Source: a virus (taxonomy: Duplodnaviria > Caudoviricetes). From it: a stretch of DNA of 47,194 nt. The position numbers and the translations under genes were made by a program. Positions within the stretch are counted from its first letter, which is position 1. Each line of letters starts with the position of its first letter. This document shows, piece after piece, positions 1 through 47,194 of the stretch. The notes below the pieces were generated by a model. That model did not search any database. It was not told where the DNA came from and saw only the letters and a program-made list of their open reading frames with translations. The stretch is from the IMG/VR virus record IMGVR_UViG_3300032212_000694, positions 1-47,194 of that record. One strand, given 5' to 3'.

Positions 1-378
1 TTATGAAAAAGGGTTTGGAGGTAGATTGTCTTTTTCATACTCACGTTTTTCTTTACTTCTTTCTCTTCGTTCTTCTCTTTCATTTCTACGATACTCTCTA
101 TCTTTCTCATTACGATATTTACGATTCTCTCTTTCTGTTTCTTCTCTATATTTTTGCTCCTCTTTATCACGTTCTCTATTATATTTACGTTCTTCCCTAT
201 CTCTTTCTTCGTTATATTTACGATTTTCTTTTTCTCTTTTATCATGGTACTTACGTTCTTTCTTTTCACTTTTATGCTTATTACCTTTTTCTACCCAAGA
301 CGGTTTATCAGCTGAAAGAATAGTTGTGCCCATTATAGCAAGTAGTGCAATCATCAACTTTAGATTTATTAATTTCAT
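1..378 (-). CDS. Secreted, highly charged (E/R/K) low-complexity coiled-coil protein
   Basis: Part of ORF 1..402; likely start ATG 378 after AAGGAG. Signal peptide MKLINLKLMIALLAIMGTTILSA, then ~11-residue RKYNEERDREE-like repeats. Confidence 0.7.
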   Translation of the reverse strand: MKLINLKLMIALLAIMGTTILSADKPSWVEKGNKHKSEKKERKYHDKREKENRKYNEERDREERKYNRERDKEEQKYREETERENRKYRNEKDREYRRNEREERRERSKEKREYEKDNLPPNPFS

Positions 379-669
379 TGTAGCTCCTTTTTCAAATATC
401 ATTATTGTATAACAAAATTCTTGTTATAACAATTGGAGTAAATATTATTCAATTAAAACCTTTATAAATTACAGCTTCATAATAGCTTAATTCCACCAAA
501 ATCTTTTTCCAAAAATCAATATCATTTCTCTTATATTTAAAATTCACTTTAGCTTAGGTTGTGAATTAACTTTTAAAGCACCTTAAAATCAAAGGGGTGG
601 GGTGGGTAAGATTATTCTAAGGTGCTGTGTGGCATTTTTACTCTTCTACAGGCCCTTACCTACATTAGC

Positions 670-3600
670 TTACTTCACACACCGTATAAAAGCACGAAGG
701 CTCTTATAATGAGTACTCGAGTTACCCCTATCAAAACGAATGAACCACACACCGTCTGCACCACCTGTACCTGTGGTAGATGACCAATAAGCTAACGAAA
801 TAAATCCTAAATCTTTATAACAAGTTTGATAAGATTCATTTAAAGGATTATTTACTGTATCGTCAATAACTCCTCCACACTTAGTTATAACTGCTCTTAG
901 CTCATCTCTAGTCGCTAACCTTGTACCCCTATAGGTACATATTTTTTGTGCTGTATCCCAATTTGATGTGCACTTATTTTTACCATAATAATTAAATTGA
1001 CCACCATTACTTTCACAGGTCAATTTTGTTGGGTATGACCAACTTAAGCTATTATCTGATGATGTTTCTGATTGTTTTTTATATTTTCCTAATGTGTTAT
1101 CAGGATTACGTAGATTAAGTTCTATGCTAGTAATTTTTTCAATAGTAGAAGGTGTACCCCACACACCCGTTGAATCGTACTTAAATTCTAGTTTTGTACC
1201 ATTTTGCTTATAGCTATAAGGTTGTATGTCTTTTTGGTATCCTGGGATATTAACACTATATTCACCTCTTCCATTGTTATCAAAACTAATAGTTACTTTT
1301 CCGCTAGATAAACCTTGAAATTCCCATACACCAACAATATTAATTGTCGAATCTAAATTATTGGCTGATGATGTACTCTCCTTAACACAACTAGCACCAC
1401 TCTTTTCATAACCAGTATTACAATGTGATAGTTCACAACTTCCATAACTTGACCATATAAGTGAACTAGTACAACTTCTTTTTGCAAATCCTAAACCATT
1501 TGTAATAGAACATGATTTTGCATCTGTATCACCACTATTACATTCAGTACCAATAGTTTTAGATTGAGTAGTTGTTGTATCAAAGTATTTCTTAGCAGTA
1601 GTAACAGCCTTAGATGAAGCATCAAAAATATCACTAGAACTTGAAGATACACTCTCTCCAAGAGATGTTATTTTATCTTTTATATTATCAAATTTTCTAC
1701 TTATTCTATCACTGAGAATTGAAGGTAAATTCAGTATATTGTTATTTAGTGATTTTAACTTATCTAAAATAGTTTCTCCACCATTAACAATACTATTTGC
1801 ATCATCTAGTAGAGTATTAATTGTTTTCATTGTAGCAGCAACTCCAACTACAGCTAACCATAAAGGTAATACTCTAGTTTTTCTAGTTGTACTAAAATAC
1901 TCTTTACCCTCATACTTCATTGAATTTAAAGATGAATCATGTGTAAATACATCAAAGTAACCATCTTTAACTTCTAAGACTGCATTAGATGTTTTAGAAC
2001 TAATTTCATAAACATATTTAATCTTATTATTCTCAGATTTATAAACTAACGCTCCACCATATAATGAATTTGGATAGGTAATGAATGAATCTAGTTTACT
2101 GTTTTTAATATTTCCATAAAGAGTGTCATTACTGTTTGTAATCATCTCAAAATTAACTCCATAACTGTTCTGATTATAGAGCTGAACACTCTTAACACTT
2201 TTAAAAGGTGATGAGCTAGAGCTTGTAGTATTTGTAGTACTTGAACCACTTCCTAAAGTAATAGTTCTACCATCACTTGATAAATTAGCACTATTAAAAA
2301 GATTGTCAACACTTCCTCCACTAATAGGAGTCCATGTAAAGTTAGTTAAACTATGTTCCCATAGAGTTACACTGTTAGTATCTTCACCTGAGCGTGTATC
2401 AGCTATAAAGACTTTACCAGAGTTTGTCATCCAAAAAAACCATTTAATTGGATGTGAGCCAGTAAGCTCATTGATATAATTTTGCTTAGTTGATGAATAT
2501 GTACTTATTGGACTACCTAAAGTTATAGTTCTTCCATCACTTGATAGATTAACACTATTAAAGAGTTTGTCAGTGCTTCCACCACTTATTGGTGTCCACG
2601 TAAAGTTACTTAAACTATGTTCCCATAGTGTTACACTGTTAGCACTCTCTCCTGACCTTGTATCAGCTATAAATACTCTTCCTGAGTTAGTCATCCAGAA
2701 AAACCATTTGATTGCATTAGAACCTGTAAGTTCATTAACATAGGATTGTTGTTTGCTTGCTATAGAGGTGGTTTGTGTTGAAGAAGTAGTTTCTACTGAA
2801 GCCTTTGATAAGCTTATTTGTTTTGGAGTTGAACTATTAGTTGTAGTTCCATCACCTAGTTGTCCAACACTGTTCCTACCAGTAACAAAAAGAGTCCCAT
2901 CTGTTTTTAGTATTAGAGAGTGAGAGTCTCCTGCAGAAACAGAACTTATATCGCTCATAACTTCAACTGGGGTTGAACGATTAACTCTAGTTCCATCACC
3001 AAGTTGTCCAAAACTGTTTGATCCAAAACTAAAAAGAGTTCTATCTGTTTTTAGTATTAGGGAGTAAAAGTTTCCTGAAGAAATAGAACTAATACCACTA
3101 ATAATCTCAATTGGAGTTGAACTATTAGTTGTAGTTCCATCACCAAGTTCTCCAGAATAGTTTGATCCAACACTATAGAGAGTTCCATCTGTTTTTAGTA
3201 TTAAAGAGTGATAGTATCCTGCAGAAATAGAGCTAACATCACTCATAATCTCAACAGGAGTTGAACGATCAGTTGTAGTTCCATCACCGAGTTGTCCAAA
3301 ATTATTATTGCCAAAGCTATAAAGTGTTCCATCTGTTTTTAGTATTAAAGAGTGATAGTAACCTGCAGAAATAGAACTAATACCACTCATAATCTCAACT
3401 GGTGTTGAACGATTAGTTGTAGTTCCATCACCAAGTTGGCCACTACTGTTTCTTCCAACACTAAAGAGAGTTCCATCTGTTTTTAGTATTAAAGAGTGAT
3501 AGCCTCCTGCAGAAATAGAGCTAACGCCACTCATTATCTGTTTTGGGGTTGAACTATTAGTTGTAGTTCCATCACCGAGTTGTCCATACGTATTATCTCC

Positions 3601-3888
3601 AACACTAAAAAGTGCTCCATCTGTTTTTAATATTAGTGTATGTTTAAGCCCTCCAGAAATAGAACTAACGTTGCCCATAATCTCAACTGGAGTTAAACGA
3701 TATGTTGTTGTAGTTCCATCACCGAGTTGTCCACTATTGTTAAACCCAACACTAAAAAGAGTTCCATCAGATTTTAGTATCAAAGAGTGACTACCTCCTG
3801 CTGAAACTTGCTTAACAGAATCTAGTGCATTTACACTTGAATATAATAAAACTATAGTTAAAATAGTACGTAGTAAGTTATGAAGCAT
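670..3888 (-). CDS. Large secreted modular protein: RCC1-like beta-propeller repeats, two copies of an unknown ~85-aa domain, C-terminal DUF1566/Lcl-like domain
   Basis: Signal peptide; ~7 repeats of SISAGxxHSLILKTDGTLxSxGxNxxGQLGDGTTT; C-terminus YWSST...WFIRFDRG...FIRCVK. Confidence 0.85.
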   Translation of the reverse strand: MLHNLLRTILTIVLLYSSVNALDSVKQVSAGGSHSLILKSDGTLFSVGFNNSGQLGDGTTTTYRLTPVEIMGNVSSISGGLKHTLILKTDGALFSVGDNTYGQLGDGTTTNSSTPKQIMSGVSSISAGGYHSLILKTDGTLFSVGRNSSGQLGDGTTTNRSTPVEIMSGISSISAGYYHSLILKTDGTLYSFGNNNFGQLGDGTTTDRSTPVEIMSDVSSISAGYYHSLILKTDGTLYSVGSNYSGELGDGTTTNSSTPIEIISGISSISSGNFYSLILKTDRTLFSFGSNSFGQLGDGTRVNRSTPVEVMSDISSVSAGDSHSLILKTDGTLFVTGRNSVGQLGDGTTTNSSTPKQISLSKASVETTSSTQTTSIASKQQSYVNELTGSNAIKWFFWMTNSGRVFIADTRSGESANSVTLWEHSLSNFTWTPISGGSTDKLFNSVNLSSDGRTITLGSPISTYSSTKQNYINELTGSHPIKWFFWMTNSGKVFIADTRSGEDTNSVTLWEHSLTNFTWTPISGGSVDNLFNSANLSSDGRTITLGSGSSTTNTTSSSSSPFKSVKSVQLYNQNSYGVNFEMITNSNDTLYGNIKNSKLDSFITYPNSLYGGALVYKSENNKIKYVYEISSKTSNAVLEVKDGYFDVFTHDSSLNSMKYEGKEYFSTTRKTRVLPLWLAVVGVAATMKTINTLLDDANSIVNGGETILDKLKSLNNNILNLPSILSDRISRKFDNIKDKITSLGESVSSSSSDIFDASSKAVTTAKKYFDTTTTQSKTIGTECNSGDTDAKSCSITNGLGFAKRSCTSSLIWSSYGSCELSHCNTGYEKSGASCVKESTSSANNLDSTINIVGVWEFQGLSSGKVTISFDNNGRGEYSVNIPGYQKDIQPYSYKQNGTKLEFKYDSTGVWGTPSTIEKITSIELNLRNPDNTLGKYKKQSETSSDNSLSWSYPTKLTCESNGGQFNYYGKNKCTSNWDTAQKICTYRGTRLATRDELRAVITKCGGVIDDTVNNPLNESYQTCYKDLGFISLAYWSSTTGTGGADGVWFIRFDRGNSSTHYKSLRAFIRCVK
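2812..3810 (-). repeat. Intragenic ~147-bp (49-aa) tandem repeats encoding RCC1-like blades
   Basis: Recurring gttccatcaccaagttgtcc and ccatctgtttttagtatta on the + strand. Confidence 0.9.
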
Positions 3889-4161
3889 TTATGAACCTTG
3901 ATAGGTAAAATTAGTATAATAATATCATAAATATTAAATGCATCCTTTATACTAAATCCCACCCATCAAGTAAGGTTGGGGGGTATCTCTAAAAACAATC
4001 TAAAACAGTATGTACAACTTCTGTGTATCTAATAACTTTATTTTTTAACTATAATAAAAAATACAGCTTTTAGAATCCCATACGGGTTTTTTATAGCCTA
4101 GTAATTTTTCACAGGATAATGGTATTGGATTTGATATTTAGGTCTTTTATGGGCTTATTAC

Positions 4162-4274
4162 TTGTGTAATCAATTAGGAGAATGTAAATACCCCATCTTT
4201 TGCGGAACTCTTATATAATATAAGGTTTCCTCCAATTCTTGGGATAAATTTATGAACTCTACTAGATTACGCAA
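4162..4274. repeat. Diverged intergenic repeat copy 1 (~113 bp, ~10-bp imperfect terminal inverted repeats)
   Basis: Aligns colinearly with 5554-5665; ends are ttgtgtaatc...gattacgcaa. Confidence 0.75.
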
Positions 4275-4320
4275 GAGTAAGTACTTCTAATACAAACAGA
4301 GAATTATGAATTAAAAAACT

Positions 4321-5511
4321 TTAATACTTATCAGATATTAAAGATGTACCATTTTTAATAATCCTAGTAAAAACTAGAGTTTGAGTCTCTTTTGAATCTT
4401 TTACTATCATGGTCATTGTATTGTCTTTTACAGTTGTGGAAGTACTTGTAGCACTATCGAAGCCATACTCAAAATTGCTATCTCCAGTTACAGTATTACA
4501 CCCTGTACCAGAGCCATCATCATTACATGTTAAAGATAAATCAGTATCTTTATCTACGGTAAAAGTTGTGTTTCCGCTTGCACCTATACTGTATGAGCCA
4601 AATTCTGTCATATTGTACTTACCACCATCACTATTGGCTGAAGTTGTATGTGTTATCTCTTTTGATGTATCAATATCAACTTCCATATATCTGTTATTTG
4701 AATTTAAAACAAGTAATACAGCTTTATAGTGATTTACATTGGATACTGTAAACTCTTGATAATTTGCAAGCCAAGCACCAACATAATTTTTACTGCTATC
4801 ACTAATACGTTTCATACTAATATTAGCAAAGTTTAAAGAGTCATTGCTTGGGCTATATGTAAATATGGCATCTTTTGCAGTATCACCAGCATTTGTATTG
4901 AGATTTTTTGCATCTGCGTTAGTAAAGTTGTCACCATTTAATGTGTAATTACCAACTTCTATTCCTCCTATCTTTCCACCCTCTCCTAATGATTGCTGAG
5001 TCGAAAAATAATGCTTATTATCAAAGTTTACAAGTAATAATGACATATCTGCACCACCAGATGATACTGTCCATGCACCAGTTATTATCGCACTATTTGA
5101 TGTTTTAGTAGAAGTAATAGAAGTGGAACTAGAAGAGGCACCTAGAGTAATAGATCTTCCATCACTGCTTAAGGAGATAGTATCAAATATTTTTTCTACA
5201 TTTCCACCACTTACGGGAGTCCATGTAAAGTTAGTTAAACTATGTTCCCAAATTGTAGTTTTATCTGCACTTTCACCTGAGCGTGTATCTGCAATAAATA
5301 CTCTTCCAGAGTTTGTCATCCAAAAGAACCATTTAATTTTATTAGTTCCAGAAAGTTCATTAATATAATCTTGCTTTTGTGCTTCAGTAATTCTAATTTG
5401 TTTGTTAGATATATTCTGAGAAAAGTCATCTATTTGTGATGCGTAAGATGAAGATGTTAGCATTAAAAATGCGCTTGTTAGATTTATACTGATTGATTTT
5501 AGTTTATTCAA
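4321..5511 (-). CDS. Secreted protein whose N-terminal ~85-aa domain is shared with the neighbouring 1072-aa protein
   Basis: Signal peptide; YINELSGTNKIKWFFWMTNSGRVFIADTRSGE...SSDGRSITLG. Confidence 0.8.
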   Translation of the reverse strand: MNKLKSISINLTSAFLMLTSSSYASQIDDFSQNISNKQIRITEAQKQDYINELSGTNKIKWFFWMTNSGRVFIADTRSGESADKTTIWEHSLTNFTWTPVSGGNVEKIFDTISLSSDGRSITLGASSSSTSITSTKTSNSAIITGAWTVSSGGADMSLLLVNFDNKHYFSTQQSLGEGGKIGGIEVGNYTLNGDNFTNADAKNLNTNAGDTAKDAIFTYSPSNDSLNFANISMKRISDSSKNYVGAWLANYQEFTVSNVNHYKAVLLVLNSNNRYMEVDIDTSKEITHTTSANSDGGKYNMTEFGSYSIGASGNTTFTVDKDTDLSLTCNDDGSGTGCNTVTGDSNFEYGFDSATSTSTTVKDNTMTMIVKDSKETQTLVFTRIIKNGTSLISDKY

Positions 5512-5553
5512 TAAGGTCCTTTTGGAATTTTATTAAGATATTGTATCTTATTA

Positions 5554-5665
5554 TTGCGTAATCCATCAAGAAAATGTAATTATCTCATCTTTTGCAGAAC
5601 TCTTATATAATACAAGATTCCCTTAATTATTTGGCTAAATTTATGAGCACTTCCAGATTACTCAA
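5554..5665. repeat. Diverged intergenic repeat copy 2
   Basis: ttgcgtaatc...gattactcaa; core catcttttgc(a/g)gaactcttatataata shared with 4162-4274. Confidence 0.75.
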
Positions 5666-5883
5666 CATCGTATTATGAAGAAGGAATCCATGAAATAGAT
5701 TGACCAAAGTATTAATCAAAACGCCTTATGAAGTTTTTTCAAGGAGTTTGCTAGAAAAATGGCCACTTAATTTAGATGGAAATTGCACTTATTTTTTGAA
5801 TTAAAGTTTACAAAAGTGTAACTTGGGATTTCTTAAGTAGTATTAGTACATGAATAAAAGTCTTCTAAAGCCCTAAAGTAGGG

Positions 5884-5900
5884 TGGTACCGAGAGCCGGA
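5884..5900 (-). other. Prophage att core: duplicated 3' end of a tRNA gene (tRNA-Leu-like)
   Basis: Minus strand reads TCCGGCTCTCGGTACCA, i.e. 3' half of a T-arm, acceptor stem and CCA, 16 bp beyond the integrase stop. No full tRNA here. Confidence 0.75.
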
Positions 5901-5916
5901 TACTTTCAAAATGCCT

Positions 5917-7056
5917 TTATAGCGTACTTCCCGTGTTACTGTCAGCTGAATTGTCAGTAAACGGGTTAAAATTTCTCTTAAGTTTTAAGTGCTCACCTTT
6001 GATATATTTCGCGTAGTTTTTGATAATCATTTCACTATTTGAGTGACCTACCATCTGCGCTATATCTAAAATGCTATACTCGCTACTTTTGAGCATATTT
6101 GTTATAAAAGTGTGTCTTGTACTATATAGTATTTTATAAGGTATTTCACACTTATTTAACAGTTTTTTCCAATGAGGTGTTAGCGTCTTACTTCCAAAAA
6201 ACATTTTATTTGTTTTTGGATTCACGAACACATCAAGGTTTTTATTTTTTCTAGCTATTGCTAACTGCTCTTTGACGTAAGGCAATAGTGGCTCAAAGAT
6301 TGGAATATCTCTTACACTGCTTTTTGTCTTTGGCGTGTTAATGTCGCCATGCCTTAGTCGTCTTACGATAGAGATAGTTCCATTGTCTAAATCAACGTCA
6401 CTCCATCTAAGAGCTAATAACTCACCAGTTCTTGCGCCTGTAAAAAATGCAAATGCCAAGAAGTTTTTTAACCAGCCATCTGCATTTTTCAACAAGGTAT
6501 TTACTTCTGCTACTGAGAATGGTTCAGTCACCTCTTTATCATGCTTTGGCAGCTTGATATTTAATGCTGGATTTGATACAATCTCTTCGTAATCAATAGC
6601 AATGTTTAGCACTGCGCTAATAGCACTTAAGAGAGTCCTAGCTCTTTTTGGTGTGATCTCCTTAAGTCTTAAATCAATAAATCTTTTAACATCAGCTCTT
6701 TTAATATCTTTTACATTTTTATTGCCAAATGTTGGCAAAAGCTGATTTACAACTATGTTTCTAAGTTCTCTATAACTTTTTAGGTTCTCTTTTGAGAGCA
6801 AGAGTTTGTCTGCATAGTATTCAAAAGTTTTAGGTTTGTCCTGGTCTTGCAAGAACTCACCGTTTATGATTTGTGCTTCAAGCTTTGGAATCATACTTTT
6901 TTGAACTAATCGTCTATTTGTTGCTGTATCTGCAAGTTTAGTGCTGCGTTGTATCTTTTTATCATTAACAACAAATTGCAAATATAACTTGCCTTGTCTA
7001 TTAAACATGCTAACCAAAGGTTTATCCTTTCGGTCAGCGATTTTTGCACGACTCAT
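5917..7056 (-). CDS. int: Phage integrase (tyrosine recombinase)
   Basis: TGARTGELLALRWSDVD, KT(K), YSTRHTF, VGHSN and YAKY motifs; adjacent to the att core; CTGACA direct repeats (arm-type) at 5940-5957. Confidence 0.95.
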   Translation of the reverse strand: MSRAKIADRKDKPLVSMFNRQGKLYLQFVVNDKKIQRSTKLADTATNRRLVQKSMIPKLEAQIINGEFLQDQDKPKTFEYYADKLLLSKENLKSYRELRNIVVNQLLPTFGNKNVKDIKRADVKRFIDLRLKEITPKRARTLLSAISAVLNIAIDYEEIVSNPALNIKLPKHDKEVTEPFSVAEVNTLLKNADGWLKNFLAFAFFTGARTGELLALRWSDVDLDNGTISIVRRLRHGDINTPKTKSSVRDIPIFEPLLPYVKEQLAIARKNKNLDVFVNPKTNKMFFGSKTLTPHWKKLLNKCEIPYKILYSTRHTFITNMLKSSEYSILDIAQMVGHSNSEMIIKNYAKYIKGEHLKLKRNFNPFTDNSADSNTGSTL

Positions 7057-7058
7057 GA

Positions 7059-7322
7059 TTATACCTTTTTTAGACCTCTTGTAATACTTTCAAGGATTTT
7101 ATTTGCTATTTCATCTTCCTCAGCTGTTACTGTTGTACCAGCCCATTTTCTCATTGCGTCTCTATTCCAAAGAGTATTTTTTCTACCTTTTGGAATAAAG
7201 AAGTGTATTCCATTGATGAAAGTTGAGTTCTTTTTACCCTCTGCAAGTTCTTTTTCACTTAGTTCAACAATTTCAGCACGTAGAGTGCCTGTACTTATGA
7301 ATTCAGGTATGTTTTTTTGCAT
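7059..7322 (-). CDS. Excisionase-like small DNA-binding protein
   Basis: Likely start ATG 7322 after AAGGA; immediately upstream of int; GIHFFIPKGRKNTLWNRDAMRKW resembles Xis wing motifs. Confidence 0.6.
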   Translation of the reverse strand: MQKNIPEFISTGTLRAEIVELSEKELAEGKKNSTFINGIHFFIPKGRKNTLWNRDAMRKWAGTTVTAEEDEIANKILESITRGLKKV

Positions 7323-7347
7323 AGGGTGTCCTTTATATATTTTTATA

Positions 7348-8025
7348 TTAACTTTCAGTGTAGGCTTCATGTATGAAACTTTGGATGCTTTGTATTTTTA
7401 TGCGTAGTCTGTTGTATTTGCCCTCAAGGCTTTTTAGTTTGGCAGCTGCTTTTTGAGCATCTGTACCATGTTCTTTTATAAACTCTACAACTCTTATCCA
7501 GTGGTTAGCTCTATTTTCGTACCAAAGTCTGTCTTTAGTTGGTACACGATCTAATTCTTCTTGTGTTTGCTTTAGCAGCTCTTCAAATGCAGGTGATTGA
7601 AGTGGGTTTTTATTTTCAATTTGTTTTGGGTTTGATTCCAATTGTTTTTGAAGTAGGGCTATTGTTGTGTTTTGGGTTAGAACTAATTGTTTGTAGTCGG
7701 TGTCTGATGAATGAAGTTCTTGCTTCATTCTAAAAAACTCTTCAATTAATTTAATTTTAAAATCTACAACTTCTTTACTATTTTTTAAAAAAGTTATAAA
7801 TAGGTATGACTGTTGTTCGTTTAGGTAATATTGCTTTTGAGGTCGTCCACTTGTTTTTATAGTCTCAAATTCAAGTTTTCCGAATTTTTCAAGTTGTTTT
7901 TTATGTGTTCTCATTAACCTTTGTAAAGATTGAGTGTCATTAGCAGATATTTCTGCAACTTTTTGAAGTGTTGTAACCAGTTCACCGTTATATTTTTCTA
8001 CTAAAGCTGTCATAATGCTCTCCAA
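7348..8025 (-). CDS. Rha-family phage regulatory/antirepressor-like protein
   Basis: GRPQKQYYLNEQQSYLFITFLKNSKEVVDFKIKLIEEFFRMK matches the Rha N-terminal domain pattern. Confidence 0.8.
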   Translation of the reverse strand: MESIMTALVEKYNGELVTTLQKVAEISANDTQSLQRLMRTHKKQLEKFGKLEFETIKTSGRPQKQYYLNEQQSYLFITFLKNSKEVVDFKIKLIEEFFRMKQELHSSDTDYKQLVLTQNTTIALLQKQLESNPKQIENKNPLQSPAFEELLKQTQEELDRVPTKDRLWYENRANHWIRVVEFIKEHGTDAQKAAAKLKSLEGKYNRLRIKIQSIQSFIHEAYTES

Positions 8026-8045
8026 TAAATGTAGTATATGAGAGT

Positions 8046-8074
8046 ATTGTATATTAAAAATGTAATATTGTCAA
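8046..8074 (-). promoter_or_regulatory. Sigma70 promoter for the rha-xis-int unit
   Basis: Minus strand TTGACA-17 bp-TACAAT. Confidence 0.7.
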
Positions 8075-8130
8075 TTAATAATATACTTATTGTATAGTTT
8101 TAGTAGTTATCGGATTTAAAATCCGTAAAG

Positions 8131-8298
8131 TTAATCTTTATGAATTGGTACTTTTACATCATTTACTATTAAATTCATAATATATTGAGTTAGTGGTATA
8201 CCAACTTCATCGGCTCTACTTTCAAGCTTTTCTTTTAATTGGTCACTTAAAGTCAATTGCACTTTATTTACGCCCGTTTTCTTCTCATCCGCCATCAT
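8131..8298 (-). CDS. Ribbon-helix-helix (Arc/CopG-like) regulator, 55 aa, below the ORF-track cutoff
   Basis: MMADEKKTGVIKVQLTLSDQLKEKLESRADEVGIPLTQYIMNLIVNDVKVPIHKD; AAGGA RBS; followed by hairpin cggattt-a-aaatccg. Confidence 0.7.
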   Translation of the reverse strand: MMADEKKTGVNKVQLTLSDQLKEKLESRADEVGIPLTQYIMNLIVNDVKVPIHKD

Positions 8299-8348
8299 AA
8301 TTCCTTTTTAGTATAATTTTACGCCTCTCTTTATGAAAGGAGATTTAT

Positions 8349-8627
8349 TTGTCAAATGTAGCTGTGAATGTTTACAATCACTCAGGCACTCTATTAAAAA
8401 CGTTTAATGTGCGGTTAGACGCGATTCCAAGAGCTGGTGAGATTATCATTATTGGTGAAAAACTTGATAATACTCGTGAGTTTATTGTGCTTAATGTAAA
8501 ACACATGATTCTAAGCAATAGTGCTGAAATCACGTGTGAGTCTTTTTACCCTCATACTGGAGAGAGTCGTTCTTTTTATCTAACAAAAGAAGGGTGGCTA
8601 AACGATTATGACGATACTCAGTCATAA
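8349..8627 (+). CDS. Hypothetical protein, counter-oriented moron
   Basis: Strong AAAGGAG RBS and TATAAT at ~8313; opposite strand to the early-left operon. Confidence 0.6.
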   Translation: MSNVAVNVYNHSGTLLKTFNVRLDAIPRAGEIIIIGEKLDNTREFIVLNVKHMILSNSAEITCESFYPHTGESRSFYLTKEGWLNDYDDTQS

Positions 8628-8814
8628 TAGGAACTAGTTGTTTGTCCAACTGGGTTAATGTAGTGTAAATTTCACTATCTGTATTAAGTAAGACTTTTTC
8701 AAACTTAAACATCATCATTTTAACATCACTATGAAGAGAGGCTAATCCTTGTAGTGTTGCTAGCATCCTATTTCCATGTTCTTCATTATTTATTCCCAAT
8801 GCTTGTTCTAGCAT
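8530..8814 (-). CDS. Hypothetical phage protein
   Basis: AAGGA RBS; in-operon orientation; 3' end overlaps the convergent gene. Confidence 0.5.
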   Translation of the reverse strand: MLEQALGINNEEHGNRMLATLQGLASLHSDVKMMMFKFEKVLLNTDSEIYTTLTQLDKQLVPIMTEYRHNRLATLLLLDKKNDSLQYEGKKTHT

Positions 8815-8823
8815 TTTAAATCC

Positions 8824-9231
8824 TTAGTGTTTTTTACTTTTAAATCTATTTCTATCTATGAAATGACCAGTCTTAAAGTGATCGCTAGCAACCCTTCCAA
8901 ACTGTTCCCATCTAGATATTAGTTTTGTGAGTGGTTTAACAGACATACCTAAAGTTTCAGTTATTTCATATTTATGGTGTTTAAAACTTAAAGCAACTGC
9001 TTCTAGTCTTCCTACTGCTTCAATAAATGGTTTAACAGACATACCTAAAGTTTCAGTTATTTCATATTTATGGTGTTTAAAACTTAAAGCAACTGCTTCT
9101 AGTCTTCCTACTGCTTCAATAAATGGTTTAACAGACATACCTAAAGTTTCAGTTATTTCATATTTATGGTGTTTAAAACTTAAAGCAACTGCTTCTAGTC
9201 TTCCTACTGCTTCAATAAATGAATTTGTCAT
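8824..9231 (-). CDS. Hypothetical protein with three identical 32-aa repeats
   Basis: FIEAVGRLEAVALSFKHHKYEITETLGMSVKP x3. Confidence 0.6.
   Translation of the reverse strand: MTNSFIEAVGRLEAVALSFKHHKYEITETLGMSVKPFIEAVGRLEAVALSFKHHKYEITETLGMSVKPFIEAVGRLEAVALSFKHHKYEITETLGMSVKPLTKLISRWEQFGRVASDHFKTGHFIDRNRFKSKKH
8932..9219. repeat. Perfect 3 x 96-bp tandem repeat
   Basis: Units start at 8932, 9028 and 9124 and are identical. Confidence 0.95.
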
Positions 9232-9480
9232 TTTTACTGCCTTTCATAATATACATTATTAAATTTGTATCTAATATGCTACTTTTTATAGCATTTTATC
9301 TAAAAAATATATAGTATAAATGAGCTTGTTAAATTAAGAAAGCTTATGAGGTTTTTTTATCAATATCCATAGTGGATGTACAGATGAGAAAAATACTTGC
9401 ACCACCTAAAACAAAAGCAAGACCTATTAATATTATGCATACGCCTGTCATTATTCTGTCTCCAATGGTTCATGATTTTT

Positions 9481-9682
9481 TCATATCGTCACTTCCTTCA
9501 GCTCTTCGCTGCACACTTTAATATTCCCATCTTCATCAGGGTCAAGTATCGCTAATGCTTCCAATGATGAAACAACTAAATCAGAGGGAATATCTGCTTT
9601 ATGGCATGTTCCATCTTCAAGCTTTACTATTACGACTGATTTTTTCAACTGGCAATTTTATATTTATTGGTTTTGTTTTCAC
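9481..9682 (-). pseudogene. Small phage gene interrupted by a frameshift in an A6 run (pseudogene or sequencing error)
   Basis: MKTKPINIKLPVEK joins SVVIVKLEDGTCHKADIP...KEVTI if one base of run 9640-9645 is removed; start overlaps the dut stop. Confidence 0.4.
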
Positions 9683-10221
9683 TTCCCTGTACTCCCAAAC
9701 CCACCAGTGCGCTCATCTTCACTTTCAATATCAAACAAATGGGCTTTGTGTTCAAGTAGTGTGATTTGGGCTATTTTATCACCAGATTTAATACTATACT
9801 CTCTTAATTCAAGTGCCCCTAGTAGTTCAGTTGAGCCATCTTGATAATCAATACTTGAAGTGATAGGATTATGAATTATCATCATAATTTCATCTTTGTA
9901 ATCCAAGTCAATAACGCCAACCCCATTTGGAAGAACAAGACCTTTTTTACCAAGTGAACTTCTTAACATTAGTTGGAGATAGTGAGAACTTTTAAAAGCT
10001 TCAAATGGTTCTTGACCTTCTGGCAATATAATGAAGGCAAAGTTTTCTTTATGATATTCATCAAAACTAGCAAATTTAGTTAAATCAATCTTAACCCCAA
10101 GTGGAACTAAAGCTGTCTCACCAGCACCCATTGTTACATCTTTTCTTGCATATAAATCAACACATGCAGAATATTTACTGCCTTTTGTTGGTGTACATAC
10201 TTCATCTAAAATTTTAAACAT
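9679..10221 (-). CDS. dut: Trimeric dUTPase
   Basis: Motifs SACVDL, RSSLG, GVIDLDY, GDKIAQ and RTGGFGSTG. Confidence 0.93.
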   Translation of the reverse strand: MFKILDEVCTPTKGSKYSACVDLYARKDVTMGAGETALVPLGVKIDLTKFASFDEYHKENFAFIILPEGQEPFEAFKSSHYLQLMLRSSLGKKGLVLPNGVGVIDLDYKDEIMMIIHNPITSSIDYQDGSTELLGALELREYSIKSGDKIAQITLLEHKAHLFDIESEDERTGGFGSTGK

Positions 10222-10222
10222 T

Positions 10223-10921
10223 TTAAACCTTTTTCAACTTCATAATATTCCTAGAAGCCTCATTAATTAAATATAGAGTATTAATTAAACCCTCGTTGGG
10301 CTTTTCAAAACTGTAATCCATGTCATCTGCAAAATTAACCACTTCACATTCATTTAACAAATTAAAAGCTTCTTGTACATATGACAACATCTTCACATCT
10401 TCTAAAAAATCGTTTAAATCACTAAATAATTGATGATGTTTTTCTCCTGGATCTGTTTCATAATACTTGTTTTCAAAATATTCTTGAAGCCCTCTGAAAT
10501 CTAAATCTTTAATCTCATCTTGGATTTTAACCATTTCATCTTCGCTGAATAAATCAAAATGCTTTTCACTTTCAATAAAATCATATTTAACCTCACTGGC
10601 TACAACTACTTTAATATGTTCAGCATCATATTGTTTTTCTTTACAGTTAACTGAAAGCTTAGAGTGTATGTAATAATCAACATCATCACCAGCTAAAAAG
10701 TCCATACCTCTACCATAAACATTAAACGTCAATTCGCCAATATCTCCAACTATACTTATTCCCATTGGTAAAATAGCGATGTTGAATGCGTAAGAGTTGC
10801 TATCAGGTTGTGAACACTTCCATACCTCACAACCATTACCCTCAGTTAGAAGAGTATATTCATGACTATCTAATGTCTTTTTCGCTTCTTCTCGTCTTTG
10901 CTCTCTTTCTTCTTTACTCAT
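10223..10921 (-). CDS. Hypothetical phage protein (acidic)
   Basis: 232-aa ORF with GGAGG RBS, tightly packed in the early-left operon. Confidence 0.75.
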   Translation of the reverse strand: MSKEEREQRREEAKKTLDSHEYTLLTEGNGCEVWKCSQPDSNSYAFNIAILPMGISIVGDIGELTFNVYGRGMDFLAGDDVDYYIHSKLSVNCKEKQYDAEHIKVVVASEVKYDFIESEKHFDLFSEDEMVKIQDEIKDLDFRGLQEYFENKYYETDPGEKHHQLFSDLNDFLEDVKMLSYVQEAFNLLNECEVVNFADDMDYSFEKPNEGLINTLYLINEASRNIMKLKKV

Positions 10922-10924
10922 TTC

Positions 10925-11056
10925 TTAATCCTCCAAATACATAAACTCTTTTAGCTCTTCAAGCGACTTAGGTTCTCTTTTATAAACTTCAATAAATTCA
11001 GTGCATTTTTTAAATGCTAGTTCTTGCTCATCTGCTCTAAGTTTTATTTTAATCAT
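10925..11056 (-). CDS. Small hypothetical protein (43 aa)
   Basis: MIKIKLRADEQELAF...MYLED; fills the gap and overlaps the upstream stop. Confidence 0.5.
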   Translation of the reverse strand: MIKIKLRADEQELAFKKCTEFIEVYKREPKSLEELKEFMYLED

Positions 11057-11213
11057 ACTTATCTACCCACATTTTGCAAGCTTGCTCTTTACTAACATTT
11101 AACCGTTCATGAGAACCGTTTAGAGCATTTAGTGCTGTTGTCTTTTCAGCTCTTGCTAGGCTTGAAAAATCTCTTGATGCTTTTCGCATAATTATTTTGA
11201 TTTTATCTATCAT
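11049..11213 (-). CDS. Small hypothetical protein (54 aa)
   Basis: MIDKIKIIMRKASRDF...VDKYD; starts right after the parB stop with GAGGAG RBS. Confidence 0.55.
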   Translation of the reverse strand: MIDKIKIIMRKASRDFSSLARAEKTTALNALNGSHERLNVSKEQACKMWVDKYD

Positions 11214-11996
11214 CTATATCTCCTCAATAGTAATTTTATATTGCTGGTTTGCTTTTAATGGCAGTTGATCATCATCTATTATTAGAATGCATAGAAGTTC
11301 TGATTTTTCATTAATGAAATCTGCTGTTCTTATTATTGTTTTTTCTTTTTTCGCTGGCGCAATTTTTCTTTTTTGAGCTTTTCGTATCTCTTCACGTTTT
11401 GCTTTGGTTTTATAAAGCTTTTTTTGTTTTGCTTTATCTTCAACTTTACTTAACTCTTGCATGACCTCTAAACCCACATTGTCGTTGCTTTTTGCTATGT
11501 CTGTTTTGATTTCATCGTCTAAGTTTAAGATTGAGAAAACTTTACTTACATAACTTGGCGGTTTGCTTATGGCTTTGGCTAGGTCTTGCTTTTTAGTGTA
11601 GTTGCCACTTTCCCAAAGTTTTATGATGGCTTGGGCAGTTTCGAAGTCTGTTAAGTCCTCACGTTGAATGTTTTCTATTAGTGAGAGTTCTTGTACTTTT
11701 TGGTCGTTTACTTCTAAGACGTGAGCGCGGATAGTTTTTTTCTTAGCGTGGTGATGCGCTCGCCATCTACGCTCACCTGCAATGATCATATAGCCTTTTG
11801 GTGTTTTAACTACTACTACAGGTTGCATTAGCCCATGTTTTACAATATCTTCTGCCAGTTCCTCGATGTTGTTAAATTCTTTTCTTGGCTGGTCTGGGTT
11901 TGGATAGATTTTATCTAGTTCAATCTCAGAGAATGGACTTGTACCGCTGGTTTTTGTTTTGTTTTTAGTGGCGTTATTTATTGCATTTAAATCCAT
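11214..11996 (-). CDS. parB: ParB/Spo0J-family partition protein
   Basis: PNPDQPRKEF, GLMQPV, IIAGERRWRA and ENIQREDL motifs plus HTH; likely start ATG 11996 after AAGGAG. Confidence 0.92.
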   Translation of the reverse strand: MDLNAINNATKNKTKTSGTSPFSEIELDKIYPNPDQPRKEFNNIEELAEDIVKHGLMQPVVVVKTPKGYMIIAGERRWRAHHHAKKKTIRAHVLEVNDQKVQELSLIENIQREDLTDFETAQAIIKLWESGNYTKKQDLAKAISKPPSYVSKVFSILNLDDEIKTDIAKSNDNVGLEVMQELSKVEDKAKQKKLYKTKAKREEIRKAQKRKIAPAKKEKTIIRTADFINEKSELLCILIIDDDQLPLKANQQYKITIEEI

Positions 11997-12018
11997 GTTT
12001 CTCCTTGAGTTTAAATTC

Positions 12019-12819
12019 TTAGATTTTGCAAAAACAATCTTTAAGTGGTTCATCTGAAAAATCAAATAAGCTACCTTGCTTTTCTACTTTAATAAATAGC
12101 TTTTCCATATCTTCACACGTTCTGTAACCTGTAAACCAGTGTTTATTCTTGACTTTCATACCCAAACACTCATATTGATTTAACCTTTTTTCTATCCATT
12201 TCATAAACTCCCAAGTTGCTTGGAAGTTTTTCCAAACTTCGTACCAAGCTTTATCACTTTGTGCGGGGCATACTCCGCAACCTGTTCTCGTAAAAAAGTT
12301 ATATAGAGGGTTTTGCATTTCTTGGGTTATTAAATATTCTTGACAGTCACGCTCACTCATTTTGAAAAAATCAATTAGAGGGTATACAAGGCTGTCTTTT
12401 TGACTTTTTCTCGATAGTTCGTCAGTGGTAAATCCTATATAAGTTGTGTATTTTTCGTCTCCTATTAGTTCTTTAACTAGCTTCTCGAAAGGTTTTAACT
12501 TAGATTCTCTACGCCAAAAACAAGGCTCTGCCCATACTGTAGGAATACCTCTAATGTAACCATTTAAGATTGCATTTTCATCTTTAATAGTGCCAAAACA
12601 CCACTCTTCAAAAGTTGTATTTGGCTTGGTAGTAATAACATCTATCTTATATCTTTCTTTGAAATAACTAACTACTTTTTGTTTGTAGTCGTACATCATT
12701 GGAAGTTCTAAAAGAGTGTCATTGAAAATTATGTAATCAACTGGATAATCATTTTTTAAAAGCAAGTCATTCATGACAGTGCTGTCTTTGCCGAAGCTTA
12801 TTGTTGAGATGTATTTCAT
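12019..12819 (-). CDS. PAPS-reductase-like (PP-loop adenine nucleotide alpha-hydrolase) protein
   Basis: SFGKDS PP-loop, DTxxE.P, YPL and RTGCGVCP motifs. Confidence 0.85.
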   Translation of the reverse strand: MKYISTISFGKDSTVMNDLLLKNDYPVDYIIFNDTLLELPMMYDYKQKVVSYFKERYKIDVITTKPNTTFEEWCFGTIKDENAILNGYIRGIPTVWAEPCFWRRESKLKPFEKLVKELIGDEKYTTYIGFTTDELSRKSQKDSLVYPLIDFFKMSERDCQEYLITQEMQNPLYNFFTRTGCGVCPAQSDKAWYEVWKNFQATWEFMKWIEKRLNQYECLGMKVKNKHWFTGYRTCEDMEKLFIKVEKQGSLFDFSDEPLKDCFCKI

Positions 12820-13433
12820 TACGTCACATTAAGTAGTTCATCACACAACGCTAAAATCTCACCTTGCGCTACTTCATCTTTCACATCAAGCACTGACTTT
12901 CCATTTCCTAAGCTCTCTTTGTAAATTTTGCGGTTGCGGATGATGGAATTTAAGAGGTGAATGTTTTCACTTTCTCCAATTGCTTCTTTGATCTCGTCAA
13001 AGTTTTTTGTCAGAGGGTGAATGTTGTTTAATGCCACGTATACGAAAGGGTTGTCTATCTCTTTTAAGATTCCTTCGAATGTTTTGAAGCCTAGAACCTC
13101 AGTAACGCTGTTGGAAATTGGTACGACTATTTTATCTGACCAGCTAATGGCTGTTCGGTTAATGTCATTGTCAAAACCTCCTACATCTACTACTAAGTAG
13201 CCCTCATGATTTTCAAACAGTTCTATCAGCTCTTCCACGCTTTGAGGCTGAACAACGTCCATACCGCCTAATCCACTAGATACCCGTATGCGGTTAATAA
13301 AGTATAGAGTTTGTTGAAAGTCAAGGTCCACTATGGTTACTTCTTTACCTCGTTTTTTAAGCGCATGAGCCAAGTTCCAGCAAGTAGTAGACTTACCGAC
13401 TCCGCCTTTTGTGTGGGCTATTGTGATTATCAT
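12819..13433 (-). CDS. parA: ParA-family ATPase (short type without N-terminal HTH)
   Basis: KGGVGKST deviant Walker A, DLDFQ, VVDVGG. Confidence 0.92.
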   Translation of the reverse strand: MIITIAHTKGGVGKSTTCWNLAHALKKRGKEVTIVDLDFQQTLYFINRIRVSSGLGGMDVVQPQSVEELIELFENHEGYLVVDVGGFDNDINRTAISWSDKIVVPISNSVTEVLGFKTFEGILKEIDNPFVYVALNNIHPLTKNFDEIKEAIGESENIHLLNSIIRNRKIYKESLGNGKSVLDVKDEVAQGEILALCDELLNVT

Positions 13434-13441
13434 ATTTTTTC

Positions 13442-13615
13442 CTAAAAATTTTCTGGGTCGTTCATGGATTCTAATTTGTCCATATACTCTAATGCTTTAT
13501 CGCGTGTGTGACAGTATTGAATTAGTTTCATATTGTCTACTGTCTCGAACTCAAATACATACCAAAAGAGTTTATTTAGTGAACGAGATATTTTGTAGTT
13601 TTTTTGTGCTCTCAT
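13442..13615 (-). CDS. Small hypothetical protein (57 aa)
   Basis: MRAQKNYKISRSLNKLFWYVFEF...; in-operon orientation. Confidence 0.5.
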   Translation of the reverse strand: MRAQKNYKISRSLNKLFWYVFEFETVDNMKLIQYCHTRDKALEYMDKLESMNDPENF

Positions 13616-13617
13616 TT

Positions 13618-13761
13618 TTAACTTGCCTTTTCTTTGATTGGTACAAGAGACCTATTCTTTGGTACGTTTGCTTTAAACTTTTTACCTTTAAAGGTTGTAT
13701 ATACATTTGTTGGATGAGTATTAATTACTTTGTAGACTTTACATGTTTTTCTGTATGGCAT
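13618..13761 (-). CDS. Small basic hypothetical protein (47 aa)
   Basis: MPYRKTCKVYKV...; strong AAGGAG RBS. Confidence 0.55.
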   Translation of the reverse strand: MPYRKTCKVYKVINTHPTNVYTTFKGKKFKANVPKNRSLVPIKEKAS

Positions 13762-13791
13762 AGTTGACTCCTTTATTTAATTAATTACTGT

Positions 13792-13869
13792 TTACACTCA
13801 CGCAACCGCCGTAAAATGAGAATGGGTTATATTCATTTTAAGGGGTATACGGCGGTTGGGTGAATGTAA
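13792..13869 (-). ncRNA. Long-stem hairpin A (putative RNase III substrate / small RNA precursor)
   Basis: Arms UUACAUUCACCCAACCGCCGUA / UACGGCGGUUGCGUGAGUGUAA pair at 21 of 22 positions; arms are homologous to hairpin B. Confidence 0.55.
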
Positions 13870-14168
13870 TTTGTGTTATGAAGTTTGTAATTTAAAGGTA
13901 AAGCTCATGACTTCTTTACCTCAATGTAGGGTTGAATTTAATAACTTACCTACTGTTATAGTGGGAGTTTGAGTCCACACATCAAGAATTTCCATCTCTA
14001 CTCTATCTTCGCCTCTTAGATAGTTGCTACGCCCCTCTACCGAACTTTAAGAAAACACTATCTACAGCTTCCGATAAACCGCTAAGAATATCTAATTACT
14101 GCAGCCTCGTGAGTTCTCATTGCGTAATCTCCTGGCTTATGATTATTTATCCAAAAAATCAAATAAAT

Positions 14169-14582
14169 CTAGTTTCTGTTTTTTAATAACTCTCGGCTAC
14201 TGCCTGTAAAATCTATATCAGGAATAATTGTCTGTGGCTTAAAAACAACTTCATAATGATATGTACTAACATCTTTAGAGTGTAGTTGTTCTGCAAAATA
14301 AGTAACATTGTCTGAAAGACCTAAGAAATGTTTTTTGTACGCATCATTACCTGTTTTACAAGTTACTTCTAATTGATCACCTTGGTCATTAATAGAACAC
14401 TTTCCTTTTATCGTTAGAATATAATCACCATTTATTCCATTGTAAAAAATAATTCTCCTGTCTATCTCAAACATATCTGATTGTTTAGACAAATTGTGTG
14501 ATGCAATTTGTGCATCTCTTTCACATCCAGTAAAAATTAAAGTTGCGACAATTACAGCTAATGGTAAAAGTATTTTTTTCAT
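14169..14582 (-). CDS. Conserved phage lipoprotein
   Basis: Likely start ATG 14582; lipobox FTGC; RRIIFYNGI...KKHFLGLSDNVTYF matches a family I recognise as widespread in phages. Confidence 0.8.
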   Translation of the reverse strand: MKKILLPLAVIVATLIFTGCERDAQIASHNLSKQSDMFEIDRRIIFYNGINGDYILTIKGKCSINDQGDQLEVTCKTGNDAYKKHFLGLSDNVTYFAEQLHSKDVSTYHYEVVFKPQTIIPDIDFTGSSRELLKNRN

Positions 14583-14704
14583 TTTATATATCCTTATTAA
14601 TTGAGAAATTACTTTATTTAGAAGTTTCAAACTTTTCTATTTGTGATTGAAGCTCACTAGCTTCTTTTAGCGTTTTTCAGGTCATTTTTTTCCTTTATCT
14701 GAGT

Positions 14705-14791
14705 TTTGCACTCAATCAACCACCTAATAGAGCGAGACATAACCTTTGTTTTGGATTTTTAGTTGTGGTTAGGTAGTTGAGTGAATGTAAA
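14705..14791 (-). ncRNA. Long-stem hairpin B (putative RNase III substrate / small RNA precursor)
   Basis: Arms UUUACAUUCACUCAACUACCUAA / UUAGGUGGUUGAUUGAGUGCAAA pair at 21 of 23 positions. Confidence 0.55.
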
Positions 14792-14910
14792 TATGTGCAG
14801 TTTATGTCGGAGAGCACCTCTCCGCAGACCTACGATGAGGACTTGCGATTTTTAGCATTTGGTTAAACAAAACGTTTAAGCTTTAGAAGCTTTGTTTTGT
14901 TTGGATAGTC

Positions 14911-14964
14911 AAATGTTACCGCAACGGAAATAAAATGAAGCTTAAATTATTTCCAATATGGAAA
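14911..14964 (-). promoter_or_regulatory. pL promoter with operators OL1 (14916-14930) and OL2 (14950-14964)
   Basis: TT(A/T)CC-N5-GG(A/T)AA palindromes; minus strand TTTAAG...TAACAT; near mirror image of the pR region. Confidence 0.75.
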
Positions 14965-15002
14965 GTTATGATATGATTTTGAAAAAATTAAAGTTATTGA
15001 TT

Positions 15003-15965
15003 ATGAGAATGGGGACATTATTTACTGGAATTGGCTCGCCAGAACAAGCAGGAATGCGCGTATATGGAAGTGAATTTACTTCTGTTTTTGCATGCGAGTG
15101 GGATAATTTCGCCCGCGAAAGTTTTGAAGCTAACTATAATATTGCGACTGAGCATTTTCATAAAGATATTAATGATATGGATGGCAAACAGTATGCTCGT
15201 AAAGTTGATGTTATAGTGGGGGGGTCGCCTTGTCAATCATTTAGTATTGCTGGACTTAAAAAAGGACTTGCAGATAAAAGAGGGCAGTTAATATGGCAGT
15301 ATTACCGCATCATCAAAGAGGCAGAACCTGAAATATTTGTTTATGAGAATGTAAAAGGAATGAAGTCTGATGATAACGGTAAAACTTTAAAAAATTTTAT
15401 TGAAGTATTTAGAGAGCTTGGTTATCACTGCCATTATGATGTTCTTAACACCAAGGATTACGGAGTTCCACAAAATAGAGAACGTGTTTATATCGTTGGG
15501 TTTAAAGATGCTGATTTATATCACCGTTTTGCATTTGCTCCAAAAGTAGAACTTACTAAACGTCTTAAAGATGTACTTGAAGATGATGTTGATGAGAAGT
15601 ATTATTTGAGTGAAAAAGCAATGAGTTTTTATAAAAGCAATTCAGAAAAAAACAAGTTAGTTGGTAATGGTTTCAGATTTAGCCCTACAGATGGTAATAG
15701 CATTGCAAAAACACTTACTAATCCAGGTAAAAACAGAATGGAAGCTAATTATATAGCAGACAAAAATGGTATTCGCAAACCAACACCTCGTGAGTGCTTT
15801 ACACTTCAAGACTTTCCTAAAACTTTTAAAATAGTAGTTTCAGACTCACAAGCTTACAAACAAGCTGGTAATTCTATGAGTGTAAACATTTTAGAAATGA
15901 TTTTTATACAGATAGAGAAAGTAAAAAGTGCAGAGCCTATGGATACTCTTTTTGATTTTTTATAG
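15003..15965 (+). CDS. dcm: C5-cytosine DNA methyltransferase
   Basis: LFTGIG (motif I), GGSPCQSFS (IV), ENVKG (VI), PQNRERVY (VIII), YKQAGNS (X); start probably ATG 15003. Confidence 0.93.
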   Translation: MRMGTLFTGIGSPEQAGMRVYGSEFTSVFACEWDNFARESFEANYNIATEHFHKDINDMDGKQYARKVDVIVGGSPCQSFSIAGLKKGLADKRGQLIWQYYRIIKEAEPEIFVYENVKGMKSDDNGKTLKNFIEVFRELGYHCHYDVLNTKDYGVPQNRERVYIVGFKDADLYHRFAFAPKVELTKRLKDVLEDDVDEKYYLSEKAMSFYKSNSEKNKLVGNGFRFSPTDGNSIAKTLTNPGKNRMEANYIADKNGIRKPTPRECFTLQDFPKTFKIVVSDSQAYKQAGNSMSVNILEMIFIQIEKVKSAEPMDTLFDFL

Positions 15966-15980
15966 TGGTATAGTTAGATT

Positions 15981-16625
15981 TTAGCGTCCTACAAGCTTTA
16001 GTCTTGCTGCTCTGTTATTGAATTTGAATTTATTAATGGCCACTACTTTATGGATTTTAAGGTCATTAATTTCATCATCATCTAAGCGTACACTTCTTGT
16101 TTTAAAGTTTTCTGTTTGGTTGTATGGGATGAATTGTACTATGTTGATGTCTGTGTCATAAAACACAACTTTAACGGCACTTTCACCTAGAATAGAGTAG
16201 TTGACAATATCACCACTTACAGGTGCAATGGTAGGATCACAAATAATTTCATCACCATTTTCAATTTCTGGTGCCATGCTGTCACCGTTTGCAATGACAC
16301 AATACATTGATTTATTCCAGTCTTCACCGTTGTAGTAGCAGATTTTATTATCTTCTTGTGAGTGATTATCTTCTGTATTTCCACAGCTTGAAGTTCCGTA
16401 TACTGGCACTTTTTTAACTGGTTTTTGTTCATCATCTCTTAGAAAATAGCTTTCTGAAACTCCAAAAAAATCAGCTAATTTAGGAATTGCTTCAGTCGGA
16501 ATGGCACGTGTTCCATTAGTCCATCTGTTAATATTTACAGCAGTTTCATTAAGAGATTCAGACAAACGTGCTTGAGTACCTCTTCCATTTTCATCTATTA
16601 ATGCTTTTAATTTTTTACCTATCAT
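15981..16625 (-). CDS. cI: CI-like repressor (HTH plus S24 autopeptidase)
   Basis: N-terminal HTH; SCG cleavage site; GDSMAP catalytic Ser and downstream Lys; divergent from cro. Confidence 0.92.
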   Translation of the reverse strand: MIGKKLKALIDENGRGTQARLSESLNETAVNINRWTNGTRAIPTEAIPKLADFFGVSESYFLRDDEQKPVKKVPVYGTSSCGNTEDNHSQEDNKICYYNGEDWNKSMYCVIANGDSMAPEIENGDEIICDPTIAPVSGDIVNYSILGESAVKVVFYDTDINIVQFIPYNQTENFKTRSVRLDDDEINDLKIHKVVAINKFKFNNRAARLKLVGR

Positions 16626-16653
16626 TTAAGAAAACCTTTATTATAAATTTATT

Positions 16654-16720
16654 TTACCACAGCGGAAATGTCCTTAAAGGAAATGATTTAAGTTATCTTT
16701 TATTTCCTTTGAGGTAACAT
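16654..16720 (+). promoter_or_regulatory. OR operators (16654-16668, 16669-16683, 16703-16717) and pR promoter
   Basis: ttaccacagcggaaa, tgtccttaaaggaaa, tttcctttgaggtaa; TTTAAG...TAACAT(16715-16720). Confidence 0.75.
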
Positions 16721-16727
16721 TTGCGAT

Positions 16728-16913
16728 ATGAGAATAATTGATATAGAAAATACGACTGGATATTCTTCAGTAAATATAATTAGATGGCTATCACATGCAA
16801 GACCTATTAAGCTTGAGGTGGCTAGAGAAATAGCAAATAAAATAGCACTTCCAATTGAAATTTTTGAAGATACTGAGTTGCAAAAAAAACATCTCGGTAA
16901 ATCTTATTTATAA
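16728..16913 (+). CDS. cro: Cro-like HTH protein
   Basis: 61 aa with HTH pattern, divergent from cI. Confidence 0.75.
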   Translation: MRIIDIENTTGYSSVNIIRWLSHARPIKLEVAREIANKIALPIEIFEDTELQKKHLGKSYL

Positions 16914-16962
16914 GAAAGAATACAAAAAACATAGAAAATACTGAACTACAAGGGGATGGGTA

Positions 16963-17448
16963 ATGTACTTAGGAAAAAATACAAATGTAACAAAAGCAAT
17001 AAAAGATGCAATTGACAGATATATGTTGAAGAACGAGTTGGAACGTGTTGATGTTGCAATTACATTAGGAATCGTAAAAGGTACGCTTGATAACAAGTTA
17101 AAACTATCAATGCCAGTAAACTCTTTCACTGTTGAAGAAGTATTGAAACTATCAGAAGTGATGGATGATGATGCCATTTTAAAAGCTATGTGCAATGAGC
17201 GAGGTCTTACAGCATTTGACCCAATAGAAGCTATGGCAGATGGTGGCGACGTTGTAAGTGCATTAATGATGGGAATACTTGAAATTAATACACATGTTGG
17301 AAAACTTGCCACCTTAAGTAAAGATGCAGCAGAAGATGGAAAGATTGATGAAAATGAAGCTGAAGCAATCGGAAAAGTATTAAAAGTACTTAGAGCTGTA
17401 GAGAGAAAGTTAGAGCTTACACTTAAAAATGGAAAGGATGTTTTTTAA
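16963..17448 (+). CDS. cII: CII-like phage regulatory protein (P2-CII/YmfL type)
   Basis: GTLDNKL...FTVEEVLKLSEVMDDDAIL and DGKIDENE motifs; follows cro. Confidence 0.7.
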   Translation: MYLGKNTNVTKAIKDAIDRYMLKNELERVDVAITLGIVKGTLDNKLKLSMPVNSFTVEEVLKLSEVMDDDAILKAMCNERGLTAFDPIEAMADGGDVVSALMMGILEINTHVGKLATLSKDAAEDGKIDENEAEAIGKVLKVLRAVERKLELTLKNGKDVF

Positions 17449-17449
17449 A

Positions 17450-17593
17450 TTGAAAAATAGAAAGAAAATAGAAAAAGTTGCTAAAAAAATTTATAATTTA
17501 GCTAAAAAATATGAGTTAATGATTTATAGCAAAACAGTTTATGATGATAATGAGTTAAATATTACCATTAAAACAAAAGACAAAAAAAGTTAA
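17450..17593 (+). CDS. Small basic hypothetical protein (47 aa, TTG start)
   Basis: Open frame directly after cII with AAAGGA upstream. Confidence 0.4.
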   Translation: MKNRKKIEKVAKKIYNLAKKYELMIYSKTVYDDNELNITIKTKDKKS

Positions 17594-17688
17594 CTCTTTT
17601 TGTCTTCAATAGCCTCAAGTATCTTTTTAAGAAGTCTTTCAATATTTTCTGAACTTCCGATGAGTTTTTGAGCTTGATTATTATCCAT
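17590..17688 (-). CDS. Small counter-oriented protein (32 aa) with its own promoter
   Basis: MDNNQAQKLIGSSENIERLLKKILEAIEDKKS; AAGGG RBS; TGnTATAAT on the minus strand near 17729-17737. Confidence 0.45.
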   Translation of the reverse strand: MDNNQAQKLIGSSENIERLLKKILEAIEDKKS

Positions 17689-17784
17689 TACAATGTGCCC
17701 TTGTGTGTGATTTTGTTTTTGCAAATGAATTATAACACAAGGGCATATTGGAGTGTATATTCACTTAATTACTAAGGATATGAA

Positions 17785-17865
17785 ATGTTAGAAGAAATCA
17801 AGCGAGAGTTACGTGCTGTTGCTCGTAATCTTGATAATGTAATTTTACTGCTATCTAAAAAATAG
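17785..17865 (+). CDS. Small hypothetical peptide (26 aa)
   Basis: TAAGGA RBS; MLEEIKRELRAVARNLDNVILLLSKK. Confidence 0.4.
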   Translation: MLEEIKRELRAVARNLDNVILLLSKK

Positions 17866-18053
17866 TCTCATAAAAGCCCTTTTACAAGTGTTTTTATGAG
17901 GCTATGGGTATGTATGTTTTCGAAGGACCTACGCCCATAGCTTCACACAACATATTTGAAATAAATCCAAACATGAGCCTGTAATTATACCTAGTTCTTG
18001 CTGGCTCTCTTTTTTTGAGAGGGTTCATGTTTGGGTGAACTAGGGAGAACAAT

Positions 18054-18482
18054 ATGCGTGACAAATTTGGACTATACGGAAAAAATCCATCTACAGAGAT
18101 GCAAAAAGTGGCTCTTGAAGTGCAAGAAAAGTTTGATATTCAAGACAATGTTTTATGTGCGCTTTTAAGAATAAATGACTACTTTTGCTTAATAGCAACT
18201 ATGCGAGCACCTGTTCACCAGATTGAGTTGCAAGATGGTAAAAACATTAAGTCTGTACCTGAAAAAACTCAAAGATTTTTTAATGCTCATTACCCTCAAA
18301 AATGCTCTGATGCTTTAGAGATTTTTAGCCCATTTTCTGCATCAGAACATTTTGAAAGGCTTGCTACATATGTGCTTAGTCGTAGTTTTAAATTAAGTGA
18401 CTATGTCACTAATGGAGTGCCTGTAATTAAGGCAAAAGACAAAATTGCAGAAGTTGTATATGAATACGGGAAAAGTGCGTAA
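18054..18482 (+). CDS. Hypothetical phage protein
   Basis: 142-aa ORF, AGGGAG RBS, coupled to the next gene. Confidence 0.7.
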   Translation: MRDKFGLYGKNPSTEMQKVALEVQEKFDIQDNVLCALLRINDYFCLIATMRAPVHQIELQDGKNIKSVPEKTQRFFNAHYPQKCSDALEIFSPFSASEHFERLATYVLSRSFKLSDYVTNGVPVIKAKDKIAEVVYEYGKSA

Positions 18483-19384
18483 TGAAGAGCGTTGCAACTG
18501 AGATACTAGCTAGTGATCACCACTCTATTCCGTATCGTAAGGAACTAAATAGAGTTACTGGGAGCATTATTGCTTCTTTAGCACTGCAACAGTTTATTTA
18601 CTGGGGTTCTAAGAACAATTATGAGGAGTTTTATAAGTTCATTGAACCATGTGATAACAATCTTTATAATGAGGGCGATAGCTGGACTGAAGAACTTGGA
18701 ATTAGTAAGAAACAATTTGCAAATGCTTTTAAAATATTAAAGCAAAAAGGTGTTGTTTCTAAGAGAACAAATATGATGAGAGTTACTTACTATACCGTCC
18801 ATTATGATGCCTTAGATGAGTTACTTAAAGAGGCGTATATAAGTGACGAAAAGGAACTTATGGACGGGTCAAAAAGTAACTTAGATTATAGTAAAAACAG
18901 TAACAATACAGAGACTACTACAGAGACTACTACAGAAATACCACGCGCAAGCGCGAAGCAAAAAAATGAGTTTAGTTTTTCACTTAAGAGAACCACTCAA
19001 TATGAAAATCTTACAGAGCTGTACAAGCAAAAGCTTAAAGGTTATGCAGTTACTAAAGATGGAGCTTACCAGCTTGATAAATTTATAAATTTTCATAGGT
19101 CTAAGGGTACTACTTTCAAAAACTGGTCTATGGCTTATAACACTTGGCTTGGTAATGCAGCTAAGTATGATCTAAACTACAATTTAGATGCAACTAGAAA
19201 AGTTCGTAATGACCATCCTGAATTTGGTGAAGTGTTTGTTGAGTACGGAACGCAAAATATTTTTAATTCAAATTTTGATGAATGCGGAACTTTTACTCTT
19301 AAGCAAACTGAACCTGTAAATACAAATGTTCCTAGTGATAAGCCAAGGGATGTAATGGCTTTAGTTGGCAGGGGTAAAAAGTAA
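18482..19384 (+). CDS. Phage replication initiator (lambda O-analogue, N-terminal winged HTH)
   Basis: SWTEELGISKKQFANAFKILKQKG HTH; TETTTETTTE linker; FKNWSMAYNTW C-terminal motif; position after cII. Confidence 0.8.
   Translation: MKSVATEILASDHHSIPYRKELNRVTGSIIASLALQQFIYWGSKNNYEEFYKFIEPCDNNLYNEGDSWTEELGISKKQFANAFKILKQKGVVSKRTNMMRVTYYTVHYDALDELLKEAYISDEKELMDGSKSNLDYSKNSNNTETTTETTTEIPRASAKQKNEFSFSLKRTTQYENLTELYKQKLKGYAVTKDGAYQLDKFINFHRSKGTTFKNWSMAYNTWLGNAAKYDLNYNLDATRKVRNDHPEFGEVFVEYGTQNIFNSNFDECGTFTLKQTEPVNTNVPSDKPRDVMALVGRGKK
18907..18941 (+). repeat. 12-bp direct repeats inside the initiator gene (candidate ori iterons)
   Basis: tacagagactac x2 plus tacagaaatac, followed by cgcgc-aa-gcgcg. 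Confidence 0.5.
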
Positions 19385-19386
19385 TT

Positions 19387-19593
19387 ATGGCCAATATGCG
19401 AGAAGTATTTATCGAAATAGATTCTGATACTGAGGGCGATAGATATTGGGTTTATGTTTACGAAAAAGGTGGTCAGCTGTGGCTTACTGAGAATTCTAGA
19501 TTAAATCGTAGTTTGGGATTAAGAGCATTTATTAGAGATTACAGCGTAGCTTGTGATGTTGCTCAAAAAATATTAGATGGGGTTATTCGATGA
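19387..19593 (+). CDS. Hypothetical phage protein
   Basis: 68-aa ORF in operon orientation. Confidence 0.6.
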   Translation: MANMREVFIEIDSDTEGDRYWVYVYEKGGQLWLTENSRLNRSLGLRAFIRDYSVACDVAQKILDGVIR

Positions 19594-19630
19594 GTTACTC
19601 TATTAGACCAATTTTTAACAGGTTAGGCTG

Positions 19631-20719
19631 ATGGAAAATAGCAAACGTTATGGCTCTAAAGTTCAACTGTACCGCTTAAAGAATGGTGACATTAGCTATT
19701 ACGCTTGCTATAAAATTGCTGGTAGAAAATTACGCTCTAGGATTGGAAAAAAATCTGAGGGTATTACTGAGCGCAATGTAATTGACCGTAGGAATAAAAT
19801 ACTTAGTGAGGCAAAACATGGCATTGATTTAAGTCAAAAGGGTTATAGATATTTAACATTTGATGCGCTTGCAAATGCATATTTTGATAGTAGAGAAGCT
19901 CACAACAGCAGCAACACTGCATCAAGACAGATGTATAAGAACCATATACAGCCTAACTTCGGTGACCTAACAATTGCTAGGCTTGATGATAGCTTGGTTT
20001 ATGAGTTGCAAGAACTTAAAAGTGCCGATGGGTTTAGTAAGGGAACGATTGATATTATCGTTAAACTAATTAGGCGTATATCTAACTATGGCGTTAAAAG
20101 TAAGCTGATACCGTTTAAACCATTTAATAATATAAAACTTTTTCATAACTATAACTCTAGACAAAGATATTTAACTAATAAAGAGATTGAACATCTATAT
20201 GCTTTAGTTAGTGATGATAGTACTTTGAATCTGTTTGTTCGTCTTGCGCTTGGTACTGGTGCAAGGGTTAAGAGTATCTTGGCAATACGCAAGATGAATA
20301 TTAATTTTGAGACAAGAACAATTGTTTTACAAGACTTCAAGCGTGATAATAAATATACAAGTAAACTAAATGAAAATCTATTTAAACTCATTGTAAAACA
20401 TAGTAAAAAACTTAATAACCACCATCATATTGTTAGTGATAATGGAAAGCTTTTGAAGTACTCAAAAGTTTATAGAAAACTAACTCAAATATTTAATTAC
20501 TTCAACAACGGATTAGAAAAAAATGATAGAGCTAATCGTGTTGTAATTCATACACTTCGTCATACATTTGCAAGTCATTTAGCTATTGCTGATGTGTCTA
20601 TTCAGAAGATACAAAAACTAATGAATCATAAAGATATAAAACAGACTGAAAGGTATGCAAAATTAAGCTCTGAGAGTGGTATGGAATACGTTGAAAATCT
20701 ATACAGAAGTGTGTCTTGA
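19631..20719 (+). CDS. Second tyrosine recombinase/integrase
   Basis: TGARVKSIL, K, HTLRHTFASHL, LMNH and TERYA: complete catalytic set; N-terminal arm-binding-like domain. Confidence 0.92.
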   Translation: MENSKRYGSKVQLYRLKNGDISYYACYKIAGRKLRSRIGKKSEGITERNVIDRRNKILSEAKHGIDLSQKGYRYLTFDALANAYFDSREAHNSSNTASRQMYKNHIQPNFGDLTIARLDDSLVYELQELKSADGFSKGTIDIIVKLIRRISNYGVKSKLIPFKPFNNIKLFHNYNSRQRYLTNKEIEHLYALVSDDSTLNLFVRLALGTGARVKSILAIRKMNINFETRTIVLQDFKRDNKYTSKLNENLFKLIVKHSKKLNNHHHIVSDNGKLLKYSKVYRKLTQIFNYFNNGLEKNDRANRVVIHTLRHTFASHLAIADVSIQKIQKLMNHKDIKQTERYAKLSSESGMEYVENLYRSVS

Positions 20720-21064
20720 AAATGATTTTAGCTATGGGGGCAAATAGGTGGCAAAAAATGGTTATTAGCATCAAGCATGGAATAGCCATGAGAGCCGATA
20801 CAGTCGAAGCTAACTTAATATTTAATAATGTTAAATGCAATATTACTATAGGGAACATTACATAGTGAAACGTCTTAATAATATAATAAAAACTAATTTA
20901 ATTATTTTCGTAATAGCCCTAGTATTGGGAGCTAACGCTATGTCTGTACAGAAACTAAAAGGTACTTTGGGGACTTTTCACTCATATGGGGTAGAGCAAG
21001 CCCCAGCTTTTAACTCGTTGCCAGAATTTCAACTTTGGTTAACTCTAGGTGTAGGAGTTAACAC

Positions 21065-21646
21065 TTGAAAACGTTAATTACGTTAACTGAACTAGCAGAA
21101 AAATTAGGTAAGAAAAAACCACAAATTAGTCGTTGGAAAAAGAATGGAAAGCTCGTAATGGAGGGAACTAAAGTAAATTATGAAGCTACTGTAAAACTGT
21201 TAAACTTATCTCAAGACACTCGTGGTGGCACAAGAGAAAAAGGAAAAACTGTAGAAGTTAGTGTTAACAGTAGTGTTAAAAAATTCGCTCAAAAAGTTGA
21301 CGATTTAAGTTCAAAAGAAAACAGTGTTAACAAATTGCCTGAAAACAGCTCTTCAAATACTCCAAATTATTACGTTTCAAGAGCCAAAAAAGAAGCTGCC
21401 CTTGCTGGAAGAGAAACTTTAAAACTGAAGCAAGAAAAAGGTGAACTTGTATCAAAAGAAGATGAGTATAAAAAGGGTTTTGAACTTGGTATGAAACTCA
21501 AAGATAAATTCATGTCAATACCTGACAGAATATCTCCCATATTAGCTGCTGAAACAGAACAACATACAATCAACAAAATATTAAAAGATGAACTTCATGA
21601 AGTAATTATTGACTTCATAAAAAACGGTGGATTTTTAGATGAGTAG
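21065..21646 (+). CDS. terS: Terminase small subunit (Nu1-like)
   Basis: N-terminal HTH; SRAKKEAALA...LKQEKGELVS; overlaps the terL start. Confidence 0.85.
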   Translation: MKTLITLTELAEKLGKKKPQISRWKKNGKLVMEGTKVNYEATVKLLNLSQDTRGGTREKGKTVEVSVNSSVKKFAQKVDDLSSKENSVNKLPENSSSNTPNYYVSRAKKEAALAGRETLKLKQEKGELVSKEDEYKKGFELGMKLKDKFMSIPDRISPILAAETEQHTINKILKDELHEVIIDFIKNGGFLDE

Positions 21647-23501
21647 TAGTGCATTTGTCACTGGAGTTCTAGCTGGGCTTGAACCAACACCAAATATTAA
21701 TATATGGCAATGGGCAGACAAATATAGAATCATGCCAAAAGGAAGTGCTGAACCTGGTAATTGGCGAACGAAAAGAACTCCCTATCTAAAAGAGATTATG
21801 GTAGAGCTTAGTCCTCAAAGTCCTACTCAAAAAGTAAATGTCATAAAACCTACTCAAATGGGTTTTACAGAAATTGGAAATAATATGATTGGCTTCTACA
21901 TACATATTGAACCTCGTTTTGGTGGAATGTGGATGCCAACTGATAAGTTAGCTGAAAAACACTCCAAGAAAAAATTATGGAAAATGGTATCAGAAACACC
22001 AGTTTTAAAAGAGCGTGTTAGCGATAGACGAAAAGGTGGTGGCGGAAGTGACGAAAGCTCAACCATTACAGAATGGAGTTATCCTGGTGGAGGTTTATCT
22101 ATTGCAGGTTCAGGCTCAGGTTCTAGCTTTCGTTCAGATAGTTATGCATTTGCAATTAAGGATGATATGGATGGTTTTGTTGATGATGTTGACGGCGAGG
22201 GAAGTCCAGTTGCATTAATTGACAATAGAACAGATTCTTTTGCAAATAGAAAAATATATAGTAACTCAACACCAACAATTGCTGGAAACTCTCACGCTGA
22301 AACTGAATATGAAGATAGCGACCAACGAGAATATTATATGCCATGCCCTCATTGCACACCAAAAGAGCATGATCAACAAAATCAAGACAATATGCTGACT
22401 TTTAACATTAATTACTTTAGCTATGAGTACAATAAAGAAACATTTGCACTTGAAAGTGAAGTTATATTAATTTGCCCTCATTGCGAAGGTGAAATTAAAG
22501 AGTACCAAAAAACATGGATGATGGATTGGGATAGCGGTGCTAAATGGATTGCTCATAATCCAGGACATGTTAATCGTGGGTATAAGATAAATTCGTTTTA
22601 TAGCCCTCTAGGTTGGCTCACGTGGAAAGATATTATACTAGAGCGTCTAAAAGCTCAAGCTAAGATGAAAATTGGCGACATGCGCCCTATGAAGAAATGG
22701 AAAAATACTCGCCTTGCAGAAGCATGGGAAGAAAACTACTCAAAACTAGATATAGATTTCTTAAAAGAAAAACAAGAAGATTACGACAATGAAGTTCCAT
22801 ACGGTGTTTTAGTTCTAATTGCCTCAGTAGATATTCAAGATGATAGACTTGAAATATTAGTAGAGGGTTATGGTCATGATGAGGAATCATGGATTATAGA
22901 CAGAGAGATAATATTTGGTGACCCTGCATTGCCTCAAGTATGGGAAGATTTAGACCGCTTTTTACTAAACCAAACTTATGACCATGAAAACGGCAAAATG
23001 AAAATCTATGCAACTGGTGTAGATAGCGGTGGTAGTAAAACTAAATACGTGTACCAATATTGTAAACCAAGATACTCAAAAAGAATATACGCACTAAAAG
23101 GTGCAAGACCACTTGACGCTCCCATAATTTCAAAGCGAGATGCAAAAAAATCTAAATACAAAACAACATTCTTTATGGTCGGTGTAACTCAATTAAAAGA
23201 CGTTGTATGGGGAAGTTTAAACATTACAGTACCAGGACCAACATATATTCACTTTTCAACAGGCAAAAAATTTACAGACGATTTTTTTGAACAAATCATT
23301 TCAGAAAAAAAAGACAAAACGGGCAGATGGAATAAAATCAAACCTACAGTTAGAAATGAAGCATTCGACTTGCTTGTATATTCAAGAGCAACACTAGCAA
23401 TTACCGCATTAAATGTTAACAAGCTGCAAGAGCCAATATTCTTTAATCAAATGAAGTCAACTGTAAAAAAACGTAGAGTTATCAGAGGAGGCATTAGATG
23501 A
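21639..23501 (+). CDS. terL: Terminase large subunit, lambda GpA family
   Basis: RTPYLKEIM, KPTQMGFTE (Walker A), STPT, CPHC x2, VDIQDDR, DSGG, NEAFD. Confidence 0.95.
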   Translation: MSSSAFVTGVLAGLEPTPNINIWQWADKYRIMPKGSAEPGNWRTKRTPYLKEIMVELSPQSPTQKVNVIKPTQMGFTEIGNNMIGFYIHIEPRFGGMWMPTDKLAEKHSKKKLWKMVSETPVLKERVSDRRKGGGGSDESSTITEWSYPGGGLSIAGSGSGSSFRSDSYAFAIKDDMDGFVDDVDGEGSPVALIDNRTDSFANRKIYSNSTPTIAGNSHAETEYEDSDQREYYMPCPHCTPKEHDQQNQDNMLTFNINYFSYEYNKETFALESEVILICPHCEGEIKEYQKTWMMDWDSGAKWIAHNPGHVNRGYKINSFYSPLGWLTWKDIILERLKAQAKMKIGDMRPMKKWKNTRLAEAWEENYSKLDIDFLKEKQEDYDNEVPYGVLVLIASVDIQDDRLEILVEGYGHDEESWIIDREIIFGDPALPQVWEDLDRFLLNQTYDHENGKMKIYATGVDSGGSKTKYVYQYCKPRYSKRIYALKGARPLDAPIISKRDAKKSKYKTTFFMVGVTQLKDVVWGSLNITVPGPTYIHFSTGKKFTDDFFEQIISEKKDKTGRWNKIKPTVRNEAFDLLVYSRATLAITALNVNKLQEPIFFNQMKSTVKKRRVIRGGIR

Positions 23502-24187
23502 AAATAGATTTTAAAGTTAAGGGCATGAGCGAAGTTACTAAGATGCTAAATAAAGAGTCATGGGATAAAGCATTTACAGCAACTGCAAATGAAATGGCAA
23601 CAAAATCATTTGCTAAAGCACGAACTCAAGTTAAGAAAAAATTTAATATAAACATCAAAACTGAGGGTAAAAACAAATGGGCTTTTGCATCAAAGGACAC
23701 AGGTAAAGTAAATGTAAGAAATGGTCATTTTCATCTTTTTAAATCTACAAAAAACAAACCTTTTATCATCATAGAAGTTGGTGGAAAACCAGCAAACCTA
23801 TCCCTTTTTGCAAAAAATATGCTCTCATCACCACTTAGAACCAAAAAAAAGAAAAAAAGAGAAGATAAACGAGCGAAACAATCAAAAAGTTTAAGAAGAG
23901 TACGGGTAGAAGTTCATAAAAATAAAGTTACATCCCTTAAATCCGCATTTTTTGCATCTATGCCTACAAAAAACTCCAACATAAGACACATGGGTGTATT
24001 TCAAAGAAAAGGAAAAGAGCGCACTAGCACGGGCAAAATACGTCTCCTTGAAAAAAGAGTTATCTCAAATCAGTCTATGTTCAAACAAGTAGGTTTTGAA
24101 AAAATCTTACAAGATCATGTCAAAGATAATTTGCAAAAACGATTTATGCATAACTTTAACCGTAAAATGAAAGGTAAGTGGAAATGA
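23498..24187 (+). CDS. Basic protein, lambda gpZ-like neck/minor tail protein
   Basis: Very basic; SAFFASM...H.GVFQRKGKER pattern resembles gpZ. Confidence 0.55.
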   Translation: MKIDFKVKGMSEVTKMLNKESWDKAFTATANEMATKSFAKARTQVKKKFNINIKTEGKNKWAFASKDTGKVNVRNGHFHLFKSTKNKPFIIIEVGGKPANLSLFAKNMLSSPLRTKKKKKREDKRAKQSKSLRRVRVEVHKNKVTSLKSAFFASMPTKNSNIRHMGVFQRKGKERTSTGKIRLLEKRVISNQSMFKQVGFEKILQDHVKDNLQKRFMHNFNRKMKGKWK

Positions 24188-24366
24188 AAGAGTATAAAAC
24201 CCTAATAAAAGCAAGCATAGATGTAAACTTACACAATACTATTGAATTAATTAAATCAGATAAAGGTATAAAAGATACGGGTTCTGCATTAAAAAGTTTG
24301 CTAATGGAAAGCCCTACATTTGCAAAAAAGTATGATGAGCTGATGAAGATGTTTAGAGAGGCTTAA
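24184..24366 (+). CDS. Small hypothetical protein
   Basis: ATGA-type coupling to the previous stop. Confidence 0.55.
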   Translation: MKEYKTLIKASIDVNLHNTIELIKSDKGIKDTGSALKSLLMESPTFAKKYDELMKMFREA

Positions 24367-24379
24367 AACCCCTCCGTTT

Positions 24380-25087
24380 TTAAGTACTCTCCTCATAAGC
24401 TTCATGTATAAAACTTTGTATATTTTGAAATTTTACACGTAACTTATTGTATTTACCCTCTACTTCTTTAAGCTCAGCTGCTGCTTTTTGTCCGTCTGTT
24501 CCATGTTTTTGTATGTACTGAACAACCCTTATCCAGTAATCAGCTCTGTTTTCATACCAATGTCTGTCTTGCGTGGCAGTTTGTTTTAACTCTTTTTCTG
24601 TCTCTATCATCAAATCTTTAAATGCTTTGGTTTGCATTGGATTCTTATTTTCAATTTGTTTTGGTTTAGATTCTAACTGTCTTTGCTGATTTGCAATTGT
24701 TGCATTTTGCGCCATGATTATTTTTTCTAAATCTGGATTATGTTTTTGCTTACCTCTCCAATAAGAGTTTATAACTGCAAAAGTTTCATTTTGAAATGCT
24801 ATAATCTTATCTCTCAATTCTTTTTTGACTTTGTTAGGATTAATTGAATAGAGAAATGCTGGGAGATGGTCTGCGTTCAAACTAACCATCTCCTGCACTC
24901 CGCTTGCTGTTTCGTAAGGGATGGCGATAACACCATACCTACTATCTTTATTTAATTTTACACTTTGACTTTTCCAATTTAAACCCATTGCTTCAATTAA
25001 AGGTTTCATTGCTATAAAAACCATGCCTTGTTCATTTATCGCCGTAATTAACTCAGTGCCCACCACTGATACTAATTCTGTTTTCAT
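24380..25087 (-). CDS. Antirepressor (P22 Ant N-terminal domain)
   Basis: FIAMKPLIEAMGLNWKSQSVKL...FLYSINPNKVKKELRDKIIAFQNE matches the P22_AR_N pattern. Confidence 0.85.
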   Translation of the reverse strand: MKTELVSVVGTELITAINEQGMVFIAMKPLIEAMGLNWKSQSVKLNKDSRYGVIAIPYETASGVQEMVSLNADHLPAFLYSINPNKVKKELRDKIIAFQNETFAVINSYWRGKQKHNPDLEKIIMAQNATIANQQRQLESKPKQIENKNPMQTKAFKDLMIETEKELKQTATQDRHWYENRADYWIRVVQYIQKHGTDGQKAAAELKEVEGKYNKLRVKFQNIQSFIHEAYEEST

Positions 25088-25116
25088 TTTATACCCCTTA
25101 GTTTTGTTACAATGTA

Positions 25117-25175
25117 ATGCTATCAGGTTTTATAGAGTATTGTCAAGTATTATAAAGTATTGCAAATATTGATAA
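25117..25175. promoter_or_regulatory. Antirepressor promoter overlapped by 10-bp-period AGTATT repeats (candidate RHH operator)
   Basis: Minus strand TTGACA-18-TAGCAT; + strand agtattgtca agtattataa agtattgcaa. Confidence 0.55.
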
Positions 25176-25217
25176 TTTAGAATATAATTTCCATATTAAT
25201 ATTTATGAGGAGTTTTT

Positions 25218-25379
25218 ATGTCTAATGAAACAAAAATATTTTCATCTCACATAGATAAAGATTTAGTTAAAAAAATAGATGAATATAGCAAAAAAGAGGG
25301 GCGTACAAAACGATGGCTGATAGAAACTGCATTAAAAGACTTTTTTAATAAAGAAGAAGAAAAGAAACAAAAAATATAA
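25218..25379 (+). CDS. Ribbon-helix-helix (CopG/Arc-like) regulator, 53 aa
   Basis: MSNETKIFSSHIDKDLVKKIDEYSKKEGRTKRWLIETALKDFF...; GAGGAG RBS; divergent from the antirepressor. Confidence 0.75.
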   Translation: MSNETKIFSSHIDKDLVKKIDEYSKKEGRTKRWLIETALKDFFNKEEEKKQKI

Positions 25380-25463
25380 ATCTTACGTAAATAATTAAAA
25401 TATAATTTATTCTTAATACGATTCTCATTAAAATACTTCTTAATTACAAAATTAGGGGAACTA

Positions 25464-26513
25464 ATGGTTGATTTAGAAAAAGGTTTAATTGCACTTGCAG
25501 ACAGGATTGAATCGTTAAAAGAGAATGTTTTAACTGAAGAGGCAACTAAACATTCGTTTGTTATGCCATTTTTACAGCTTCTGGGCTACGATGTATTTGA
25601 CCCAAATGTAATTGTTCCTGAATTTATTGCAGATGCTGGGCGTAAAAAGCATGAAAAAGTTGATTATGCCATTATGCAAGACGGTGAGCCATTAATCCTA
25701 ATAGAAGTTAAAAAACATAGTGAAAATTTAGACAATCACGTTGACCAGCTATTTAGATACTTTTCGGTGATGAATAATAAATTCGCCATTTTAACAAATG
25801 GAATTGAATATAGATTTTTTACAGAAAGTGAAACAAATAGAATGGATCAATTGCCATTCTTACAGTTTAGTATTTCTGATGCTAAAAAAAGAGAAATTAA
25901 ATCATTAGAGCGTTTCGCAAAAGATGCGCTTGATATTGACAAGATTATGTCACTTGCTAACAAACGTAAATATGTAAATGGAATTAAAGAAATTTTTGAA
26001 GATGAAATAGAAAACCCATCAAATGAATTTGTAAAAATATTTGCTTCTAAATTAACAACTTCACGATTGACACAACCCATTATGGATGAGTTTAAGGAAA
26101 CTGTAAAATCTTCTTTTAAAGAAATCATTATGGATTTAGCAAATAAAAAAATAAATGCTATTAAAAGTGGTCTTGTTTCTGATAGCGATACAGAAGATAA
26201 GCAAGATGAAGAAGACAATGGAATAGAGACTACAGATGAAGAAATACAAGGCTTTTTTATAGTTAAATCAATATTAGCGCAAGATATTGAACTTGATAAG
26301 CTTGTTGCTAGAGACAATAAAAGCTATTTTGGTGTTCTATATGAAGATAATAACCGAAAATGGATATGTAGACTACACTTTAATACAAAACAAAAGTATA
26401 TAGGTATTCACGAAACTGAGAAAAAAGAAGAAAAATATACTATTGAAAAATTGGAAGACATTTATAAATATGCGGATAAGCTAAAGACTGTTGCGGTTAG
26501 ATATTCTAAATGA
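25464..26513 (+). CDS. Type I restriction HsdR N-terminal-like PD-(D/E)XK nuclease (stand-alone, prophage type)
   Basis: TEEATK...PFL.LLGYDVF.P, EKVDYAI...LIEVK, ILTNGIEYRFF, DNNRKWICRL. Confidence 0.85.
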   Translation: MVDLEKGLIALADRIESLKENVLTEEATKHSFVMPFLQLLGYDVFDPNVIVPEFIADAGRKKHEKVDYAIMQDGEPLILIEVKKHSENLDNHVDQLFRYFSVMNNKFAILTNGIEYRFFTESETNRMDQLPFLQFSISDAKKREIKSLERFAKDALDIDKIMSLANKRKYVNGIKEIFEDEIENPSNEFVKIFASKLTTSRLTQPIMDEFKETVKSSFKEIIMDLANKKINAIKSGLVSDSDTEDKQDEEDNGIETTDEEIQGFFIVKSILAQDIELDKLVARDNKSYFGVLYEDNNRKWICRLHFNTKQKYIGIHETEKKEEKYTIEKLEDIYKYADKLKTVAVRYSK

Positions 26514-27718
26514 GAGTAATTCTAAGTGTTATATTTATAATTAGTAGCCTACTGATGGCTGGGCAAAACACGAGAGCATTAATCGGAGATGATTATCCGA
26601 ATTCATTTCTTAATCCTGCTGCGATAACTATAAATAGTCAAATAACAGGGAAAATTGAAACTGGAAGGGATTTTGATGTATTCTGGTTTAAGTTATCAGA
26701 AGCCGATGGAATTGTTGTTGATATTAAACAAATAGCCGATACAGGATGGATAAATTTTGCAATTTACAAGCAAGATACTATAGGGACAGTAATCAATTTT
26801 TTTGGGGGAGAAGATAAATGGAATACTTACCCAGACCTTGGAAAAGGAAAAGTTTCTGACACTTTTCATCATGAATTAGAAGGATCAAATTTTGCAGCTT
26901 CTAAGTATGAAACTTTTAATGTAAATTTAAAAGCTGGAGCATATTATATTGTAATATATTCTAGTGATGATACATACATAGGAGAATACAATTTTAATTT
27001 AAAATCATATGGAGAAAATGTTGTATTCCAGCCAGACCAAGCTACAATTACCTATTGTAAAAATACACCATCCTTATGTGGAATCACTACATCAGCTACA
27101 CCTCCAACAGCTCCAACAACAAATATAGACTGCAACACAAAAGCAATACAACAAGCAATATATTCAGGTTGGAATTTAGTGGGAACATCGGAAAGTAATT
27201 GTACATTTGAGGAACTAAAAAAACAAGGTGCTGATGCTGTATATGCTTATGAGAATGGTTCATGGATTACAAGTGGAAATATTAAATCAGGTAGAGGTTT
27301 TTGGATTAAAAAAAATAGTAACACATCAACTTCTAATATTAAGATAAATCAATTTAGTAGAAATAAAAATATTGTTACGGATAATTCAACTGGACTTATG
27401 TGGCAAGATGATATTAGTGCAAAAAGTAATAAAATAAATTATGAAGATGCCATACTATATTGCTCCAATTTAACTTTAAGTAGCTATGTAGATTGGCGTT
27501 TACCTTCAATAGATGAATTAAAATCTATTTTAGATACTAGTTATACACCAACAATAAATCCAATATTCCAAAATACTGCAACATCATATCGCTACTTGAC
27601 AGTCTCTAGTTATAAAGATTTTACTGATCGCGAATGGATTATTTGGTTTGATGATGGTTATACAGGGTTTGGATATAAGCGAGATAGCAGTTTTGTTCGC
27701 TGTGTCAGGTCAAAATAG
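26510..27718 (+). CDS. Secreted modular protein: PPC-like N-terminus, GWNLV...GFWIK module, C-terminal DUF1566/Lcl domain
   Basis: Signal peptide; VTDNSTGLMWQ, DWRLPSIDEL, FVRCVR. Confidence 0.8.
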   Translation: MRVILSVIFIISSLLMAGQNTRALIGDDYPNSFLNPAAITINSQITGKIETGRDFDVFWFKLSEADGIVVDIKQIADTGWINFAIYKQDTIGTVINFFGGEDKWNTYPDLGKGKVSDTFHHELEGSNFAASKYETFNVNLKAGAYYIVIYSSDDTYIGEYNFNLKSYGENVVFQPDQATITYCKNTPSLCGITTSATPPTAPTTNIDCNTKAIQQAIYSGWNLVGTSESNCTFEELKKQGADAVYAYENGSWITSGNIKSGRGFWIKKNSNTSTSNIKINQFSRNKNIVTDNSTGLMWQDDISAKSNKINYEDAILYCSNLTLSSYVDWRLPSIDELKSILDTSYTPTINPIFQNTATSYRYLTVSSYKDFTDREWIIWFDDGYTGFGYKRDSSFVRCVRSK

Positions 27719-27785
27719 CGGGCAAAACTAGCTGTATATTTGATAATGGAAAATATTAATTTAAAAATAAATTAAAGGAGTTTAA

Positions 27786-28094
27786 ATGGATACGGTTTCA
27801 TTTTATCTTAACAAGGCTTGCTTTGGTGGTGTAATACTTTATGAAAATTCTTTGTATTTATTAGCTATACTAGGTATTTATTTGGTTTATAGATATACAA
27901 GTTTATTGAAAAAATATATAAAGTATATACCAATTGCTGTTGGAATTATAGCTGCTGTAGTTCTATTTGATGGATATAAACAATATCAAGTTGCATACCC
28001 TCCAGTAGAAGAACCAGAGCTGTCTTCAGATTTATCATTTTTGGATAGTCCTAAAGAAGAGAAAACATGGTGTGCCAAAAAACTTAATTTGTAG
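27786..28094 (+). CDS. Small membrane protein
   Basis: AAGGAG RBS; two hydrophobic helices. Confidence 0.65.
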   Translation: MDTVSFYLNKACFGGVILYENSLYLLAILGIYLVYRYTSLLKKYIKYIPIAVGIIAAVVLFDGYKQYQVAYPPVEEPELSSDLSFLDSPKEEKTWCAKKLNL

Positions 28095-28097
28095 TTT

Positions 28098-28493
28098 TCA
28101 CACCAAATTCAAATCCCTCTTAGCCAGTTCTTGAAGATATGCACTTCTATTTGAGTTAAAGTCAGACTTTGCTTTTTCATCTACTGCTTTGAGCAGAGTA
28201 GAGTTTATCATCATGTTTATTCTTACGTTACTGTCTTTCTTAACGTCTACAATATGAGTTAGAGCATCTTTGGGAATGTCAAGTTCTGCTCTTACATCTT
28301 CTGTAAAGTGTGCGAAGTTGTGGGCTTTTAGGAACTTTTCATCTTCAAGCCAAAGTTCAGCTGCTTCTTGAATCATTTCACAAGCTTGTTCAAAATTATC
28401 TCCCTCACTAATGCAACCTGGCAAATCAGGAACTACTGCAATGTATGCTTCTTTTTCTTCTTCATCTGGGTATAAAAATGCTATATATTTCAT
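28098..28493 (-). CDS. hicB: HicB antitoxin
   Basis: VPDLPGCISEGDNFEQA..MIQEA plus C-terminal RHH (RINMMI...NRSAYL). Confidence 0.92.
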   Translation of the reverse strand: MKYIAFLYPDEEEKEAYIAVVPDLPGCISEGDNFEQACEMIQEAAELWLEDEKFLKAHNFAHFTEDVRAELDIPKDALTHIVDVKKDSNVRINMMINSTLLKAVDEKAKSDFNSNRSAYLQELAKRDLNLV

Positions 28494-28502
28494 GATTTTC
28501 CT

Positions 28503-28691
28503 TTAAAGGAGATCTACTCCTGATTGTTTTTCAATGCTTTTTACAGTTCCAATTTTTAGGTCTTTAGCACCATGATGTGGAACAGTAACATTTTTTTCAT
28601 TATTTGTCATTTTGATATGAGAACCTTTTTGAGACTTCTTGTAAAAACCAGCTTTTTCAAGTTTTTTGATTATCTCTTTAGCGTTCATCAT
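28503..28691 (-). CDS. hicA: HicA toxin (mRNA interferase)
   Basis: GF...QKGSHIKM...VTVPHHG.KDL.IGT..SI; start after AAGGAG. Confidence 0.92.
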   Translation of the reverse strand: MMNAKEIIKKLEKAGFYKKSQKGSHIKMTNNEKNVTVPHHGAKDLKIGTVKSIEKQSGVDLL

Positions 28692-28735
28692 ATCTCCTTT
28701 TATATTACACATTATACACACTGTATACTTAAGAT

Positions 28736-28760
28736 ATTATTACACATGGTGTGTAATAAT
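28736..28760. promoter_or_regulatory. Palindromic operator upstream of hicAB
   Basis: attattacaca-tgg-tgtgtaataat, perfect 11-bp arms; TATAAT box nearby on the minus strand. Confidence 0.65.
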
Positions 28761-28877
28761 AATTAATGTCATATAAATACCATAATTCCAAAAAAAATGA
28801 TAGACCCCAAAAAACGCGGTCTATTTTAATTTCCCAAAAACTGCAAAAATACGCCAAACATTGAAAAAGGCGTAAAA

Positions 28878-29120
28878 GTGGCATTAACTTTAGGACAACA
28901 ACTAGATGAAGTTCAAAATGCAATATCTGCAGTAACAACATCGCAAAGTTATGAATCGGGTGGCAATAGTTTAACCCGTGCTCGTCTTGAAGCATTAGAA
29001 GCTCGTGAAGAAAAACTACTTAGAAAAATAGAAAGTGCGCCAAATGGTCGTAATACTATTGAAGGTCAAAACACTACGCCAAAACGCAAGGGACCAAGAA
29101 TTAAAAAGGCAGTTTGGTAA
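28878..29120 (+). CDS. Head-tail joining protein (gpW-like)
   Basis: QSYESGGNSLTRARL; directly before the portal. Confidence 0.75.
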   Translation: MALTLGQQLDEVQNAISAVTTSQSYESGGNSLTRARLEALEAREEKLLRKIESAPNGRNTIEGQNTTPKRKGPRIKKAVW

Positions 29121-29156
29121 TGACAAGTATTAAAGTACAGTACAGTGAGGCACTAA

Positions 29157-30725
29157 ATGCCGAATCGTAAACCTACTGCAAATTTAAACTTTATTGACAA
29201 AACAATTATGTACTTTAACCCTCAAAATGGCTTAAAACGTACACAAGCAAGATTACAACATCAAACACTAGCAAACGGTGGTTACATTGGTGCAGATACC
29301 TCGCGTCGTTCAATGCGTTCAGCTAATACACTAGCTGGTTCATCAGATTCAGACGATATTCCATCACTAAATAATTTACGTGCAATTTCAAGAGATATGG
29401 ACAGAAACGGTCCAATCCCTCGCGGTGCAATAGACACTATGCGCTACAACATACTAGGTTCAGGCTTAAGGGTTCAATCTCAAATAGATTATGAGTTTTT
29501 AGGTTTTACTGTAGATGAAGCCCGTGCATGGGAGAGTAAAGCAGAAAGAATTTTTAAATTTTGGGCGGAATCAGAAAATGCAGATGTTGAAAGAACATCT
29601 AATTTTTATGAACTACAAACAATTGCACTTATAGGAACTTTTGTAAGTGGAGACATTTTTACTGCAATGCCATACATTGACAGAAAAGATAGCCCTTATT
29701 CATTAGCACTACAACTAATCGAAGCTGATAGAGTAAGCAACCCAAATAATGCAATGGATTCTAAGCGCATTGCAGGTGGAATAGAAAACGATGCACTAGG
29801 CGCACCAACTCATTACCACATTACAAAGTTTCACCCTGGTGATTTAGGTTTAGCTAACTCATGGAAAAAAGTACCTGTATTTGGAACTAGTGGACGCAGA
29901 AATATTTTACATACTTTTGAAAAAAGACGACCAGGACAAAGAAGAGGAATATCTCTACTAGCACCTGTAATAGAACCACTGAAACAGCTAACGGACTACA
30001 CACATGCAGAACTTACAGCAGCAGTTGTAAGTGGAATGTTTACAGTTTTCATTGAAACACCAGAGGGTGAAGCAGCTGAGGGCTTAGACGCAGAAGCCCA
30101 AAACTATCAACCTGATGAAATGAAAATGGAAGCTGGTGCAATTCTTGGTTTAGCAGGAGGTGAAAAAGTCACAACTGCAAATCCTAACCGTCCAAATACT
30201 GCATTTGACCCTTTTACTCAAGCAGTTTTAAAACAAATTGGTGCAGCACTTAATTTACCATTTGAAGTACTCATGAAACATTTCACTGCATCATACTCCG
30301 CATCACGTGGAGCACTCCTTGAAGCTTGGAAAATGTTTCGTACTAGAAGAACATGGTTTTCTCAAAAATTTACACAACCAGTTTATGAAGCACTTTTAAC
30401 AGAAGCAGTACTTCTAGGACATTTAAACGCACCTGGCTTTTTAGAAGATCCAATGGTTAAAAAAGCTTATTGCGGTGCATCGTGGAATGGTCCAGCGCAA
30501 GGACAACTAAATCCTGTAAATGAAACTAAAGCAGCTATTAGTCGAGTCGAAGAGGGATTTAGTACACGTACAAAAGAAGCGTCTGAAATTAACGGTACTG
30601 ATTACGACCAAAATATTAAACGTGCTCAAACAGAAACAAACCAACTTAGAAGTTCAGGACTATATGAACTAAAAAATCCACAAGTTGAAACAGAAGAAAC
30701 TCCAAAAAAGGAAGATGATGAGTAA
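29157..30725 (+). CDS. Portal protein, lambda family
   Basis: LQLIEADR, RPGQRRGIS.LAPV, SYSASRGALLE. Confidence 0.95.
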   Translation: MPNRKPTANLNFIDKTIMYFNPQNGLKRTQARLQHQTLANGGYIGADTSRRSMRSANTLAGSSDSDDIPSLNNLRAISRDMDRNGPIPRGAIDTMRYNILGSGLRVQSQIDYEFLGFTVDEARAWESKAERIFKFWAESENADVERTSNFYELQTIALIGTFVSGDIFTAMPYIDRKDSPYSLALQLIEADRVSNPNNAMDSKRIAGGIENDALGAPTHYHITKFHPGDLGLANSWKKVPVFGTSGRRNILHTFEKRRPGQRRGISLLAPVIEPLKQLTDYTHAELTAAVVSGMFTVFIETPEGEAAEGLDAEAQNYQPDEMKMEAGAILGLAGGEKVTTANPNRPNTAFDPFTQAVLKQIGAALNLPFEVLMKHFTASYSASRGALLEAWKMFRTRRTWFSQKFTQPVYEALLTEAVLLGHLNAPGFLEDPMVKKAYCGASWNGPAQGQLNPVNETKAAISRVEEGFSTRTKEASEINGTDYDQNIKRAQTETNQLRSSGLYELKNPQVETEETPKKEDDE

Positions 30726-31668
30726 GCCAATGACAATACCAATGAATACGCAATTAAAAGCAGAGGCACATTTTGATTTAAGTGCGATTGATAGTGAAAA
30801 GAAAAAGGTTTCATTTATTTTAAGTGATGAAACAAAAGTAACTCGTTTTAGTTGGAGCAATGGCCATTATATGCTCCAACTTCTTCATGGTGAAGAAAAT
30901 ATAGACCTAAGCCGTGCAGGAATTATGAAGCTTTTTTATCAACATGAAACACACGGCTCAACCCCACCAATTGGAAAGCTAGAAAATATTCGTATAGAAG
31001 ATAAAAAATTAAAAGCAGATGCCTACTTCGATGCAGAAGATGAATTTGCAATGCAGATATTTGGAAAAATTGAGCGTGGTTTTTTAGAAAGTGTTTCTGT
31101 TGGTATTTCAGTTTTGAAAGGGCGCATGAAAAAGTTTGAAAATAAGCCCAATGAATTTACAGCCTCAGTTTGGCAATTAAACGAGGTGAGCGTTGTAAAT
31201 ATCCCAGCGATACCAACGGCAAAAGTTGGGCTTTCGCAAGAAAACTTTAAAGGAGAAGGTATGGATGAGGAATTAACGCAAGAGAGCGTTTTAAAAGATT
31301 ACCCAAAAATTGCGCAAGCATTTAAAGATGAGGGAATCAAAATCGGATTATCCCAAGGTGCAACAGCAGAACGTGAACGTATTTTGTCTATTCAAAAATT
31401 ATCACAACCTGGTTATGAAGAAGTCATTACTGAAGCTCTATCAGACAACGAAATGACACCTGAAAAAGTAAAAGTAAAACTATTTGATGCAATGCAATCA
31501 AAGCGTGACACATCATTTTCAGAACATAAAGCAGATGGTGAGTCACTTGGTAAAGATTTATCAGAGCTTAGTGGTTCAAAAGCTGAGGGTGGTGATGGAG
31601 CTGATGAAGATCAAGCAGTTTTAGCACAAATGACAGAAGCTGGAAAACAACATAGAGGAGAAGCGTAA
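30718..31668 (+). CDS. Prohead protease (HK97-type) fused to a scaffold domain
   Basis: H...PIGK, VSVG and EVSVVNIPA motifs; C-terminal GATAERERI scaffold pattern; likely start 30718. Confidence 0.8.
   Translation: MSKPMTIPMNTQLKAEAHFDLSAIDSEKKKVSFILSDETKVTRFSWSNGHYMLQLLHGEENIDLSRAGIMKLFYQHETHGSTPPIGKLENIRIEDKKLKADAYFDAEDEFAMQIFGKIERGFLESVSVGISVLKGRMKKFENKPNEFTASVWQLNEVSVVNIPAIPTAKVGLSQENFKGEGMDEELTQESVLKDYPKIAQAFKDEGIKIGLSQGATAERERILSIQKLSQPGYEEVITEALSDNEMTPEKVKVKLFDAMQSKRDTSFSEHKADGESLGKDLSELSGSKAEGGDGADEDQAVLAQMTEAGKQHRGEA
31261..31668 (+). CDS. Nested in-frame scaffolding protein (Nu3-like internal start)
   Basis: AAGGAGAAGGT directly before the in-frame ATG 31261. Confidence 0.6.
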   Translation: MDEELTQESVLKDYPKIAQAFKDEGIKIGLSQGATAERERILSIQKLSQPGYEEVITEALSDNEMTPEKVKVKLFDAMQSKRDTSFSEHKADGESLGKDLSELSGSKAEGGDGADEDQAVLAQMTEAGKQHRGEA

Positions 31669-32024
31669 TGGCTGAGACATACACACCTGACAATCTAATT
31701 GCAGGGACAACACAACTAATTACAGAAAGTGTAACGGTTGCTTCAAGTGCTGCACTAACTCGTGGCGCGGTTCTTGGAGTAGTAACAGCAAGCGGTAAAT
31801 TGCTGTTAAGTGTAAGTACTGCAATTGACGGTAGCCAAACACCATATGCAGTTCTAGCCGAAGATTGCGATGCAAGTGGTGGTGATGTAACCAATGTTGC
31901 AGTTTACGTAAAAGGTGAGTTTAACGAAAATGCGTTGAGCTTTGGAGTAGGACATGATGCAACAACCGTGAAGAGTACTTTACGTGATGGTGGTATCTAT
32001 ATTAAATCAGCCCTAACGGCATAA
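31668..32024 (+). CDS. Head decoration protein (lambda gpD family)
   Basis: LTRGAVLG, DGSQTPYAVLAED, GEFNENAL. Confidence 0.9.
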   Translation: MAETYTPDNLIAGTTQLITESVTVASSAALTRGAVLGVVTASGKLLLSVSTAIDGSQTPYAVLAEDCDASGGDVTNVAVYVKGEFNENALSFGVGHDATTVKSTLRDGGIYIKSALTA

Positions 32025-32034
32025 GGAGAGAAAT

Positions 32035-33081
32035 ATGATTAGTATTTTTGCAAGTCGTGCAATGATTCCAGCAATGCGTCAAGAGAAAAAATCTGGACGC
32101 TTTTTATTAGATTTACTGTTTGCACGTGTATCAACATCAACAGCTGAAACAGTTGACATTGATATTGTTAAGGGTAAACGTAGAATGGCTCCATTTCAAT
32201 CACCTCGTGTTGAGGGTAAATTAGTTGAGAAATTAGGTTTTTCTACAAATAGCTACAAACCAGCATACGTTAAACCAAAATTTGCAACAACGGCTGAAGA
32301 TTTAATGAACAATCGTGTAGCTGGAGAAAATGTCTATTCTGGTGATACTGGGAATCGCGCAGCTGTAACTTTAGTTGAAGAACTAAATGATCATGAAGAC
32401 ATGATTTCTAGACGCGAAGAGTGGATGTGTGCTCAACAGCTTGTTAATGGTTATGTTGATGTAGTTGGTGATGGCGTAAATTATAGAATTGACCTTCTTA
32501 TGGATGCTAACCACAAAGTAACACTAGCTGGTGGTGCTGTTTGGAATGATTATGTAAATTCTGACCCTGATTCTGACATTGAAGCTTGGACTACATTAAT
32601 ATCTAAAAATGGTGGTGCAAGTGCAGATGTTATGATTGCCAATCCTGCAACAATGAATGTATATATTAAACACCCTAAGGTAAAAGACAACCTTAACACT
32701 CGTCGTATTGATTTAGGGCAAATCAAGCCTGAAGATTTAGGTGAAGGTGTTTCATATTATGGTTATGTGATTGTTAATGGAAAAACTATTGATCTTTACG
32801 GTTATGAAGAGTGGTATGAAGATGATGCTGGTACTGAACAACCAATGATTGCTGATGGTCAAGTTGTACTTACTTCAACTAGAGCAGATTTTCGTCGTCA
32901 CTATGGTGCTATTAAAGATTTAGATGCAATCGCTGAACTTGGTTCAAACATGGTTGCACTTCCTCGCTACCCTAAATCATGGACAGTAAAAGACCCATCG
33001 GTTCGTTTTGTAATGGTCCAATCAGCACCACTTCCAGCTGCACATCAAATTGATGCAATCGTAAGCGGAAAGGTATTCTAA
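32035..33081 (+). CDS. Major capsid protein (lambda gpE family)
   Basis: RRMAPF.SP, RREEWMCAQ, DPS.RF.MVQSAPLP. Confidence 0.93.
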   Translation: MISIFASRAMIPAMRQEKKSGRFLLDLLFARVSTSTAETVDIDIVKGKRRMAPFQSPRVEGKLVEKLGFSTNSYKPAYVKPKFATTAEDLMNNRVAGENVYSGDTGNRAAVTLVEELNDHEDMISRREEWMCAQQLVNGYVDVVGDGVNYRIDLLMDANHKVTLAGGAVWNDYVNSDPDSDIEAWTTLISKNGGASADVMIANPATMNVYIKHPKVKDNLNTRRIDLGQIKPEDLGEGVSYYGYVIVNGKTIDLYGYEEWYEDDAGTEQPMIADGQVVLTSTRADFRRHYGAIKDLDAIAELGSNMVALPRYPKSWTVKDPSVRFVMVQSAPLPAAHQIDAIVSGKVF

Positions 33082-33359
33082 TGAAATTTATTAAAGCGTT
33101 AAACGCGATTAAAGCAGATGGCGAACGCCACAGTGCTGGTGAGGTTTTAGAAGTTGGTGTAGATATTGAACTTGATATTGCAAAAGAGCTTGTAAGTAAA
33201 GGTGCTTGTGAAGAGGCAGTAAAACCTACAGCTGATGAAGTTGCACTAAGTGATATGAGTAAAGCTGAGTTAATAGAGTATGCAAACTCTATTGACCTTG
33301 AAATTGATGAAAAGTTAACTAAAGCAAAAATGATTGAATTCATTGAGGCTAACGAATAA
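33081..33359 (+). CDS. Small head-associated protein (gpFI position)
   Basis: Follows the capsid gene; C-terminal short helical MSKAELIEYA...TKAKMIE domain. Confidence 0.6.
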   Translation: MKFIKALNAIKADGERHSAGEVLEVGVDIELDIAKELVSKGACEEAVKPTADEVALSDMSKAELIEYANSIDLEIDEKLTKAKMIEFIEANE

Positions 33360-33655
33360 TGACTTTTCAAGAGCAAATGAAACTTGATTTGTTAGCTACA
33401 AAATACAATGAGGGTGAGTTTGCTCGACCTGCGGTTTTAGACCGTGGCGGTGAAATTAGAGACATTACAGTTGCTTTACTAGATGGCATTGAAATAGATG
33501 AATTCTACGAAGATGCTGTTGACTGTATGAACGATCAAGTTCTAGATGTAGTAAATGGTGACTTACTAACTATTGGAACTACACAGTATGAAATATTTAG
33601 TAAAGAGCCTAATGGTTTAAATGAAACAACTTTACTTTTAAAGGACAACACGTGA
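33359..33655 (+). CDS. Head-tail joining protein (gpFII-like)
   Basis: GDLLTIGTTQYEI...G...LLL pattern; synteny. Confidence 0.65.
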   Translation: MTFQEQMKLDLLATKYNEGEFARPAVLDRGGEIRDITVALLDGIEIDEFYEDAVDCMNDQVLDVVNGDLLTIGTTQYEIFSKEPNGLNETTLLLKDNT

Positions 33656-33936
33656 CAGAAGCAGAAGCTATTGGCGCGGTAGAAACAGCAATTGCACCAC
33701 TTGTAAAAGCTGATGTAATGATTGTCGGCTCTCAAACAGAGCCAAATAGTCGTAAAGATTACATTGTAATTGTTGGAGTTATTGCTGAGCGTGGTTCTAA
33801 AAGTGAAGAAGTTCGTATGGCTTTAATGAAATTGGGCAGAGAAAATCCTGAATTTAAGTATCAAGGTTCAGAAGTTCAAAATGGTGATTTCAAAATGGAA
33901 ATCTTTCAAGTAAGTACTTTAATAAAGGGGTATTGA
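33652..33936 (+). CDS. Putative tail completion/terminator protein
   Basis: Synteny only. Confidence 0.45.
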   Translation: MTEAEAIGAVETAIAPLVKADVMIVGSQTEPNSRKDYIVIVGVIAERGSKSEEVRMALMKLGRENPEFKYQGSEVQNGDFKMEIFQVSTLIKGY

Positions 33937-34070
33937 TGAAAACATATATTGCACTTAAAAAGTTGCATAAAGGCAAGCCTATAAAAATTGGTGGTGAAGT
34001 TGAGTTAAGTGATGAAGATGCAGCAACACTTCTCAAATCAAAAGCTGTAAAACTTAAAGGGAACAAATAA
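33936..34070 (+). CDS. Small virion-region protein (44 aa)
   Basis: MKTYIALKKLHKGKPIKIGGEVELSDEDAATLLKSKAVKLKGNK; coupled stop/start on both sides. Confidence 0.65.
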   Translation: MKTYIALKKLHKGKPIKIGGEVELSDEDAATLLKSKAVKLKGNK

Positions 34071-34633
34071 TGGCAAATGAAAAATATATAGCAGGTGGAA
34101 GACTATATTTTAGTCTATTAAATACGGATGGTTCATATCAACCTGAGTATGAGATTGGTGAGGTGCAAGATGTTACTTTAAAAACAGATACGTCTTTTGC
34201 AGAAGCTATGAACAAAGATGGGGCGGTACCTGTTAAATCTGACAAAGTAGCTACTAGTTTTAGTGCAACGTTAAGTTTTAGCACGATTAAAATCAATAAA
34301 GAAAATCTTGCAATGGCTTTAAATGCAACGCTTACAACTGAGATTTTTGCACTTGGCTCGACTCTACCAAATGGTGCAATTGCTGCTATTGAAACAACAC
34401 TTGATGTAATTAATGGTGGTGAGAACACTCTTATAAAAGGTAAATTTAAATTTGTCTCTGAGGTAGCAACGGGAAATAAACAACCAGTACTTGAAATTCC
34501 AATTGCAGCTGTAAGTTCAAACGATTCAATGGCTTTTATGAGTGATGATTTTGCAAAATTAAGTTTTGACTGTGATGTATTAAAACATGATACAGATGGT
34601 TATTTCAAAACATATTTTATTCCAGTGGTGTAG
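34070..34633 (+). CDS. Major tail tube protein
   Basis: G.GRLYF...IGEV..V.L pattern; position before the chaperones. Confidence 0.7.
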   Translation: MANEKYIAGGRLYFSLLNTDGSYQPEYEIGEVQDVTLKTDTSFAEAMNKDGAVPVKSDKVATSFSATLSFSTIKINKENLAMALNATLTTEIFALGSTLPNGAIAAIETTLDVINGGENTLIKGKFKFVSEVATGNKQPVLEIPIAAVSSNDSMAFMSDDFAKLSFDCDVLKHDTDGYFKTYFIPVV

Positions 34634-34636
34634 ATC

Positions 34637-35161
34637 ATGATAAAACTTGAACATGATATAGAACTTAAGATTGGCGATAAAAAGTTTAAAGTTAAAGTTG
34701 CTTCTGAACTAAGTAAGGAACAAGAAGAAAAACTAATTAACTGTGCCAAAGAGAAGTCTAAAGAGCATAACAAAAATCTTAAAAAAGCTGGAAAATTAAA
34801 TCGTAAAATTGGGAAGCTACGCACCCAATACGAACTTAATCAAAAGCTTATTACTGATGGAACAGAAGCTCTAAATGGCAATAAATTGCCACTTGAAGAG
34901 AGTGATAAAGCTCTTATCCGTAAACAGCTTAATTTAGTTGAAGAGATTGACACTCTTCAAGATGAAATTGATGTATGGAATGACAGTTTAAAAGAGACAT
35001 CTACAGGCGAAAAAGAGACTTTAGAATTACGTTATGACTTACTTGTCTCAGGTGCTGATAGTACTGCATTAAAAGAGTTTTGTATATCTAAAAATATTAA
35101 TTTTGGAGTTCTCTTTAAAGAGATAGCAGAATTGACAAAAGAAGATGGCGTAAAAAAGTAA
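34637..35161 (+). CDS. Tail assembly chaperone (gpG-like)
   Basis: Between tail tube and tape measure; ends in slippery A-AAA-AAG. Confidence 0.75.
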   Translation: MIKLEHDIELKIGDKKFKVKVASELSKEQEEKLINCAKEKSKEHNKNLKKAGKLNRKIGKLRTQYELNQKLITDGTEALNGNKLPLEESDKALIRKQLNLVEEIDTLQDEIDVWNDSLKETSTGEKETLELRYDLLVSGADSTALKEFCISKNINFGVLFKEIAELTKEDGVKK

Positions 35162-35403
35162 GGAACGTTATTGCTTACATAAAGACTGAGGGCAAAGATA
35201 ATGACATATTCTCCTATAAACTTAAATGTGAATGGGAGTTTGCACTTTATCGTTTAGTAAAGCTCAGTGCTAAGAATAACGGATTTGGAATTGATGTTAA
35301 GTTTGATGTCATAGAAAAGTATTGTGTCAAAAAGAATATAGCTACAGACAGTATTGAGATGCTTGAGTATGTTGAATATATTGTGAGTGTATTAAAAGAT
35401 TAA
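35152..35403 (+). CDS. -1 frameshift extension (gpT part of gpGT)
   Basis: Heptamer AAAAAAG at 35152-35158; the -1 frame stays open for 81 more codons (VRNVIAYIK...VSVLKD). Confidence 0.75.
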   Translation, partial: KKVRNVIAYIKTEGKDNDIFSYKLKCEWEFALYRLVKLSAKNNGFGIDVKFDVIEKYCVKKNIATDSIEMLEYVEYIVSVLKD

Positions 35404-35425
35404 TAGGAGCGTTGTTATGAAAAGT

Positions 35426-35560
35426 TTAAATAATAATACGGTCGCTTTTATAAACCCAATAGAGCCTTGCAGGTATCAAAAGAAGCCAATAGGGATTAAC
35501 GTTGACAACTGCCAAAATGACTGAGACAAAAGCAACGAGCATTGTAAATATAAGTTCCAT
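35426..35560 (-). CDS. Small membrane protein moron (44 aa)
   Basis: MELIFTMLVAFVSVILAVVNVNPYWLLLIPARLYWVYKSDRIII; TGnTATACT box 7 nt upstream of the ATG. Confidence 0.6.
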   Translation of the reverse strand: MELIFTMLVAFVSVILAVVNVNPYWLLLIPARLYWVYKSDRIII

Positions 35561-35589
35561 AATGAATAGTATACCACAAGGTGTGCATA

Positions 35590-38500
35590 ATGGCTGATTT
35601 ACGTATTAAAGTTAAAGTCGATGGTAACACAGGTGAACTGCTCGTTACTAAGAAGAATGTCAATGCCCTGGGCAAATCACTACAAAAAGCAGAATCATAT
35701 ACAGATAGATTTAATAAACGTGTAGCACTTATGGCGCATAGTGCCGCAGGTGTATATGGTGTAAAGCAAGCATTTGACGCTGTTTATGGTTCAGCAAAAG
35801 CACTAGTAGATACTGCTTCACAATTTGAAAAGTTTGACACAGTTCTTACAACAATTGAGGGCTCATCACAAAAAGCTGAAAAGTCTATGGGGTGGATTAC
35901 CACTTTTGCAAAAGATACTCCTTATGAAGTAGACAAAATTACAGATTCATTTGTTAAGTTAAAATCATATGGAATTGACCCTATTGATGGAACAATTAAC
36001 ACTTTAGGCGATACAGCTTCAGCTATGGGCAAAGATTTAAACCAAGCAGTTGAAGCTATGGCTGATGCAGTCGTTGGAGAGAATGAACGTTTAAAAGAGT
36101 TTGGACTACGAGCAGCACAACAAGGTGACAAAGTTGCATACTCTTGGACTACAGCAAGTGGAAAAGCTAAACATATAATTGTAGATAACAATTCAGAAGT
36201 TATCCAAAGCACTTTAAGTTCAATTTTTAACAGTAAATATGAAGGTGCAATGCAAGCACAGAGTAAAACATTCGCTGGGATGGTCTCAAATATGAGCGAT
36301 AACTGGACTATCTTTAAAAAAGAGCTCATGGATGATGGTGCATTTGACTATGTAAAAGCTCTCGTTAAAACAGTAGGCGATCAATTTAATGCTTTCTATA
36401 AAAACACTCTTGATAATACAGATGTTTTTACACAAGGTCTTATTGGTGCGGTTAATGGAACTATCATCGGTGTTGGAAAACTTGCTAATGCTTTTGAGGG
36501 TATTGCGATTGCAGGTAGTGTTGCTTGGGATGTTTTAGTCGCTGGTTGGCACGCTTTTACTGGAACTATTACAAGTGGTGTTGCTCTGTTAATTGATGGT
36601 TTAAACAAACTCCCTTTCATAGATATTGATAATACATGGTCTAAAGCAGTTGGTTCTCGTGCATGGGATGGTTTTGATGCAAGAATAGAATCTATTAATG
36701 GTGCATTTGATGATTTAACTGATTATGAAGCACTAGCAAGAAATCTAGTAGAAGAGACAAATAAAACATTTATAGAGATTGGTGAGACAATAGCATCACC
36801 AACAAAAAAAGGTAGTGTTAAAAATGCTATGGATGGTACTTTTGGTGGTTTTGCCAAGACTACTAAAACTTCTGCAAAAGAGGTTGAAAGCATCATGGAT
36901 AACCTATCATCTTCTATGAGCGATACTTTTGAGCGTAACTTCTTTGATTCAATTACAGGAAAATTCACAGATTTTAAATCATTTCTAAAAACTACATTCA
37001 GCGACTTAGGAAACGATATATTAAACCCGTTTGCAAAGCAAATAAGTAGCTCATTCTTAGGTAAAAGTGCAGCCTTTGCAACAGTTAGCACAGGTTCACT
37101 TATAGACCAAGGTTTTACTAAAGATTCTAAAACAGGCAATTATATTGGTGGAACTGATAACCAAATTGTCGTAGATAGTGGCGGTCAAGTCATACAAGGT
37201 GTTTCTCAACTAGCTGGAAATAGTGAACTATCAAGTGCTTTAAATTATGCAAGTGGACTTAAAAGCGCGTATGGATTAGCAACTACTGGATTAAGTGCAT
37301 CTGTATATGGTGGCTTTACTTCTGCTTCAAGTGCTCTAATGAGTAGTGGCTTAATCAGTGGTTCAACTGCAGCTGGAATAGATGCTTTTGGATTTGGAAT
37401 GGCTAATCCTTTTACTTCATTCGCTGGTGTTGAGAGTTCTGCTCTTACATATGGTCAAGCACTAGGTGGTGCAGCGCTTGGCGCAATGGGTGGTTACATT
37501 GTAGGTTCACTAGGCGATAAGCTTTTTGGTGTTGATACAAAAGCTTCTTCATATGGTGCAATTGGTGGCGCGATTGGTTCATTAGGCGGTCCAATAGGAA
37601 TTATTATCGGTTCACTACTTGGTTCTGCTATCGGTGGAATGTTTGGAAAAACTAAACAAGTAGGCTCAGGGCTTAACTTACAATCTTCTGCTGGCTTTGG
37701 TGATGTTGCAGACATTCAAGGCTATTCAAGCTTTGAAAAGAACAGCTGGTTCAATGATAAGAGTTGGACTAATGTACATGAATTAAGCTCAAGCGATAAA
37801 GCACAGATTAATTCTATATTTGGAACATTTGAATTTTTACTCGATAGCTTAACTGACAATAAAGATGTAATAGTTCAAGCTGGCATGTATAGCGGTACAC
37901 AATTAATTGATACTGCACTTCCAAAAGCTTTTCTTCAATCAATGACGGGTCTAAGTAACATTCCAGCAACAATTGGCGATAGTGCATTAGATAAGGTCTT
38001 TGACTCTTGGAGTGAATACGCAATAAGTTTTGATAAAACTGTAACAGAGGCATTAACCGAATCTGTAGGCTCATTCATAACTGCTCAAAGTTCTTGGAAA
38101 AGAACAATCGCTCAAATTGATGGTGAGGACATTTTAAGTTTTGATATTGATGTTGCAAAAAAAGGTCTAAAAAATCAAATAGCAATATATAGTTCGTCTT
38201 TAAGAGATGTTGAGGGTCTTCAAAGCGCACTTGAAAATTTAGACTTCAAAGCATTTACAGAGCTTTCAAGTGAATTAATAGACCACAATTACTTCAAACC
38301 TGAAAACCTAGAGATAGTAACAGCACTAGGTAATGAACTTGGAAAACTTGCATCACTTGAAGCGCAACTTGTTGAACAATTAAAAGATGAAGAAAAACAA
38401 CTTGAAGCACAAAAACAAGCTGATGCAGATACATTAAAAACATATGTAACAGCTGTAAACAAAAACTTTGATTCACTACTTGACCCTGATACTCTCTACA

Positions 38501-40122
38501 TTGATGGCAGTAAATGGGTTGAAATTGGTGAGGCTGCATCTTGGGCTTTTAAAGTTGGTGAAGATGGCATTAGAAGTACAGCAAAGACAATTGAAGAGAC
38601 ACTAATTAACAATCCTAAACTTGATGAATCAGGAGATATTCTAAATAGTACAACTACATTTTTAAATGCTGCAATCACTTCACTAAACAACTTCAAAAAT
38701 GCATTAGGCACGCTTAGTAAATCTGTACAGAGTAGTATTGATTCTCTTACATCTAAAACGTTTAAGTACTCAGACATTAAAAATATCTCAGGCAACTTAG
38801 CACACTCAACTAACGACACATTTATAGCAGATGCAACTGGTATGCAAAATGATATTCTAAATTGGTATCAAGGAACTACTGAGCTTAAAGGCATCTATGA
38901 TGGTTTAAGTGTAAACAATAAAAGCTATACAAAAAAAGACCTGGACAATCAATTAGCAGTTGTTAAAAGTGGTAAGGATATTAAAAAAGAGATTAACACA
39001 TTTAACTCTATGCTCTCAAGTTATAAAAGCACATTAGATGAGCAGACAAATATTGTTGCAAATATTGAAAGTGTAACTAATAGCCTGCATGACTCAGTAG
39101 TTAGTATGAGCCTTGATGATTCCATTAGCTATTTAAGCCATCAAGATAGAGCTGGCATTGCACTATCTGAGTATAAAACAGCCTTTGCAGGTCTTCAAGG
39201 TGCCATGAGTTCAGGTAATAGCGATGATACATCTCTATACTTAAGCCGTGTTGTTGAAAACTCAAAAGCGTATTTAACAAATCTAAAAGAGTACTCAGAC
39301 TCATCTAAATATCAATTTGAATTTGCAAGAATCTCCCACCAGCTTAAAGGTGTTAATGGACTTGAAAAAGCACAAAAGACTCAAGAGGAGTTAACAGCTG
39401 AGACTAACCGCTATATGTCAGACATTCAAGAAGCAATACTCTTACATGATCCTGCCATTGCAAAAAGTACAAAAGAGTTAGCGCAAATTGCTAAAGATGA
39501 ACTACTTGCACTTCAAAACCTAATTAATCAAAAAAGCTTTGACCCTACAATTAATGTGTCTCCAGTTATCTATGTAAATGGTGTTCAAACAAGTGCTTCG
39601 GTACAAAGTAATAATGTAACTTCAACACCAAGTAGTTCAACTGCTTATTCAGGACCATCTTATTCAGACTTAGTTGCTGGAAAAACAAGTGATGATTTAA
39701 CACCAGCATTTGCATCACAACTTCGTGTTGCTGCACTTGCTGAAAATAATACAGCTGGTTATGCGATTGTTGAAGAGTGGCTCTCGAATGAGGGTTTTAA
39801 AAGTGGTGGTTATACAGGTTATGGGAACAGTAATACGCTAGCTGGTTCTGTGCATAAAGATGAATATGTCATAAATAGTAGACAACTAAATGACCCAATC
39901 AATCGTGACATATTAGCTCGCCTTGAAGCACAACGTAAAGGGCAAAAGTCAAATTCATTAAATATAGCTCCATCTAAAAAAGAGCAAGATTTACAAGAAC
40001 AAAACGAGCTTTTAAAAGAACAAAATGAAATGTTATACGCTCAACTAACAGCACAAAAAGAGATGTTAGAGATGTTTGAAGATTGGGACGTTAACGGACT
40101 CCCAACTAAGGCGGTTGTCTAA
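35590..40122 (+). CDS. Tail tape measure protein
   Basis: ~1510 aa; FAKDTPY and GENERLKEFG tape-measure domain; Gly/Ala-rich hydrophobic segment; C-terminal GGYTG...AG.VH..EYV motif. Confidence 0.93.
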   Translation: MADLRIKVKVDGNTGELLVTKKNVNALGKSLQKAESYTDRFNKRVALMAHSAAGVYGVKQAFDAVYGSAKALVDTASQFEKFDTVLTTIEGSSQKAEKSMGWITTFAKDTPYEVDKITDSFVKLKSYGIDPIDGTINTLGDTASAMGKDLNQAVEAMADAVVGENERLKEFGLRAAQQGDKVAYSWTTASGKAKHIIVDNNSEVIQSTLSSIFNSKYEGAMQAQSKTFAGMVSNMSDNWTIFKKELMDDGAFDYVKALVKTVGDQFNAFYKNTLDNTDVFTQGLIGAVNGTIIGVGKLANAFEGIAIAGSVAWDVLVAGWHAFTGTITSGVALLIDGLNKLPFIDIDNTWSKAVGSRAWDGFDARIESINGAFDDLTDYEALARNLVEETNKTFIEIGETIASPTKKGSVKNAMDGTFGGFAKTTKTSAKEVESIMDNLSSSMSDTFERNFFDSITGKFTDFKSFLKTTFSDLGNDILNPFAKQISSSFLGKSAAFATVSTGSLIDQGFTKDSKTGNYIGGTDNQIVVDSGGQVIQGVSQLAGNSELSSALNYASGLKSAYGLATTGLSASVYGGFTSASSALMSSGLISGSTAAGIDAFGFGMANPFTSFAGVESSALTYGQALGGAALGAMGGYIVGSLGDKLFGVDTKASSYGAIGGAIGSLGGPIGIIIGSLLGSAIGGMFGKTKQVGSGLNLQSSAGFGDVADIQGYSSFEKNSWFNDKSWTNVHELSSSDKAQINSIFGTFEFLLDSLTDNKDVIVQAGMYSGTQLIDTALPKAFLQSMTGLSNIPATIGDSALDKVFDSWSEYAISFDKTVTEALTESVGSFITAQSSWKRTIAQIDGEDILSFDIDVAKKGLKNQIAIYSSSLRDVEGLQSALENLDFKAFTELSSELIDHNYFKPENLEIVTALGNELGKLASLEAQLVEQLKDEEKQLEAQKQADADTLKTYVTAVNKNFDSLLDPDTLYIDGSKWVEIGEAASWAFKVGEDGIRSTAKTIEETLINNPKLDESGDILNSTTTFLNAAITSLNNFKNALGTLSKSVQSSIDSLTSKTFKYSDIKNISGNLAHSTNDTFIADATGMQNDILNWYQGTTELKGIYDGLSVNNKSYTKKDLDNQLAVVKSGKDIKKEINTFNSMLSSYKSTLDEQTNIVANIESVTNSLHDSVVSMSLDDSISYLSHQDRAGIALSEYKTAFAGLQGAMSSGNSDDTSLYLSRVVENSKAYLTNLKEYSDSSKYQFEFARISHQLKGVNGLEKAQKTQEELTAETNRYMSDIQEAILLHDPAIAKSTKELAQIAKDELLALQNLINQKSFDPTINVSPVIYVNGVQTSASVQSNNVTSTPSSSTAYSGPSYSDLVAGKTSDDLTPAFASQLRVAALAENNTAGYAIVEEWLSNEGFKSGGYTGYGNSNTLAGSVHKDEYVINSRQLNDPINRDILARLEAQRKGQKSNSLNIAPSKKEQDLQEQNELLKEQNEMLYAQLTAQKEMLEMFEDWDVNGLPTKAVV

Positions 40123-41027
40123 TGAATGTATTAAGACCAGTAACTTACACAATTGCAAATATGGTTTGTGCAGCTGAGAGTGCACCTGAATTTACTACAA
40201 CTGCAACCTTTAATACAGGTGCTTCTGCACAAGTTGCAGCTGAAAACTCTGTATATAAATCGTTAATAGATGGAAATACCAATGGAGCTACACCATCATT
40301 AAGTGCAGACTGGATTAAAGATGGTGCCACAAATCCAAGTAGATTAAGTGATGGCTTTTTACATTCGCAAACAATAGGTGATGAGACAATTAACAATGGA
40401 AGTGTGAGCTTTGATGTTATATCAGATTCCATAGATGCTTTTGCGCTTATGAACATTGAAGCTGACACAATAGATATGACATATCTTGCAGATGATGGCG
40501 TAACTGTTATTAAACAGCAAACAGTCAATTTAATATTAAATGCTGATTTAGACATCATAGATTACATCTACAACGAAGAGGATAAACTGAAAAATAGTTA
40601 TTTAGTCTATCTTCAACGTGCTTACACAACAACTGTACGAATTGCACTACATAAAACCATTGGTGTAGCAAAAGTCGGCATATGTTTACCTGGGAAAATT
40701 CTTCAAATTGGGCAATCAAAATGGGGAATAGAAACTCCAAAAAAGAACTACGGCAAACGCGTAGATAATGATTTTGGAATAAGTACATTTGTAATAGGTA
40801 AAAAAGTAAAAACAATGAAAGTAGATTGCCTTATCCCAACAGATGAATTTAGCATTATAGATAGAGAGTTAGATGATCTATTAGACACACCAACTCTATT
40901 CCTAGGAGATGCGAGAGAAAATGGACAAGAATCAACTTGGGTATATGGAACTTTGAAATCAGCAATACCAATTATGGAAAATGAACTAGGCTCAAAAATT
41001 TTAATAAAAATAGATGGATTAATTTAA
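40122..41027 (+). CDS. Tail tip / distal tail protein
   Basis: Coupled to the tape measure stop; beta-rich; synteny. Confidence 0.65.
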   Translation: MNVLRPVTYTIANMVCAAESAPEFTTTATFNTGASAQVAAENSVYKSLIDGNTNGATPSLSADWIKDGATNPSRLSDGFLHSQTIGDETINNGSVSFDVISDSIDAFALMNIEADTIDMTYLADDGVTVIKQQTVNLILNADLDIIDYIYNEEDKLKNSYLVYLQRAYTTTVRIALHKTIGVAKVGICLPGKILQIGQSKWGIETPKKNYGKRVDNDFGISTFVIGKKVKTMKVDCLIPTDEFSIIDRELDDLLDTPTLFLGDARENGQESTWVYGTLKSAIPIMENELGSKILIKIDGLI

Positions 41028-41037
41028 AGGAGAATGA

Positions 41038-44000
41038 ATGCCAATTGATACAGTAACAGAAATAACAGTAGTACCAAGTAAACCAGATGTTAATTTTAGG
41101 GCTACCATAAACACATGGTTTACACAGTTTGCAACTTTTTTAGCACAGTTTAATACTAGTATTGGGCAGATGAACACACTAGAAACAGCTGTGGACAATG
41201 ATGCAACCGCATCAGGTCTAAACGCTCAATCAGCTCAAACAGATGCAGCTTCTGCATTAGCTTCAAAAAATGCAGCAGCACTAAGCGCAACAACTGCAAC
41301 AAACGCAAAAGATTTAGCTGTTGGTGCTAAAGATGAAGCAGTAACAGTTCGTGACCAAGTAGTAGCAAACGCAACACCTGATTGGGTTTATGGAACAGAT
41401 TACGCAAAAAACATTGATGTAATTTCACCAATTAATGGCTTAAAATACCGTTCAAAAATCAGTATGTTAAATAGTACGGTTGATCCAAGTTTATCTGCTG
41501 ATTGGAAACTGATTGATAATAATCTATTTTTTGGAGACTTTCCTGATGAAGCAACACTACTACTAGCAGATACAACTGGCGTTGGTGCTGGATGGCGTGC
41601 AACTGTAAGTGGTGGCATTGGAGTACAAGCAACAGAATATATTTGGGATGTTCAAAATCAAAAATGGGTGCAAGTAGGAATTGAAGTAACTGCGACCCCA
41701 ACATGGCTAATAGAACCAGTAGATGGAGCGGAGCAGAGTAATCAAGGTTATCAGATTAATTTTTCATATCCTGTTGGAACAACAATTGAAGTAAACCATA
41801 CACTTGATGGAAATCCAGTTAACCCAATTGTGGACGTTTCAACAATTACAACTGATGGAAAATTTGGAGTTCAACTTCTTTCAGTTAACGCAAGCAACGG
41901 TAGTCATGGCTTTAGTATTGTAGCAACTGAACCAAATAAACTAGCTTCATTAGCACTTACTAAAACAATTACTGTTTTTGATAAACCTGATGTTGCACCA
42001 AATACTACACTTGTTGATTTTAGCGGTGTGAACATGAGTGCAACTAACCTTCCAAATAACAGAGGTGTTGCGTTCACTTCAAACATTCTTAATGTTGATA
42101 CAACTGCATTAGCTGGCTTTACTGCTGATGGTGTCTTGCCAAAACAGAAGTTTACAACTACAACAGATATTAGAGGGCATGAAAAACTAAGAGTTAAATT
42201 CGGTAATGAGTTTAGTGATGTTGGTGTTAGCTCTATTGTAGATAACGCTGGAATATACACTGTAACACTTGCACAAGCACTAGCTTATGATTTAATAGGC
42301 GGTGAAAAATACAATAATTTAACTCTTACAGATTTAACTGCAAGTGCTGGAACTGAAACAACATTTGTAACAGCTACACCAGTGGCACTGGATGAGTACA
42401 TTACCGTTGTTGATGATTTAGGAAATATTTATAATAAAGTTGTAACTGCTGTTAGCGGAACATATACCGTAACAGTTGCAAGTGTTGGAGTTGGTAGAAC
42501 AATTGCATCTGCATTTAGTAGAGCTGATGCTATGGAGATTACTACAACTGCAACAGGTGGAGTAGCTGGTGCTTATACGTTTGATACCCTATATGAAGTT
42601 TATAAAGGTCAATCAATAGAAACATTAGGTGCTGGTGGCTATGGTAATACTGAGGCTATTAGTGGAGTTAGTTCAGCTATTAATAGCGATACAAGTGCTG
42701 ATACTATTGTTGGTATATTGCCAGCTACCACACTGCATTGGCAATTAAATGATACAGGTACAAGTGGAACTTGGACAGGAACAGAAACATATGCTGTTGG
42801 GCAATTTGGCAATGGTGCTTCTTTAGATGGTGCTAGCTATGTAATAAGTGCAGTTACGCCAACAGCTAGTGCAGATTTTACTCTATCTAGCTGGTTTAAA
42901 CTTACCACAGTAACAGGGACTCAAAGGATTATGGGTTTCAATGATGGTAGTGATATAGCAAATGGTGGTCTTTATGTAAATGCAACAGGAGCAGAATTAA
43001 CAATCGGTGGTGTGTGTGCTCATACAGATACAGGGATATTCACACTTGTAGCAGGGACTATGTACCACATGGTTACTACTTATACTGCTGGGGAAAATGT
43101 AAGAATATATATAAATGACGTACTAGTCTTTACAATAGCTTCGACTACATTTACCACTACCTCTACTGTTAGGGTGGGTCTTGGTGGTAATTACACGCTT
43201 AGTGGCATGATGGCTGGTATAGCAGACCAGCTAAGGTTCTATCAAGGCGTTGTAGCAACGCAAGCACAAGTAACTAGCTTATTTACTGAGACTGGAATAA
43301 CTTACACAGCAACCATAGCAAACAACCCAGCAAACGGTGTTAGACTTGTAGATGAGATTGCTATGACAAGCGAAATAGCACTTGGTGCAAACTATGCCAA
43401 ATATACAAACAGTGTTAGGCTTTTAGCAGATAACATTTTTAGCAGTGCAACAAATGTAAATACTTTAGTATTAACTAAAGAGGTATTCATTGGTGACACT
43501 TTATCTGTTTGGAACACTGTAACGAGTGTTTATGATGAAGTTGCAGCAAGTGCTGTAAGTATTAACAATCTTCAAAACACTACACTACTAGGTGGTACTG
43601 ATATATCAATCACTCCTTTAACTTCAACTAAAAATGCTACTGCTGGATGGGCTAATAGCTCATCATACTCAGAACAATTTGTTGGTAGAGGACTTATATA
43701 TTGGCAAGTAACTGTACAACAATCAACTACTGCTATTGGTATATCAACAGACAAAACAGAACAAACAAACTATTTAGGCTCAACTGCTAATGGGTGGGCT
43801 TATCATGCAGATGGGTGGGCTTACACTAATGGTGTAGGTACAAACCTAGCGGTTACTTACATCGCTGGAGATGTTATTGGTGTTTTATACGATACTGCAA
43901 CTGGTAACTTATCATTTTATAAGGGAGGTGTCTTGGTTGCTGGTGGGAATACTTATACTCTTGGTGCTAATATAGATGTATATACTGCATCATCAATAAG

Positions 44001-44361
44001 TCCAGCAGGTGGAACTTGTGTTTATGATTTTGCAGTTGCTAGTAAGCCAGTAGGGGCTACTTCAGCTATAAACCCAATGTTGTATTCTACATATACTGTA
44101 ACAGTACCAACAATTGACGTATCAACAACAGACGTTCGTATATTTAAAGTACCAACAGTTAAAACAAAATTCGGTGTTAATGCTTGGATAGCAAACAGTG
44201 TTGACACCATTACTAGCGCAGATGCTACAGCGGTTACAGTTACTTATGCAAAAGTAGCAGATGACATTGTGGCAGATATTGACGGTGAGCAGACTATACA
44301 AGCTCTTATTGAAAACCCTGGAAACGTACAAGCGTTTAATTCAGCATTGGAGGCGGTGTAA
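41038..44361 (+). CDS. Tail fibre / receptor-binding protein with LamG (concanavalin A-like) and SPRY-like domains
   Basis: Ala-rich shaft; FTLSSWFK...YHMV.TY...IYIND...DQLRFY (LamG); YWQV...IGI...GWAY...GDVIGVLYD...LSFYK (SPRY). Confidence 0.8.
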   Translation: MPIDTVTEITVVPSKPDVNFRATINTWFTQFATFLAQFNTSIGQMNTLETAVDNDATASGLNAQSAQTDAASALASKNAAALSATTATNAKDLAVGAKDEAVTVRDQVVANATPDWVYGTDYAKNIDVISPINGLKYRSKISMLNSTVDPSLSADWKLIDNNLFFGDFPDEATLLLADTTGVGAGWRATVSGGIGVQATEYIWDVQNQKWVQVGIEVTATPTWLIEPVDGAEQSNQGYQINFSYPVGTTIEVNHTLDGNPVNPIVDVSTITTDGKFGVQLLSVNASNGSHGFSIVATEPNKLASLALTKTITVFDKPDVAPNTTLVDFSGVNMSATNLPNNRGVAFTSNILNVDTTALAGFTADGVLPKQKFTTTTDIRGHEKLRVKFGNEFSDVGVSSIVDNAGIYTVTLAQALAYDLIGGEKYNNLTLTDLTASAGTETTFVTATPVALDEYITVVDDLGNIYNKVVTAVSGTYTVTVASVGVGRTIASAFSRADAMEITTTATGGVAGAYTFDTLYEVYKGQSIETLGAGGYGNTEAISGVSSAINSDTSADTIVGILPATTLHWQLNDTGTSGTWTGTETYAVGQFGNGASLDGASYVISAVTPTASADFTLSSWFKLTTVTGTQRIMGFNDGSDIANGGLYVNATGAELTIGGVCAHTDTGIFTLVAGTMYHMVTTYTAGENVRIYINDVLVFTIASTTFTTTSTVRVGLGGNYTLSGMMAGIADQLRFYQGVVATQAQVTSLFTETGITYTATIANNPANGVRLVDEIAMTSEIALGANYAKYTNSVRLLADNIFSSATNVNTLVLTKEVFIGDTLSVWNTVTSVYDEVAASAVSINNLQNTTLLGGTDISITPLTSTKNATAGWANSSSYSEQFVGRGLIYWQVTVQQSTTAIGISTDKTEQTNYLGSTANGWAYHADGWAYTNGVGTNLAVTYIAGDVIGVLYDTATGNLSFYKGGVLVAGGNTYTLGANIDVYTASSISPAGGTCVYDFAVASKPVGATSAINPMLYSTYTVTVPTIDVSTTDVRIFKVPTVKTKFGVNAWIANSVDTITSADATAVTVTYAKVADDIVADIDGEQTIQALIENPGNVQAFNSALEAV

Positions 44362-44362
44362 T

Positions 44363-44746
44363 ATGGAATTAGAAGAGGAAAGAACAACTGGTAATCCTTT
44401 AATTAGTGGTAGTACAAAAACTGTAGCGGTAGAGAAATTATCTACCAGAATAGGTAAGTCAGCTCAAAAAAGACTTAAAACTGAAAAGTTAACAATCAAA
44501 ACAGCATCTGGAAAAGTGTTTGATGCCAACAAAGATGCAATTGCAATGATGGGTGAGACTGTTGATTGCGCGATTGCTAAAACGCTTCTTGCTGGTGGTA
44601 ATGTTCCAGCACTACTTAATACTCCATTACCTTTTCAATGGATCGATGGAAGTGCTGAAAATCTATTGATGGATGTTACATATGGGGAACTTCAAGAGGC
44701 TAGAGAAATAGCAGATGCAACTTTTTCAGCAGAGTGGGTGATATAG
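44363..44746 (+). CDS. Putative tail fibre assembly protein (DUF4376-like)
   Basis: GKVFDAN...W...VT..EL.EA pattern; follows the fibre gene; GGAGG RBS before ATG 44363. Confidence 0.55.
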   Translation: MELEEERTTGNPLISGSTKTVAVEKLSTRIGKSAQKRLKTEKLTIKTASGKVFDANKDAIAMMGETVDCAIAKTLLAGGNVPALLNTPLPFQWIDGSAENLLMDVTYGELQEAREIADATFSAEWVI

Positions 44747-45142
44747 ATGAAAAGCTATTTTTTACAAACTAGACTAGAAACAAGCGTTGGTATTGATGGC
44801 AAGATTAGAACATTACTAACACCTCTCTCTTATTATAGTGTGTTGCTAGATGAAGTCATAACCGTACCAATTGGGTTTGAAACTGATTTTGGTTCAATCC
44901 CTCAAATGTTTCAAAACATTTTGCCAAAAGATGGAACGTCACTCTTTGCGTATATCATTCATGATTTGCTATATCAAATTACATATAGAAACGACAGATT
45001 ATTGTGTGACAGCGTACTAAAAGAAGCACAAGAGTGTTTAGGTGAGAGCTTTTATGCACGTAATACCGTTAAATTAGGTCTGCGTATTGGTGGTGCTAAA
45101 GCTTGGAACGAACATAAAAATAAAGGATTAAGAAATGCGTAA
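44747..45142 (+). CDS. DUF1353-family phage protein
   Basis: VPIGFETDFGSIP...IIHDLLY...D..L.EA...RIGG. Confidence 0.85.
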   Translation: MKSYFLQTRLETSVGIDGKIRTLLTPLSYYSVLLDEVITVPIGFETDFGSIPQMFQNILPKDGTSLFAYIIHDLLYQITYRNDRLLCDSVLKEAQECLGESFYARNTVKLGLRIGGAKAWNEHKNKGLRNA

Positions 45143-45338
45143 AATATTATTGAGTTTAGCTTTGGTGTTTTTGTTCAGTGGGTGCGTATTTACAAGTAGC
45201 AAAAGTTTTACAACTTCAAGCCTTGGCACACCGCAAGTTAATAGCACAATCTTTTTTTCTTCAGGTAATGGAGATATGAGTGCGAGAATGAGTGCAAGAG
45301 ATATGAACGTATCTTTTTTAGGTTTTGAAGAAAAATAA
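45135..45338 (+). CDS. Small lipoprotein in the lysis region (possible spanin)
   Basis: Lipobox FSGC. Confidence 0.6.
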   Translation: MRKILLSLALVFLFSGCVFTSSKSFTTSSLGTPQVNSTIFFSSGNGDMSARMSARDMNVSFLGFEEK

Positions 45339-45799
45339 TGTTTGAAGAATACTCAATGGCAATTAAAGTAGTAGTTTTTAATCTATTATATATTCCACTT
45401 GTTAATCTTCTTTTATGGCTGGATCTATCTGCTGTTCAGTTGGTTATATTAGCGATACTACTAGCTTTTGATTTCATTACAGGAGTGTTCAAAGTAATAG
45501 TGATAAAAGGCAGTCTTAGAAGTTGCAGAGCAATGGCTGGTATCTTGACAAAAATATCTGTAATGATAATGGTTTTTGCATTGGCGTTGATGGCAAAGGG
45601 TTTAAATATGAATTTTGAAATCTATATCTCTACTTTTATATCTTTACTTATTTTGTCAGAGACTTATTCAATAGTTGGAAATGTCTACTCTATTAAGACA
45701 AAAGAAGAAGTAGCAGAGTTCGATGCAGTAGCAATGACAATTAAAAAAGTTAGGGTGACAATAGAAAAGCTTTTGATGATAACAAGGAATGAAATATGA
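45338..45799 (+). CDS. Holin
   Basis: DFITGV.K...S...G...K...E.YSI.GN pattern; several TM helices; overlaps the lysozyme start. Confidence 0.8.
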   Translation: MFEEYSMAIKVVVFNLLYIPLVNLLLWLDLSAVQLVILAILLAFDFITGVFKVIVIKGSLRSCRAMAGILTKISVMIMVFALALMAKGLNMNFEIYISTFISLLILSETYSIVGNVYSIKTKEEVAEFDAVAMTIKKVRVTIEKLLMITRNEI

Positions 45800-46248
45800 A
45801 TTTAATTGACTCAATCATAGCTAATGAGGGTTTTAAAGCTAAACCGTACATTGACCCTTTAGCTCATGAAAACATACCAGCTGATGCATATGCAATTATT
45901 AAAAAATATTGGAAAGAACTTGTGCCAACTTTTGGCCATGGTCACACGTACATTAGTCAAAAAGGCAGTAAGGCACTTATAGCTTTTAAAATTGAGCGTA
46001 TTGAAAAAGTTTTAAGTAAAAAAATAGACTTTTTTATAACTGCCCCAGTAGAGGTTCAAGATGTTTTATGTGAAATGGCTTATCAAATGGGAGTTTATGG
46101 ACTTTTGAAGTTTCATAATACTTTACATCATTTAGAAAAAGAATATTATGAAATGGCATCTGTTGAAATGTTAGATAGTCATTGGGCGAGGCAGACACCT
46201 AGTAGAGCCAACAAGCTTTCAAAACGAATACTAGCTTTGGCTGAATAG
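45796..46248 (+). CDS. Endolysin, T4-lysozyme-like (GH24)
   Basis: NEGF...Y.D, TFGHG, MAYQMGV.GL.KF, EMLDSHWARQTPSRA. Confidence 0.9.
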   Translation: MNLIDSIIANEGFKAKPYIDPLAHENIPADAYAIIKKYWKELVPTFGHGHTYISQKGSKALIAFKIERIEKVLSKKIDFFITAPVEVQDVLCEMAYQMGVYGLLKFHNTLHHLEKEYYEMASVEMLDSHWARQTPSRANKLSKRILALAE

Positions 46249-46384
46249 TAGGGGGATGTATGTCATAAAATTGACCCAATCCGCAAAAGATAAGATCAAT
46301 TTAGGTGCGACAGATATTAGTGGTATCCATCGCGGCGTAATAATACCATAACAGTAAAAATGGTAATAAAACGTAGGAATACCC

Positions 46385-47194
46385 ATGAAGCAGTTAAAGC
46401 CACCCTTTGGTTGGGTTGGAGGTAAGTCAAAACTTGCCGATGAAATAATCAGCTTATTTCCAAAACATCGTTTATATGTAGAAGTTTTTGCAGGCGCATT
46501 AAATATTCTATATAGAAAAAGACGTCCACATTCAAGCAAACAAGCCGAAGTTGTTAATGACATTAATGGAGAACTCATTAATCTTCATAGAGTAATTAAA
46601 TTAAATCCGCAATCATTAGCAGCTTATTTAAATGAACTGCTCATAAGTAGAACTCTTTTTAATAATATACGAGATAACAAAATAAAGCCCAGGAACAAAC
46701 TAGAAAGAGCTGCATTCTATTATTATCTGCTATCACAAAGTTTTGGCTCAAAAGGAGATAATTTTGCAATGCAAGCCAAGACTTCACGACCAAGAGATGT
46801 TTATAGAGGGTTCACTATCTGGTCAAGGCGTTTAAAATTTGTAACTGTTGAGAATATGAGTTTTGAAAAGCTAATTTCAGAATACAATCAAGATGATGCA
46901 TTCTTTTACTGTGACCCTCCATATTTTGGTACAGAAGATTATTATAAAAATACAGGTGGTTTTGCTACCAAAGAGCATATTGCTTTGCGTGATAGTTTGG
47001 CTAAGGCTAAGGGTAAATTTCTTGTAAGCTATAACGATCATCCATTTATAAGAGACTTATACAAAGATTATAGGATTGAGCAATCAAAAGAGATTGATTA
47101 TACACTTGGAGCAAATGTGCATGAGCAAAAGAAAAAAGTTAGGGAGATTTATATTATGAATTATGAAGAAGAGGGATTATTTTCGTTTAATTAA
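46385..47194 (+). CDS. dam: N6-adenine DNA methyltransferase (Dam/D12 class)
   Basis: WVGGKS, EVFAGA, NDIN and FYCDPPY motifs. Confidence 0.93.
   Translation: MKQLKPPFGWVGGKSKLADEIISLFPKHRLYVEVFAGALNILYRKRRPHSSKQAEVVNDINGELINLHRVIKLNPQSLAAYLNELLISRTLFNNIRDNKIKPRNKLERAAFYYYLLSQSFGSKGDNFAMQAKTSRPRDVYRGFTIWSRRLKFVTVENMSFEKLISEYNQDDAFFYCDPPYFGTEDYYKNTGGFATKEHIALRDSLAKAKGKFLVSYNDHPFIRDLYKDYRIEQSKEIDYTLGANVHEQKKKVREIYIMNYEEEGLFSFN

Follow-up and report, generated by a model that had tools for sequence, protein, structure and literature searches.

Hairpin A, a long-stem RNA hairpin encoded in the early leftward region of a lambdoid prophage from Campylobacterota, may well act in trans as an antisense RNA and keep the antirepressor gene ant, to which it is not linked, from being translated, a reading to which we assign a probability of roughly 0.55. 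The prophage was analyzed as one stretch of 47,194 nucleotides (the window throughout), and comparison of the arms indicates that hairpin A and its neighbor, hairpin B, are two copies of one conserved RNA scaffold in that early region.

13792..13869, minus strand: hairpin A, with a 21-bp stem (one C-C mismatch, one U-G pair) and a 34-nt loop; homologues in the related prophages G001, G002 and G003
14706..14790, minus strand: hairpin B, with the scaffold as in A and an unrelated 41-nt loop; homologue in G001

The first-pass annotation had described two hairpins, at 13792-13869 and 14705-14791, that share arm sequences and keep their pairing despite substitutions, and both observations were confirmed. 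On the minus strand, A and B fold with -33.3 and -23.2 kcal/mol (z of -9.7 and -4.5), 0/200 shuffles fold as well, and a generic long-stem scan of the window returned A, B and one other hairpin, nothing else. The six aligned copies have an invariant base (TTACATTCAC / TGAGTG) and 96.5% of cells paired, with both sides changed in 4 of the 19 stem pairs and 11 of the 19 invariant. The plus strand folds well too (-34.9 kcal/mol for A and -24.4 for B); the U-G pair of the lower stem, invariant in 6/6 sequences, would be an A-C mismatch on that strand and thus points to the minus strand. The hairpins had also been placed just upstream of ribosome binding sites (RBSs), which holds in that an SD-like sequence and a start codon follow in 6/6 copies, although the ORF directly behind hairpin B is merely ATG-ACC-TGA, a minigene with a good SD (14677-14685, minus strand). 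Rfam gave 0 matches at gathering score for the window and four related loci (five chance hits at E<=10 in 13400-15100, C4 not among them), and the arms do not clearly resemble the 16S processing stalk of genome G327.

The genomic context is that of an early operon, with the following features around the hairpins.

15981-16625: cI
14910..14967, minus strand: promoter/operator module read as pL, a 58-nt inverted 79% copy of the cI-cro module, with TAACAT at 14918-14913 and a putative start near 14906
16666..16723, plus strand: matching module between cI and cro (pR), with TAACAT at 16715-16720
14169..14582, minus strand: lipoprotein-like gene (phrog_478, PF25682) between B and A
13618..13761, minus strand: 47-aa ORF with the SD AAGGAG, ~17 nt behind hairpin A

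The window carries integrase, leftward early genes, cI, an ORF in the cro position, a cII-like gene, replication and terminase genes, and head and tail genes. Its cII-like protein matches Nitratiruptor phages and a metagenome-assembled genome labelled Helicobacteraceae (G006, locus L038), and the nearest genomes found, those of G006's genus, share 70-74% identity with a host gene next to the related prophage G001; judging by its FtsZ sequence, we take this genus to be probably Sulfurimonas. TAACAT stands ~7 nt ahead of a plausible start in both promoter modules, and the leaders of G001-G003 have a similar hexamer and an ATGCAA/ATCCAA start. Since the module is duplicated and has both TAACAT and a plausible start, the hairpin region can reasonably be read as a putative pL leader; the pL module is absent from the list of a promoter scan of the window. 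The first hairpin of this predicted leader (14862-14903, minus strand) is 75% similar in G001, and another small hairpin lies at ~14812-14829. Besides, G002 and G003 share a 154-nt non-coding leader upstream of hairpin A (L003 6920-7075 and L023 about 6320-6480, both minus strand; 91% identical), and the Nitratiruptor phages NrS have a different conserved structured leader ahead of a hairpin of their own; these conserved leaders, with zero Rfam matches, are candidates for put-like antiterminator RNAs. A C5 methylase gene, whose most likely start is the ATG at 15003 (not 14958) and lacks an SD, is inserted between the two promoter modules, and its relative in G001 and G002 is placed in the right operon. 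The 47-aa ORF has no Pfam or PHROG match, and further ORFs of 10-24 codons with SDs start at 14120, 13995 and 13908.

Between B and A, G001 carries other genes, two in number (one DUF2303), which look as if inserted between tandem hairpins. They are bordered by a 12-nt direct repeat, TGAGTGTAAAAC, equal to the end of hairpin B (L001 10071-10082 and 11186-11197). This exchange of genes, together with GTTRRRY motifs in the arms (GTTGGGT and GTTGAGT, plus strand), would suit DNA elements such as integron attC-like cassette sites, or else intrinsic terminators, an explanation that we regard as exceedingly improbable: both recombinases fall below the TIGR02249 integron-integrase cut-off (31.5 and 55.7 vs 265 bits), the stem, free of extrahelical bases, runs ~7 bp past the would-be R boxes, an RNA is favored by the invariant U-G pair, and 0 intrinsic terminators or terminator-like sites were found in 13400-17000. 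The second tyrosine recombinase (19631-20719, rightward operon; 82-83% identical in G001 and G002) occupies the slot of lambdoid late-control genes.

Pattern and protein searches recovered the element in three other Campylobacterota prophages, G001 (A and B), G002 (A) and G003 (A), while model R1 applied to 151 genomes of the order yielded none of the family, its two weak matches lying outside it. Hairpin A is therefore sampled in four phages, which amount to three independent loops, since the A loop of G001 is 1 nt apart from that of G002. Cellular genomes contained zero copies in the three scans made, namely the R1 search, a pattern scan of genome contigs (0 matches) and an arm-pattern scan of 353 family genomes (2 matches vs 4 control matches). 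R1 also had zero matches in the related records G004, G005, G407, G408, G409 and G719 (9-58% complete) and in genomes G035 and G405, and for annotated phages and plasmids a hairpin match was absent among the matches listed (20 of 47 in one search). A metagenome scan returned 11 stretches, among them G002 (L027), G001 (L032/33) and the window's own prophage (L034/35, 100% identical and so non-independent); six of the 11 look like chance (best E 0.0013 with R1). Single-arm scans of viral contigs gave chance matches without a hairpin in 11 of 13 matched contigs, and L198 was a chance match within a gene. Two tandem prophages of G405 (L072 9530-9625 and L074 11625-11702) both carry, ahead of an RBS in the late operon, a hairpin of 19-21 bp whose arms are related and whose loop has CUCCUU; the G405 long-stem hairpins with anti-SD loops had no significant target. 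Three exact 96-nt tandem copies within a 135-aa ORF of the window (8932-9221) occur in L034 too and may be either genuine or a product of the assembly. Hairpins A and B are undescribed in the literature searched, which mostly did not extend to older subscription papers and supplements, and a term search of the available parts of two sources found such RNAs unmentioned there (PMC11531552, PMC9723563).

The case for ant as a target is built on the loop of hairpin A and on the following sites.

24380..25087, minus strand: ant, a P22-type antirepressor (P22_AR_N; phrog_524, E 2e-31; PF10547, E 9.7e-33), among late genes
25218..25379, plus strand: Arc-like ribbon-helix-helix repressor (phrog_582, PF01402), divergent from ant in an immI-like module
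25117..25146, minus strand: promoter-like site with a putative function for ant, TTGACA, 18 nt, then TAGCAT preceded by TG
13839..13849, minus strand: segment X of loop A, UAUACCCCUUA, anti-SD; its first 2 nt still belong to the 5' arm, at the top of the stem
13812..13825, minus strand: segment Y of loop A, CCAUUCUCAUUUUA, anti-AUG
25084..25100, minus strand: predicted target, ant SD to start codon +1, TAAGGGGTA followed by TAAAATGA, 17 contiguous nt
15003..15013, plus strand: C5 methylase gene start, ATGAGAATGGG, an 11-nt complement of segment Y
21628..21638, plus strand: the 11 nt before the terL ATG, complementary to loop B, a match judged to be probably chance

TTGACA also lies upstream of the ant genes of G001 and G002. 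The ant gene and a Rha-like gene (7348-8025) have a common C-terminal half (72% over 300 nt), and domain swaps of this kind recur among the three antirepressor-like genes of each relative.

Attention had been drawn to ant and terL by 11-mers of loops A and B complementary to 25100-25090 and 21628-21638, with the caveat that such matches arise by chance and the argument that both land on start regions. The 11-mers are exact and the caveat was well placed, as shuffled loops give one in the window in 416/500 (A) and 444/500 (B) trials; further ones lie at 15003-15013 and 24160-24170 for hairpin A, and at 2817-2827 and 43625-43635 for hairpin B. The landing itself lost its weight, with shuffles hitting -25..+15 of one of 261 candidate starts in 88/500 (A) and 64/500 (B) trials. 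Loop A and ant are linked by a stronger, two-segment match. In all four A loops a variable linker separates CCC(C)UUAAA, close to the 5' end, from CAUUUU, at the 3' end, and the order is swapped relative to normal antisense, the 5' loop end being anti-SD and the 3' end anti-AUG. Because the stem brings the loop ends together, the target can pair with X, cross the top of the stem and then pair with Y, so that the split match would cross it as a three-way junction, with hairpin A lying 11.2 kb from the ant start. The part of Y that pairs with the window's ant is UCAUUUUA, and the full 14 nt pair with the ant allele of G001.

The split-match rule was devised on the window, and the ant half of G002 was examined afterwards, out of sample; candidate starts were mechanical ORF starts, false ones included, and the 828 host starts came from 800 kb of the 1.9-Mb genome G327. 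By match count, the 17-nt match of the window ranks 1/261 among its own starts, with 0/828 host starts and 0/1000 shuffles as good. The genome-wide top match in G002 is its own ant start (TTAAGGGA-ca-GAAAATGAGAA, 19 nt; rank 1/208; 0/1000 shuffles), outscored by 1/828 host starts. Over the 17 nt, the window and G002 targets differ by three changes; the loop compensates for two of them, a G-C to A-U change in the SD and a U-A to G-C change at -4, but not for the third. The G001 pair is weak (13 nt; rank 4/179; 64/828 host starts; 111/1000 shuffles), and G003 has hairpin A in a 67%-complete record in which ant was not found. For ant, the first-pass proposal is supported, and by a stronger match than the single 11-mer; for terL it is not supported.

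Energies from a three-strand model, with the loop opened in the linker, rank ant 3/261 in the window (behind two methylase starts), 1/208 in G002 and 1/179 in G001, with 10/300, 0/300 and 27/300 shuffles as good, respectively; shuffled loops also rank the ant of G001 2-20. The four A loops paired with three ant alleles span -12.4 to -24.2 kcal/mol, against -2.0 to -12.2 for six other antirepressor starts, and the B loops with the three ant alleles span -5.4 to -12.5. This ant clade is a better partner for each of the four A loops than the other antirepressors are. The strongest pair joins the window's loop A with the ant leader of G001 (11+14 bp around a small hairpin, -24.2 kcal/mol, 0/300 shuffles), which explains loop A letters unused by the window's own ant; this better fit to the allele of another phage suggests that ant modules are shuffled or that the RNA acts across phages. 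A stem-loop is inserted in the A loops of G001 (L001 11218-11237) and G002 (L003 about 6879-6898, minus strand); it exposes a second CCCCUUA, which is complementary to the TAAGGGG box in the ant leaders of the window and G001.

Some of this fit appears to be general. That 10/300 shuffles equal the window pair and one host start stands above the ant of G002 indicates a loop that is partly generic anti-RBS. RNAcofold did not find an interaction with closed loop A, loop-loop pairing being outside its model, and the topology may make it hard to fit two helices of 8-11 bp into a closed loop whose linker is 9-19 nt long. The methylase start match reached 0/300 shuffles in the window and is not kept in the G001 and G002 starts (-6.3 and -9.6 kcal/mol), so it is possibly a second target or chance.

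The same observations have to be weighed against an explanation that we consider unlikely, in which the hairpins are simple sites for processing or stabilizing the early mRNA, the pyrimidine-rich loops are filler, and the loop-ant fit derives from general anti-RBS composition or shared ancestry. Early transcripts of T7 and lambda carry RNase III hairpins before RBSs, and T7 R1.1 has a CAUUC/GAGUG pair. The start region behind all six copies, the arm conservation beyond pairing needs (the 11/19 invariant pairs), the presence of rnc in 4/4 genomes of the likely host genus and a second hairpin class in the rightward operon with a similar CAUU/AGUG base all accord with such sites, which nevertheless leave unexplained the conserved X and Y beside a variable linker, the top rank of ant by match count in two phages and a 16-nt invariant block in loop B. 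Processing is also compatible with the anti-ant explanation, as a biogenesis step. The second hairpin class (17682-17759; plus strand -35 kcal/mol, z -6.6) was aligned in six copies from four phages, three of them in G002; each copy spans both SD and start of a small minus-strand ORF that differs from copy to copy, a TATAAT-like hexamer is present in each, and the base, CCAUU/AGUGG, is similar to that of A and B, CAUUC/GAGUG.

Hairpin B has a less certain target, and none of the phage genes stands out for both B loops. Repression of terL translation by loop B, proposed by the first-pass annotation, is very unlikely. The exact 11-mer is the longest single match among 261 starts and the energy rank is 3/261 (14/300 shuffles), but the split count ranks terL 11/261 with 155/1000 shuffles as good, the 64/500 shuffles above give an 11-mer at a start, and the match is unconserved: loop B, including the 11-mer, is conserved in G001, where terL encodes a different protein (30% identity) and its start matches 5 nt. 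The terL match is therefore probably chance. The block ACAACUAAAAAUCCAA is the 16 nt invariant in the window and G001.

A host mRNA as the main target of one or both loops, with ftsZ as the candidate, is a further possibility, though a rather doubtful one. It follows the example of DicF, an RNase III/E product of an equivalent prophage operon that blocks ftsZ translation, according to the part of the source available (bioRxiv 2023.04.14.536235). The ftsZ set comprised 25 distinct starts parsed from 29/30 loci of G006's genus, and ftsZ was chosen by analogy, not by a blind screen. Its median ranks among 828 host starts were 44 and 30 for the B loops and 27, 23 and 68 for the A loops, all with surrogate ftsZ starts rather than that of the true host (the nearest being those 70-74% identical in the G001-flanking gene). 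With a subsample of eight variants and 40 background starts, shuffles were as good in 0/60 and 2/60 cases for the B loops and in 2, 6 and 22 of 60 for the A loops. Pairing is possible between the 3' half of loop B (UCUCGCUC / UUUCACUC, then GGUU) and the ftsZ region from SD to start, GAGUGAGA..AUGGAACC, and both octamer differences between the B loops stay G-U pairable with GAGUGAGA. Against this, ftsZ was never first, its ranks ranged up to 495-542, G327's own ftsZ ranked 322 and 62 of 828 with the B loops, and a host search with the invariant 16-nt block matched scattered coding sequence only (30 matches inspected). By analogy with DicF, ftsZ may be named as a weak candidate target of loop B.

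A similar architecture was found in the Nitratiruptor phages NrS-1, -2 and -3, in which a 19-bp hairpin with arms unrelated to A/B occupies the equivalent position (zero R1 matches in NrS-3).

L081 13539-13600, minus strand, and 13099, plus strand: NrS hairpin and ORF start
L153 11568-11629, minus strand, and 11134, plus strand: NrS hairpin and ORF start

The loop, UACUCCCUUU-CCAUCUUA, is the swapped-order complement of AAAGGGAGTA followed by AGATGG, the start of an unannotated, hydrophobic ORF of 77-78 aa on the opposite strand that is conserved between NrS-1 and NrS-3. This start ranks 1/345 by count (3/1000 shuffles) and 3/345 by energy, and 14 nt also pair linearly. A Nitratiruptor-type ftsZ (L149) matched the loop over 8 nt only, the phage ORF being the better target. 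The comparison suggests that the split, swapped-order geometry is not unique to hairpin A, and the NrS hairpin may be regarded as its analogue by architecture, with unrelated arms. Annotated minus-strand ORFs at the NrS hairpin may be spurious, and NrS-4 has another hairpin at the equivalent place (L154 11019-11101).

Known antisense RNAs provide a frame for these predictions. As far as the sources available in part describe it, C4 of P1/P7 is processed from a longer phage transcript, recognizes antirepressor mRNA with two short segments, one at the RBS, and owes allele specificity to variable segments (PMC5320573, PMC12197685). Hairpin A resembles it in its predicted two-segment complementarity to an antirepressor mRNA including the RBS, clear in two of the three phages with ant and weak in one. 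C4 is linked to the ant operon and consists of three stem-loops cut by RNase P, whereas hairpin A is one long stem with one open loop and no Rfam C4 match, encoded 11 kb from ant and outside its operon, and its two segments lie on either side of the closing stem, their order swapped. Sar arises by antisense transcription inside the arc-ant region and is fully complementary, whereas the predicted pairing of hairpin A covers 17-25 nt, is split and comes from an unlinked locus 11.2 kb off. Sar, encoded in P22 immI, blocks translation initiation of Ant (PMC12197685, in the part available), and the predicted target here is likewise a P22-type Ant beside an Arc-like repressor (PF10547, PF01402).

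In the available part of its source, DicF of the Qin prophage is an sRNA cut by RNase III/E from a repressor-controlled early operon and acting at an RBS in trans (bioRxiv 2023.04.14.536235). Gene order and the duplicated, putative promoter module likewise place our hairpins in a CI-repressed leftward early operon. DicF is Hfq-stabilised, terminator-ended and directed at host ftsZ, whereas the hairpins lack a terminator and their best target is a phage gene; the DicF family has no Rfam match in the window or related loci. CJnc190 of Campylobacter jejuni, an sRNA freed by RNase III from a duplex of its flanks, represses a G-rich RBS (PMC8687705, in the part available). Its type of feature is present here, namely a long 19-21-bp intramolecular duplex with covariation, flanking an anti-RBS region. 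CJnc190 is chromosomal, with its own promoters and the cis antagonist CJnc180, whereas A and B are phage-borne and duplicated with different loops, and neither Rfam nor sequence linked the two. The Sas RNA of P22 (sieB) switches off an opposite-strand accessory gene, as described in the available parts of its sources (PMC12197685, PMC7067206), and comes closest to the NrS case; it is cis-encoded, whereas no sieB-like gene overlaps hairpin A or B. Judged by these likenesses and differences, hairpin A is likely a new anti-antirepressor antisense RNA that would work like C4 and Sar and belong to neither.

The mechanism that we propose begins with the loss of CI repression, whereupon the hairpin RNA would be made within the pL transcript. 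RNase III would cut the 21-bp stem, or the stem would simply close and protect the loop. A three- or four-way junction would then form in which the docked ant mRNA is the third arm, with its SD and AUG covered; a nick in the variable linker may be needed for this. The output of Ant would then be a pulse, in which Ant lifts CI, pL fires and RNA A turns Ant off; the ant alleles of related phages could be targeted as well, and B would be the same scaffold with another guide. A broader version, which remains speculative and in our estimate improbable, sees in A and B a programmable phage guide-RNA cassette, in which loops can be exchanged on a constant 21-bp scaffold and would grip a target start from either side of the stem; such an RNA could possibly be a circularly permuted antisense, matured to a nicked or circular form.

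Antisense control of antirepressors is known from a few enterobacterial phages, and if the proposed role of hairpin A is true it would be extended to Campylobacterota with a different scaffold, the unlinked position in the early operon closing a negative feedback on Ant. Moreover, swapped-order split pairing is missed by ordinary target predictors and would provide a new rule for finding the targets of orphan long-loop hairpins, a geometry that can be tested now because NrS-1/2/3 are cultured phages. If the cassette version were also true, phages would copy and reload this scaffold, with loop A directed at their own and rival antirepressors, loop B at a gene of the host, for instance ftsZ, and the NrS loops at membrane-protein morons.
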